From a virus (Duplodnaviria; Caudoviricetes), in the IMG/VR virus record IMGVR_UViG_3300005512_004265, positions 1 through 41,219 of that record: a stretch of 41,219 nucleotides of DNA; one strand, 5' to 3'. Positions 1-41,219 of this stretch are shown here, piece after piece; positions within the stretch are counted from its first letter, which is position 1, and every line of letters starts with the position of its first letter. The position numbers were made by a program, and so were the translations under genes. Under the pieces are notes generated by a model, which saw only the letters and a list, made by a program, of their open reading frames with translations, was not told the DNA's origin and searched no databases.

Positions 1-493
1 CGACGCATTGAGCAAGATCACGTCGTCGCCGAAGCGGGTCGACGAAATGCGTTCGCTATTGATCGGCGGCACAAAAGAATTAGAACTTCAGGGAATCCAG
101 AAAAGCGGCAAGACCGCAAAAGAGCAATATCTAGAATCGACCGGAATGGCCCCACTTGCCGAAGCCAGAAACCAAGCAGTCGAGGCGTTGGCGGCCACGC
201 GGGCCCGAAACTTAGCTTCGTCGTCGTTGAACTTTATGGCCGAGTCGGTCGAGATGAACGCGTTATCGGGTTCGACGCCCGTTTCGCAAATCGACACGTT
301 TATCGATCAATTGACCACGCGACAACAGCAAGTGCAAAACCGTTTTTCGATTAACCCGTTTGGAAGTGGCATCGACGAAAACGATCGCCGCGAACAATTG
401 AAACTTTTGCGATCAACGGTCGAGGAGTTGAAAAAGCTTCGTTCACAAGCGGCCGCCGCGACCGGGAACCGAAACCAAGAAGAAACACAGTAA
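1..493 (+). CDS. 3' part of tape measure protein (allele A, 5'-truncated by the window edge)
   Basis: Translation matches the C-terminal ~160 aa of 38939..40429; the nucleotide differences are synonymous. Confidence 0.9.
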   Translation, partial: DALSKITSSPKRVDEMRSLLIGGTKELELQGIQKSGKTAKEQYLESTGMAPLAEARNQAVEALAATRARNLASSSLNFMAESVEMNALSGSTPVSQIDTFIDQLTTRQQQVQNRFSINPFGSGIDENDRREQLKLLRSTVEELKKLRSQAAAATGNRNQEETQ

Positions 494-521
494 AAAGGTC
501 ACGGGTAAAAGAGAAACCCGC

Positions 522-587
522 CACAGGCTAGAAGCCTATGCCACGCGACCGCTGGTTTTTCAGTCACAGGCTAGAAGCCTATGCCAC
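522..587 (-). repeat. Tandem doublet of planctomycete-type REP (GTGGCATAGGCTTCTAGCCTGTG on the minus strand)
   Basis: CACAGGCTAGAAGCCTATGCCAC at 522..544 and 565..587: GTGG tetranucleotide plus AGGCT/AGCCT hairpin, resembling the REP class I recall from Pirellulaceae genomes. Confidence 0.75.
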
Positions 588-659
588 AGGCTGAAAACGG
601 CTAAAAATTTGATCGCCAGCCCCTAGGGTAACGGGTGCAAATATTGTGTTTTATTCAGG

Positions 660-839
660 TCATTTCGCCAGCAAAGCCAGCAAAGCGACCACGCCGACGC
701 CAAGCAGGCCACAACCGAGAAAAAAGAGGCGTCGAAAGCTGGTTTCGTGATCTTGCCAAATTTTCAAGTTTGTTTGATTGAGTTTTTCCAATGCCGCGAC
801 AATTCGGTCGGCGGAATTTTGATTTTTCGATTCGTTCAT
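660..839 (-). CDS. Small C-terminally anchored membrane protein (59 aa), moron-like
   Basis: ATG at 839, MNESKNQ...FFLGCGLLGVGVVALLALLAK; short helical N-part plus one hydrophobic helix. Confidence 0.6.
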   Translation of the reverse strand: MNESKNQNSADRIVAALEKLNQTNLKIWQDHETSFRRLFFLGCGLLGVGVVALLALLAK

Positions 840-1378
840 TTCGTGGCGTCTTGGTTTTGGATTCAAAAGAGCGTTATGTTTTATAGAAAAACAGAAATTT
901 TGGGTTTTCCCTACAAAATCAGATTGCAAGTTTCTGTAATTTCCGCAATAAAGGGTTCGCGGCAAAAATAATGTTGCCGCCGTCCGTCGCGTCGCTACCA
1001 ACGACACGACGGCAAATGGAAGAAATAACACTTCTACCAACCGCCGACAACGCCCGAAATCATACTCAGGCGTCGCCCTCACGCAAACCGCATTTTTCAA
1101 TAAAAAACGGATTGCACTCTAGAAGTGTTGGTTCTTCCGAAAATTCAGTGCTGAATTTTAATGGAGTTTCAGGAATGGAATCAATATCGGAAAACGCCTC
1201 ATCGCGTCCGAAAAACGTGAAAAATCGGTTTAGTATTGCAGAACCGTTTCGCCTTGATCAGCGGAGGAATTATTCTTACCACGTTTCGCCTGCCCACGAA
1301 ACAAAAAACAACTCGCTGTTTTTTTTCGCCGCGTTGTTTCCGCTTAAAACATGGAGGCGTTCTATCAGCAGTTAGTAC

Positions 1379-1416
1379 AAAAAAAAGCCGTTGAAAGTTG
1401 GCGTTTTCAACGGCTT
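1379..1416 (-). terminator. Putative intrinsic terminator (minus strand)
   Basis: 12-bp perfect stem AAGCCGTTGAAA (1385..1396)/TTTCAACGGCTT (1405..1416) with an A-run on its left (U-tract on the minus strand). Confidence 0.5.
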
Positions 1417-1660
1417 CCGTTGTTTTGTTTATCGGTTGTGTGGCTTCGCTTCCAAGGCTATCCGCCACGCAACCCGCAAGCGCCGTTCCCGGCGATTCGT
1501 GTCTTATGATACGAAATCCGGTCGCGGCTTGAAAGTTTTATTTCAAGCTTTTTCGTGGTTTTCTCTGAAATGTATCACTTTTTTTACTTGAAAAGTAGAA
1601 TTTCCGCCTTTAGGGGTGTTGGCCGCGTCAAAAATCTTGACTTGAAAGAAAGTCAATCGC

Positions 1661-2341
1661 GTGAGTCTATTTGATCCATTGGGTTTCATTTTAACCCGTT
1701 CCGAAATTGCGGCCAAATTTAACCAATCGCTCGAATGGGCCGACACCGAATTTTTGCCGTTTGTTGCCTATGGCGAAACGTCAAACGGCGAATGGTTTGT
1801 ACCGCGAACGGAACTTGAAAATTTTCTACTTAGAAAGTGCGGGTTAGACGAATGGATTTCAGACGAGGCGGCCCGCCAGATCGTCGGAAAGTCGGTCAGC
1901 CAATTTAATCGGCTAGTGAACGCGGGCAAGATTAAACGCCGCCCCAGTCGCGAGAATCCAAGACGAAACGATTTTTCAAAAAAGGATTGTGAACGCGAAG
2001 CGGCTAAACGAAAAACCAAAAAAAGCAAACCCCGGAGAATTAGACGAATGAAAGATCGAGAATCGAAACCAATCGACCCGCGTTTAACGAATCGCCGGTC
2101 GGATTGTTGGGAGCAACACCCGGCGGATTTGCCAGATACGCGCGGCGAGCTTCATCGAACGTCACGATTAACCGAAAAGGACATTTTAGCGATTCGGGCC
2201 CATTACGAAAAAAAGGGCGGATTGATCCGCGACGTCGCTATCAAGTTCAAGATTTCACCGAACCACGCGGGCGATATTTTGCGGGGTAAAACTTGGCGGC
2301 ATTTGAAGCTTTCAAATTTGCTTTACAAGCCGGAGTTTTAA
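1661..2341 (+). CDS. Multi-HTH DNA-binding protein (two excisionase/MerR-like units plus a C-terminal HTH)
   Basis: LTRSEIAAKF..WFVPRTELENFL and WISDEAARQIVGKSVSQFNRLVNAGKI are Xis-like. RGELHRTSRLTEKDILAIR...GKTWRH resembles the HTH tail of phage HNH proteins. Confidence 0.65.
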   Translation: MSLFDPLGFILTRSEIAAKFNQSLEWADTEFLPFVAYGETSNGEWFVPRTELENFLLRKCGLDEWISDEAARQIVGKSVSQFNRLVNAGKIKRRPSRENPRRNDFSKKDCEREAAKRKTKKSKPRRIRRMKDRESKPIDPRLTNRRSDCWEQHPADLPDTRGELHRTSRLTEKDILAIRAHYEKKGGLIRDVAIKFKISPNHAGDILRGKTWRHLKLSNLLYKPEF

Positions 2342-2343
2342 CC

Positions 2344-2628
2344 ATGTCGAAGCCGTGTTGCTACATTGCGTGCAAAGAAAGCCATGCCGGGCAAACCCAG
2401 CTTTCGACGTTCGAAATGAAAGACGCCCACGCGGGCACGCATTACTTTTTTTGTGGGGATTGTGTTCGATTGTTTGTCGATCTTGGTTTGCCGTTCCGCC
2501 GAATCGGTTTTGGTGATTGGGTATGCAACCGGCGGCAAGTGGCGGCGACGGCGGCGACGGCGGCGACGTTCCCGGTCGAACGCGAACCCGTTACTGAAAA
2601 CAGTGCGTCGCAAGCTTTCTTATTTTAA
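2344..2628 (+). CDS. Small Cys-rich (putative zinc-binding) protein
   Basis: ATG 3 nt after the upstream stop; CCxxxC...CGDC. Confidence 0.5.
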   Translation: MSKPCCYIACKESHAGQTQLSTFEMKDAHAGTHYFFCGDCVRLFVDLGLPFRRIGFGDWVCNRRQVAATAATAATFPVEREPVTENSASQAFLF

Positions 2629-2693
2629 GTGATTCCGCCCGCGAATCGCGTCCGCCGGGCGTATGCTATTTTTTATTTTCAGGAGCGGAAAAG

Positions 2694-3095
2694 ATGGCGG
2701 CAAATGAGGCGATCGGAAGTTTTAATTTTGTGACACTTGAAGGCGTCCCGGAAGATCGGTCGCCGGTCGTTAATTTTGAATCGCGACACGGCGTTGAAGA
2801 CGTCGCCATTTTTCTAGAAACGACCAAACGCGGCACGCCGTTTACGATGCGGAGTTTCCGCGATTTTGCGTCGCTTGCCGCCGCGAAAACGGCGTTGCTA
2901 TCTTACTTGGCGGCCAAGGGATCAACCGAGTCGATCACGTACGGCGGGACTCAGGAACCGCGAAAATACACGATCTTGAATTGCAAGCCGGTCGAAGAAA
3001 AAGCGATCGTCGCCGCATACGGCGGAGCCGAAACCGTGGGCCGTGCGAAACTGGTTTGTGATTGGACGTTGATAAGCCGCGATATCGCGGCGTGA
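2694..3095 (+). CDS. Putative virion tail protein (distal-tail-like)
   Basis: AGGAG RBS; size, beta-rich composition and position after the tape measure on the circular map. Function is inferred. Confidence 0.5.
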   Translation: MAANEAIGSFNFVTLEGVPEDRSPVVNFESRHGVEDVAIFLETTKRGTPFTMRSFRDFASLAAAKTALLSYLAAKGSTESITYGGTQEPRKYTILNCKPVEEKAIVAAYGGAETVGRAKLVCDWTLISRDIAA

Positions 3096-3123
3096 TTGTT
3101 GGTGATTTGAAAGGTTTATTCAA

Positions 3124-3900
3124 ATGGTTGGTCGTCGTTGGACAGACACGGAATCCGAGTATGTTATCAAGCATTACGGCCGAAAAAAGGTCGATACCAT
3201 TGCGAGTTATCTTTCGCGGTCTGTCAGTTCGGTTTACCAGCACGCCCGAAAAATCGGGGTGTGTGAAACGCACGACAGGGCGGCGGCGGCCCGCCGTGAT
3301 TGCAAGATTAAACAGTTGCATTTGAAAGGGTGGTCGTCGAGTGAAATAGAAAAGGCGGTCGATATTGGTCATCGAAGCATACGCGAAAGAATTCATAAAA
3401 TGGGCATGATCCCAAACGGGAGAAACGCCAGATACCGAAAGCGAGTCGCGAAGAAAACGAAAGAACAATGCGCCGCCGCAGGCGTTAAAAACCTTGCTGA
3501 ATTGCGTTCGAAAGAAATGAAGCGAGTCGCTAGGAATCTTGGTTGGCCGGATTATTTGTCTTTGCGGTCGGTGCAAATTTTAGAGACTCTTTTTCAGCTA
3601 GGCCCGATGACTCGAAAACAGATCGCAAAAGCAATTGGCTTAAAGTGGGTCGGCGTCCAACATACATTTAAAAACAAAAGGGTTCCGGGGCACAATTACC
3701 TAGCGGAATTGCAGAGGGCCGGGCTTGTCGTCCGACTAGAATCAGCAATTACACATAAAGGAAAGGGAAACCACCAAGACTTATACATGGTGGCTTTAGA
3801 GGTTGAACCATGCCAGAAAGCAAGAACACGTTATCTATCACAGAAGTCGAAAAAACAATCGACCGCCACACAAACACCGTCGCGATGCAATGCCAACTAA
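3124..3900 (+). CDS. Basic multi-HTH DNA-binding protein
   Basis: WTDTESEYVIKHY...IASYLSRSVSSVYQHARKIG (Myb-like HTH), a second HTH (GWSSSEIEKAV) and a winged helix (GPMTRKQIAKAIG). Confidence 0.65.
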   Translation: MVGRRWTDTESEYVIKHYGRKKVDTIASYLSRSVSSVYQHARKIGVCETHDRAAAARRDCKIKQLHLKGWSSSEIEKAVDIGHRSIRERIHKMGMIPNGRNARYRKRVAKKTKEQCAAAGVKNLAELRSKEMKRVARNLGWPDYLSLRSVQILETLFQLGPMTRKQIAKAIGLKWVGVQHTFKNKRVPGHNYLAELQRAGLVVRLESAITHKGKGNHQDLYMVALEVEPCQKARTRYLSQKSKKQSTATQTPSRCNAN

Positions 3901-4103
3901 GGCACGCGATTTTTAACGCGATCAACGAAGATGACGTTTCAGAGATTGTGAAAAAGCAAGTCGAAAAGGCAAAACAAGGCGACAATAAATCGTTGCAGTT
4001 TGTAATGAAATACGTTCTTGGTTTCGGCCCACAAATGACCGTTCAGCAGATCAATGTTATGGACGTTGAAACGGCGGCAAGACTAGCCAACAAAAACAAG
4101 TAG
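3810..4103 (+). CDS. Hypothetical protein (helical family with VEKAKQGD motif)
   Basis: AINEDDVSEIVKKQVEKAKQGD...YVLG resembles a small family recalled from planctomycete prophages. Confidence 0.55.
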   Translation: MPESKNTLSITEVEKTIDRHTNTVAMQCQLRHAIFNAINEDDVSEIVKKQVEKAKQGDNKSLQFVMKYVLGFGPQMTVQQINVMDVETAARLANKNK

Positions 4104-4191
4104 ACGGTTTTTCGAAAACTTCGGCGTAGCATTTACGCCGCCCCGCGAGAATATGGTTTTCCATTTCAAACCATGTTCGAAAGTCTTTTGA

Positions 4192-4563
4192 ATGTCTCAG
4201 GTTATCCGCCAGCACGTCGCCGAAATTGCGGTCGGAAGTGCGACTAGCGACGAAATTAACGTTTCCGGTTTATTGTTCGGCACGATCCAGTTTCGCCGAA
4301 AAGATGGTTCGGCCGTTCCGACAGGAACTTGGCAAATCGAAGTTAATCGTGTGAAAGCCGACGAAGTCGACGACGACTATTTCGAGGCCGCGAAAGATTC
4401 ACTAAACGAAACGGTCGCCGCGATCGCGTTCGGCAACACAAACCGAATTTTTAACGTTCCGCCAGAGACGATGGCGTCGCGAAAATGCCGCGTCAAGCTT
4501 GCCAGCAATCTGACGGGCGACTCGCCGTTGCAAGTTGTGTTCAGTTGCTACGACAACGCGTAG
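4192..4563 (+). CDS. Small beta-rich protein, probably virion-associated
   Basis: IAVGSATSDEINVSG... jelly-roll-like composition; clean ORF after a promoter-like motif. Confidence 0.5.
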   Translation: MSQVIRQHVAEIAVGSATSDEINVSGLLFGTIQFRRKDGSAVPTGTWQIEVNRVKADEVDDDYFEAAKDSLNETVAAIAFGNTNRIFNVPPETMASRKCRVKLASNLTGDSPLQVVFSCYDNA

Positions 4564-4575
4564 AAAGCCGGAGCC

Positions 4576-5100
4576 ATGCAAAACGAAATCGCTCTAAACG
4601 AAACGCCCGTGCATATTCGCTGGATGATTAAACGCGACTTGCCGGAAGTGATCGACATTGAAAACCACGCTTTTGAATTCCCGTGGAGCGAAGACGATTT
4701 CATCGATCGACTTCGTAAACGGAACGTGATCGGGATGGTCGCCGAAAACGACGACGATATTTCGGGGTTCATGGTTTACGAGCTTAAAAAAGAGTCGTTG
4801 TATTTGATTAACTTCGCGGTGCACCCAGACGACCGCCGCGCGGGCGTCGGCCGTCAAATGATTCGAAAGATCATCGGGAAGCTTTCACCAACCCGCCGAA
4901 AAACGGTTTCGCTGGAAGTTCGCGAAACGAATTTCGCGGCGCAAATGTTTTTTCGGGCGAATGGATTCAGGTGCAATGCAACGATTCGCGATCGTTACGA
5001 CGACACAACCGAAGACGCGTATATTTTCGTTTACGACGTGGACGAGCCCGCCGCAACCATCACCACAAAAAACAGAATCAAGGGGCAAATTTTAGAATGA
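4576..5100 (+). CDS. rimI: Ribosomal-protein-alanine N-acetyltransferase (GNAT, RimI family)
   Basis: HIRWMIKRDLPEVIDIE..FEFPWSEDDF, NFAVHPDDRRAGVG (acetyl-CoA motif A), LEVRETNFAAQMFF..NGF, Y.DTTEDAY; GGAG RBS. Confidence 0.88.
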   Translation: MQNEIALNETPVHIRWMIKRDLPEVIDIENHAFEFPWSEDDFIDRLRKRNVIGMVAENDDDISGFMVYELKKESLYLINFAVHPDDRRAGVGRQMIRKIIGKLSPTRRKTVSLEVRETNFAAQMFFRANGFRCNATIRDRYDDTTEDAYIFVYDVDEPAATITTKNRIKGQILE

Positions 5101-5504
5101 GATCGAGCGAATTTATACAGACCGATTTAACCGCCGAAACGCTTTGCAAGGTCGACCAGCGGTTTAACGATGAAGTGACCGCCGAAATTCAAGCGGCGGT
5201 TTTGGATTGTTTGAAACGGCCGAATATTAAAAAGGTTCGGTCGTTTTCAATCGAACTTCGGATCGCCCCAAAAAACGAACGCGGGCAACTTGAATTTTCG
5301 ACGAAAGTTAGTTCGGTTAAAAGACCGCCCCGCGAATTTGACGTGTTAACCGCGATCGCCGATCCGGTTTCCGAGTCGATCGAATTTTTGCATAAACAAG
5401 GGGAACTTTTTTCCGAAACCGACCCGGCCGAAGTCGAGTTGATTTTGCGAGAACGCGAAGCGGTTCCGGTCGTTGATTACCGGGCGAAAGCGGCGGGCGA
5501 ATAA
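5097..5504 (+). CDS. Conserved phage hypothetical protein
   Basis: ATGA overlap with the rimI stop; AVLDCLKRPNIKKVRSFSIELRIAP motif. The longer 4971 start is unlikely. Confidence 0.6.
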   Translation: MRSSEFIQTDLTAETLCKVDQRFNDEVTAEIQAAVLDCLKRPNIKKVRSFSIELRIAPKNERGQLEFSTKVSSVKRPPREFDVLTAIADPVSESIEFLHKQGELFSETDPAEVELILREREAVPVVDYRAKAAGE

Positions 5505-7973
5505 ATGGCATTAAAAACGATCGATTTAGATATCGCCGACAACGGCGGGGTAACGCAAACGGTCGAGAGTCGAACCGATTGGGCGGATACTTGGTCAGAT
5601 CATAGTGCGACGGTTTTTTGCCGGACGGCCCGTTGGACGACTAACCCGGAAATGCCGTCGGCAACGTTGCATTATCGATACGGTTCGGTTGATATCGCGA
5701 AAGCCGGATCGTTTACAACTTACAAGCGAGCCCCGCCAATCAGTCGCGGCGATTTCGTTAAGTTGACTTTCGTCGGCCACGAAATATTGGCGGGAACCGC
5801 GACGGCCGGGGAGAAGACCGCCAGCAAGACGAAAATTTGGTTTGGCGTTGCGACTACGATCGACGACGACGATAACGGTTCGATTACGATCACGTGCGCA
5901 GGGCTGGAAAAACTACTAACCGAAAAAAATATCGATCAATCGGTTTGGTTTGTCGATCAGGCGGACGGAACGACCGCAAAAACGATTACTCAGGTTTTGA
6001 CTTTCAATCAAGGCAACGTCGGGAACCGATCAACAAATAAACTTTCGTCGAAGCATTACGGGTTTTCAGGCTACAAGCTTTTTACCGATCCGACCGGAAA
6101 CGAAAAATGGTCGACTCGCGACATTGTCGAATATGTCGCGGCCACGCAAACGCCGGTTGACGATTCCGGCACGTTAAACATCCCGTTTGAATTAGATGAT
6201 TCGGGCGGCGTGTTGCCCGACTACGATTCGCCAGAGGTGAACCCGGAAGGGCAAAAGGCGAAATCGTTTATCGATTCGCTGATCACACGTTCGCGGGGGC
6301 TTGGTTATTTTTTGGAAGTCGACGAAACCGCCACGCCGGATACAATCAAAATCAAGCCGTTCACGTATGCTTCGCAAGATATCGATTTGCCGATCACGTC
6401 GCCGCCAAATCAAAAGATTCCACAAAATCCGAACCGTTACATTTTCTTAACAAGTGGTTTTCAGGCCGGTTCGATCTTGGTACAGATCAACAACGAATCA
6501 AGATTCGATCGCGTTCGCGTTGTCGGCGGCCGGGCGGTTTATTGTTTTTCACTTTCCGGCCCCGACGGAAACTTGGTCGAAAAATGGAAGTCGAATTTAA
6601 AGACAGCCTACGACGAAGCGGCGTCGACCGACGGCGGGTATCCCGGAGCCGCTGAAATCGCCGACCGAGAAGTCGCGGACAACGTCGCCCGGTCGCACGT
6701 CATGTTTCGAAATGTTTATTCGCGTTTCGGCGTGAAGGTCGACGACCCGGATCACGCCGACCATTGGAGCGGCCAAGTTAAAAACGGGGAGAACGGCGGA
6801 ACGGCGAATTATGCTTTACCGGAACCAGATTCCGACCCGGTGACCGGGCAAGATTTCTACCCGCCTAATTTTCGATTCATTGATCAATTACCGCTTTTGA
6901 AAAATTACGACTACGAAGGCGGCACGACGCCCACGGTTCGAACCGACGAAGACGACGAAATCGGCGAACGTTATTTGTCGTCGCTTTCGTTTTTCAAACG
7001 GGTCGACGACGCGTCGAAATGGATCGAGGGCAATAAGATTTCAACGCTGGCGAACACGGAGCGCAGCGAATACGATTTTTCGATTGAAGTCGCCCCGGAC
7101 CAAAACGAGCCCGCGTTTTATGTTCAGGTCATCGGCCAGCCGCAACACATGATCGCCCCGATTACGGTCGGCGATTTGGAAGGAAAATTGACGAGCCGTT
7201 TTTCGCCATTGGCTTATGAGGCGGAATATTTCGCGACAAAGTCTTGGAATTATTGCACAGCGATTTTTACCGTCGCCGCATACGGGAACGACTATTGCGA
7301 AGCCACGGTCGGCGAAGCGTCGCCAATCGCGGACATGGTTCGCACGAAACGAATCGACGTCGGCGATCGGTTCCAAAAACACCACGTCGCCGACGGAACG
7401 GTCGTTGGCGTGAACGAGGCGACCGGAGCTTTGAAACGGCGTTCGGCCGCTGGCTTCGTCCGCGATGATTCGGAACAAGTTGAAGCGGTCGCCGAGTTTG
7501 CTTATTTGTGGTATTCGCTTGACCGGGCGACGTTGCGAATTTCGACAAACCATTTCGGCGATTTTGAGTTAGGGGCGATCGTCGCCAGTTTAACCGATGG
7601 GATCGCGGCGACGTTTAACGCGACCACGAATCGCGTTTCGATCACGGGCGGGCCGTATGCCAGCGGCGAAGCGGTTGTTTTCTATTTGGAAGATTCCGCC
7701 GTTTTACCTGCCCCGTTAACACCCGGCCAAATCTATTATTTAACTTCAACCATCGGCAGCGAATACGCGATCAGCTATCGAATCGACGGCCCGGAAATTG
7801 ACCTAACGGACGCGGGCAGCGGGAACGCGTTCGCAACCAACAGCGGAGCGAATACGCCGATTACGTCGGTCGAGTTGGCTTTGCCAGTCACGGTCGGAAG
7901 CGAAACGGCGGGTTTGGCCGAAACGTTAATTCAAACCGGAAACAGCGAATTTGACGTCAGGAATTTTGTTTAA
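5505..7973 (+). CDS. Large tail tip/baseplate hub-like protein (822 aa)
   Basis: IWFGVATTIDD..ITITCAGLEKLL is hub-like; acidic, beta-rich; a C-terminal LPAPLTPGQIYYL...IDLTDAGSG module is typical of virion proteins. Confidence 0.7.
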   Translation: MALKTIDLDIADNGGVTQTVESRTDWADTWSDHSATVFCRTARWTTNPEMPSATLHYRYGSVDIAKAGSFTTYKRAPPISRGDFVKLTFVGHEILAGTATAGEKTASKTKIWFGVATTIDDDDNGSITITCAGLEKLLTEKNIDQSVWFVDQADGTTAKTITQVLTFNQGNVGNRSTNKLSSKHYGFSGYKLFTDPTGNEKWSTRDIVEYVAATQTPVDDSGTLNIPFELDDSGGVLPDYDSPEVNPEGQKAKSFIDSLITRSRGLGYFLEVDETATPDTIKIKPFTYASQDIDLPITSPPNQKIPQNPNRYIFLTSGFQAGSILVQINNESRFDRVRVVGGRAVYCFSLSGPDGNLVEKWKSNLKTAYDEAASTDGGYPGAAEIADREVADNVARSHVMFRNVYSRFGVKVDDPDHADHWSGQVKNGENGGTANYALPEPDSDPVTGQDFYPPNFRFIDQLPLLKNYDYEGGTTPTVRTDEDDEIGERYLSSLSFFKRVDDASKWIEGNKISTLANTERSEYDFSIEVAPDQNEPAFYVQVIGQPQHMIAPITVGDLEGKLTSRFSPLAYEAEYFATKSWNYCTAIFTVAAYGNDYCEATVGEASPIADMVRTKRIDVGDRFQKHHVADGTVVGVNEATGALKRRSAAGFVRDDSEQVEAVAEFAYLWYSLDRATLRISTNHFGDFELGAIVASLTDGIAATFNATTNRVSITGGPYASGEAVVFYLEDSAVLPAPLTPGQIYYLTSTIGSEYAISYRIDGPEIDLTDAGSGNAFATNSGANTPITSVELALPVTVGSETAGLAETLIQTGNSEFDVRNFV

Positions 7974-7981
7974 AAATAACT

Positions 7982-9166
7982 ATGCCGCCAACCGAAAAAA
8001 TATCCGACCGGATCGCCCGAATTGAAAGAGAGAACCGCGATTTAAAATCCGCGATCGCTCGAATTGAATCAACCGTCGAACGTTCCGCCAAACCACGTAA
8101 GACGGAAGGATGGGCGAAGATAATCGCAACGACGGCCGACGCGAATGTTTTCGACGCCGTGATGGTTGATATCTTCGACAAGACAACCGCCGCCACGCCG
8201 ACCGCCCGATCGGCGACCGCAAACATTGAAGCCGTAACGGTGAACGGTTCAGATTCGTTAAGCGTCGACGATATCGTTAAGGTCAGTCTCGAAAAAGGGA
8301 TTTGGACGGTGATTCCCAGCGGCGGTGATATCGAACCCGTGATCGCTTGCCATTCTGATTCTTTAGGTTACAGCTATCGCGGTTTGTCAAGTTCAAACCT
8401 TCTTCTTTATAGCGGCGGCGTCGATCGATACGGGACAGCACAAACCGTCGACTTTTTAATGCGATCCAATAACCATTCAGTTATTGGGCCGTCCGGGGTT
8501 TCGAGTCGGTACGCGATTAAATCGCCGGGCGTTTTTGCTTATTCGATCCCGTGGGCGATTCGAATAAACGACCCGCCGCCAGAACAAACGACCGTCGGTT
8601 TGTTAACGCATGGCGTCGAATTTTCTTATGATGGGAGCGGACACGTCGACGGAATCCGCAACGCGCCCGCCGCCGATGGTAACTATAACCCGTTTGCGAC
8701 TTTGTACACTTATCCCACGGTCGAGATTTCCGCGTTTTTGTACGACGCCCAGCGAACCGCCGTTAGTAGTGGCGTCGGGATAATCTTTGCTGCCGAAAAC
8801 GCTTGCGGCGGGTTTGATACTCAAATTAGAAGCGGCGGCATTGACTCAAACTTCGACACGTATGGCGGACTTTGGGAAGATTATTTAGATAGCGGCGCAT
8901 TGGGCCGAACTTGGCACGGTTGCATTAGCGGGGCTTTTGCGATTAGCCAAGAAAGCCTTGATAATTTACAGGGTGGCGGGGCGTCGGTCGGCGTTGAATT
9001 TTCACGCGGCGCAATTAACGGCGGCGACTCAGATTTTAATTGGCAATTTGCCGTCGGCGGGTTCGTGATTTATTCGCCCCGCAATCCGCTTTTTTACAAC
9101 GGACTTTCAATACCTGAAATCGGGACCATCCCGCCGGGCGGCGGCGTAAATCCCACAACCGGATAA
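7982..9166 (+). CDS. Putative tail fibre/receptor-binding protein
   Basis: N-terminal coiled coil, then a Gly/Ser/aromatic-rich beta region; follows the tail tip gene. Confidence 0.6.
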   Translation: MPPTEKISDRIARIERENRDLKSAIARIESTVERSAKPRKTEGWAKIIATTADANVFDAVMVDIFDKTTAATPTARSATANIEAVTVNGSDSLSVDDIVKVSLEKGIWTVIPSGGDIEPVIACHSDSLGYSYRGLSSSNLLLYSGGVDRYGTAQTVDFLMRSNNHSVIGPSGVSSRYAIKSPGVFAYSIPWAIRINDPPPEQTTVGLLTHGVEFSYDGSGHVDGIRNAPAADGNYNPFATLYTYPTVEISAFLYDAQRTAVSSGVGIIFAAENACGGFDTQIRSGGIDSNFDTYGGLWEDYLDSGALGRTWHGCISGAFAISQESLDNLQGGGASVGVEFSRGAINGGDSDFNWQFAVGGFVIYSPRNPLFYNGLSIPEIGTIPPGGGVNPTTG

Positions 9167-9170
9167 TTCA

Positions 9171-9605
9171 ATGACAGCATTAGCAGTTCCCGTAAACTCT
9201 AAACCGTTTCTTAAAACGTTAAATGCCCTAGGCGGTCGAGAGGCGGGCGGAGCAATCGACATAATCCAACCGCTTTATCTTGATAGTGTAACTGATCCTT
9301 CAAACCCAGTCGTTAAGGTTGCGACGTCAGACCCAACAGACGCGACACAAAGCGTTGTTATTGGGATATCGGTAACAAAAGCCGAAACCGGGTCGCAAGT
9401 TATTTACAGTTTTACGAATGGCGACATTATTGATTTCGGCGGAACTCTTACAGCGGGCGATAACTTCTGGCTTGATCGTTCGGGGGCAATCACAAATGAC
9501 TATTCGACCGACATTGCTTCCGGCGATTATGTCGTGAAGCTTGGATTTGTGACCGAGGCGGGTGACTGGTGTACCAACATCGTCGACTTACGTGAAACTA
9601 AGTAG
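9171..9605 (+). CDS. Small virion structural protein
   Basis: VIGISVTKAETGSQV...GTLTAGDNFWL...SGDYVVKLG pattern resembles small head-fibre/cement-like proteins. Confidence 0.55.
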   Translation: MTALAVPVNSKPFLKTLNALGGREAGGAIDIIQPLYLDSVTDPSNPVVKVATSDPTDATQSVVIGISVTKAETGSQVIYSFTNGDIIDFGGTLTAGDNFWLDRSGAITNDYSTDIASGDYVVKLGFVTEAGDWCTNIVDLRETK

Positions 9606-9947
9606 GCCAATTCGCGCCTATTCGATTTTACGGATTTGGCCGTGAAATCTAATTGTTTTGGTCGCGTTTCGCTTGTGAAAAGAGACTAAAAACCGGCCTA
9701 AATCCCGGTTTTTTTGACCGTTTTTGGGCCGAAAATCACTAAAACGCCCGGTTTTTTGCTTCTGAAATCCGCGATTTGCACTAGAAACACGCTAAAAAAG
9801 GCCCCCTTTTAGGTACTGATCCCCAAAAATCAGGCTTTATCGCGGTCCCTAGGCCCGCGTCAAATTTGCGCGCGGGGTGTTTTGTTGTGATTCACCACCA
9901 CCACCCATAAAATGCGGGTTTGTCACGCGTTTTTTGAGGTTTTGAAA

Positions 9948-11189
9948 ATGTCGTCATTGTTCCGCCGGGAAAACGGAAAGTTCACGATTCAGGTTTCGCA
10001 CAATCGCCGCCGACATTCGATTCGGTTAAACGTTTCCGGGAAGTCCCAAGCGAAAGAGATACAACGCCACGTCGATCGGATTTGTGATTCAATCGCCGCC
10101 GGAGTCTCGGCCGACGTCGCGTCGTTGGCGTGGGTTTCTAGGCAGTCGCCAGAAATGCGAAACCGGCTTGCAAAAATCGGTCTTATTGATCGGCGTCAAC
10201 TTTTGATCACGGTCGGCGATTTGCTTGATTCGTTGAGGGAATCGAATCAGTCACTAGAACAGAAAACCGCTAGAAATTACGAATGGGCGTTTGTTTATCT
10301 TGAACGCTTCTTCGGTCGCGATGGCCGCTTGGCGTCGATCACGCCGGGCGACGCCGACGATTTCGCTAGGTCGCTACGAAGCCAAGATTCAAAGCGGGGC
10401 GATGGTTCCCGGAAGCTTTCGCCGTCAAGCGTTTCGACGTTGCTTTCGTCGGCGAAGATTGTTTTCAACCGGGCGGTTAAAACAGAATCGATTTTTCGAA
10501 ATCCGTTCGCGGATATTAAAACGCCGACGCCTAGGAACGAAAGCAATTTTTTTTTCGTGGATCGTGAGACGTGCGACGCAGTTTTTGAAAATCTCGACTC
10601 AGGTTTTCCGACGGAACACAAATTGACGTTCGCTTTCGCCCGATGGGGCGGCGTTCGAGCTCCAAGCGAAACCCGTTCGCTCGAATGGGACTATGTCGAT
10701 TTTGATAATCAAAAAATTCGCATTTGGGGGCAAAAGACGAAAAAGTTTCGGTCGATCCCGATTTTCCCGGAAATGGTCGATCCGCTCGAAGCTATGCGGG
10801 CGGAAACTTTCGACCGTCAATTTGTGTTCCCGGCGTCGCGTTCGCACTCAAAGTCGTTTTTCTACGAAGCTTTGTCGGCGGCCATAAAAAAGGCCAGGTT
10901 AAAACCTTGGCCGCGATTGGTGCAGAATCTAAGGGCGACGCGTTCGAACGAAATTGAGCGAGAATTCGGGGCAAAAATCGAAGCGGCTTGGATTGGGCAC
11001 GATTCGAAAATCGCCGCCGAAAATTACTTTTCGGTTTCCGACTCTGATTTTGCGAAAGCGGCGAACCCCGTTTCGAAATTGTCGCAAATCATTTCAGATC
11101 GTTCTGTATTGCGATCAGAGCTTTCGTTATTAACCGACGAAGCCCGCGACATTCTTTTGAACGAATTAAAAGAATTTGTTTTTACTTAA
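9948..11189 (+). CDS. int: Tyrosine recombinase (phage integrase)
   Basis: Arm-binding N-terminus, core-binding region ending RNPF, and catalytic motifs RWGGVRAPSE, KTKKFRSIP, QNLRATR, WIGH...NY. Confidence 0.92.
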   Translation: MSSLFRRENGKFTIQVSHNRRRHSIRLNVSGKSQAKEIQRHVDRICDSIAAGVSADVASLAWVSRQSPEMRNRLAKIGLIDRRQLLITVGDLLDSLRESNQSLEQKTARNYEWAFVYLERFFGRDGRLASITPGDADDFARSLRSQDSKRGDGSRKLSPSSVSTLLSSAKIVFNRAVKTESIFRNPFADIKTPTPRNESNFFFVDRETCDAVFENLDSGFPTEHKLTFAFARWGGVRAPSETRSLEWDYVDFDNQKIRIWGQKTKKFRSIPIFPEMVDPLEAMRAETFDRQFVFPASRSHSKSFFYEALSAAIKKARLKPWPRLVQNLRATRSNEIEREFGAKIEAAWIGHDSKIAAENYFSVSDSDFAKAANPVSKLSQIISDRSVLRSELSLLTDEARDILLNELKEFVFT

Positions 11190-11226
11190 TAAATCTTTTG
11201 ATCTTCTTTTAACTTTTGACCGCCCA

Positions 11227-11277
11227 CCGGGCCAGATCACCCGGCCCGCCGGGCCAGATCACCCGGCCCGCCGGGCC
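11227..11277. repeat. 22-bp tandem repeat CCGGGCCAGATCACCCGGCCCG x2.3
   Basis: Copies at 11227..11248 and 11249..11270, partial at 11271..11277; each unit is self-complementary at its ends. Confidence 0.9.
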
Positions 11278-11331
11278 GGTTACAAAATGCAGGCCCGCGC
11301 GGGCGTCTGTTTCCAACCATCCGGGGCGATC

Positions 11332-11706
11332 CGGTGCAAAATCCGGTGCATTCTGTTTCGATGCGCATTCGGCGCATTTGTGGCCGAAAATGCGCATTGC
11401 ATGCGCAGGACGTCATTTCACACGTAAAAAACCACGTAAAAACAGCAATAAAAAACTTTTGAAAAAAATCGCGTGCGCATAAAACTGGCAAAAAATCGCA
11501 TTTCGACTGATACAAGATCGGGCAAGGGATGGCAAAAACGCCGGGGAAAACGGCAGTTTTGAAAATAAGCGGTGTAAAATCCGGTGCATTTTAGGAACGA
11601 ATGCGCATTTCGGGTTTTCATTTTTTCGAAAATTTCGGGGCGGTTTATCTAATCCGAAAAAACACGGGGCGGATTTGTTTTGGCGTCTGCGCATTGCATG
11701 CGCAGG
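11332..11706. other. Repeat-rich non-coding region, candidate attP with arm-type sites
   Basis: CGGTGYAAAATCCGGTGCATT at 11332 and 11570; TGCGCATTGCATGCGCAGG at 11391 and 11688; directly downstream of int. Confidence 0.5.
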
Positions 11707-11842
11707 CGACTAAACCGCCCGGAAACGTGTGCTACATTCGGCCCCGTCACACGCCGAAACGAGACAACGGCGGGCCGGGCTCGAAAATTCTTCGGGCGTG
11801 TGACAACGACCCGGCCCGCTGATTTTTTTCGGAGTCAAACGA

Positions 11843-12154
11843 ATGGCGATCGCACGGACGACCGACCCGCAAACCAGCCAGCAAGGCGCGAAGGCGATTA
11901 AAAGCTTTCGCCCAAAAATCGCCGACTTGGTTTGTCGCTGGATCAGGATTTACGCCGCCACGGAAGCTGAGGCGGCGACCGCCGAAGAAATCGCCGTCGG
12001 CGCGTGGGAAAAATACGCCGACGGAAAAGGGAAAACCGACAGCTATCGAAAACGCGTGAAAGAATCTTGCGACGCCGGGCGGATAAGGAAATCAGAAACG
12101 ACCCGGCGTTGCAAGATCACCGGCCAAAACGCGTCGATCTACTTTTTTGAATAA
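11843..12154 (+). CDS. Winged-helix DNA-binding protein (ARxTDPxTS family)
   Basis: N-terminal ARTTDPQTS motif, then TAEEIA...RKRVKE...GRI; GGAG RBS. Confidence 0.7.
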   Translation: MAIARTTDPQTSQQGAKAIKSFRPKIADLVCRWIRIYAATEAEAATAEEIAVGAWEKYADGKGKTDSYRKRVKESCDAGRIRKSETTRRCKITGQNASIYFFE

Positions 12155-12162
12155 GGAAAAAA

Positions 12163-12450
12163 ATGCCAACGAAAACACCACATACGTTTGCCGAGGAAAA
12201 ATTGAATCGGCTTGGATTCTCAGTCGTCAACGGTGAAACGCTTTCCTTCGGCAGCTTGCAATTGAAAGTCGAACGCGGCAGTTATGCGGTTTCGGATAAA
12301 ACCGGAAAAGTGATCGGGTTTATCGACGGTGAATTGCCGGTGACGGTCGTAAAAAAAGTGCTTCAATTCTATTTGGCCGGGTTTCAACTCGGCGTTTCGC
12401 ACGGCGAAGACAACGCACGCCGAACCCTTCGCGACTGGCTTAATAAGTAA
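12163..12450 (+). CDS. Hypothetical protein
   Basis: AAGGA RBS; tight operon packing. Confidence 0.65.
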   Translation: MPTKTPHTFAEEKLNRLGFSVVNGETLSFGSLQLKVERGSYAVSDKTGKVIGFIDGELPVTVVKKVLQFYLAGFQLGVSHGEDNARRTLRDWLNK

Positions 12451-12492
12451 CATTTTCAACCGCCGAAATTCGCAAGAAACGGAGTTTAAAAA

Positions 12493-12825
12493 ATGCGAGA
12501 ACACAACCCACATTGGAAGCGAACCAGCGATTACAGGCCGTCAGGAATGACGCAAAAAGAAGTCGCCGAAACGCTTGGAATATCGGTCGACGTCGTGCAA
12601 CACGACGAGGCGTCGGCATTAAGAAAACTATTTCGCGGCGTGATGGCCGACGCTGAAATCGTAGCTTATGCGCAGGAAAATTTATCAATCGAAATCGACG
12701 TCGCCGACCGAATTCGAAACGAATCGCCGCCACGCCCGGCGGACGGTCAGCAACTTGGTTTGGTATTTTCGACAACCCCGGACGGCTTCGCGAACGTCGT
12801 CGAAAGCGACATTTTGCAACGATGA
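12493..12825 (+). CDS. Sigma70 region-4-like HTH protein
   Basis: MTQKEVAETLGISVDVVQHDEASALRKL matches the region 4.2 pattern; GGAG RBS. Confidence 0.75.
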   Translation: MREHNPHWKRTSDYRPSGMTQKEVAETLGISVDVVQHDEASALRKLFRGVMADAEIVAYAQENLSIEIDVADRIRNESPPRPADGQQLGLVFSTTPDGFANVVESDILQR

Positions 12826-13124
12826 TAGAAACGATTAACGAAACCTTGCAAATGATTTCGGCCGCCGATTTGCCAGATTTGAAAATCAGTGAAGGCGGCC
12901 GGGATCGGATCGTAAAACCGGACGATCAAAAGTTGCTTTTATTCCACGCGTTAGCCCACCCGTCGACGCTTAATATTCGCAAATTTTGCGACTTGACCGG
13001 GTTAAACGAACGCTTTTTTAATCGCGTTTCGTCCGCGATCGCCGCCGCTGGATTTTTGAAAATTGAAAAATCCGGACAGCTAAAACTCACAATCTTGACC
13101 GCCGCAATTGAACGAATTGCCTAA
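12822..13124 (+). CDS. Putative winged-helix protein
   Basis: ATGA overlap; NIRKFCDLTGL...AIAAAGFLKI. Confidence 0.55.
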   Translation: MIETINETLQMISAADLPDLKISEGGRDRIVKPDDQKLLLFHALAHPSTLNIRKFCDLTGLNERFFNRVSSAIAAAGFLKIEKSGQLKLTILTAAIERIA

Positions 13125-13128
13125 AACA

Positions 13129-14097
13129 ATGCAAAACGAATTCGCAAAAAAACGTACAGAAAATCACTACAACGAAACCACGATTCGCGGTCGGATCAAC
13201 ATTTCCCGCGACGCCGTGATCGCCGACGTTAAGATCGTCGAAGGCGGCGTCGCCCGCGTCGTCAAACGCGGAACGATTAAAACGGTGCTAAATGCTTTCG
13301 TGCAATACTCAAACGAAAACGGGGATTCGTGGCCGTCAATGGTTCGGATCGCTGGCGATTACGGTATCGCTTTGCGAACCGTTCAACGTGCAATTAAGGC
13401 TTTGCAAAGCCTAGGAATTTTCGAGGTCGTCGGGCGGTTCTATCGCGTCGTCAAATATCAAATTTCGTTTGAGCGGTTGAAGTCGTTGGTTTGCGAAAAC
13501 CGTTTCGCCCGTTTGTTTAGCCGTCCGTCCGCCGCTGAAAAAAAACCGGAGTCGCAACCGCCGCGCGAAGTCAAAACGGTAAAAGCTTGCGACGTTGAAA
13601 CAAAAAAAGCCGCCCCGGAGTTTACGCCGCCGGGCAAAACCGACCCGCGATCCGCGACCGCTCCAATTGCGGCGACGTTTGTCGAGGAATTAAAAGCCGA
13701 AGCAAAAAAAGTAGGCGTCAACAAACCCGCCGCAATTGACGCCGCGTTGGATCGCGGGGCCACGCCGAAAGAGATCGCCGAAACCATTTCCGGTTTCCCG
13801 GCATTCCGCCGGGCGAACCCGAAAGCCAACGCGGGCGCGTTGGTGTATTGGCTCGAAAACGGGCGTTGGCCATTCGAGACAAAAACGACCGCCGCCGCGA
13901 TCGTTAACGACCAAGAATTTCGGACTTATGCGAGTGCCGCGAAAGTTTCGTTAGTGTTCCCAAATGGCGAATTGATTTCGGAAAAGTTTTTGACCGACAA
14001 TTTTTGGCAACATAAAAAACAATTCAGTTTCGACGAATCACGAAAACGTTTCGTCGCCGCTTGCAAGCTTCAAGGGATTAAGAAAGTCACACGATGA
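13129..14097 (+). CDS. Putative replication initiator (HTH_36-like wHTH)
   Basis: SWPSMVRIAGDYGIALRTVQRAIKALQSLG, a Pro/Lys linker, then a helical C-domain. Confidence 0.65.
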   Translation: MQNEFAKKRTENHYNETTIRGRINISRDAVIADVKIVEGGVARVVKRGTIKTVLNAFVQYSNENGDSWPSMVRIAGDYGIALRTVQRAIKALQSLGIFEVVGRFYRVVKYQISFERLKSLVCENRFARLFSRPSAAEKKPESQPPREVKTVKACDVETKKAAPEFTPPGKTDPRSATAPIAATFVEELKAEAKKVGVNKPAAIDAALDRGATPKEIAETISGFPAFRRANPKANAGALVYWLENGRWPFETKTTAAAIVNDQEFRTYASAAKVSLVFPNGELISEKFLTDNFWQHKKQFSFDESRKRFVAACKLQGIKKVTR

Positions 14098-14579
14098 GCC
14101 CACAAAAAAAGATACTCGAAAAGCTACGGACGGCCCAAGCGTTAATCGATCAGGCATTCGAGGAAATCCGACAACTAGAATTCGCTTCGTCGGAGCCGTC
14201 GCCCGCCGACGATCCACGAACGCCAAACGTTAAACCGATGGTCGCTTTTCGAAAAACCGACCCGGCCGAATATGAAAACGAATTTAATGGCATGATCGGC
14301 CGAATCCGAAGGCGGTTTTCTATGCCGGACGGGTCACCGATTCACATCGACTGGTTTGATTTTGTTCGCGACTTGCAAAACGCGGGCAAGACTCCCGACG
14401 AAGCCCGCCAGCAAATCGCCCCGCGTGTAAAGTCTGAATTGATTCAGCGGCCAGAGTTCACGGCCAAAAATTCAGGTGCGGCCCCGGATCGCGGCCAGCC
14501 ACACGGAACACCCGCGACCCCGCCGCCACCACCACCGAAAAAGATTTCACAAAACCAGCTTTTTAACGCCCGCCGATGA
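14094..14579 (+). CDS. Hypothetical protein, Pro-rich C-terminus
   Basis: ATGA overlaps on both sides. Confidence 0.6.
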   Translation: MSPQKKILEKLRTAQALIDQAFEEIRQLEFASSEPSPADDPRTPNVKPMVAFRKTDPAEYENEFNGMIGRIRRRFSMPDGSPIHIDWFDFVRDLQNAGKTPDEARQQIAPRVKSELIQRPEFTAKNSGAAPDRGQPHGTPATPPPPPPKKISQNQLFNARR

Positions 14580-15340
14580 TCGATCGAAAACCGCCGCTTG
14601 GCGTGGTCGTTGACGCGACCAATCAAATCACGGTGAATTACAAAGCCGGAAAAGGCAACGTCGAGACAGCGACGTTTATTCGCCAATTAGAGGCAATCGA
14701 ACGGACATGCAAACCGCAACACTTGATCGCGGCTTTTGATTCGCCCGATTCGTACCGAAAAACGATTTCGCTAGATTACAAAGCGAACCGCCCGCCGAAA
14801 GAATTGAATTTAGTTAAGTCGTTGAAGCTGGCGAAAGATCGCGCTATGGATGCGGGATGGATCATCGCCGAGATTCAGGGATTCGAAGCCGACGACGTTT
14901 TGGCCAGTTTCGCAAAAACGCTTTCGGATCGCGGCGACCGCGTGTTGCTAGTTTCACGCGATAAAGATTTAAACCAATGCTTACGGGCGGGGCTTGTCAC
15001 GATTTGCAAAAAAGTCACGTCGGCCGACGGCCCGGTCGATTTTTTAACCGCGTCGGATTGCCAAGAAAAATTTGGCGTCGATCCTGATCAATGGATCGGC
15101 TATCAAACGCTAATCGGCGACGCTGGCGATAATATCAAAGGCGTCGACGGGATCGGGCCCAAGACCGCCGCGAAGTTAATTCGCGCCGCGGGCGACGTCG
15201 AAAAAGTTTTTCGAATGCCAGAGATAAGCGGATCGCAAAAATTGACGGCCAGCATCAAGCGTTTTGTTTCGCGATCCGAAACGGTTCGCCAGTTGGTCAC
15301 GCTTCGCGACGATTTGCCGGTCGCTGATTATTTAAGATAA
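14576..15340 (+). CDS. 5'-3' exonuclease/flap endonuclease (Pol I N-terminal/T4 RNase H family)
   Basis: AFDS, YKANR, EADDV, DKDL, GDAGDNIKGVDGIGPKTA (H3TH). Confidence 0.92.
   Translation: MIDRKPPLGVVVDATNQITVNYKAGKGNVETATFIRQLEAIERTCKPQHLIAAFDSPDSYRKTISLDYKANRPPKELNLVKSLKLAKDRAMDAGWIIAEIQGFEADDVLASFAKTLSDRGDRVLLVSRDKDLNQCLRAGLVTICKKVTSADGPVDFLTASDCQEKFGVDPDQWIGYQTLIGDAGDNIKGVDGIGPKTAAKLIRAAGDVEKVFRMPEISGSQKLTASIKRFVSRSETVRQLVTLRDDLPVADYLR
15264..15329. repeat. 66-bp direct repeat, copy 1 (3' end of the exonuclease gene)
   Basis: 65/66 identical to 15990..16055. Confidence 0.95.
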
Positions 15341-15425
15341 CGATCAAGGTAACCGGGTTGCCGGGGAAGACTATGAATACAAAGACCGACGTAGACGGCA
15401 ACTCCGGTTCACCGCCTTGTTATCC
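15335..15425 (-). other. Integron attC site (91 bp, minus strand)
   Basis: Minus strand reads R'' GGATAAC, 5 nt, L'' GGTGAACC, GGAGTTGCCG...loop...CGGCAACC, L' GGTTACC, 6 nt, R' GTTATCT. Two extrahelical bases (15410 and 15403) lie on the R''-L'' arm. Confidence 0.85.
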
Positions 15426-15924
15426 GGCTGTTCTCGATCCGTGTTGCGGTACGCGAATGTTTTGGTTTGACCGAACAGACGAGCGAGCAGTGTACAACGA
15501 CATTCGGAAAGGCGTGCGGGTGATTGATGTTGGCACGCCCGGAACAAAGGGGCGAAAGCCAAAGGTTGTGGCCCCGGATGAAATCGCGGATTTCCGCCAG
15601 ATGGCTTACCCGGATGAGACGTTCTGGCATGTGGTGTTTGACCCGCCACACTTCCACAAGGGAGCAGGAGCGACTGGTCGAATCGCGTTTGACTTCGGTT
15701 TGCTTGCGGATACGTGGCGGGATGATTTGCGGGCCGGGTTTGCGGAGTGTTTCCGCGTATTGAAGCCACACGGGACGTTGATTTTCAAGTGGTGTGAAGC
15801 CGAGATACCGTTGCGGGAAGTGTTGGCGCTGACGGAAGAAAAACCGCTGTACGGGCACCGGAGCGGGAAGAAGGCACAGACGCATTGGGGGTGTTTCATG
15901 AAGTCGCCAGCGGGTGGCGGATAA
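15373..15924 (+). CDS. SAM-dependent DNA methyltransferase (DPPH-type phage family), carried as a gene cassette
   Basis: VLDPCCG.RMFWFD (motif I), VVFDPPH (motif IV variant), GFAECFRVLKPHGTLIFKW, THWGCFMK. Confidence 0.88.
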   Translation: MNTKTDVDGNSGSPPCYPAVLDPCCGTRMFWFDRTDERAVYNDIRKGVRVIDVGTPGTKGRKPKVVAPDEIADFRQMAYPDETFWHVVFDPPHFHKGAGATGRIAFDFGLLADTWRDDLRAGFAECFRVLKPHGTLIFKWCEAEIPLREVLALTEEKPLYGHRSGKKAQTHWGCFMKSPAGGG

Positions 15925-15942
15925 CTTGTTTTTATCCGGTCT
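15919..15942 (-). other. attI-like (also dif-like) recombination site
   Basis: Minus strand AGACCGGATAA-AAACAAG/TTATCC has the same TAA-N7-TT geometry as the attI1 core CCCTAA-AACAAAG/TT. Confidence 0.65.
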
Positions 15943-15989
15943 AGCTAACCGGGCAAGCACTTATTTTTTTAATTACCCGGTTCGGGGCG

Positions 15990-16066
15990 TTGTTTCGCGA
16001 TCCGAAACGGTTCGCCAGTTGGTCACGCTTCGCGACGACTTGCCGGTCGCTGATTTTCTCAGGTGA
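15990..16066 (+). repeat. 66-bp direct repeat, copy 2, with an alternative exonuclease C-terminus (..ADFLR*)
   Basis: Matches 15264..15329, then continues TTT CTC AGG TGA, versus TAT TTA AGA TAA in copy 1. Confidence 0.9.
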
Positions 16067-16078
16067 TCGCCGCCGGTT

Positions 16079-16095
16079 TTTACAGAATCTGTAAA
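16079..16095. promoter_or_regulatory. 17-bp palindrome TTTACAGAATCTGTAAA, copy 1 (before the lysis-like block)
   Basis: Exact copies at 16079, 24195 and 30389; -10-like GATAAT at 16133. Confidence 0.7.
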
Positions 16096-16150
16096 GCTTT
16101 TTTTGCCCGCCGCCCAAGGCCCGCCGCCCCGCGATAATATGAAAACGAAT

Positions 16151-16185
16151 AAAGCCCGCCGACGCGGACACGTCGCCGGGCTTTT
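16151..16185 (+). terminator. Putative intrinsic terminator/attenuator
   Basis: AAAGCCCG-c-CGACG loop CGTCG-c-CGGGCTTTT. Confidence 0.55.
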
Positions 16186-16218
16186 AAAAGTTTTGCCTAT
16201 CACTTTATTCGAAAAACG

Positions 16219-16794
16219 ATGAAAAAACCGGACGCTTTAAAAATGGAATTGGCAAAAATTTTTCTTACTTGGTTGCTGGCATGTATTTCTAAACGGTATG
16301 CCGCCCAGAAACGATCGGAAAGGCTGATTCGAGACAAACACCGGCAATATCAAATTATGAATGATTTAGGCAGGAAAACGCACGCTCTGCGCGTGATTAT
16401 CTTACGAACGGAAAACAACGGGGGAACGTTGCGAACCGATACCCCGTTATTCGTGCGGGCGTTAGACGAGGTGAATTTAGACGACGAAGCCCCGAACCGT
16501 TTCGACACGTGGGGAATTCCACGCCAAATCGACGCGTCTTATGTCGACATGCTTTGGCAGGTTTGCGAATCGCCCGATTTTGCGATCGTAAAAACAAACA
16601 AGCTTAAAAAAGGCGTGCTACGATCCGTTTACGAGGCGGACAAAGTGGCGTTTTCCGCGATCGGAAAGTTAAAACACACGGCCCACCACATCTATTATTT
16701 ATCGATCAACTACGCCGACGGAAACACGCTTGCCGATAGCGAACGAATGTTAATTTTAGATTCAATCGCGTTGTTGAAGGACTTGCTCAAATAA
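16219..16794 (+). CDS. Putative holin-like protein (short N-terminal hydrophobic stretch plus GAF-like domain)
   Basis: KIFLTWLLACIS followed by ALRVIILRTENNGG, reminiscent of T4 gpT-like holins; first gene of the block. Inferred. Confidence 0.4.
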   Translation: MKKPDALKMELAKIFLTWLLACISKRYAAQKRSERLIRDKHRQYQIMNDLGRKTHALRVIILRTENNGGTLRTDTPLFVRALDEVNLDDEAPNRFDTWGIPRQIDASYVDMLWQVCESPDFAIVKTNKLKKGVLRSVYEADKVAFSAIGKLKHTAHHIYYLSINYADGNTLADSERMLILDSIALLKDLLK

Positions 16795-16925
16795 TCATTC
16801 GTCAACAATAAAACCAAGACGGGAAACAAAAAAAACAAAAAAAACTTTTTTGCCCGCGTCGCCGCCGGGAATCGTGCAAAATCCGGAAAGTTAAGTTTTC
16901 AACATTTCTTCCCGGAGCCAAAACA

Positions 16926-17576
16926 ATGACGCCACGAATCAAAGTCTTGATCGTCGCAACCGCCGCCGTCGCGGTGTTCGCGATCCTGATCGCCCCAGCC
17001 GCCGCCCAGTCGCCGCCCAGCAATGCCGCCACCGTAGACTGCCCCGAATGCGTGGCGTCGCTAGACGCCGACGAAACCGCCGCTCTGATTGATAAAATCG
17101 ACAATCTGATCGACGCGGCGGTCGCCCTTAAAGACGCGTTAGAAACGCCACCCGCCCCGGAGCCGTTGAAAGCGATCAACCCAGCGGCCGACGAAATCGC
17201 GGTCGGCGGTTTCTGGAATCGAAAACGCGAAAAATCATTTCTTAAAAAGTTTTGCGAAATCTTGGATTCGCCAGAATGCGATTTATCGAAACGCGAAAAG
17301 CGTCAAGTCAAGTTAGCAATGATCTTTTCGAAGAAAGCCCGCGACGAAGCTAAATCGTTAATGCAGGAATCGTATGACCTAGCCGACACCGAATTGAAAC
17401 TTCGGTCGGCCGGAACGTCGGAGCGCGGGCCGCCGTCAGGCGTCGACGAAATCCCAGTCGGAACGCCGGTCGAATTCGGGAACATCGATTGGTCGAATTT
17501 TAATTGGGAGGGGGCCCGCGATTTTTGGGTCGCTGTAATCAAGGCTATCGCCGACATCATAAAAGTTTTAATCTAA
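16926..17576 (+). CDS. Exported protein with C-terminal amphipathic/hydrophobic helix
   Basis: Signal peptide MTPRIKVLIVATAAVAVFAILIAPAAA; C-terminus FWVAVIKAIADIIKVLI. Confidence 0.7.
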   Translation: MTPRIKVLIVATAAVAVFAILIAPAAAQSPPSNAATVDCPECVASLDADETAALIDKIDNLIDAAVALKDALETPPAPEPLKAINPAADEIAVGGFWNRKREKSFLKKFCEILDSPECDLSKREKRQVKLAMIFSKKARDEAKSLMQESYDLADTELKLRSAGTSERGPPSGVDEIPVGTPVEFGNIDWSNFNWEGARDFWVAVIKAIADIIKVLI

Positions 17577-17586
17577 AAGGCCAGCT

Positions 17587-18333
17587 ATGAATCGTTATTC
17601 ATTCGCGGCCACGGTCGCCGCCGTTTTTCTTATTGGGTCGATTCCGTATCCGTCGAATTTCGCGATCGACGGAACCGGCCCGCGTGTATCAAGTACCGCA
17701 ACGCAAAACGCCCCGTCGTTGATCACCGCGTCGAACGGCGATTTCGCGATCGAGATCGCCGCAAGCGAATACGAAATCAAAGACGTGATCGTCGTTGAAA
17801 TCCGAAACGCCGTCGGTGATTTGCGGTTGAAAGTTTTCGCCCCGAAGTTCGCCGCCGTTTCGTGCTTGGAACTTCGGCCGCCGGATGAATCGACCCGGTT
17901 GTTTTTCTGGCAAGCCAAAACCGCCGGGCTTTATTTGGTGGAGGCGTCCGACGAAGCAAAAGACGTTTTCGTAAAAGTCACCGTCGGGAAGATACCGCCC
18001 AGCGACAACGACAACGACGACGGCAACGACGACGGCCAGCCGATCAACCCACCCGCCCCGAAACAGAAAGTCGGCGGCGTTGTCATCGTCGAAGAAAAAG
18101 ACGATTTCACACACGCGAAAGCGATTCAAAAATCTTCGACGTGGGCGAATATGAAAACGTTTGTAAAAGATGCGAAATGGTTCGACGACGACCAACCCGC
18201 CGCCGCCCCATTTGCAACCGCCGCCCGCGCCGCTGGCTTGCCCGCGATTCTTTTGTTTGATCAATCCGGAAACCTGATCGAAACCCGCCCGCTACCCCAA
18301 ACCGAAGCCGAATTGTTAGAGCTAGTGAAATGA
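17587..18333 (+). CDS. Exported protein, Ig-like domain plus thioredoxin-like C-domain lacking CxxC
   Basis: Signal peptide, D/P-rich linker, VVIVEE...LPAILLFDQSG...PLPQTEAELLELV. Confidence 0.6.
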   Translation: MNRYSFAATVAAVFLIGSIPYPSNFAIDGTGPRVSSTATQNAPSLITASNGDFAIEIAASEYEIKDVIVVEIRNAVGDLRLKVFAPKFAAVSCLELRPPDESTRLFFWQAKTAGLYLVEASDEAKDVFVKVTVGKIPPSDNDNDDGNDDGQPINPPAPKQKVGGVVIVEEKDDFTHAKAIQKSSTWANMKTFVKDAKWFDDDQPAAAPFATAARAAGLPAILLFDQSGNLIETRPLPQTEAELLELVK

Positions 18334-19145
18334 TCCATTTATTTGACAAATACCCGTGCGGAACGACACCGGAACGAAAGAAACGTCGCCAGCTTTTAAA
18401 GCGATCGACAAAGCTTCCGAATTGGTCGCTTGATCAGGTGGCCGAATATGTAAAGGCGAACCCGTGGAGTCGTGAAGAATGGTTCCCGATTGATCAGTTT
18501 CAAAAGAATCAAGGCCGTCGCGGGTCGTGTAATTATTACGCAAAAGACGCCGTCGTTGAACGTTTGATCAAGCAAAACTTTCTTTATTACATCAAACTTT
18601 CGCCCGAACTTGGTTACGCGAATAACGTTAACGGAAACGATACCGGGTCGCTTTTAACCGAGTCGTTAAGGGACGGAATGAAAGTCGGTTCGCCGCCGTA
18701 TTTGCAACGACATTTCGAAAAGATCCGCCGCCGCGACTTTACGCAAGCCGACTTCGAAAACGCCCTTCGGTTTCGCGGATTGGAATTCGAGCCGGTCGAC
18801 ACTTATTTGGAATTGCTGATCGGCGTCGCGATCGGATTTCCGGGCGTCGTCGCGATCCACGCCGGGGCGAATTACATAAAGCAAAAACGCGACGGATGGG
18901 CGGGCGTCGACAACGGTCGCGGAAACCACGCCGTCGCAGTTGATAAAGTTCGAATCGGAAGCGATGGCCGGATCGGTTTAGAACAGCCGGGGAGTTGGGG
19001 CGTTAACGTTCACGACGACGGGATCGCGCATATCCACGAAGGCCATTTCAGCCAAACAAACCGTTATCACAAATTCTGGATCGGAACGGGTATTCGGCTT
19101 GATCCGAAAATCGAACTTGATTTCAAAACGAAAATCGCAGCCTAA
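18330..19145 (+). CDS. Papain-like (C1 family) cysteine peptidase
   Basis: NQGRRGSC (oxyanion Gln, catalytic Cys), GNHAV (His), GSWG. Confidence 0.82.
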   Translation: MIHLFDKYPCGTTPERKKRRQLLKRSTKLPNWSLDQVAEYVKANPWSREEWFPIDQFQKNQGRRGSCNYYAKDAVVERLIKQNFLYYIKLSPELGYANNVNGNDTGSLLTESLRDGMKVGSPPYLQRHFEKIRRRDFTQADFENALRFRGLEFEPVDTYLELLIGVAIGFPGVVAIHAGANYIKQKRDGWAGVDNGRGNHAVAVDKVRIGSDGRIGLEQPGSWGVNVHDDGIAHIHEGHFSQTNRYHKFWIGTGIRLDPKIELDFKTKIAA

Positions 19146-19211
19146 ACTCCGTGGGATGGGCCGTCGCGTTTCTCTCGACGCGGCGGCCCTATGTTTTCAT
19201 AAAGGGAAATC

Positions 19212-19616
19212 GTGAAAAAGTTAGTTGCCATTTTTTTATTATTTGCGTCGCCAGCGTTGGCCGACGATTTTGTTTTTCGAATGCCGGTTTTGTCGACCGT
19301 CAAAACATCGCCCGCGAAACAAAAATCGCGAACCGTGACGCGTTCGGTTTATCGAACCGCGTCCGCCCCGCGTTGGAATCTTAGCGGGTCTTGGTCACGG
19401 GTCCGCAACCGCACCGATTTAATCAACCATTTAAGCACAACCCACGATTTCGAAACATCGTTTTTGAACTCGTTAACGATTGGCCAATTGTGGGCGATTC
19501 ACGACGACCTACACGCCGCCGAGGAAAAACAGAACACCACCCGCCAAGCCAAAAAAACGTCGGCCGCAGCCCCGACGACCACGTCGACGACTTATTGCCC
19601 ACCCGGCCAAACGTGA
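19212..19616 (+). CDS. Exported His-motif protein
   Basis: Signal peptide MKKLVAIFLLFASPALA; LINHLSTTH...LWAIHDDLH. Confidence 0.7.
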   Translation: MKKLVAIFLLFASPALADDFVFRMPVLSTVKTSPAKQKSRTVTRSVYRTASAPRWNLSGSWSRVRNRTDLINHLSTTHDFETSFLNSLTIGQLWAIHDDLHAAEEKQNTTRQAKKTSAAAPTTTSTTYCPPGQT

Positions 19617-19727
19617 CCGCCGACAGCGAACGCGGTCGCGTTCCCGTTGTTTCGATTCCGCCGTCGTTGAAACCAAACCCAAGCCCAAGACCAAACCCAA
19701 GACCAAACCCAAAACGAAAACCGCACC

Positions 19728-20027
19728 ATGAAAAACGTTTTTGAAGCATTGCGACGCTATGGCCACGACGACCATTTCGAGCCGAAGGTTAACCGCCAGC
19801 ATTTCAAACCGATCAAGAGCCACCCCAACACGGAAGAAGGGCACGCCGAGCGTTTGGCGGTTTATCGCAAGCGAATCGAGAACGGCCAGCCGCTTTGGCA
19901 TCCGGACGACTTTAAACCAGAAGTCGACGCGTTTTCGAAATCGCCATTTTCACGGCTTGCCGTCCGCCGGGCTTGCGGATCGATTGGGCAAGGCGTCGTC
20001 GACCAGCGACGTAACGAAATGAGTTAA
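19728..20027 (+). CDS. Hypothetical protein (PLWHPDD motif family)
   Basis: ERLAVYRKRIENGQPLWHPDD resembles a small family recalled from Planctomycetota. Confidence 0.65.
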   Translation: MKNVFEALRRYGHDDHFEPKVNRQHFKPIKSHPNTEEGHAERLAVYRKRIENGQPLWHPDDFKPEVDAFSKSPFSRLAVRRACGSIGQGVVDQRRNEMS

Positions 20028-20031
20028 ACCG

Positions 20032-20637
20032 ATGGGCCGGACGAAAGCACAAAAACGCCGCCGGAAAAAAACGCAAAAGTCGACGCCGCTTTTTGACCAC
20101 GCGACACAACCGACGATCGCCGAGAAGCCGAACCAGTTGATTTTGCGGACAGCCGGACAGGTCGCCGCGCATTTCTCGACAAGTCTTCGCACGGTTCAAA
20201 ATTGGATGAACGACGGAATGCGTGATTTTTGCACGCCCGCCCAGCCCGGCCACGACGACGGCCATTTTCCCGTTGAAGAAATCAAAGCTTGGCGAGCCAG
20301 AAAACGCGGAGCCGTTTTGACACATGGCCAAGACGACCCGGCCATGCGGGCGATGAAGGTCGAGCTAGAAGAATTAAAACTAAAAGAAAAGCGTTTCGAA
20401 CTCGAACGCAAAACGGGCGGCATGGTCACGCTTGATGAAGCGATCAGGTTATCGGCCCGCGCCGCCGCCGCGTCGAAAGCGAAACTTTCAGAGCTTCGGC
20501 CGCGTCTTGAAATGATCATGCCGCAAGAGATCGACGCCGACTTGAAATTTAAATATCTGAATTCGGTCGACGAATTGTTGCAAGACATTTTCGAAGAATT
20601 GGGCCGCGAGCTTTTAGCACTTGGCGACGAAGAATGA
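20032..20637 (+). CDS. terS: Terminase small subunit (Nu1-like)
   Basis: HTH (TAGQVAAHFSTSLRTVQNWMNDGM), coiled coil, G.MV...; upstream of terL. Confidence 0.8.
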   Translation: MGRTKAQKRRRKKTQKSTPLFDHATQPTIAEKPNQLILRTAGQVAAHFSTSLRTVQNWMNDGMRDFCTPAQPGHDDGHFPVEEIKAWRARKRGAVLTHGQDDPAMRAMKVELEELKLKEKRFELERKTGGMVTLDEAIRLSARAAAASKAKLSELRPRLEMIMPQEIDADLKFKYLNSVDELLQDIFEELGRELLALGDEE

Positions 20638-20789
20638 AAACAAACCCGCCCCGCAAACCGTTCCGAAAAAAACCATGCGTCGACGCGTGTTTTTTGGACC
20701 CGGAAAAATGGATCGAAACACGCAACGCCGCCGGGCAATTAATCATCGTTTGCAAGATTTGTGGAAAGTACATAGGAAGACCAAAATGA
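20634..20789 (+). CDS. 51-aa putative zinc-ribbon protein (below the ORF-track cut-off)
   Basis: MKTNPPRKPFRKKPCVDACFLDPEKWIETRNAAGQLIIVCKICGKYIGRPK; ATGA overlaps with both neighbours. Confidence 0.65.
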   Translation: MKTNPPRKPFRKKPCVDACFLDPEKWIETRNAAGQLIIVCKICGKYIGRPK

Positions 20790-21022
20790 TTTCGAAAGAA
20801 GAAAAAGACGCGATCAAGCGCGTTTTAAAAGTTGGTGAAAAACACGGCTTCGGAAACCTAATTGCACACTTACGTACCGCGTGGGCCGCGTCGTTAATTG
20901 CGTCGACAGAAAATAACGTAAACGTTACCCCGTGGACGTGGGAACAAGCAAACCAAGCAACAATCACCGCGCCATATTCGATCGAGCAACAAAACAGAAT
21001 TCTTTCGGACGAAACGCCGTGA
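20786..21022 (+). CDS. Hypothetical protein
   Basis: MISKEEKDAIKRV...GFGNLIAHLRTAW; ATGA and GTGA coupling with its neighbours. Confidence 0.6.
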   Translation: MISKEEKDAIKRVLKVGEKHGFGNLIAHLRTAWAASLIASTENNVNVTPWTWEQANQATITAPYSIEQQNRILSDETP

Positions 21023-23130
21023 TCAAAAAAAACGATTCGCCGCAAACGGCAGAATACTTTAAATCACTAGCGAACGTTTGGAAGCAAAATCGCCGACAAA
21101 GCTTCGCGGAGTTTCTCGAATTGAATTATCGGCTATCTGAAAACGAGGGGATCGCGCCGCAAGCGTTTAACCTTCGCGATAATCCATATTGGCGAGAACC
21201 GATCGACAATTGCAACAATGGCCGCACGAATCGAATTTCGATTTTGAAATCGACACAAGTCGGCGGAACGATCACGGCGCAGGGTATTTTAATGGCGGCC
21301 GCCGCGATCAACCCCGCGCCCGCGATGGCCGTTTTCCCGGACCATTCCGAAGCCAAATTACAACGCGACCGGATCGTCGCGAACATGCTAGAAAGCCGAC
21401 CACGAATCCGGAATTTGGCCCCGTTGCGAACCAACGCCCGGTCGATCGACATGCAAACCCAGCAAGTTTTTCTAGGTAACGCCGGATCGGATCAGTCGCT
21501 ACGCGGGAAACCGTGTCGATTCGTGATTAAACACGAAGTCGACGTTTACCCGCGGAAGGCTAATGACAAAGCAGGTAACCCACAAGAGACACCCGACGAG
21601 CGGACAAAAACATTTACGTCGCCGCTAATCTTCGAAGAAAGCACGCCCGCCGGGAACGATAGTTATATCGCCGCCCAATTTGAAGCCAGCCAAAAACGAT
21701 TCTGGTTTGTTCAGTGCCCGAAATGCAAACGCTGGCAAAAAACGCGTTTTTTCCCATACGCCGAAGGGAAATTTAAAGGCCGGGGCGGGATCGTCGGATA
21801 CAAAGACGCCGCCGGAAATTTAAGGTCGATCGAGGAAGCCCGGCGGCTTTCGTATTATCTTTGCGTGCATGGTTGCAAGATCACGCCGCAATACAAAAAC
21901 GACATGATCGCGGGCGGGCGTTGGGTTCCGTCGGGATGCAGCATTGACGACGACACCGGCGAAACCACGGGCACGCCGTATCGATCCGATCGCCACATCG
22001 GTTACCACATTTGGACGATTATGCAATCGAAAAAATCGATCGGTGATATCGTCGAAGCGTACATCACGTTTTCGCGAAAAGGAAATTTGCGGGGCTTTTT
22101 TCAAGATTGGCTTGGCATTAAATACGAGCGGAATTTAAAGCTTCCGACGTGGGAGAAATTAGGAACGAAATACAAGACCGGCCACAAGCTAAAACAGGTT
22201 CCGAATGATTGTTGGTTCTTGACACTAGGGGCCGACGTCCAAGAGCACGAAACGTTTTGGGTCGTTTGGGGATGGTCGCCCGGCCGCACTCCCGCGTTGA
22301 TCGACCTAGGGGTTTTCGATCAAGAGGCCGAAGAAAAACCGTTTGTCGTGATCGACGGCCAAATGCTTTCGTCGGATATCGCCCAGCTACTCGACAAAGT
22401 CAACATTAAAAAAACGCAGTACCCGGTTTTGCCGCACGAAGGAAAACAAACCAACCCGATCGGGCTTTCGTCGCTGGCGATCAAGATCGGCGGCACGGAT
22501 ACCAACTATCGAAACCATGAAGTTCACGCCGTCGTTAAAAAGATGCGTCACCCAACCGACCCGAACAAAGATCGATTACGTTCTACACGCGGCGACCGAC
22601 ACGTCGATCCGGACACCCGCTATAAAATGTCGTTAGTCGAAAAAAGTTCGCGAGACGGCAAGCCCTACCCCGGCGGGCTTCGACTTTGGAATTTATGCAA
22701 AGGGTTTTATCGGGATATTTGGGAAACGCGTTTGGTTTTACCGCCCGGCGAAACGCAAGCGATGAGACTTCCGGACGACTTATTAGAAAGCCCACACGGC
22801 GAACGGTTTTTGAAGCAACTTTTAAACGAGCGAAACCAAGAATCGTTTAACGCCCGGACGAACGAAAAAAAAGACCATCCACGAATTATCGATAAAACGT
22901 TGCGATGCGACTTTCGCGACGCGTCGATTATCGCCGAAGCGGTCGCGGACATGGCGACCGACTTGATTTTCGGCCAAGTCGAATGGATGGCGACCGAATG
23001 GGCAAAAAAAGTGCAACACCAACACCAACCCGCAACGCCGAACGCGGAACCCGGCCCGGTTGATCAGTCGCCACCCGCAACCGATCGCCCAAGCGACCAC
23101 CACCCGCCCGACGACATTGTCGCCCGTTAG
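21019..23130 (+). CDS. terL: Terminase large subunit (lambda gpA family)
   Basis: PYWREP, KSTQVGGT (Walker A), HEVDVYP (Walker B variant), ESTP, CPKC, LTLGADVQ nuclease motif. Confidence 0.93.
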   Translation: MIKKNDSPQTAEYFKSLANVWKQNRRQSFAEFLELNYRLSENEGIAPQAFNLRDNPYWREPIDNCNNGRTNRISILKSTQVGGTITAQGILMAAAAINPAPAMAVFPDHSEAKLQRDRIVANMLESRPRIRNLAPLRTNARSIDMQTQQVFLGNAGSDQSLRGKPCRFVIKHEVDVYPRKANDKAGNPQETPDERTKTFTSPLIFEESTPAGNDSYIAAQFEASQKRFWFVQCPKCKRWQKTRFFPYAEGKFKGRGGIVGYKDAAGNLRSIEEARRLSYYLCVHGCKITPQYKNDMIAGGRWVPSGCSIDDDTGETTGTPYRSDRHIGYHIWTIMQSKKSIGDIVEAYITFSRKGNLRGFFQDWLGIKYERNLKLPTWEKLGTKYKTGHKLKQVPNDCWFLTLGADVQEHETFWVVWGWSPGRTPALIDLGVFDQEAEEKPFVVIDGQMLSSDIAQLLDKVNIKKTQYPVLPHEGKQTNPIGLSSLAIKIGGTDTNYRNHEVHAVVKKMRHPTDPNKDRLRSTRGDRHVDPDTRYKMSLVEKSSRDGKPYPGGLRLWNLCKGFYRDIWETRLVLPPGETQAMRLPDDLLESPHGERFLKQLLNERNQESFNARTNEKKDHPRIIDKTLRCDFRDASIIAEAVADMATDLIFGQVEWMATEWAKKVQHQHQPATPNAEPGPVDQSPPATDRPSDHHPPDDIVAR

Positions 23131-23301
23131 CGATCGCCAGTTGCAGAAAAACGCTTTCTCTGAAAAACCGCCCGCGTGAAACACTAAACCGGCGTAAATT
23201 GTTTTTCGACAGTGGTGATCCCCGGCCAAGTGGTTTTTTTGATTTCCTACGCTTGGCCGGGACACTACCATTTCACAACCAACCGAAACGGAGTTTACCC
23301 A

Positions 23302-24006
23302 ATGGCCAAACGCAAACCGACGCCACCCAGCAACGACGCAACCAAATCACCCGAATCCGCCGTCGGGTTTGAGCCAGAAAAAACAGAATCCACGCCAGCC
23401 GCCGACGAGCTTTTCAAAGCCGATTCCGACACGACAACCAAAACCGATTATCAGACCGACGACTATTCCGAAGGCGTCGACCATATCGAAAACGACGCCG
23501 ACGGCTTCAACGACGAATCAGGATTTGCGGCCGGATCAACCAGCGAGCCGCCCGGCCAGCATTCCGGCGAATTGATTACCGACCCGGCCAGCGACCCGGC
23601 CAGCGAACCGGACCAGCCGCCCGCCGCTGAAAAGCGACCGCCGTTTCGAACCGAAGTTGAAAAACCAATTTGCCCGATCCATTTTGTCGGCATGGTCAAA
23701 AGTTCGAGCGGAAAAACCCCGGAAGCGGGCGAAGACCGCGTCGCGTATTGGCGATGCAAAGTCGACGATTGCACGCATAAAGACGCGACCGTCGAAAACG
23801 GTTTGGCGTTAAACGATCCGGTGTATTGTCCGCGTTTGTCATGCCGCGAATCAAGACAAGCGATGCAAATTGACTTAGAAAAAACCAAGCTTGATTCCGG
23901 GCAACGGTTGTTTTTTGTTTGTCCCCATTGCGGCTACACGGAATTTAGAAAGGGCCGCGCGACGCGAGCCGCTGAAATCAAGTTGCGTGATATTTATAAT
24001 CGGTGA
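23302..24006 (+). CDS. Acidic disordered N-terminus plus two C-terminal zinc ribbons (possibly an Ogr/Delta-like regulator)
   Basis: CPIH...CKVDDC and CPRLSC...CPHC. Confidence 0.6.
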   Translation: MAKRKPTPPSNDATKSPESAVGFEPEKTESTPAADELFKADSDTTTKTDYQTDDYSEGVDHIENDADGFNDESGFAAGSTSEPPGQHSGELITDPASDPASEPDQPPAAEKRPPFRTEVEKPICPIHFVGMVKSSSGKTPEAGEDRVAYWRCKVDDCTHKDATVENGLALNDPVYCPRLSCRESRQAMQIDLEKTKLDSGQRLFFVCPHCGYTEFRKGRATRAAEIKLRDIYNR

Positions 24007-24009
24007 ACC

Positions 24010-24210
24010 ATGCCGCGAAATTTTATTGTCTACAAAAAAGAATCCGACCAAACGTTTGTTTTTGATTTTGACGATTCGCCGGTCGGCCCGCTATTCTTGC
24101 AGCTTGGAAAATTTGCGGCCGACCCGCAAATCGATTTCAATTGGCGAGACGCGACGATCGTTCGAAAGAAAATATTTGATCTTTCGCGGCCCAATTTACA
24201 GAATCTGTAA
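24010..24210 (+). CDS. Small conserved planctomycete-type protein
   Basis: FVFDFDD...LGKFAADPQIDFNWRDA resembles a host family (LGRFASNPELSFTWYDA) recalled from Planctomycetota. Confidence 0.65.
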   Translation: MPRNFIVYKKESDQTFVFDFDDSPVGPLFLQLGKFAADPQIDFNWRDATIVRKKIFDLSRPNLQNL

Positions 24211-24211
24211 A
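24195..24211. promoter_or_regulatory. 17-bp palindrome, copy 2 (before gpW/portal)
   Basis: TTTACAGAATCTGTAAA; TAGAAT at 24251. Confidence 0.7.
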
Positions 24212-24288
24212 CAAAACGGCCGACCGAAATTCGTGTCGGCTTCTTGCCGTTAGAATCATTTTTGCATTCTTTTTTTTGGAGTAGATTT

Positions 24289-24498
24289 TTGAGCGTTGAC
24301 GAAAAAGCCGAAGCCGCATTGACCGCCGCAATGCAAAACGTGATCGACAACGACGGCGAAAAGAAAATTCAAGACGGCAACATATCGACCGAATCCAATT
24401 CGCTTGGCGATATGGCGAACTTCATCAAGGCCGCGTCGGCCGCTGGAATTAAAATCGGCACGCGAGCGACGCGAACGATCGGAACCCGGATCGGTTAA
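24289..24498 (+). CDS. Putative head-tail joining protein (gpW-like)
   Basis: GGAG RBS plus TTG start; helix-hairpin-helix pattern; sits between terL and portal as in lambda. Confidence 0.55.
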   Translation: MSVDEKAEAALTAAMQNVIDNDGEKKIQDGNISTESNSLGDMANFIKAASAAGIKIGTRATRTIGTRIG

Positions 24499-24501
24499 TC
24501 G

Positions 24502-26202
24502 TTGTCTCTGTTTAAACGATCACGCGAAAGAAAAAAAATGGCCGATCCAAAATCTTTTTTATCCCAACTCGAAAGCGTCGCCGACCCGGCCGCCGCGATC
24601 GCCAATCCGACGACCCGGCAAAAGCTAACCCGCGTGATCGTTTCAACTCCAACGCAATCGTCTAACGAGGGCGGTTATCGCGTCGGGCGGGTCGATGCGT
24701 CAAATTGGGACCATACGCCGACCGGGATCGGCGAGAATTCAGCGATTACCGCCGGGGGCGATCTTGCCAACCGCCGCCAGCGAGACAATTACAGACAAAT
24801 CGCGTTATCGCGTCGCACGGTTCATTGTCTGCGCGACTTGATCGTCGGAATGGGGCTTCAATGCCTAAACGACCCGATCCATTTTTCATTGACTGAATTA
24901 CTGGAAATGCGAAAGCTTAATCGGTTTGACGATATTTTGTCGTTGATCGATTACGGTCTGGCGTCCGACGAATCATTCGAACGATGGGCCACCGATCCGG
25001 AGTTATGCGACCGGGAGGGGCGGCGAAGCTGGTTTGAAATGCAGCGAACCGCGATAAGCGAAGAGATTCAAGTCGGCGATTGTTTGATTGCCCACGAAAT
25101 CGTTGACCGTGGCCCCGGCGAGTCGCCGCTGCGATTGCAAATGTACGAAAACGAACAGATCGACAAAACAAAAGACCGCCACGAATCGAAGGGTTCTAAA
25201 TACAAAGTCGTGAACGGTTTCGTGCTTGACGATTTGAATCGCGAGATCGGCGTTTATTTGTACCACGAACACCCGCAAGAATCCTACACTTATTCACAAA
25301 ACGGCTACCGTTCGCGATTCGTTCCGGCGTCGCGATATCAACACGTTTTCCAGCCGACCCGACCGACACAATTTTCGGGTTTTTCTTGGACGCATACCCA
25401 CGGCCAGCCGCTTCGTGATCGCGACAATTTTATCGGCACGGAAATCCGGTCGGCCATTAAAGGTGCGATGCAGATCATCGCGGCCTACTTAAAAAACCCA
25501 GAGGAAACAAATTTTAGCTTCGAGGTCGACGATACGGCCGCCGTTCCGCGAACCACGCCCAAGCTTTCTAATTCACCGATGGCTTGGAAACTGGACGCCG
25601 ACGGCGGCGAAAAAGTGGAGATTATCGAAAGCAATCGGCCGAACCCAAACGCGAACGATTTCTACGACATTTTAGACCACGATCTAGCGATGGGCGTCGA
25701 CCTATCCTATCCAACATTGACCGGCCGTTACAACGGTCACACGTACGAAGGGATTCGCGGAGCGTTGCAAGCCGAAGCGTTTCAAATGGCCCCGCTACAA
25801 CGGGCGTTTGGCTTGCAGTTGTGTTTAAAGGTTCGACGACTTCACCAAGATTTAGCCGTCGCAAATCGTCAGATTCCCGGCGTCACGTTGGCCCAGTACA
25901 ACCGCAACAAAAACAAGCTTCGAAAATTCGACGTCGTCGGCCCGGAGCGTGTTTTGCTGAACTTAGAAAAAGAGACAGGCGGAAAGGCCGCATTGCTTCG
26001 CGGTTGTTTGTCGACGTTCAAGGAAGAAGAAATGAGGCTTGGTAAACATTGGTTAAAAACACTTCGCCAGATTTGCATTGAAAACGAGCTTTTCAAATTG
26101 TTGGGGATTGCCCCGGATTGGTCAAAAGGCCAAGGCGGACAAGTTACAACCAACGCCCGCGCAGAAGACAACGCCACCCCGGAAACGGAGCCCGCTGAAT
26201 AG
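24502..26202 (+). CDS. Portal protein (lambda family)
   Basis: R.RD.YR, IVGMG, FERWA....CDREGR.SW, GDCL, LQMYE.EQID, HVFQP.RP.Q..G, LTG.Y. Confidence 0.9.
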   Translation: MSLFKRSRERKKMADPKSFLSQLESVADPAAAIANPTTRQKLTRVIVSTPTQSSNEGGYRVGRVDASNWDHTPTGIGENSAITAGGDLANRRQRDNYRQIALSRRTVHCLRDLIVGMGLQCLNDPIHFSLTELLEMRKLNRFDDILSLIDYGLASDESFERWATDPELCDREGRRSWFEMQRTAISEEIQVGDCLIAHEIVDRGPGESPLRLQMYENEQIDKTKDRHESKGSKYKVVNGFVLDDLNREIGVYLYHEHPQESYTYSQNGYRSRFVPASRYQHVFQPTRPTQFSGFSWTHTHGQPLRDRDNFIGTEIRSAIKGAMQIIAAYLKNPEETNFSFEVDDTAAVPRTTPKLSNSPMAWKLDADGGEKVEIIESNRPNPNANDFYDILDHDLAMGVDLSYPTLTGRYNGHTYEGIRGALQAEAFQMAPLQRAFGLQLCLKVRRLHQDLAVANRQIPGVTLAQYNRNKNKLRKFDVVGPERVLLNLEKETGGKAALLRGCLSTFKEEEMRLGKHWLKTLRQICIENELFKLLGIAPDWSKGQGGQVTTNARAEDNATPETEPAE

Positions 26203-29200
26203 TGTTAGATTTACGAACTAATTTACCCAGCCGCGCGAACGACGTCGCCGATTTAGTGATCGCGAAAGCTTATCGCAATTTAGGCTTTAACCGTTCCGCC
26301 GCCGAAACTTTCGGGGCGTGGTACGTTTCCAAGACGCCAACGGGCAACGTGATCGAAGACGAAACGCCTGGCCGAAAATCTCGCACCGAGTTGGCGACGA
26401 CGGGGAGTGTTTTTGACGGCACGAATTACTTCGAAACCTTGACGGCAGGTTCAGAGGTTTGCGGTACGGATGACACAGCGTTCACGGTTCGCGTGGTTTT
26501 CAGCGGCAACGGATCATCGGCTAATGGCGACTATGTTTGTGCGACCCACGACGACTCACCGAGCGAGGGTTGGCGAATATGGCTGAACAGCGGGTTTATT
26601 AGTTTTTCCCTCCAAGACCTTGCCGGAGTAAACAGATCTGTTTCCTCCACGTTGACAGAAGCCCAGATACAAGCTGGCGGAATCTATGAGGTTGTCGGTG
26701 TTTATGATCCAGACGCGGATACTGTGTCGATTTACGTGAACGGAGAATACCACGAAGAAAACGCGGCCCCGTCGTTTGATGCGGCAACACAGGGACGTTT
26801 CCGGATAGCAACGAAAGCGAATGCAACCACCGGCAAATGGTTCGGCAATGTTTACGAAGCTCAGGTTTGGAACGATCAAGCATTAACAGCCGCCGAGATC
26901 GTTAGACTTTGGGGTAAGGAAATCAGCTACTTCCAAGGTGCGAAAGCCCCGTCGGTTGCGTGGTTGCTAGATGGACCAACGTGTACCGATCTAATCGGCG
27001 ACAACGATCTAACGCCGGTTGCCGATCCAGCGGCATACGTGGGATCATTTGGCAGCACGTGGCTGAACGATCAGGGGTACGGAACAACCGCTTATGAATC
27101 CGATTGGTCGTCCGGTCTTGATGGTTGGACGGTAGTAAATAATTCAACTATCGATGTTGTAGATTTTGAAGGGGAAACAAATGTCTTGAGATTGACCGTT
27201 GGAGATGAGGCATCCGAGCGAATGGAATTAGCTTCTGATTTTCTGACGGATGGCGAAAGTTACACTCTAAAATTCGACATCTATATCCCTAGCAGCAATA
27301 CGACGGTTGATTCAGTTAGATGGACAGCAAGTGCGATTGGGAGCGGAACACTATCGCCGTCTGACGCTTGGACAAGCTATACCCAAACCAACCAAGTCGC
27401 CGATACTGCGAATCCCATGAGACTTTACGCTATCGCAGGTGGTCAAGTTACAGGTTTGACCATCGGCGATGTTTTTTATCTTGCGAATGTCGAAATCATT
27501 GCGGAAGAAAGTGTTTTCCCGAAAAGGTGGAACGCTGATTTAAACTCAAAAGGTTACGCAGGAGACGTCAACTCATTCGGCCCATGCAAGAGGAACAGGG
27601 AATACAGCAACGGACCAGCGATTGACTTAAACGGAGTCGATCAATACGGAGTCAAGCCAAATTCGCACGATTACAGCGGTGAGGATTGGACGTTATCAGG
27701 TTATTGTCTAACCGATGCTGGCGGAACAAGAGATATTCTATCCCAGACAAGCGGAACAGGTCAGGGAAGGACAATTTTTGGGCGTTACGTTACCACAAAC
27801 AAATGGGTAACGAATGTAGGCGGATCTGCTGCTGAATTTTCTAGTATTTCCGATATTGTTTTGGGGCGAGAGTATTTTTTCGAATTAGTACATGATTACT
27901 CAGCTTCGTCTATGACTTTAACGGTGACTGATTTGACCACAAGCGTCACTGAGTCAGAAACTTTAACTTCATTGGTGATGGAATCGGCCAATGGTGACTT
28001 CAATGTTGGGGCGAATAGACTTGCAACGACATTTTGGGATGGCAAAATTTGGGGCCTATCACTCGAATGCACAACCGATCCAACGAAGTCATTCAATTGC
28101 CCGATCAGCGAAGAAGTTGGGATCGTTTCGCACAACACATTGAACCCCGCATCGCCGATTGCGTGGCAAGGCGACCCAACGTGGGACTTCACGGCGAACG
28201 ATGTTTTCTTTCACGGTGAAACGGTTGGCTACAGTTCGGTTCCGATTTTCGTTGACCCAGTTGAGCTTATCGCCAACGGTAACATCAATATGGACGGCAT
28301 TAAAACAGCCAGCATCGAAATTGATTTCTTAACTCGGAGTAAAACAAATACGTTCTATTGCCAAGGCTCAGTATCACCGTTCCGACTTAGTTTTACGACC
28401 GCCGGTTTCACGTTCAGCTACCGTGACGACACCAACGCAGTAGTTTCTTCAACAATCCCAATGACTTACGAAACGGGTGTTGTGTATCGCTTGAAATTCG
28501 ATTTGGTTGAGCACGATACGAATCCGACAACAGAAAGTTACGCAACTGTTTCGGATCGCATAACTGGTGAAGTTTATGGGACAGTGACGGGGTTGAATTT
28601 TGCTGCTAGTACAGCGTCGTCCAATAGTGGGCCTGCACAAATAGGCTCATACGCAAATGCGACCTCGTCTGTTGATGCAGATATTTATAGGGTTCGGTCT
28701 GTGATCGGTGGAGTTAAAGAACTACTTTGGACTTCTGACAATTACTTAGTCAATCAGGCTAATGATTCGGCAATGAACGAGTCAGGCGGCACGCTTTCAG
28801 TCAAAAAGATTCCAGCCGTATCGAAAGCCCTTGACGCAAACGGGTATCCAACAACCAATCCCGCAGGCCCTTATCACAACCGCACCGCAGCGGAGGTAAC
28901 GGAAACGCCGGTTGCGAATAGCGATAGCGTGAACCCGATTTATTTTGCGGCGGAATTCGATGGGACAACGGCCCGCGAAAATCTAGGTAATCAAAAACTC
29001 GTAGATGGGTTTGATTTAGAATTCTCGTTTTACATGTCGTCCGGTGGTTCAGAACCAGTTATCGATTCCACGAACAATAACAGTGCCACTAACCCCGGTC
29101 TGGGCATAACAAAAGACAGTTCAGAAAATATATCGTTCGTGGTGCGTGGTGCTTCTGGTGCGATTAGCTACGATACTACATCGGCAATCTACAATTCACG

Positions 29201-29585
29201 GTGGACAAAAATACGAGTTAATCGATCAGGGGATACGATATCGTTTTTCATCGATGATGTTTTGGTTCAGTCCGGTTCAGTTAGCACAATTGGGTATGCC
29301 GCGACTGAATCAACCAACATGTTCTTGATGGGGCATATCTTTAGCAGTTACTCACCGGGGTACGTGAAGAATCTCAAGCTATCGACTGGCAGTACGGTTC
29401 TGATTGATCGACCGTATTACAAAGACAATCTTGACCGATCTTTGAATACAGACCACGGAGACGGAACTGGCATCACGTTCCTATCAAACGCGATGGAAAC
29501 CGATTTGAACCCAGAGTTCGCCGAAACCGAAACACGAGCCGTTACCAGCGGCGACCGCAAAATCATATCACTAGGAGCACGATAG
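26202..29585 (+). CDS. Large virion adhesin-like protein with multiple LamG/ConA-like jelly-roll and CBM-like domains
   Basis: VVGVYD...SIYVNG...FRIA...WFGNVYEAQVWNDQALTAAEI and two to three similar repeats; YESDWSSGLDGW CBM-like segment. Confidence 0.8.
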   Translation: MLDLRTNLPSRANDVADLVIAKAYRNLGFNRSAAETFGAWYVSKTPTGNVIEDETPGRKSRTELATTGSVFDGTNYFETLTAGSEVCGTDDTAFTVRVVFSGNGSSANGDYVCATHDDSPSEGWRIWLNSGFISFSLQDLAGVNRSVSSTLTEAQIQAGGIYEVVGVYDPDADTVSIYVNGEYHEENAAPSFDAATQGRFRIATKANATTGKWFGNVYEAQVWNDQALTAAEIVRLWGKEISYFQGAKAPSVAWLLDGPTCTDLIGDNDLTPVADPAAYVGSFGSTWLNDQGYGTTAYESDWSSGLDGWTVVNNSTIDVVDFEGETNVLRLTVGDEASERMELASDFLTDGESYTLKFDIYIPSSNTTVDSVRWTASAIGSGTLSPSDAWTSYTQTNQVADTANPMRLYAIAGGQVTGLTIGDVFYLANVEIIAEESVFPKRWNADLNSKGYAGDVNSFGPCKRNREYSNGPAIDLNGVDQYGVKPNSHDYSGEDWTLSGYCLTDAGGTRDILSQTSGTGQGRTIFGRYVTTNKWVTNVGGSAAEFSSISDIVLGREYFFELVHDYSASSMTLTVTDLTTSVTESETLTSLVMESANGDFNVGANRLATTFWDGKIWGLSLECTTDPTKSFNCPISEEVGIVSHNTLNPASPIAWQGDPTWDFTANDVFFHGETVGYSSVPIFVDPVELIANGNINMDGIKTASIEIDFLTRSKTNTFYCQGSVSPFRLSFTTAGFTFSYRDDTNAVVSSTIPMTYETGVVYRLKFDLVEHDTNPTTESYATVSDRITGEVYGTVTGLNFAASTASSNSGPAQIGSYANATSSVDADIYRVRSVIGGVKELLWTSDNYLVNQANDSAMNESGGTLSVKKIPAVSKALDANGYPTTNPAGPYHNRTAAEVTETPVANSDSVNPIYFAAEFDGTTARENLGNQKLVDGFDLEFSFYMSSGGSEPVIDSTNNNSATNPGLGITKDSSENISFVVRGASGAISYDTTSAIYNSRWTKIRVNRSGDTISFFIDDVLVQSGSVSTIGYAATESTNMFLMGHIFSSYSPGYVKNLKLSTGSTVLIDRPYYKDNLDRSLNTDHGDGTGITFLSNAMETDLNPEFAETETRAVTSGDRKIISLGAR

Positions 29586-29589
29586 GCCG

Positions 29590-30240
29590 ATGAAAAAATC
29601 AAACTTAATTCGATTGACCGGGACCGACGGTTTCGGCGACGCCTTCGCGACGAACGACGTTTCCGAACTTGAAACGGTTTCCGCCGGGGCGTGGTCCGCC
29701 GGTGAATTTAACGCGTTGTTTAAGTTATTCCAAAAGCTTTTTTCGCGTGGAACGCTTCAATCTGAATACGTCGGATTCGAGCGAGTCATTCCGGAAAAAG
29801 GGCAAGCAAAATTTTTGGCGGGTTTGTCAATGTCGACCGCCCGGTTGCTAATGCGGCCCCGCGACGAAAACGGTTTGCCGTTTTGCAATCTTGAAAACTT
29901 TCCGGTTTGGATCGAACCAACCGACGCGACCGCAACCGTTCCGGATGGTATGCCGTTCAACACCACAACCGAAACAACGATCGACCAGGAAACCGGCGAA
30001 GAAACGACAACCGTTTCGCCCGTGATTTGGCAAAATTACGACCCGGCGTCGCGCGGGCGGAAAATCCAGACGATCGGCCAACACGGTATTTTAACGGGAT
30101 CGTTTAACCGGAAAACGTTGTCGCGATCAGAAACATTGTGGCAGTTTTTACAGCTTGAAGAATCCGGGCATTTTACTTTATGGGCGAACGCCGATTATCA
30201 ATCGCTAGTCGCGGCGAACGCCGACCCGTCGCCAGAGTAG
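29590..30240 (+). CDS. Hypothetical protein (partner of the LamG protein)
   Basis: Adjacent ORF with phage-typical codon usage. Confidence 0.6.
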   Translation: MKKSNLIRLTGTDGFGDAFATNDVSELETVSAGAWSAGEFNALFKLFQKLFSRGTLQSEYVGFERVIPEKGQAKFLAGLSMSTARLLMRPRDENGLPFCNLENFPVWIEPTDATATVPDGMPFNTTTETTIDQETGEETTTVSPVIWQNYDPASRGRKIQTIGQHGILTGSFNRKTLSRSETLWQFLQLEESGHFTLWANADYQSLVAANADPSPE

Positions 30241-30254
30241 GAATAAAAAACTTT

Positions 30255-30356
30255 GCGGGGGTGACAAAGGTACGGACGAAGAAACGAACGTTTTGATTTG
30301 CTAGCAAAGTCAAACCGTGACGACTTCGGAATCGGGTTCGATTCCCGGCCCCCGCC
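30255..30356 (+). ncRNA. tRNA-like/tmRNA-TLD-like small RNA (~102 nt)
   Basis: 7-bp acceptor GCGGGGG/CCCCCGC, T-arm TCGGG-TTCGATT-CCCGG, stemless D-loop with GG, long interrupted central hairpin, 3-nt GAA linker. Confidence 0.6.
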
Positions 30357-30384
30357 CTAAACAAAAAACGAAACTATTTTTCGC

Positions 30385-30409
30385 AAGCTTTACAGAATCT
30401 GTAAAGCTT
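30385..30409. promoter_or_regulatory. 17-bp palindrome, copy 3, extended to 25 bp (before the capsid gene)
   Basis: AAGCTTTACAGAATCTGTAAAGCTT; TAAAGT at 30446. Confidence 0.7.
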
Positions 30410-30458
30410 TTTTTTTGTGCGACTTTGAAGCGGGCAACCCCGCGTTAAAGTTGTGGAC

Positions 30459-33191
30459 ATGCCAAACACAAAAACCAATATCCGCGACCGTCGAAAGAAA
30501 CGATCGGCCGAACGATCGAAACACAAGTCGGCCGCGTCGAGTTTACTTTCGCTGATTTATTCCCAACCGCTTTCGATTGAGTCGACCGCGTTAACCGGGA
30601 TCGTCGCCAATTTAAACGCAACGGCCGCCAGCGGAAAACCAGATTTTGAACCGACCGGGCTTTCTTCGCGACTGGTTGCCAGCCATTACCCAACCGCGCA
30701 AAACGCGTATTCAAACCGGGCCGCGAAAATCGGGTCGTCGGCGGTGATTTGCTTGGAAGGTTTTTTAGAGCCGAAAGAATCGTTTTGGTCGCGATGGGGA
30801 ATGACGACCGCACTTTCGGCATTCCGATCCGACGTTCAAGCGGCGATCGCCGATCCGGACGTCGAAACGATTTACATCTATTGCGATTCACCGGGCGGTA
30901 TTGCACTTGGCAACCAAGAAGCGGCCGACGTGTTATTCGAGGCGGGCAAGCAAAAAGAAACCGTCGGAGTCGGCGAAGGCTTGGTCGCGTCGGCGGCGTA
31001 TTTCATTTATTCAGCGTGCAACCAAAAAGTCGCGACGCCGTCGACGTTGATCGGGTCCATCGGATCGATGCGGATTCACGGCGAATCGTCGATCGCAAAC
31101 GCCGAATACGGCGACACGTTCACCGTATTTTCGTTTGGCCAACACAAGACCGACGGAAACGAATTCGAACCATTGACCGAGCAAGCCCGCGAAACCGTTC
31201 AAGCGGGCGTCGACACATTCGGAACGCAATTCGTTAACGCCGTCGCGCGGCATCAGAAAATATCTTTCGCGGACGTCATGGAGAATTACGGCCAAGGAAA
31301 AGTTTTCATTGCTGGCGAAGCGTTGCAACGCGGCATGATCGACCAAATCGGAACGTTTAATATTTCAACGGGCCGAATCAAAGCGGAACAGGATTCGACG
31401 ACGTCGTCGATATCACAAAACACAGCGACGGAGCAAAAACCCGTTGCTAAAACGGATCGTCGAACCGAGTCGCCGACGACCAAAAAAACAATTTCGTCGG
31501 GCGACTCGACTAACCCTATCGAGGTTTCAAGAATGAAGTTTTCCGAAAAAATCGTTTGCACTTTTGTTGCATTCGGTCTAATCAAATCCGCAACCGCCAG
31601 CGACGACGTGATCGAAGCGGCGTTCAGTGCGTTTTGTAACGCCCGTGGCGTCGATATGCCAGCCGCCGACGATGACGCGGCGATTATGGCGATCGTTAAC
31701 CCGGCCGCCAAGCAGACAGCCAGCACGCCGCCACAAACGCCAACGCAGCCTAGCCCCCAACCGATCGCCCAGTCGGTCGAGTTGATCGCAACCGAAACCC
31801 GCGAAGTCGAACGCGACCGCCGCATTTCGGCGTTAAGCGGTGCGGCGTCAACGTTGAAAAATTTCGGTTTCGAGTTGTCGGCGACTGATTTGTCGACCGC
31901 CGTTGATTCCGAAGAATCGACCGACGCGATCATTTCGAAATGGCATTCGGCCGCATCGAACGCAAACGCCAGCGGCGATGGCCGGTTGCCGTCACAGCAA
32001 ATCGCGTTTACCGCCGATTCGCACGACAAGTTTAACAACGAAGCGACAAACCGTTTGCTTCAGTTGGCCGGATGCAAAGCCCAGGTCGACAGCGAATCGG
32101 TTTCGTCGATGCGAAATTGGTCGGCAAAAGATATCTTTCAAGCGTCAATGGATCGGATGGGAATGCCGCACCAAATTGGCGGCGACTACGATTTGGATTT
32201 CCAACGGGCCCAGCTTCGCGGAATGAACCAAGTCGGCGAAACCCGTTTGCCGGAATCGTCGTCGGTCACTGGCTATACCACGCCCAGCGACCTATCGGCC
32301 GTGATTGGCCGAACGGTTCAAGTCATGTTCGATACCGCAATGGACTTGAAAGAAACCACGTTTCGCGAATGGACGGGGCAGTTACCCGATTCGGATTCGC
32401 TTGACCCGAAAGCGTTGGTCGCCATTTCGTCGGCTTCGACGCTAGACGAGGTGATCGGAACCCAAGCCGCGAAGGAATTCGCTTTCGAACAAGAGTTGGT
32501 CGGAAACGCTTATTTCAACCAGTTTCATAACTTCGTGCCCGTTTCGTTTGAAATGAGTTACGGAAACAACATCGCGATTTTTTATGAGAAAATTGCGGCG
32601 ATGGGCGAAGCGATCCCGCTAACCGATCAAGATTTGGTTTTAAAAATCTTGCATTCGAGCGAAACCATTTCCGACACGGGCGTCGCGCTATTCCACGCGA
32701 ACCGGGGCAATTTGTTCACCGGCGGTTCGGCAGGCGTTCCGTCGCTTGCCCAAGCCGAAGCCCACGAAAACGCGTTTATGAATCGCGTCGGCGTGGGAAC
32801 CAACGCCCGGCGACTGAATCTTCGCCCAGCAATCGCGTTAGTCCCAACGGGTCAAAAGTTGGCCGCGAAGCAAACGTATAACGACCCGGCCACGTTTGCG
32901 GAAATGGTTTCCAAGCAAACCGACGCAACCAAGAACCCGCACGCGGGCGGCGGTGTGAAAGTGATCACCGAACCGAGCTTGGCCGATTACAGTGCGACCG
33001 CTTGGTATACGTTCACCGATCCAAGCCGACACCCGGCCATTGTGAGAATGTACCTTCAGGGATTCGGCCCCGGCGGCCGTCGAACGCAATCCGTCGACAC
33101 CGATCGACGTTGCGTTAAATACCATATTCAACACGTCGTCGGGGCAGGCGTTAAAAACGCCCGATACGTCAACAAAGACGACGGGGCGTAA
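30459..33191 (+). CDS. Fused S49/ClpP-like prohead protease, scaffold and major capsid protein
   Basis: DSPGG, ASAAY, GSIGS, GQHK (S49); S/T/P linker and coiled coil; C-terminal capsid motifs (TFREW, ALFHANRGN, LRPAIALVP). Confidence 0.88.
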   Translation: MPNTKTNIRDRRKKRSAERSKHKSAASSLLSLIYSQPLSIESTALTGIVANLNATAASGKPDFEPTGLSSRLVASHYPTAQNAYSNRAAKIGSSAVICLEGFLEPKESFWSRWGMTTALSAFRSDVQAAIADPDVETIYIYCDSPGGIALGNQEAADVLFEAGKQKETVGVGEGLVASAAYFIYSACNQKVATPSTLIGSIGSMRIHGESSIANAEYGDTFTVFSFGQHKTDGNEFEPLTEQARETVQAGVDTFGTQFVNAVARHQKISFADVMENYGQGKVFIAGEALQRGMIDQIGTFNISTGRIKAEQDSTTSSISQNTATEQKPVAKTDRRTESPTTKKTISSGDSTNPIEVSRMKFSEKIVCTFVAFGLIKSATASDDVIEAAFSAFCNARGVDMPAADDDAAIMAIVNPAAKQTASTPPQTPTQPSPQPIAQSVELIATETREVERDRRISALSGAASTLKNFGFELSATDLSTAVDSEESTDAIISKWHSAASNANASGDGRLPSQQIAFTADSHDKFNNEATNRLLQLAGCKAQVDSESVSSMRNWSAKDIFQASMDRMGMPHQIGGDYDLDFQRAQLRGMNQVGETRLPESSSVTGYTTPSDLSAVIGRTVQVMFDTAMDLKETTFREWTGQLPDSDSLDPKALVAISSASTLDEVIGTQAAKEFAFEQELVGNAYFNQFHNFVPVSFEMSYGNNIAIFYEKIAAMGEAIPLTDQDLVLKILHSSETISDTGVALFHANRGNLFTGGSAGVPSLAQAEAHENAFMNRVGVGTNARRLNLRPAIALVPTGQKLAAKQTYNDPATFAEMVSKQTDATKNPHAGGGVKVITEPSLADYSATAWYTFTDPSRHPAIVRMYLQGFGPGGRRTQSVDTDRRCVKYHIQHVVGAGVKNARYVNKDDGA

Positions 33192-33209
33192 ACCAAACGC
33201 GTGATCTTG

Positions 33210-33241
33210 GCGGCGGTTGATTCCGCCGCATTTCTCTTTTT
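33210..33241 (+). terminator. Putative terminator after the capsid gene
   Basis: GCGGCGG-ttgatt-CCGCCGC followed by a T-rich tract. Confidence 0.5.
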
Positions 33242-33280
33242 AATTTTCAAAAACGATTCCATAAAATAAAGGCTTTTAAA

Positions 33281-34000
33281 ATGCAAATGGGAAACTTGGT
33301 CCGCGAAGATCGATATACTTTTCGCGGCAATACTCTAATCACGGCGACCGGATCGCCAAGCGACTTGCCGTGGCGAAAAAACGTCGCGGGATCAACCCCG
33401 GCGACGATCGGCCCCAGCGGCGGCGACGTTGAATTGGCGTTGACCAGCTTCGACGGTGCGCAATCGTGCGTTTTGCACATGGACGACGTTTTGTCGTACG
33501 ACATCGACGATTTGATCGCGATCGATTTCGTTTGGTCGTTGACCCTTTCGGGATCGACGCCCGACGTCGCTTTTGGCGTCGCTTCGACCGGGCTTGGCGA
33601 AACCACCGTCGCAGGTTTGGAAGATTCGGCATTGTTCCGCGTCAATGGTGATTCGCTTGCTCTTAAAGCAATGACCGAAGTCGGCGGCACAACCACGTCG
33701 GAAACATCCGGCCAGATCGTCGGCGGCGGTGATTATCTGACAAGCCGAATCGATTTCGCGACCGGCGTCAAACCGTTCAGCGATCCGCGTTCGCTTCCGA
33801 AATCCGGGAAAGGGGCGATTTCGTTTCTTTCGGGCAATCCGTCAAACGGCCGGGCGTTGGAAAAGTTGGTTTCAACCGAATTCGATTTGTCGAGTTATTC
33901 CGGATCGGTTCAGCCGGTCGCGTTGCTGGCGAAAGCATCCGGGGCCGAAACATGCGTTTTGAAAATCCGCGAAATTTGCGTTCAATACAAAGCGTCTTGA
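33281..34000 (+). CDS. Putative capsid decoration/minor structural protein
   Basis: Directly follows the capsid gene; beta-rich, G/S/T-rich. Confidence 0.55.
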   Translation: MQMGNLVREDRYTFRGNTLITATGSPSDLPWRKNVAGSTPATIGPSGGDVELALTSFDGAQSCVLHMDDVLSYDIDDLIAIDFVWSLTLSGSTPDVAFGVASTGLGETTVAGLEDSALFRVNGDSLALKAMTEVGGTTTSETSGQIVGGGDYLTSRIDFATGVKPFSDPRSLPKSGKGAISFLSGNPSNGRALEKLVSTEFDLSSYSGSVQPVALLAKASGAETCVLKIREICVQYKAS

Positions 34001-34047
34001 TTTGGTTTTTTTGATTTAGAAAGCTTGCGAGTTTTTCGTTTTGGTGG

Positions 34048-34082
34048 CGGGCCGGAGTTTGCGAAAGCTTCGGCCCGTTTTT
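34048..34082 (+). terminator. Intrinsic terminator
   Basis: CGGGCCGGAG...CTTCGGCCCG plus TTTTT. Confidence 0.65.
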
Positions 34083-34100
34083 GTTTAAGAAGGTTTCAAA

Positions 34101-34451
34101 ATGGCCGCGATCGACCGTTACAAAAAAGCGTTTAAGCGTTTGATGGGGACACATCAAACGGCAACCGCCACGCTTCGCCGCGACAATACCGCCGACGTCG
34201 CCTTGCCCATTATCGAAATCACACAAACGGACATTCAGGAGACAGGCGAATTCAGAAAACAAAAGACGGTCAAGTTTTACAAAATCACGGGCGACGCTGA
34301 TTTGGTCGGCGTAGCTGAATTGATCATCGGCGACGATTTATTGATCGGCGGCCGAACGTTTCGTTTTTCCGGCGACGTGATCGAGGAAAACCCCGCGTCG
34401 ATCACCGCAAATTTTGACGTTTATCAAATGCCATTTAGAGCCAGCGAATAA
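34101..34451 (+). CDS. Putative head-tail joining (stopper/FII-like) protein
   Basis: Size, position, and GDDLLIGGRTFRF motif. Confidence 0.55.
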   Translation: MAAIDRYKKAFKRLMGTHQTATATLRRDNTADVALPIIEITQTDIQETGEFRKQKTVKFYKITGDADLVGVAELIIGDDLLIGGRTFRFSGDVIEENPASITANFDVYQMPFRASE

Positions 34452-35029
34452 TGGTTACCGCTTCAAATTTTTCCGGATTCTTGACGACCGTCGTCGACTT
34501 GCTGAAATCGTCCGCCGATTTCCGCGAAAGATTGGGAACGTATCACGACGCCGGTTTTTTTGTTGATCCCGGAGCCGTCACCGAAGCTGAATCGCTTCCG
34601 TTTATTTGGGGAATCGATAACGCATTTTTTCACGCGTTAGCCGATTCGAGCCACCCCGACCGCAAAACCGCGACCGGGCTAATGCCGTTTGCGGAAATCT
34701 CAAATCAACAGCACGTCGAAACCAACCCGTCGGCGTCGTGCGGAGAAGCATTCACCCAACTTTCGACCGCGTGGAAAATCGTAATTTGCGACCACGCCCG
34801 CAACGGCGACTCGGCGTCGATTACCGCCGACCCGTTGGCGAGCATGAAAGATTTTGTCGCTTGGACGGGCGGGATTTTGGAAAACTTTAAAACCGCCAAT
34901 GCAAACGCTGTTTACGCGTTCGATTCGATTTCGATCGGCCGAATCGCGAGAACCGCCCCGCTTAAACGTGGCGAATTCGTCGACTACTGGTTTGCGGAAT
35001 TTGACTTGGTTATTGATTCGGGCTCATAG
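34451..35029 (+). CDS. Putative tail terminator/completion protein
   Basis: Position in the neck module; alpha/beta pattern ending YWFAEFDLVI. Confidence 0.5.
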   Translation: MVTASNFSGFLTTVVDLLKSSADFRERLGTYHDAGFFVDPGAVTEAESLPFIWGIDNAFFHALADSSHPDRKTATGLMPFAEISNQQHVETNPSASCGEAFTQLSTAWKIVICDHARNGDSASITADPLASMKDFVAWTGGILENFKTANANAVYAFDSISIGRIARTAPLKRGEFVDYWFAEFDLVIDSGS

Positions 35030-35031
35030 AA

Positions 35032-35709
35032 ATGAAAATCACGGAAGAAATCAAGCAAGCCGCGTTTAATTGTTTAACCGTTTACAAAAACGCGTCGGCG
35101 TTCGTACCCGTCTTGGAACATTACAACGAAGAATGGATTCAGTCGATCGACACTTTAAAAGACGGAAAACAGATCCGCCGGATTACGATTCGCGGTTCCG
35201 ACGACCCGGTCGACTGGCTTCGTAACTTGGATTTGAAACAACGGCCGGTCGTGCCCGGTTTCAACGCGTCGCGGGGCGTGATCAAGTCGGCCCGCACGTT
35301 ATTAACCGGATTGATCAAGCACGACTTCGACTTCAACGACGCCCGCCCGATCCAAATCGAGGGGCATTCAAAAGGCGGGGCCGTCGCTCAGGTGTTGGCC
35401 GTTTGGCTTCACGATCGCGGTTGCAAGATCGACGACGTGATCACGTTTGGCTGCCCCCGGATCACCCGCCAAGCGTTTGAATATCCGTTTCCCGTCACGC
35501 AAATATCCGTCGCAGGTGATCCGGTTCCATTCGTTCCGTGCTGGCGACCGTGGCGGCCGTTCCAGTGGACGTGGCGACACAATGGCGACACGCAAAAACT
35601 AGGTCGTCGGACGATGGCGACCGAGTCGAAAGAATTCTTTTTGATTAAACGAATGATTTCTTCGCATTTAATGGCCAATTATTGTTCCGTGTTGGGGGTC
35701 AAGTGTTAG
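35032..35709 (+). CDS. Class 3 lipase (alpha/beta hydrolase)
   Basis: IRGSD..DWL.NL, GHSKGG (nucleophile elbow), TFGCPR, GDPVP (Asp), SHLMANY (His). Confidence 0.88.
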   Translation: MKITEEIKQAAFNCLTVYKNASAFVPVLEHYNEEWIQSIDTLKDGKQIRRITIRGSDDPVDWLRNLDLKQRPVVPGFNASRGVIKSARTLLTGLIKHDFDFNDARPIQIEGHSKGGAVAQVLAVWLHDRGCKIDDVITFGCPRITRQAFEYPFPVTQISVAGDPVPFVPCWRPWRPFQWTWRHNGDTQKLGRRTMATESKEFFLIKRMISSHLMANYCSVLGVKC

Positions 35710-36188
35710 CGATCCAAATCGAAGTCGACCAACGGGGCATGGTTCAAGATTTGCCGCCGCGAAAGATGGCCGCCGGGCTTCGGCTTGTCAACGGCAACAC
35801 GGCCGCATATTGGCGAGACGAAATATTGCCAAGGGCATTCGACAGCGGAGCCGCCACACGTCGAAACTATCGGCCCCGGCAAACGGCGACCAATCGACGA
35901 AAGAAACAGGCGGCCGCGAGAGGAAAAGCGAAATTCGGCGGAACGCGACCGCTAGTCGAAACAGGCGATTTAATGGAAGCGGTCAAATCACCCCGACACC
36001 GGATCGCGGCCACAAAAACGCTTGCGACCGTTTACGTTCACGGCCCGTCGTATTTTCGCGAGCAAATCGCCGACGAAGTTATGCGAATTATGCCAATTGA
36101 AGCCAACAAATTAGAGCGGGTCGCCTACGCGGAACTTAGCGAATTTTTGGATAACTTAGACCACAAAACAAAACAACGATTCAAATAG
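35703..36188 (+). CDS. Putative neck/tail completion (virion morphogenesis) protein
   Basis: Basic; YRPRQTATNRRKK...PLVETGDLM motif as in gpG/HK97 gp10-like proteins. Confidence 0.6.
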   Translation: MLAIQIEVDQRGMVQDLPPRKMAAGLRLVNGNTAAYWRDEILPRAFDSGAATRRNYRPRQTATNRRKKQAAARGKAKFGGTRPLVETGDLMEAVKSPRHRIAATKTLATVYVHGPSYFREQIADEVMRIMPIEANKLERVAYAELSEFLDNLDHKTKQRFK

Positions 36189-36201
36189 AAAGGTTTTTTA
36201 A

Positions 36202-37071
36202 ATGTCTGAAAAATTTCGACTTGCCGAACTTGACTTGGCCGGAACGTCAATTCCGCAAATGGAAAGCGACGACGGGTTATCGTATGAATTTTCCGAGTTT
36301 CTACAACGCCAAGCGGGCGACGCGTCGCCAGCCGTGACCGGCGTCACAATGACTTCGCATAAGTTCAATTTCGAAACGCAACACATTCAAACAATTATTG
36401 ATTTGTGTATTGCAACGGCCGGAAATGAAAATATTTGTCAGGGGTTCCCGTCGAGCGGGGCCGATCAGATTTTGACATTTCGAAAAGGCAAATCGTCGGG
36501 CGTCCGCACGCCGCTGGCAACAGCCGAGCATATCGACCAGCGTGTCGACGCGTCGTTTTTGTCGTGGGAGTCATTCAACGCCCCGGCGGACGGGAACGCG
36601 ACGATTTCTTGCCGGTTGCAAACGCTTTCGGCATTGACCAACGATAAAGCGGCGGCGTTATCGTCGGTTTCGGTTGTTGATCAGGCGTTCAAATGCGGGC
36701 CGATTGTTTTTCGAATCACGGGCGATATCGCCGATCGCGAGCCGTGCGTTTTGTCGGCGACGTGGGAAAACAATATCACGTATGACGACAAGAATTGCAG
36801 CGGCAGCGATTTCACGAACTATTCCGCGATTGACGATTACGAATCGGTTTTGACGATCGATTTAGACGATATGACGCAAGCGATCGACGCCAACGCGTCG
36901 GTTGCGTTAACCAGTTGCGTTTTCTACTTGAAACAGGTCGGCGAAACCAACGCGGCGTCGAAGCATATCAAATTTACGGTTACCGCTGGCGACGTGTTAC
37001 CATCGTCGAACCGTCAATTAAAATTCCGCGTCCGTTCGTTTACAATCGCGACTGATCAAGCGATCGCGTAA
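36202..37071 (+). CDS. Putative major tail (tube) protein
   Basis: 289-aa acidic beta-rich protein between the neck genes and the chaperone/tape measure. Confidence 0.6.
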   Translation: MSEKFRLAELDLAGTSIPQMESDDGLSYEFSEFLQRQAGDASPAVTGVTMTSHKFNFETQHIQTIIDLCIATAGNENICQGFPSSGADQILTFRKGKSSGVRTPLATAEHIDQRVDASFLSWESFNAPADGNATISCRLQTLSALTNDKAAALSSVSVVDQAFKCGPIVFRITGDIADREPCVLSATWENNITYDDKNCSGSDFTNYSAIDDYESVLTIDLDDMTQAIDANASVALTSCVFYLKQVGETNAASKHIKFTVTAGDVLPSSNRQLKFRVRSFTIATDQAIA

Positions 37072-37113
37072 AACGACTTTTCAACCCATTCAACCCCAAA
37101 CGAAAGCTTTTCA

Positions 37114-37311
37114 ATGGAGATTAAGAGCCTTCGCGACTTAAACGTCGCGATTTCAGCCACGCCCGACGCGATTGATATCATCGAAGCGCAGCGGGTAACC
37201 CAAGTTTTGATCGACGTCGCGGCGAAACAGCCAAACGAAGTCGTCGGCGTCTTGGTCGACGAATTGATTAAAGCCCGTGACAGGAACCCGCCGGGCAATT
37301 CGCCCGAATAG
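37114..37311 (+). CDS. Small hypothetical protein
   Basis: Clean ORF followed by a terminator. Confidence 0.5.
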   Translation: MEIKSLRDLNVAISATPDAIDIIEAQRVTQVLIDVAAKQPNEVVGVLVDELIKARDRNPPGNSPE

Positions 37312-37337
37312 GCATTTTGAACAAAAAAACAGAATCC

Positions 37338-37365
37338 AAGCCCGGCAGAAACGCCGGGCTTTTTT
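37338..37365 (+). terminator. Intrinsic terminator
   Basis: AAGCCCGGC-agaaac-GCCGGGCTT plus T-run. Confidence 0.75.
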
Positions 37366-37416
37366 AATGGGGTTTTCTAAGATCGTCCAACCAGTAAAAC
37401 CCCGGATTTTAAAAAA

Positions 37417-37911
37417 ATGTCGCAAGAGAAAAACGAGCTTGAACTAAAAGAAGCCGACGCCGCGTTGGCCGCCGACGCCGCCCAGTTTTCCGAAATGGTG
37501 AACGCCGAAACCGTGAACACGGAGCCCGCCGCCGAAGCGTCGTCGACATTCGCCCCAGTCGATCCGCCCGCGAACATTAACGAAGCGATCGAATTAGCCC
37601 AGGTCGAAACGCCGCCCGCCGCCACAATCGAAAACGCCGAAGTCCCGGCCCCGTGCGACGAATGCGATTTGTGCGACGACCAATTCGGAAGCGATCAACT
37701 TGTCGCGGCCTATAAGGCGATCGGGGCGGCGGTCAAATTGTCGACAACCAACGTTCGTTCGGCAATCTTGGAAATGGGCGGTTACGAGGTCGCCGAAATG
37801 AAAAGTTGGCTTTCCAGTATCGAGAAGCTAACCCCGACGGAAATCAAAGACGTATTTTCAACAATGCAAGAAGCTTGCCGGGCTTATCGCCGGAGCATTA
37901 AGGCCAGTTAA
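37417..37911 (+). CDS. Acidic hypothetical protein
   Basis: A/E/P-rich N-half, CxxCxxC, helical C-half. Confidence 0.65.
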   Translation: MSQEKNELELKEADAALAADAAQFSEMVNAETVNTEPAAEASSTFAPVDPPANINEAIELAQVETPPAATIENAEVPAPCDECDLCDDQFGSDQLVAAYKAIGAAVKLSTTNVRSAILEMGGYEVAEMKSWLSSIEKLTPTEIKDVFSTMQEACRAYRRSIKAS

Positions 37912-38033
37912 AAAGACCATTGACCAACGGCAGCGACGCCGAAGTCGGGCGGAAAGGATTTCGCCCGGCAATTTTCACACAAACCAGAACCAAAAACGAA
38001 ACCAAAACCAAAACCAAAAACGAAAGCGAAACC

Positions 38034-38780
38034 ATGAGCAAAATCGGACACCCGCTACGATATTTTATTCACAACAAAACAAAGCCGGAAATCTACGATT
38101 CGGGAAAATTGAAACTTCCGGCGGAAATGCGGATCGTTTGCAAGGATTTAAAAACGGAAACGAAAGATTTCTACGCGGTTGAATACTCGCGACCGAAGGG
38201 CGTTTTAATTACACCGATCCCGGCCGGGCGAAAGATCGAGCAAATCGAACCGCCGTTTTCAGATTTGGTGATTTTGGAAATGAGCGATCGTTTTTCGATT
38301 TGCTATGAAAAAAAGACCCCGCCAGATTTGGCCGATTTACTACGGCCGGAGTTTTTGGGCGGCTACGAATTGCCGATCAAAGGTTTCGGCGACCGTTTGA
38401 AAATCCCGGTCGCCCGGTCGCCAGTCGGAAATGATTCGCTTGCAAAAAGTTTCGTTTTTAGTCACCCGGAAAACGGCGACGTCGACTTTTCCCACGACGA
38501 GCAAGTCGAAAAACGCCACCGAAAACTATTTGATTTGGGCGTCGAAGTTTTCGACGGAATCTATGGCGACGCGGATTTGAAACAGCAACGAAAAGTCGCC
38601 ATTGCCGCGAAAGTTGTTTTGTGGAATTACCGAATCGGGCCAATTGAATCGAACGTTTTTTTTCGGCAATTTGATCAAGCGATTTTCACGTCGTCGACGG
38701 TCGCCGCGATTTTAGAATGCCTGATCGACGCGCCTAACATGCCAACCGAAGAAAACAGCGAGCCGCAAAAAAAAACTTAA
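38034..38780 (+). CDS. Tail assembly chaperone (gpG-like)
   Basis: Immediately upstream of the tape measure; ends in an A9 slippery run (QKKT*). Confidence 0.65.
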   Translation: MSKIGHPLRYFIHNKTKPEIYDSGKLKLPAEMRIVCKDLKTETKDFYAVEYSRPKGVLITPIPAGRKIEQIEPPFSDLVILEMSDRFSICYEKKTPPDLADLLRPEFLGGYELPIKGFGDRLKIPVARSPVGNDSLAKSFVFSHPENGDVDFSHDEQVEKRHRKLFDLGVEVFDGIYGDADLKQQRKVAIAAKVVLWNYRIGPIESNVFFRQFDQAIFTSSTVAAILECLIDAPNMPTEENSEPQKKT

Positions 38781-38929
38781 ACGACTTTATCTTTTTTTCG
38801 TGGCTAGAAAATCCAAATCGATTTTCGGGGTTCCAACCGACCATCGCCCAAATGGTTTGGGCCCCGATTATTGACGCCCGCCGCCGAAACGGCGAATCGG
38901 GCAATGTTTATTTAATGCCGCTTCGATGA
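38767..38929 (+). CDS. -1 frameshift extension of the chaperone (gpGT-like)
   Basis: A9 run at 38767..38775; the -1 frame is open (KKNLNDFIFFSWLENPNRFSGFQPTIAQ...PLR*) to TGA 38927..38929, 9 nt before the tape measure ATG. Confidence 0.7.
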
Positions 38930-38938
38930 TTGGAAACA

Positions 38939-40429
38939 ATGGCCACGCAAAAACAAAAATTCATAACGGACGGTTCGCAGGTTAATCGCGAAATGGACAA
39001 GATGCGAAAAGCACTTGTCAAACAACGCGAAGAAATGAAAAAGATCACGCAAGCCAGCCGGGCGATGGCGACCGAAGCGAAAAAATCAAATCAGACCATG
39101 CGTCGCGGGTTTTCAAATATCGCCAGTGGGGCCGAATCGGCGATCAAAAGTTATGTCGGAATGCAGACCGCAATTTCGGCGGTGAATTCCGTTTTGGCGG
39201 ATCAAAAACGATTGCAAGGCGAAGCACTCAGTGTTTCGACAACGGTTGCTAGATCACAAGCGTCGATCGTAAAAAATATCGGGCAAGTTTCGAAAAAGGA
39301 ATTAAGTTCGTTTTTGGATCAGGTCGAGAAGATCAACACCGAAACAAAGTTCGGCGATCAAGGGCAATTGAATCTAGCGGCGTCGTCGTTGTTATCCGGG
39401 ACCGGCGGCAACCAAAACCAGACGATCGACATTTTGCGAGAAGCGGCCCCGTTTTTTCGCGACGCCCCGGCCCAACTCGCGAGTTTTTCGGGAGCCGTCG
39501 CCGACGTACAAAAAGCGACCGGCGGATCGGCAAAAGAAACGCTTGGTTTGGTTTTGGGTATTCAAGGGCAAGCCCGAATCGACCGCTTGGACGCGTTAAA
39601 AAACTTGGCCCCGGCGGTCGCTCAGTCGCGAGTTTATACGGAAGGAGCGAACCGGGCCGAAGAAACCCGCCAAGCCGGGGCACTGTTCGCGGCGATCGGA
39701 GCCCAAACGGGCGACGTCGAAGGGGCGTCGACGTCAACGGCCGTGATCGCGTTGCAAAAGAAATTAGAAGAAACGTTTCCGTCGCTTGATGGTTTCCAAG
39801 ACAAATTGAAAGCGATCCGCGAAGCGGACGTTACGACACGCGAAGAATTTTTGAAAGCAGGATTCGAGGCGAAAGCGGCGGGCGTGATCCGCGAGTTAAT
39901 CACCGACACCAATTCGCAAACGTCCAAAAACCTTGACGACGCATTGAGCAAGATCACGTCGTCGCCGAAGCGGGTCGACGAAATGCGTTCGCTATTGATC
40001 GGCGGCACAAAAGAATTAGAACTTCAGGGAATCCAGAAAAGCGGCAAGACCGCAAAAGAACAATATTTAGAATCAACCGGGATGGCCCCACTTGCCGAAG
40101 CCAGAAACCAAGCGGTCGAGGCGTTGGCCGCAACACGGGCCCGCAACTTGGCTTCGTCGTCGCTTAACTTTATGGCCGAATCGGTCGAGATGAACGCGTT
40201 ATCAGGATCGACGCCCGTTTCGCAAATCGACACGTTCATTGATCAATTGACCACGCGACAACAGCAAGTGCAAAACCGTTTTTCGATTAACCCATTCGGA
40301 AGCGGGATCGATGAAAATGATCGACGCGAACAATTAAAACTTTTGCGATCGACGGTCGAAGAATTAAAAAAGCTTCGTTCGCAAGCGGCCGCCGCGACCG
40401 GGAACCGGAACCAAGAAGAAACACAATAA
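38939..40429 (+). CDS. Tape measure protein (allele B 3' end), ~496 aa
   Basis: Long A/Q/S-rich helical protein after the frameshifting chaperone. Confidence 0.8.
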   Translation: MATQKQKFITDGSQVNREMDKMRKALVKQREEMKKITQASRAMATEAKKSNQTMRRGFSNIASGAESAIKSYVGMQTAISAVNSVLADQKRLQGEALSVSTTVARSQASIVKNIGQVSKKELSSFLDQVEKINTETKFGDQGQLNLAASSLLSGTGGNQNQTIDILREAAPFFRDAPAQLASFSGAVADVQKATGGSAKETLGLVLGIQGQARIDRLDALKNLAPAVAQSRVYTEGANRAEETRQAGALFAAIGAQTGDVEGASTSTAVIALQKKLEETFPSLDGFQDKLKAIREADVTTREEFLKAGFEAKAAGVIRELITDTNSQTSKNLDDALSKITSSPKRVDEMRSLLIGGTKELELQGIQKSGKTAKEQYLESTGMAPLAEARNQAVEALAATRARNLASSSLNFMAESVEMNALSGSTPVSQIDTFIDQLTTRQQQVQNRFSINPFGSGIDENDRREQLKLLRSTVEELKKLRSQAAAATGNRNQEETQ

Positions 40430-40622
40430 GACCGGCCGCAGGTAAAGAGAAATCACCCACAGGCTAGAAGCCTATGCCACGCGACCGCTGGTTTTTCAGT
40501 CACAGGCTAGAAGCCTATGCCACACCCCAGAAACGGCCGAAAATTTGAACGCCAGCCCCTAGGGTAACGTGTGCAAATGTTGCGTTTTATTAGGTCGCTT
40601 TGCCAATAAAAAGAGAAAAGCC
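39937..40622. repeat. Imperfect terminal direct repeat, copy B
   Basis: Pairs with 1..~690. Confidence 0.92.
40458..40523 (-). repeat. REP doublet, copy B
   Basis: All 66 nt identical to 522..587. Confidence 0.75.
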
Positions 40623-40624
40623 AT

Positions 40625-41197
40625 TTAAAACTCGTTAATATCCAGGCCGCTCTCTTTTAAGAGACTATCAACTTCATCGAGAAGTAATTGCCTACCTTCG
40701 TCTGATTTGAACGCGTCGGAAAATCCGCGAAGCTTATCTAGATTCGCCGCAAGGATTTCTTCGAATCTTAAGGGGTCAACTAACTCTCTGGCTTTTGCAG
40801 CTTCAAGCTCTCCGAGTGTTGTTCTTAATCGTAGCAAGCCCGCAACGGCGAATTTCTTCCACATTTTAATTTCATCGTCGATACCAAGTGTGGCACTTGC
40901 AACCGCTAAGTCATTGGCCGTAACGGTCGCCGCTGCTCTGTCATTCGCGTTTTTGAGTTCGGAATTTAGCTGATGGTTTTCGCGAGTGAGTTTATCGATA
41001 TCAGAAAGCAATTTGTCCTTGTCATTGTTTTGGTATCGTTGCGCAAGTTCCTTCCAGCGATGCGCCACCGATTCAGATTCCGCGAGTTTTTTTTCCAGAT
41101 CGTTGATTTGATCTTTCGACGATCCACACCCCAGCGAAACAACCACAACAAAGACAGCAAAACATCGCACAATAAAACCCACCATTGGAAAACGCAT
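40625..41197 (-). CDS. Predicted lipoprotein with coiled coil (moron; possible superinfection exclusion)
   Basis: Hydrophobic stretch FAVFVVVV plus lipobox SLG-C, then heptad repeats; opposite strand to the phage core. Confidence 0.7.
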   Translation of the reverse strand: MRFPMVGFIVRCFAVFVVVVSLGCGSSKDQINDLEKKLAESESVAHRWKELAQRYQNNDKDKLLSDIDKLTRENHQLNSELKNANDRAAATVTANDLAVASATLGIDDEIKMWKKFAVAGLLRLRTTLGELEAAKARELVDPLRFEEILAANLDKLRGFSDAFKSDEGRQLLLDEVDSLLKESGLDINEF

Positions 41198-41219
41198 ATT
41201 CCAACCGTTTTACGATATT

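Follow-up and report, generated by a model that had tools for sequence, protein, structure and literature searches.

How does a phage that encodes no recognisable integron integrase come to carry a gene cassette, and why does the gene in this cassette read against the polarity of its own recombination site? The question is raised by a phage contig of 41,219 nt, which is the whole of an IMG/VR record (hereafter the window) and is listed there as linear and 51% complete. The contig encodes a lambda-type terminase, a portal protein, an S49 protease-capsid fusion and a phage tyrosine integrase (9912-11189, plus strand; phrog_1), the last of which suggests a temperate lifestyle. A plus-strand run of replication-type genes ends in a 5'-3' exonuclease (14576-15340; PF02739 and PF01367), the last core gene of this early run, and directly after it lies a gene cassette of 584 bp (15341-15924, minus strand) with an antisense gene. 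We favor, with moderate confidence, the explanation that this is a one-cassette, integrase-less integron platform made up of an attC of a planctomycete family, an antisense methyltransferase and a likely host-type attI, which a host IntI would recombine in trans. The parts of this explanation differ in strength: that the locus consists of att sites in reverse polarity is very probable, that a host IntI built it is probable, and that recombination is currently active in the phage is somewhat doubtful.

Other parts of the contig also merit description. Its ends form a terminal repeat of 662 bp with 92% identity (1-661 against 39937-40596), with divergence beyond it and with two 28-bp repeats 43 bp apart in each copy. 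Behind the integrase, a gene-poor region with short repeats (11190-11840) is a candidate attP or origin, and a 26-bp sequence that recurs unchanged ahead of two gene blocks (16079-16104 and 30389-30414) is a possible late promoter or operator. A GNAT acetyltransferase gene and a class 3 lipase-like gene lie amid the structural genes (4576-5100 and 35032-35709).

Recombination sites and the orientation of the gene

The left boundary of the cassette is an attC of a Planctomycetota chromosomal family (15335-15425, minus strand), recognized by covariance model, by fold and by a model-free rule. On the minus strand the site opens with R'' (15425-15419), after which come a 5-nt spacer, L'' (15413-15406) and then the stem and loop, and the second arm consists of L' (15354-15348), a 6-nt spacer and R' (15341-15335). 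The site thus has the R''-5nt-L''...L'-6nt-R' layout of an attC with AAC and GTT cores, and its extrahelical bases, C15410 and T15403, are confined to one arm on the plus (bottom) strand; the predicted crossover lies between 15341 and 15340. A preliminary description of this DNA, made from its letters alone, had recognized a canonical minus-strand attC with these spacers and two extrahelical bases, and had proposed an attC model as a check. A covariance model built from host sites matches the minus strand at 78.9 bits without a broken pair, the plus strand at 17.6 bits and the next site in the window at 16.7 bits, in a test that is partly circular in that its training sites (65 of 125 distinct host sites) were retrieved with a pattern taken from the L boxes of the window attC. 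The attC loop, which is absent from that pattern, still aligns to the host-family model, and covariation in the family, in an alignment chosen by the pattern, exceeds that of 500 out of 500 shuffles. By the model-free rule (AAC-5nt-L''...L'-6nt-GTT) this is the sole site in the window, and six host arrays yield 45 sites, all of the expected polarity; a relaxed rule gives 55 sites of right and 2 of wrong polarity in the host arrays and two weak extra sites in the window. There was no Rfam match at the locus. By these measures the left site is an attC of the host family, and its predicted recombining strand is the coding strand of the phage.

Compared with shuffled sequences, the hairpin has a z-score of -2.85 on the plus strand (1 of 200 shuffles as good) and -1.86 on the minus strand (9 of 200). 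These modest scores, and the lack of sites in the majority of the distant homologs, are what speaks for reading the locus as an ordinary phage gene that happens to be flanked by a hairpin and by GTT motifs. We give that idea next to no credence, as it is refuted by the distance between 78.9 and 16.7 bits, by the rank of the right site among attI candidates and by a breakpoint at the core in a relative.

That right site is an attI-like element (15919-15937, minus strand) with an L box at 15937-15931, a 5-nt spacer and an R box at 15925-15919, and its crossover is predicted between 15925 and 15924. Host attI were located as the box near intI that is complementary to the R'' of the first cassette, and the 16 bases before GTT in 14 such sites were compiled into a matrix. 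Eight of these come from the 11 model-matched loci among 29 IntI loci and six from other loci; L028 was left out as a duplicate of L168, and in L075 the candidate nearer to intI was taken. The site at 15925 ranks first among the 1837 GTT sites of the window on this small and noisy matrix, whose own 14 sites have leave-one-out scores of -5.2 to 7.7, with 11.1 bits against 8.35 for the next, and it is also first among 148 equally AT-rich GTT sites. Its rank was stable over seven widths and 14 jackknives, and none of 200 column-shuffled matrices put it first. The rank speaks for a likeness of the right site to host attI rather than for a function as one, and the attI-type geometry of the preliminary description is upheld. 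The element has the L box, 5-nt spacer and GTT core of the cognate host attI and no hairpin, and it adjoins neither an intI gene nor a cassette promoter; scans for promoters and terminators did no better than chance, with no promoter-like site near it. At five other phage loci, terminal sites picked by eye ranked 2/355, 5/352, 2/191, 7/223 and 5/105 as attI. We also considered and rejected the right site as a second attC, the best score in 15900-16020 being 3.6 bits despite a 6-bp stem resembling that of the family. Upstream of the attI-like core is an inverted repeat (15947-15982; z -2.2), possibly an accessory binding region or a decayed site; the corresponding regions of 7 of the 14 host attI fold at z < -2.

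Alternatively, a host IntI may have put a single cassette at an ordinary GTT, as described for attG and SALINs, such that the right site is no dedicated attI. IntI inserts at any GWT, with hotspots that come near attI efficiency (10.1101/2022.09.11.507474, available text), and the locus has one attC only, whose core overlaps the exonuclease stop codon. We nonetheless hold this to be quite improbable, because the site outranks 1836 other GTT sites on the host attI matrix, the 148 equally AT-rich ones included, because similar sites terminate reverse arrays in other phages, because it is followed by 65 bp of non-exonuclease sequence, and because the reversed gene would be left unexplained. SALINs, in the available text of the same paper, resemble the locus in combining one attC and a gene in the absence of a nearby integrase, but they are defined as lacking any other att site, whereas the window has an attI-like site and a reversed gene.

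The two 7-mer boundary boxes of the cassette, one at its start and the other its own R'', are complementary, as the preliminary description had seen for this 584-bp segment, and as far as boxes can tell this shows that the cassette was once circular. Box complementarity was rejected as proof of polarity, since it is symmetric and canonical cassettes look identical. Reverse polarity follows instead from the asymmetry of the 5- and 6-nt spacers and the extrahelical bases, matched to host arrays; from the position of the hairpin upstream of the gene and of a non-hairpin site downstream; and from linkage, as hairpin-encoded N-termini travel with the gene and C-termini change past the core. In a canonical cassette the gene lies on the top strand of the attC and upstream of it; here the gene is on the plus strand and the attC on the minus strand, and the earlier observation that the gene opposes its att sites is correct. 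The single attC also sets the locus apart from CALINs, which have at least two attC without intI.

With its most likely start codon, the gene begins and ends within the sites themselves. A purine-rich, ribosome-site-like motif (15363-15369) and the ATG at 15373 lie inside the attC loop (15363-15375, plus strand), and this ATG is most likely the start of the methyltransferase, with a predicted product of 183 aa. The stop codon, TAA at 15922-15924, sits in the crossover core, where it reads the TTA of that core in reverse complement, and the exonuclease stop (15338-15340) falls in R' of the attC. An ATG in the bottom-strand loop is found in 47 of 122 host attC, with an SD-like motif in one of the 47; both together occur in the window attC and in one site of a second phage (L266). 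We infer that the start signal in the loop is a host hairpin feature adapted for translation start.

The cargo itself (15373-15924, plus strand) is a SAM-dependent methyltransferase that matches phrog_954 at 7e-59, has no Pfam or NCBIfam match, and contains LDPCCG and DPPH motifs, the latter invariant in 44 of 44 homologs. Its model is a confident class I fold (pLDDT 86.2) that matches generic class I enzymes (M.TaqI, RNA and small-molecule methyltransferases) with a best TM of about 0.5, and the search for a solved close relative found none. The protein combines a class I SAM fold with a DPPY-type motif, as DNA amino-methyltransferases do, and we propose that it is likely such an enzyme and protects against restriction. 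CGAT/ATCG occurs at 5.4 per kb in its gene and at 14-27.5 per kb in five core genes. Homologs are carried by 252 phage records and were not found in the 5 and in the 401 Planctomycetia genomes searched.

Host integrons, integrases and phage relatives

The L-box pattern of the attC retrieved 123 loci in species genomes, which among the 80 listed are mostly Planctomycetota by title, and the family occurs in arrays beside true IntI. This supports an earlier guess at a planctomycete host, the assignment being drawn from the attC family alone. Integrases adjoining family attC passed TIGR02249 in 7 of 7 cases tested, 20 of 121 genomes of the host order have an IntI above the cut-off, and a 2.3-kb segment of the window matches genomes of this order mainly via the attC. 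With these sedentary chromosomal integrons the window locus shares its attC family, its box geometry and a matching attI core. It differs in having neither intI nor the upstream cassette promoter arrangement, and in that its attI is downstream of the gene and its gene is antisense, whereas host arrays are mostly canonical: by a crude longest-ORF rule, 28 of 52 intervals from six arrays have their longest ORF on the attC strand and 10 have it on the opposite strand, with 14 unclear. The cassette start is complementary to its own R'' in 39 of these intervals. One host integron (L075, 2910-4749) has intI on the same strand as attC and is of the inverted-integrase type. Inverted-integrase integrons, as in Treponema and others, go by the label 'reverse integron'. 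They share with the window a non-textbook orientation, but in the available account it is intI that is flipped relative to attC (10.1101/030866), whereas in the window it is the gene, and there is no intI.

On the contig, the best six-frame score against TIGR02249 is 14.9 bits at a cut-off of 265; with no intI gene the locus is not a complete integron. The absence of a recognisable IntI, claimed before, is confirmed for the contig only, given that this is listed as linear and 51% complete. The sole tyrosine recombinase in the window is the phage integrase at 9912-11189, which the TIGR02249 search rules out as an IntI. Could a phage-encoded, Xer-like recombinase from other phages work such mirror-image sites in place of the host IntI? 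In L266 a 291-aa ORF upstream of an array of attC (3486-4361) looks recombinase-like by eye; it has no Pfam match. This possibility we regard as very unlikely, because the same attC family adjoins true IntI in host chromosomes, the right site matches the attI of those integrons, the window has no second recombinase, and PF00589 has no match in 5 of 5 related records. Neither L266 nor four other related records, all of them incomplete, match TIGR02249. The host IntI remains the builder that we prefer.

Phage relatives of the gene suggest how it travels. In the closest other copy (L001), 88% identity runs from the middle of the hairpin up to the AAC at 15925 and breaks off exactly there, and among further relatives the N-termini encoded by the hairpin stay with the gene and the C-termini change after the core (e.g. 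P0078-P0081 and P0085), with hairpins that by eye are of several different types. Complementary boundary boxes are present in 9 of 10 distinct relatives with at least 70% identity, in 6 of 70 below that and in 1 of 215 shifted controls. These patterns support the view that related genes are mobile as cassettes, with the AAC as breakpoint. Judged by its boxes, most of the methyltransferase family (the orphan phage DNA methyltransferases of phrog_954, to which the window protein belongs) is not in cassettes and the close clade is. A rule-based attC detector, which is insensitive outside the planctomycete family and missed published sites of phage TJE1, was run on 80 distinct methyltransferase loci (92 minus duplicates and end-truncated loci); it found 5 adjacent sites, all antisense, and farther off 8 antisense and 3 sense.

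The preliminary description had linked breakpoints in relatives to the AAC triplets and had pointed to related contigs for an empty site, for different or multiple cassettes at this position and for the circular junction. The first expectation was borne out by L001, and no relative with an empty allele was found; neither an empty site nor an alternative cassette nor a circular junction turned up in the viral contigs and genomes searched. The only DNA spanning the locus (L136 and L137) is the same filled allele. Close relatives beyond this allele were not found by exonuclease and terminase and by two exact patterns against viral contigs and one pattern against genomes, and a prophage relative was not found in three samples of 401 genomes (family by exonuclease, order by locus DNA, class by methyltransferase).

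A second planctomycete-type phage, L266, has five family attC on the minus strand and genes on the plus strand. All five of its box pairs are complementary, and its array terminates in an attI-like site; having at least two attC, L266 would count as a CALIN. This five-cassette reverse array (4475-8140, also in L270) includes one multi-gene cassette of 1870 bp. A reverse array of mixed attC types lies at 3890-5340 of L271, with an attI-like end near 3901. In L001 (2940-3570) the flanking hairpins are each decayed to a single arm, nearly identical to that of the L266 site at 4997-5087, which shows that such cassettes apparently also freeze. Polarity is not absolute. Among the eight viral loci with the family pattern, three had no model match, two in the viral collection (L267/L268) are canonical, and three, from two phages, are reverse.

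The 73-bp duplication and gain of the locus

The cassette and attI are bracketed by a 73-bp direct repeat that escaped the preliminary description. Copy 1 (15264-15336, plus strand) is the 3' end of the exonuclease, whose protein ends DYLR, and copy 2 (15990-16062, plus strand) is a second exonuclease 3' end that reads DFLR, followed by TGA at 16064-16066. The copies are 95% identical and 726 bp apart. Exonuclease relatives at 97% and 91% identity end DFIR (P0052) and DFLR (P0054), like copy 2, and DYLR is found in P0001, P0053 and a 76% relative. Copy 2 is probably the original end of the exonuclease. On the basis of the flanking duplication and the relatives that end like copy 2, the lineage probably gained attI and cassette whole, as a block of 726 bp, in which case an allele without the gene may lack attI entirely. 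A longest contig of 18,181 bp is common to P0052 (exonuclease), P0193 and P0072 (flanking genes), and this length is absent among the 16 of 20 methyltransferase-cluster members listed, which is indirect evidence. The exonuclease was also considered as an earlier cassette and rejected, with no matching box near its start.

Block gain raises the prospect that an integron-derived cassette and its attI entered through homologous or illegitimate recombination and have since ceased to recombine, with selection maintaining the methyltransferase alone. The direct repeat with its spacing of 726 bp, the endings of P0052 and P0054, the distribution of the 18,181-bp contig and the observation of the filled allele alone all speak for this. 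We consider it unlikely, since both sites are intact (an attC at 78.9 bits with no broken pair, and an attI ranked 1/1837), unlike the decayed hairpins of L001, and since gain as a block would leave room for IntI activity later on.

Under the explanation that we favor, an integrase-less platform served by a host IntI, the IntI would recombine an excised circle, as its folded plus strand, with the attI at 15925/15924. As the attI faces back into the early gene run, every new cassette would join the end of that run, and only one whose gene opposes its own attC would be co-transcribed. Translation would likely draw its ribosome site and its start codon from the hairpin loop and its stop from the crossover core, such that units are translated independently. 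Ordinary host cassettes, which are often anti-phage, would land antisense and be silent unless they carry a promoter. This lineage would probably have received attI and cassette as a single 726-bp block, with the 73-bp duplication left behind.

Published phage integron components and significance

Phage attC arrays with this methyltransferase family are already published (PMC9892861), and the locus is a variant of phage-borne integron components, not a new class. Qi et al. 2023 describe 17 phage CALINs and five cassette methyltransferases, report that IntI1 recombined 5 of 6 phage attC tested, state that SOS induces IntI and prophages alike, and mention divergent attC directions in one phage (PMC9892861, available text). 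These CALINs share with the window attC in phages without intI and a methyltransferase cargo; the cassette methyltransferase of ctTUS972 is 56% identical over 111 aa to the window protein and, by eye, has hairpin-like and AAC flanks as in the window. They differ in having two or more attC where the window has one, and antisense genes as a class, in-loop starts and a terminal, operon-facing attI are not described in the available text of PMC9892861. The published array of TJE1 is canonical, unlike the reverse polarity of the window. In attC1 of P12002L the strand listed as bottom is the coding one, but the site failed the assay of Qi et al. (PMC9892861, available text). Literature searches, with subscription papers and bioRxiv supplements outside their scope, found no published account of reverse polarity together with a terminal attI. 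An attC model for Planctomycetes exists (PMC8352920, available text).

Two of these phages offer further observations. In P12002L (L275), a 15-mer similar to the attI-like core of the window, with one base of length difference, occurs on the coding strand at 29220-29234 and 37246-37260; both copies follow methyltransferase-type genes, and one lies within the site published as attC2. The ctTUS972 array (L276, 2069-2132 and 2620-3200) seems to run antisense to the genes it carries, and the start of its methyltransferase probably lies inside the hairpin, earlier than annotated.

Bottom-strand selectivity sets the orientation in which cassettes are inserted (PMC5027507, available text), and chromosomal integrons store anti-phage cassettes, many cassettes in Vibrio being anti-phage (10.1101/2024.07.02.601686, available text). 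We tentatively hypothesize, leaning slightly against it ourselves, that phages keep a backward-built cassette pool of their own, in which host IntI, attC family and attI are shared with the host and polarity alone separates the pools, and that the attI platform passes from phage to phage as a small block. Placed at the end of the early operon, a phage attI would express only reverse cassettes, that is, counter-defense genes with a start in the hairpin. Captured host defense cassettes would be silenced in the phage, and phage cassettes would be silent in host arrays.

Host family, cognate IntI and cognate attI can all be identified here and the cassette measures 584 bp, which makes the locus a clean test case. 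Tools that require two attC or sense genes overlook such loci, and the variable N- and C-terminal tails of such phage proteins can be explained as translated att sites. Integrons are now viewed as stores of anti-phage genes. If our explanation is true, the phage docks counter-defense cassettes via the host integrase and would turn the integron against its owner, with orientation deciding which genes are expressed.

Follow-up and report, generated by a model that had tools for sequence, protein, structure and literature searches.

A bottom-strand attC site ahead of a phage methyltransferase gene probably holds the gene's translation start in its loop

Integron cassettes are taught as promoterless genes, each followed by an attC site and read from Pc. 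In canonical cassettes the stop codon often overlaps the core box (PMC11511950), and attC is cleaved where C follows A within the triplet AAC (PMC7439510). Stop codons that are completed at the crossover and attC hairpins that affect downstream translation have been reviewed (PMC8876359). Phages carry attC sites as well, and the bottom strands of such sites were recombined by IntI1 (PMC9892861). Here, we describe a phage cassette that is mounted backwards, so that the one usable start of the gene, and likely the ribosome-binding site too, lie within the folded attC ahead of it.

The window, i.e., the whole stretch of 41,219 nucleotides that was analysed, stems from a phage with terminase, portal, protease and tyrosine integrase genes (Pfam scan of its 29 long open reading frames only). 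The attC and the methyltransferase gene form the end of a replication-type operon, directly 3′ of a 5′-3′ exonuclease gene, and the methyltransferase gene is co-oriented with this operon. No sigma-70-like promoter was found as a Pc candidate within positions 14400–16400, and Rfam gave no match at gathering score in the window. The features of the locus are listed in order of position.

14576–15340, + strand: 5′-3′ exonuclease gene (Pfam 5_3_exonuc_N and 5_3_exonuc); its native stop TAA at 15338–15340 is the upstream half of the attC R′ box.
15264–15336, + strand: first copy of a direct repeat of 73 nt, lying at the 3′ end of the exonuclease gene.
15335–15425, + strand: attC, bottom strand, with R′ 15335–15341, L′ 15348–15354, L″ 15406–15413 and R″ 15419–15425; aligns with Planctomycete chromosomal attC.
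15341–15924, + strand: putative mobile unit of 584 nt that comprises attC and gene between the two crossovers.
15363–15369, + strand: Shine-Dalgarno (SD)-like element GGGGAAG, unpaired except for its first base.
15373–15924, + strand: phage orphan SAM-dependent, probably DNA, methyltransferase of 183 aa (PHROG 954, E 7e-59; Rossmann fold).
15919–15938, + strand: attI-like simple site, a core with the methyltransferase stop, crossover at A15924|C15925, 6-nt spacer and TTATC-type L box.
15939–15994, no strand assigned: imperfect inverted repeat that either is accessory to the attI-like site or represents an attC in decay.
15990–16062, + strand: copy 2 of the 73-nt direct repeat, an alternative exonuclease 3′ end (DFLR, then TGA) that closes the inserted block.

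Elsewhere, the window encodes a GNAT acetyltransferase (4576–5100), a large laminin-G protein (26202–29585) and a class 3 lipase (35032–35709). Positions 1–661 recur at 39937–40596 as a terminal-type repeat of only 92% identity, which is unusual for a simple circular overlap; two related phages may have been joined here, or it may be a diverged duplication. Both copies of this long repeat contain two 28-nt direct repeats, 43 nt apart (517–587 and 40453–40523).

The attC spacers measure 6 nt between R′ and L′ and 5 nt between L″ and R″. The R′ box is AGATAAC, R′ and R″ carry AAC and GTT, respectively, and the crossover falls at A15340|C15341. The loop spans 32 nt (15364–15395). The 3′ arm of the + strand carries two extrahelical bases, T15403 and C15410, at a spacing of 6 bp; the + strand is therefore the attC bottom strand, and the methyltransferase gene is hence reversed with respect to normal cassettes. 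The first extrahelical base is a C in place of the typical G (PMC7439510), as in 63 of 137 related sites and in most aligned host sites. As RNA, the hairpin has a stability of −33 kcal/mol and folds better than chance (z = −3.8).

This attC was the top match of the attC detector in the window (score 18), where 12 Markov-shuffled strands gave a single match, of score 12. The first version of the detector missed clear sites such as that of locus L009, and a relaxed version was used. The latter found 13 matches in 445 kb and, at score 12, 115 matches in 515 kb, compared with one null match in either case. With both versions a single intact attC was found in the window. The locus is therefore not a CALIN, which has at least two attC sites and no intI, as related phage loci with several attC are. 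It is not a canonical cassette either, since the open reading frame lies on the bottom strand and attC stands before it instead of after it, and no intI that would make a complete integron was found among the 29 long open reading frames scanned. The core at the gene end, GGATAAC (15919–15925), is complementary to R″ at 7/7 positions, and the unit 15341–15924 was thus defined as attC plus gene. This complementarity is the same in 15 of the 17 attC-linked methyltransferases described below. The 584-nt cassette is probably mobilized by a host IntI.

The ATG at 15373–15375 starts at position 10 of the loop. Only the first G of GGGGAAG is paired, at the end of the stem; the remaining bases lie in the loop, where folding predicts an unpaired probability of 0.8–1.0 (15364–15369). 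The SD/anti-SD duplex of −5.7 kcal/mol lies in the range covered by the best among 18 other phage genes. Residues 1–17 (MNTKTDVDGNSGSPPCY) are encoded by the attC loop and the 3′ arm, up to the end of the R″ box at 15425. All coordinates of the initial annotation were found to be correct, i.e., it had rightly placed ATG and SD-like element in or at the edge of the terminal loop and assigned about 17 N-terminal residues to the attC loop and arm. A true start downstream of 15425 would have contradicted it, but no ATG, GTG or TTG occurs in frame between 15373 and 15454, and 15454 is already past the DPCCG motif. We rejected a start at 15454 because the SAM motif and the first strand would be lost, and disfavoured the TTG at 15358 (SD duplex −4.0), which is fully paired in the stem. 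Upstream of the SAM-binding motif, no in-frame start other than the ATG at 15373 is unpaired, and this ATG is presumably the start in use. In a structure model, residues 1–9 have pLDDT values below 50 and the first strand is formed by residues 20–23; the 17 attC-encoded residues are likely a tolerated tag.

The methyltransferase frame is intact and the invariant residues of the family are kept. Profile match and Rossmann SAM-binding fold identify the enzyme class, and DNA as the substrate is taken from annotation. Compared with the exonuclease gene and the genome, the words GATC, TCGA and CGCG are scarce in the gene (15373–15924) and CCGG is abundant, a composition consistent with foreign origin.

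To follow the N-terminal extension in other methyltransferases, 253 sequences (252 loci and the window) were searched with tblastn, of which 247 matched. We kept 161 loci that had the motif, 170 nt of upstream sequence and less than 90% identity; 157 of them had a start call. A full attC lay directly upstream in 17 loci, with the bottom strand coding in all 17. Extensions of at least 14 residues were present in 13 of these 17 attC-linked copies compared with 25 of 140 other methyltransferases (p = 2e-6). The extension is hence strongly enriched in attC-linked copies but not confined to them, given the 25 extended copies without full attC. Among the latter, 11 of 25 keep the 3′-arm motif, compared with 9 of 115 short ones; the extension can outlive the hairpin, and therefore some extended copies lack a full attC. 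In L001 and L002, for example, the enzyme is 93% identical, but of attC just the coding 3′ arm is left, and SD and ATG are different.

Moreover, the extension was not tied to the enzyme body. L152 shares only 58% body identity with the window, yet 16 of 17 N-terminal residues are identical and the attC is nearly the same, whereas L002, with 96% body identity, is identical in 7 of 17. Sequence comparison thus supports an attC-derived N-terminal extension that tracks attC and not the enzyme body. Among the best 120 of 4951 homologues, many N-termini were unrelated or there was almost none. In a FastTree phylogeny, which cannot separate gain from loss, the 17 attC-linked copies were unclustered (17 changes versus a shuffled mean of 16.4). 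An exact 18-nt arm pattern had no matches in viral contigs. L152 (1523–4300) is an array of several reversed cassettes, and its methyltransferase has the attC-encoded N-terminus and also the C-terminal tail in common with that of the window, around the 58% identical body. This pattern suggests body swaps within a cassette.

For a wider comparison we used 137 non-redundant attC sites in 68 loci, taken from the methyltransferase loci and from 73 pattern loci in viral contigs. The methyltransferase loci comprise viral and metagenome contigs, not all of them proven phage, and 52 loci (L094–L145), mostly chance matches, were excluded from all counts. The downstream frame, read from 45 nt beyond the site, was clear at 106 of the 137 sites. 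With gene frames from custom scripts and sites that are not phylogenetically independent, 58 of 95 ATGs at these 106 sites were in frame with the next gene, and so were 35 of the 42 ATGs preceded by an SD. Leaving out the methyltransferase sites, this was found for 46 of 77 ATGs and 28 of 34 SD-preceded ATGs, so that unrelated phage genes have similar attC-derived starts. Collapsing the non-methyltransferase sites at 75% identity left 27 of 51 ATGs and 15 of 20 SD-preceded ATGs in frame (p = 2e-4). A start was called inside attC at 48 of 106 sites, 43 with an open in-frame ATG, located in the loop at 37 of them, and five with GTG or TTG and an SD. The other 58 had no called start inside attC, i.e., 33 begin after the site and 25 are open without a start; the layout is therefore common but not the rule.

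Polarity was scored by amino-acid coding, because orientation by long-ORF cover was noisy (54 vs 31; 77 vs 55 with five ties). By this score, 129 of 134 phage-side attC sites were reversed compared with 31 of 33 host sites in canonical orientation. The viral contigs L381 and L386 each have seven to eight reversed attC cassettes per approximately 4 kb. On the Thermoguttaceae contig L313 (about 1400–1520), an attC close in sequence to the canonical sites of L307 and L314 has a strong bottom-strand SD and an ATG in frame with a 96-codon open reading frame; this is possibly a prophage cassette.

Host chromosomal sites served as control. The same attC family was found in 40 of 201 genomes of the class of genome G005, taken as Planctomycetia, and 58 of the 201 had IntI above cut-off. 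In 17 host sites the ATGs were distributed 5/3/7 over the three frames, i.e., without frame bias. Considering sites of 78–86 nt, any ATG was about equally common in host and phage (13 of 27 vs 38 of 63), whereas none of the 27 host sites but 22 of the 63 phage sites had an ATG with an SD of four or more. Where the window has its ATG, 10 of 26 host sites had TTG, three ATG, two CTG and one GTG, preceded by an A/G-rich stretch like that of the window. The purine fraction of the loop on this strand was 0.54 in host and 0.61 in phage sites. Judged from these alignments, the start signal was most likely exapted from a host loop that mostly had TTG and no strong SD, and was then sharpened. The reverse direction, with the phage start signal first, might also apply.

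The stops of the exonuclease (15338–15340) and the methyltransferase (15922–15924) are, as described initially, the TAA inside AGATAAC and GGATAAC. The same description had the stops built into the recombination site, which we could not uphold. The crossover AA|C lies downstream of TAA, and TAA consequently belongs to the upstream DNA and not to the incoming attC. Moreover, of the 105 upstream genes just 30 end at the box TAA; another 31 continue through it, AAC then being an Asn codon, none reaches it in the third frame and 44 stop earlier. A T before AAC was equally common in host R′ boxes (23 of 35) and phage R′ boxes (82 of 137). Exonuclease homologues of 76% and 53% identity have the same final residue; the exonuclease thus ends where its homologues end, and its native stop was used as the target. 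When a cassette inserts at TAA|C, the TAA before the crossover is kept and the upstream stop stays intact. Fifteen methyltransferase cassettes have a 7/7 core; four of them stop at the box, and the other 11 continue into tails set by the neighbour. Of the proposed self-contained, stackable translation unit, the start in attC and the intact upstream stop hence stand, but stops that come with the incoming site do not. Stacking without damage is true for this cassette, which represents one of two classes.

The second core box has its TAA where the initial annotation put it, but we read it as attI-like and not as a second intact attC. The same layout was found after the last cassette of L325, L326, L338, L379, L380 and L391 and at the host attI adjoining intI in L432; L326 and this host attI also have an accessory motif in common. 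By itself, the motif occurs three times in the window with 1.55 expected, and the host core was comparable at only 4 of 31 intI loci. The sequence 15919–15938 is a putative attI-like site rather than an intact attC, and a new cassette inserted there would land downstream of the methyltransferase stop. The inverted repeat at 15939–15994 folds weakly (z −0.8 and −1.7) and gave no detector match, and a similar palindrome is found upstream of the core in the host attI region of L428/L436. We rejected 15939–15997 as a second working attC, since its R′ position is not AAC and both detectors missed it. The 73-nt repeat flanks the whole block of attC, gene and attI-like site, and the changes in copy 2 are mostly synonymous, like those of a second allele. 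This suggests that the block may have arrived by recombination between related phages. No relative with an empty site was found; a second search gave only exonucleases of 24–37% identity, 1 of 80 with attC in the flank.

We consider it quite probable that the hairpin is a bottom-strand attC of the Planctomycete family with the methyltransferase start in its loop, serving as recombination substrate and as translation start. A host integron integrase would insert the cassette at the AA|C crossover. As attC precedes the gene in the phage transcript, SD, ATG and the first 17 codons would travel with the cassette, and as the TAA before the crossover stays upstream, a gene ending in TAA-C would be left whole. 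Phage copies with an ATG and a stronger SD in frame would have been retained from host-type loops. By prediction, the hairpin lowers initiation as long as neither a ribosome upstream nor transcription in progress holds it open. Alternatively, the hairpin might have been retained for control at the mRNA level, tying translation of the methyltransferase to termination of the exonuclease, with recombination secondary, which we regard as unlikely. Its high stability as RNA and the reviewed effects of attC hairpins on translation (PMC8876359) are in line with such a control, and so are folding calculations. Opening from the SD to ATG+12 costs 4.6 kcal/mol, and opening from −15 to +15 costs 15.5 kcal/mol, compared with 2.7–12.6 kcal/mol for 18 other phage genes. 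With an upstream terminating ribosome covering 9, 12 or 15 nt the cost drops to 12.9, 12.1 and 6.9 kcal/mol, respectively, i.e., relief is small if only 9–12 nt are covered, and before the 3′ arm is made it is 8.6 kcal/mol. In addition, six read-through cases with a called upstream gene have the upstream stop within −5 to +6 nt of the loop ATG. Here, however, stop and start are 32 nt apart, the same hairpin family is antisense in host arrays, and L001, L002 and the 11 long-extension copies that keep only the coding arm show that the hairpin can be lost. Some coupling or tuning by the hairpin is plausible from these models. The six loci (L159:527, L253:5851, L005:427, L181:2145, L372:6187 and L003:457), where the stop overlaps or nearly overlaps the next ATG in attC, are candidates for translational coupling. 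Published class 1 data on attC and expression cut both ways (PMC8876359, PMC11511950): attC deletion changed downstream expression in a minority of cases (PMC11511950).

That ATG and SD in the loop are accidental, and the cassette neutral or dead with a gene that is silent or starts elsewhere, seems very improbable to us. Loops are purine-rich in host and phage sites alike, ATGs are frequent in host sites, and the TTG at 15358 with its SD duplex is in frame. Yet the strong frame bias is confined to phage sites, this TTG is paired within the stem, the start at 15454 would remove first strand and SAM motif, and frame and invariant residues have been maintained. We likewise give hardly any weight to a recombination of the site by the phage's own tyrosine integrase (9912–11189), with the site not being an integron substrate. 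The phage does encode this enzyme, and no IntI was found among the 29 long open reading frames of the Pfam scan. However, the protein had no match to the integron-integrase model at E 0.01, and the site matches the host chromosomal attC family, which adjoins intI in genome G118.

An attC layout with the start in the loop recurs in many phage cassettes and, with the attC site read as a translation start as we favour, would let a gene arrive ready for translation. Phages could thereby obtain ready-to-express accessory genes, e.g., methyltransferases that may shield against restriction. Reversed sites doubling as translation starts would account for the odd and variable N- and C-terminal tails of many phage proteins. 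The host comparison outlines how a recombination site could acquire a further function, namely by a change of TTG to ATG together with a strengthened SD in the loop. The finding bears on the open question of cassette origin. As a bolder and so far doubtful proposal, phages might run a mirror-image cassette system on host integron machinery, with attC loops as portable translation starts. Genes would have been trimmed to their core many times over, receiving start and N-terminus from attC and the end from the crossover, as TAA (30 of 61) or an in-frame Asn codon (31 of 61) but never in the third frame (0 of 61), and the hairpin would make translation of each cassette depend on its upstream neighbour. 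If true, the system would show in nature how cassettes come about.

In the literature searched, with supplements and most subscription papers outside its scope, we found no account of reversed phage cassettes with starts in attC, and the parts consulted of PMC5737381, PMC8618304 and 10.64898/2026.03.17.712381 hold none. The main text of Qi et al. does not mention "start codon", "ribosome" or "opposite", and the parts consulted do not describe reversed polarity or starts in attC (PMC9892861). The phage CALINs of that study resemble our locus in their attC-bounded cassettes, the lack of intI and methyltransferase cargo including Methyltransf_11, but they have two or more attC sites, whereas one intact attC and an attI-like site are found here (Qi et al. 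2023, PMC9892861). With the canonical cassettes of Planctomycete chromosomal arrays, the locus shares attC family, box geometry and core complementarity. In those arrays, however, a top-strand gene is followed by an attC overlapping its stop, whereas in the present locus attC lies ahead of the gene and contains the start and N-terminus of the latter. Recombination sites are also reviewed as suppliers of translation signals in ORF-11, ORF-17 and ORF-18 of attI1 and in short attC open reading frames; these are top-strand leader ORFs, in contrast to the cargo's own SD and start in a bottom-strand loop (PMC8876359). Insertion of attC cassettes by IntI at secondary attG sites occurs at GWT in either orientation, which TAA-C fits as GTTA on the other strand (10.1101/2022.09.11.507474). 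The passages on attG report no stop-codon preference, whereas selection for upstream genes that stay intact would account for such a preference here. Synthetic attC sites that code for protein show that a peptide can be encoded without loss of recombination; these are engineered linkers, in contrast to the natural sites with their SD, start codon and N-terminus (Nivina et al. 2020, PMC7439510). Phage attC with methyltransferase cargo has thus been published (PMC9892861), and compared with the sources at hand the reversed layout with its start in attC is a real and recurrent variant of integron cassettes.
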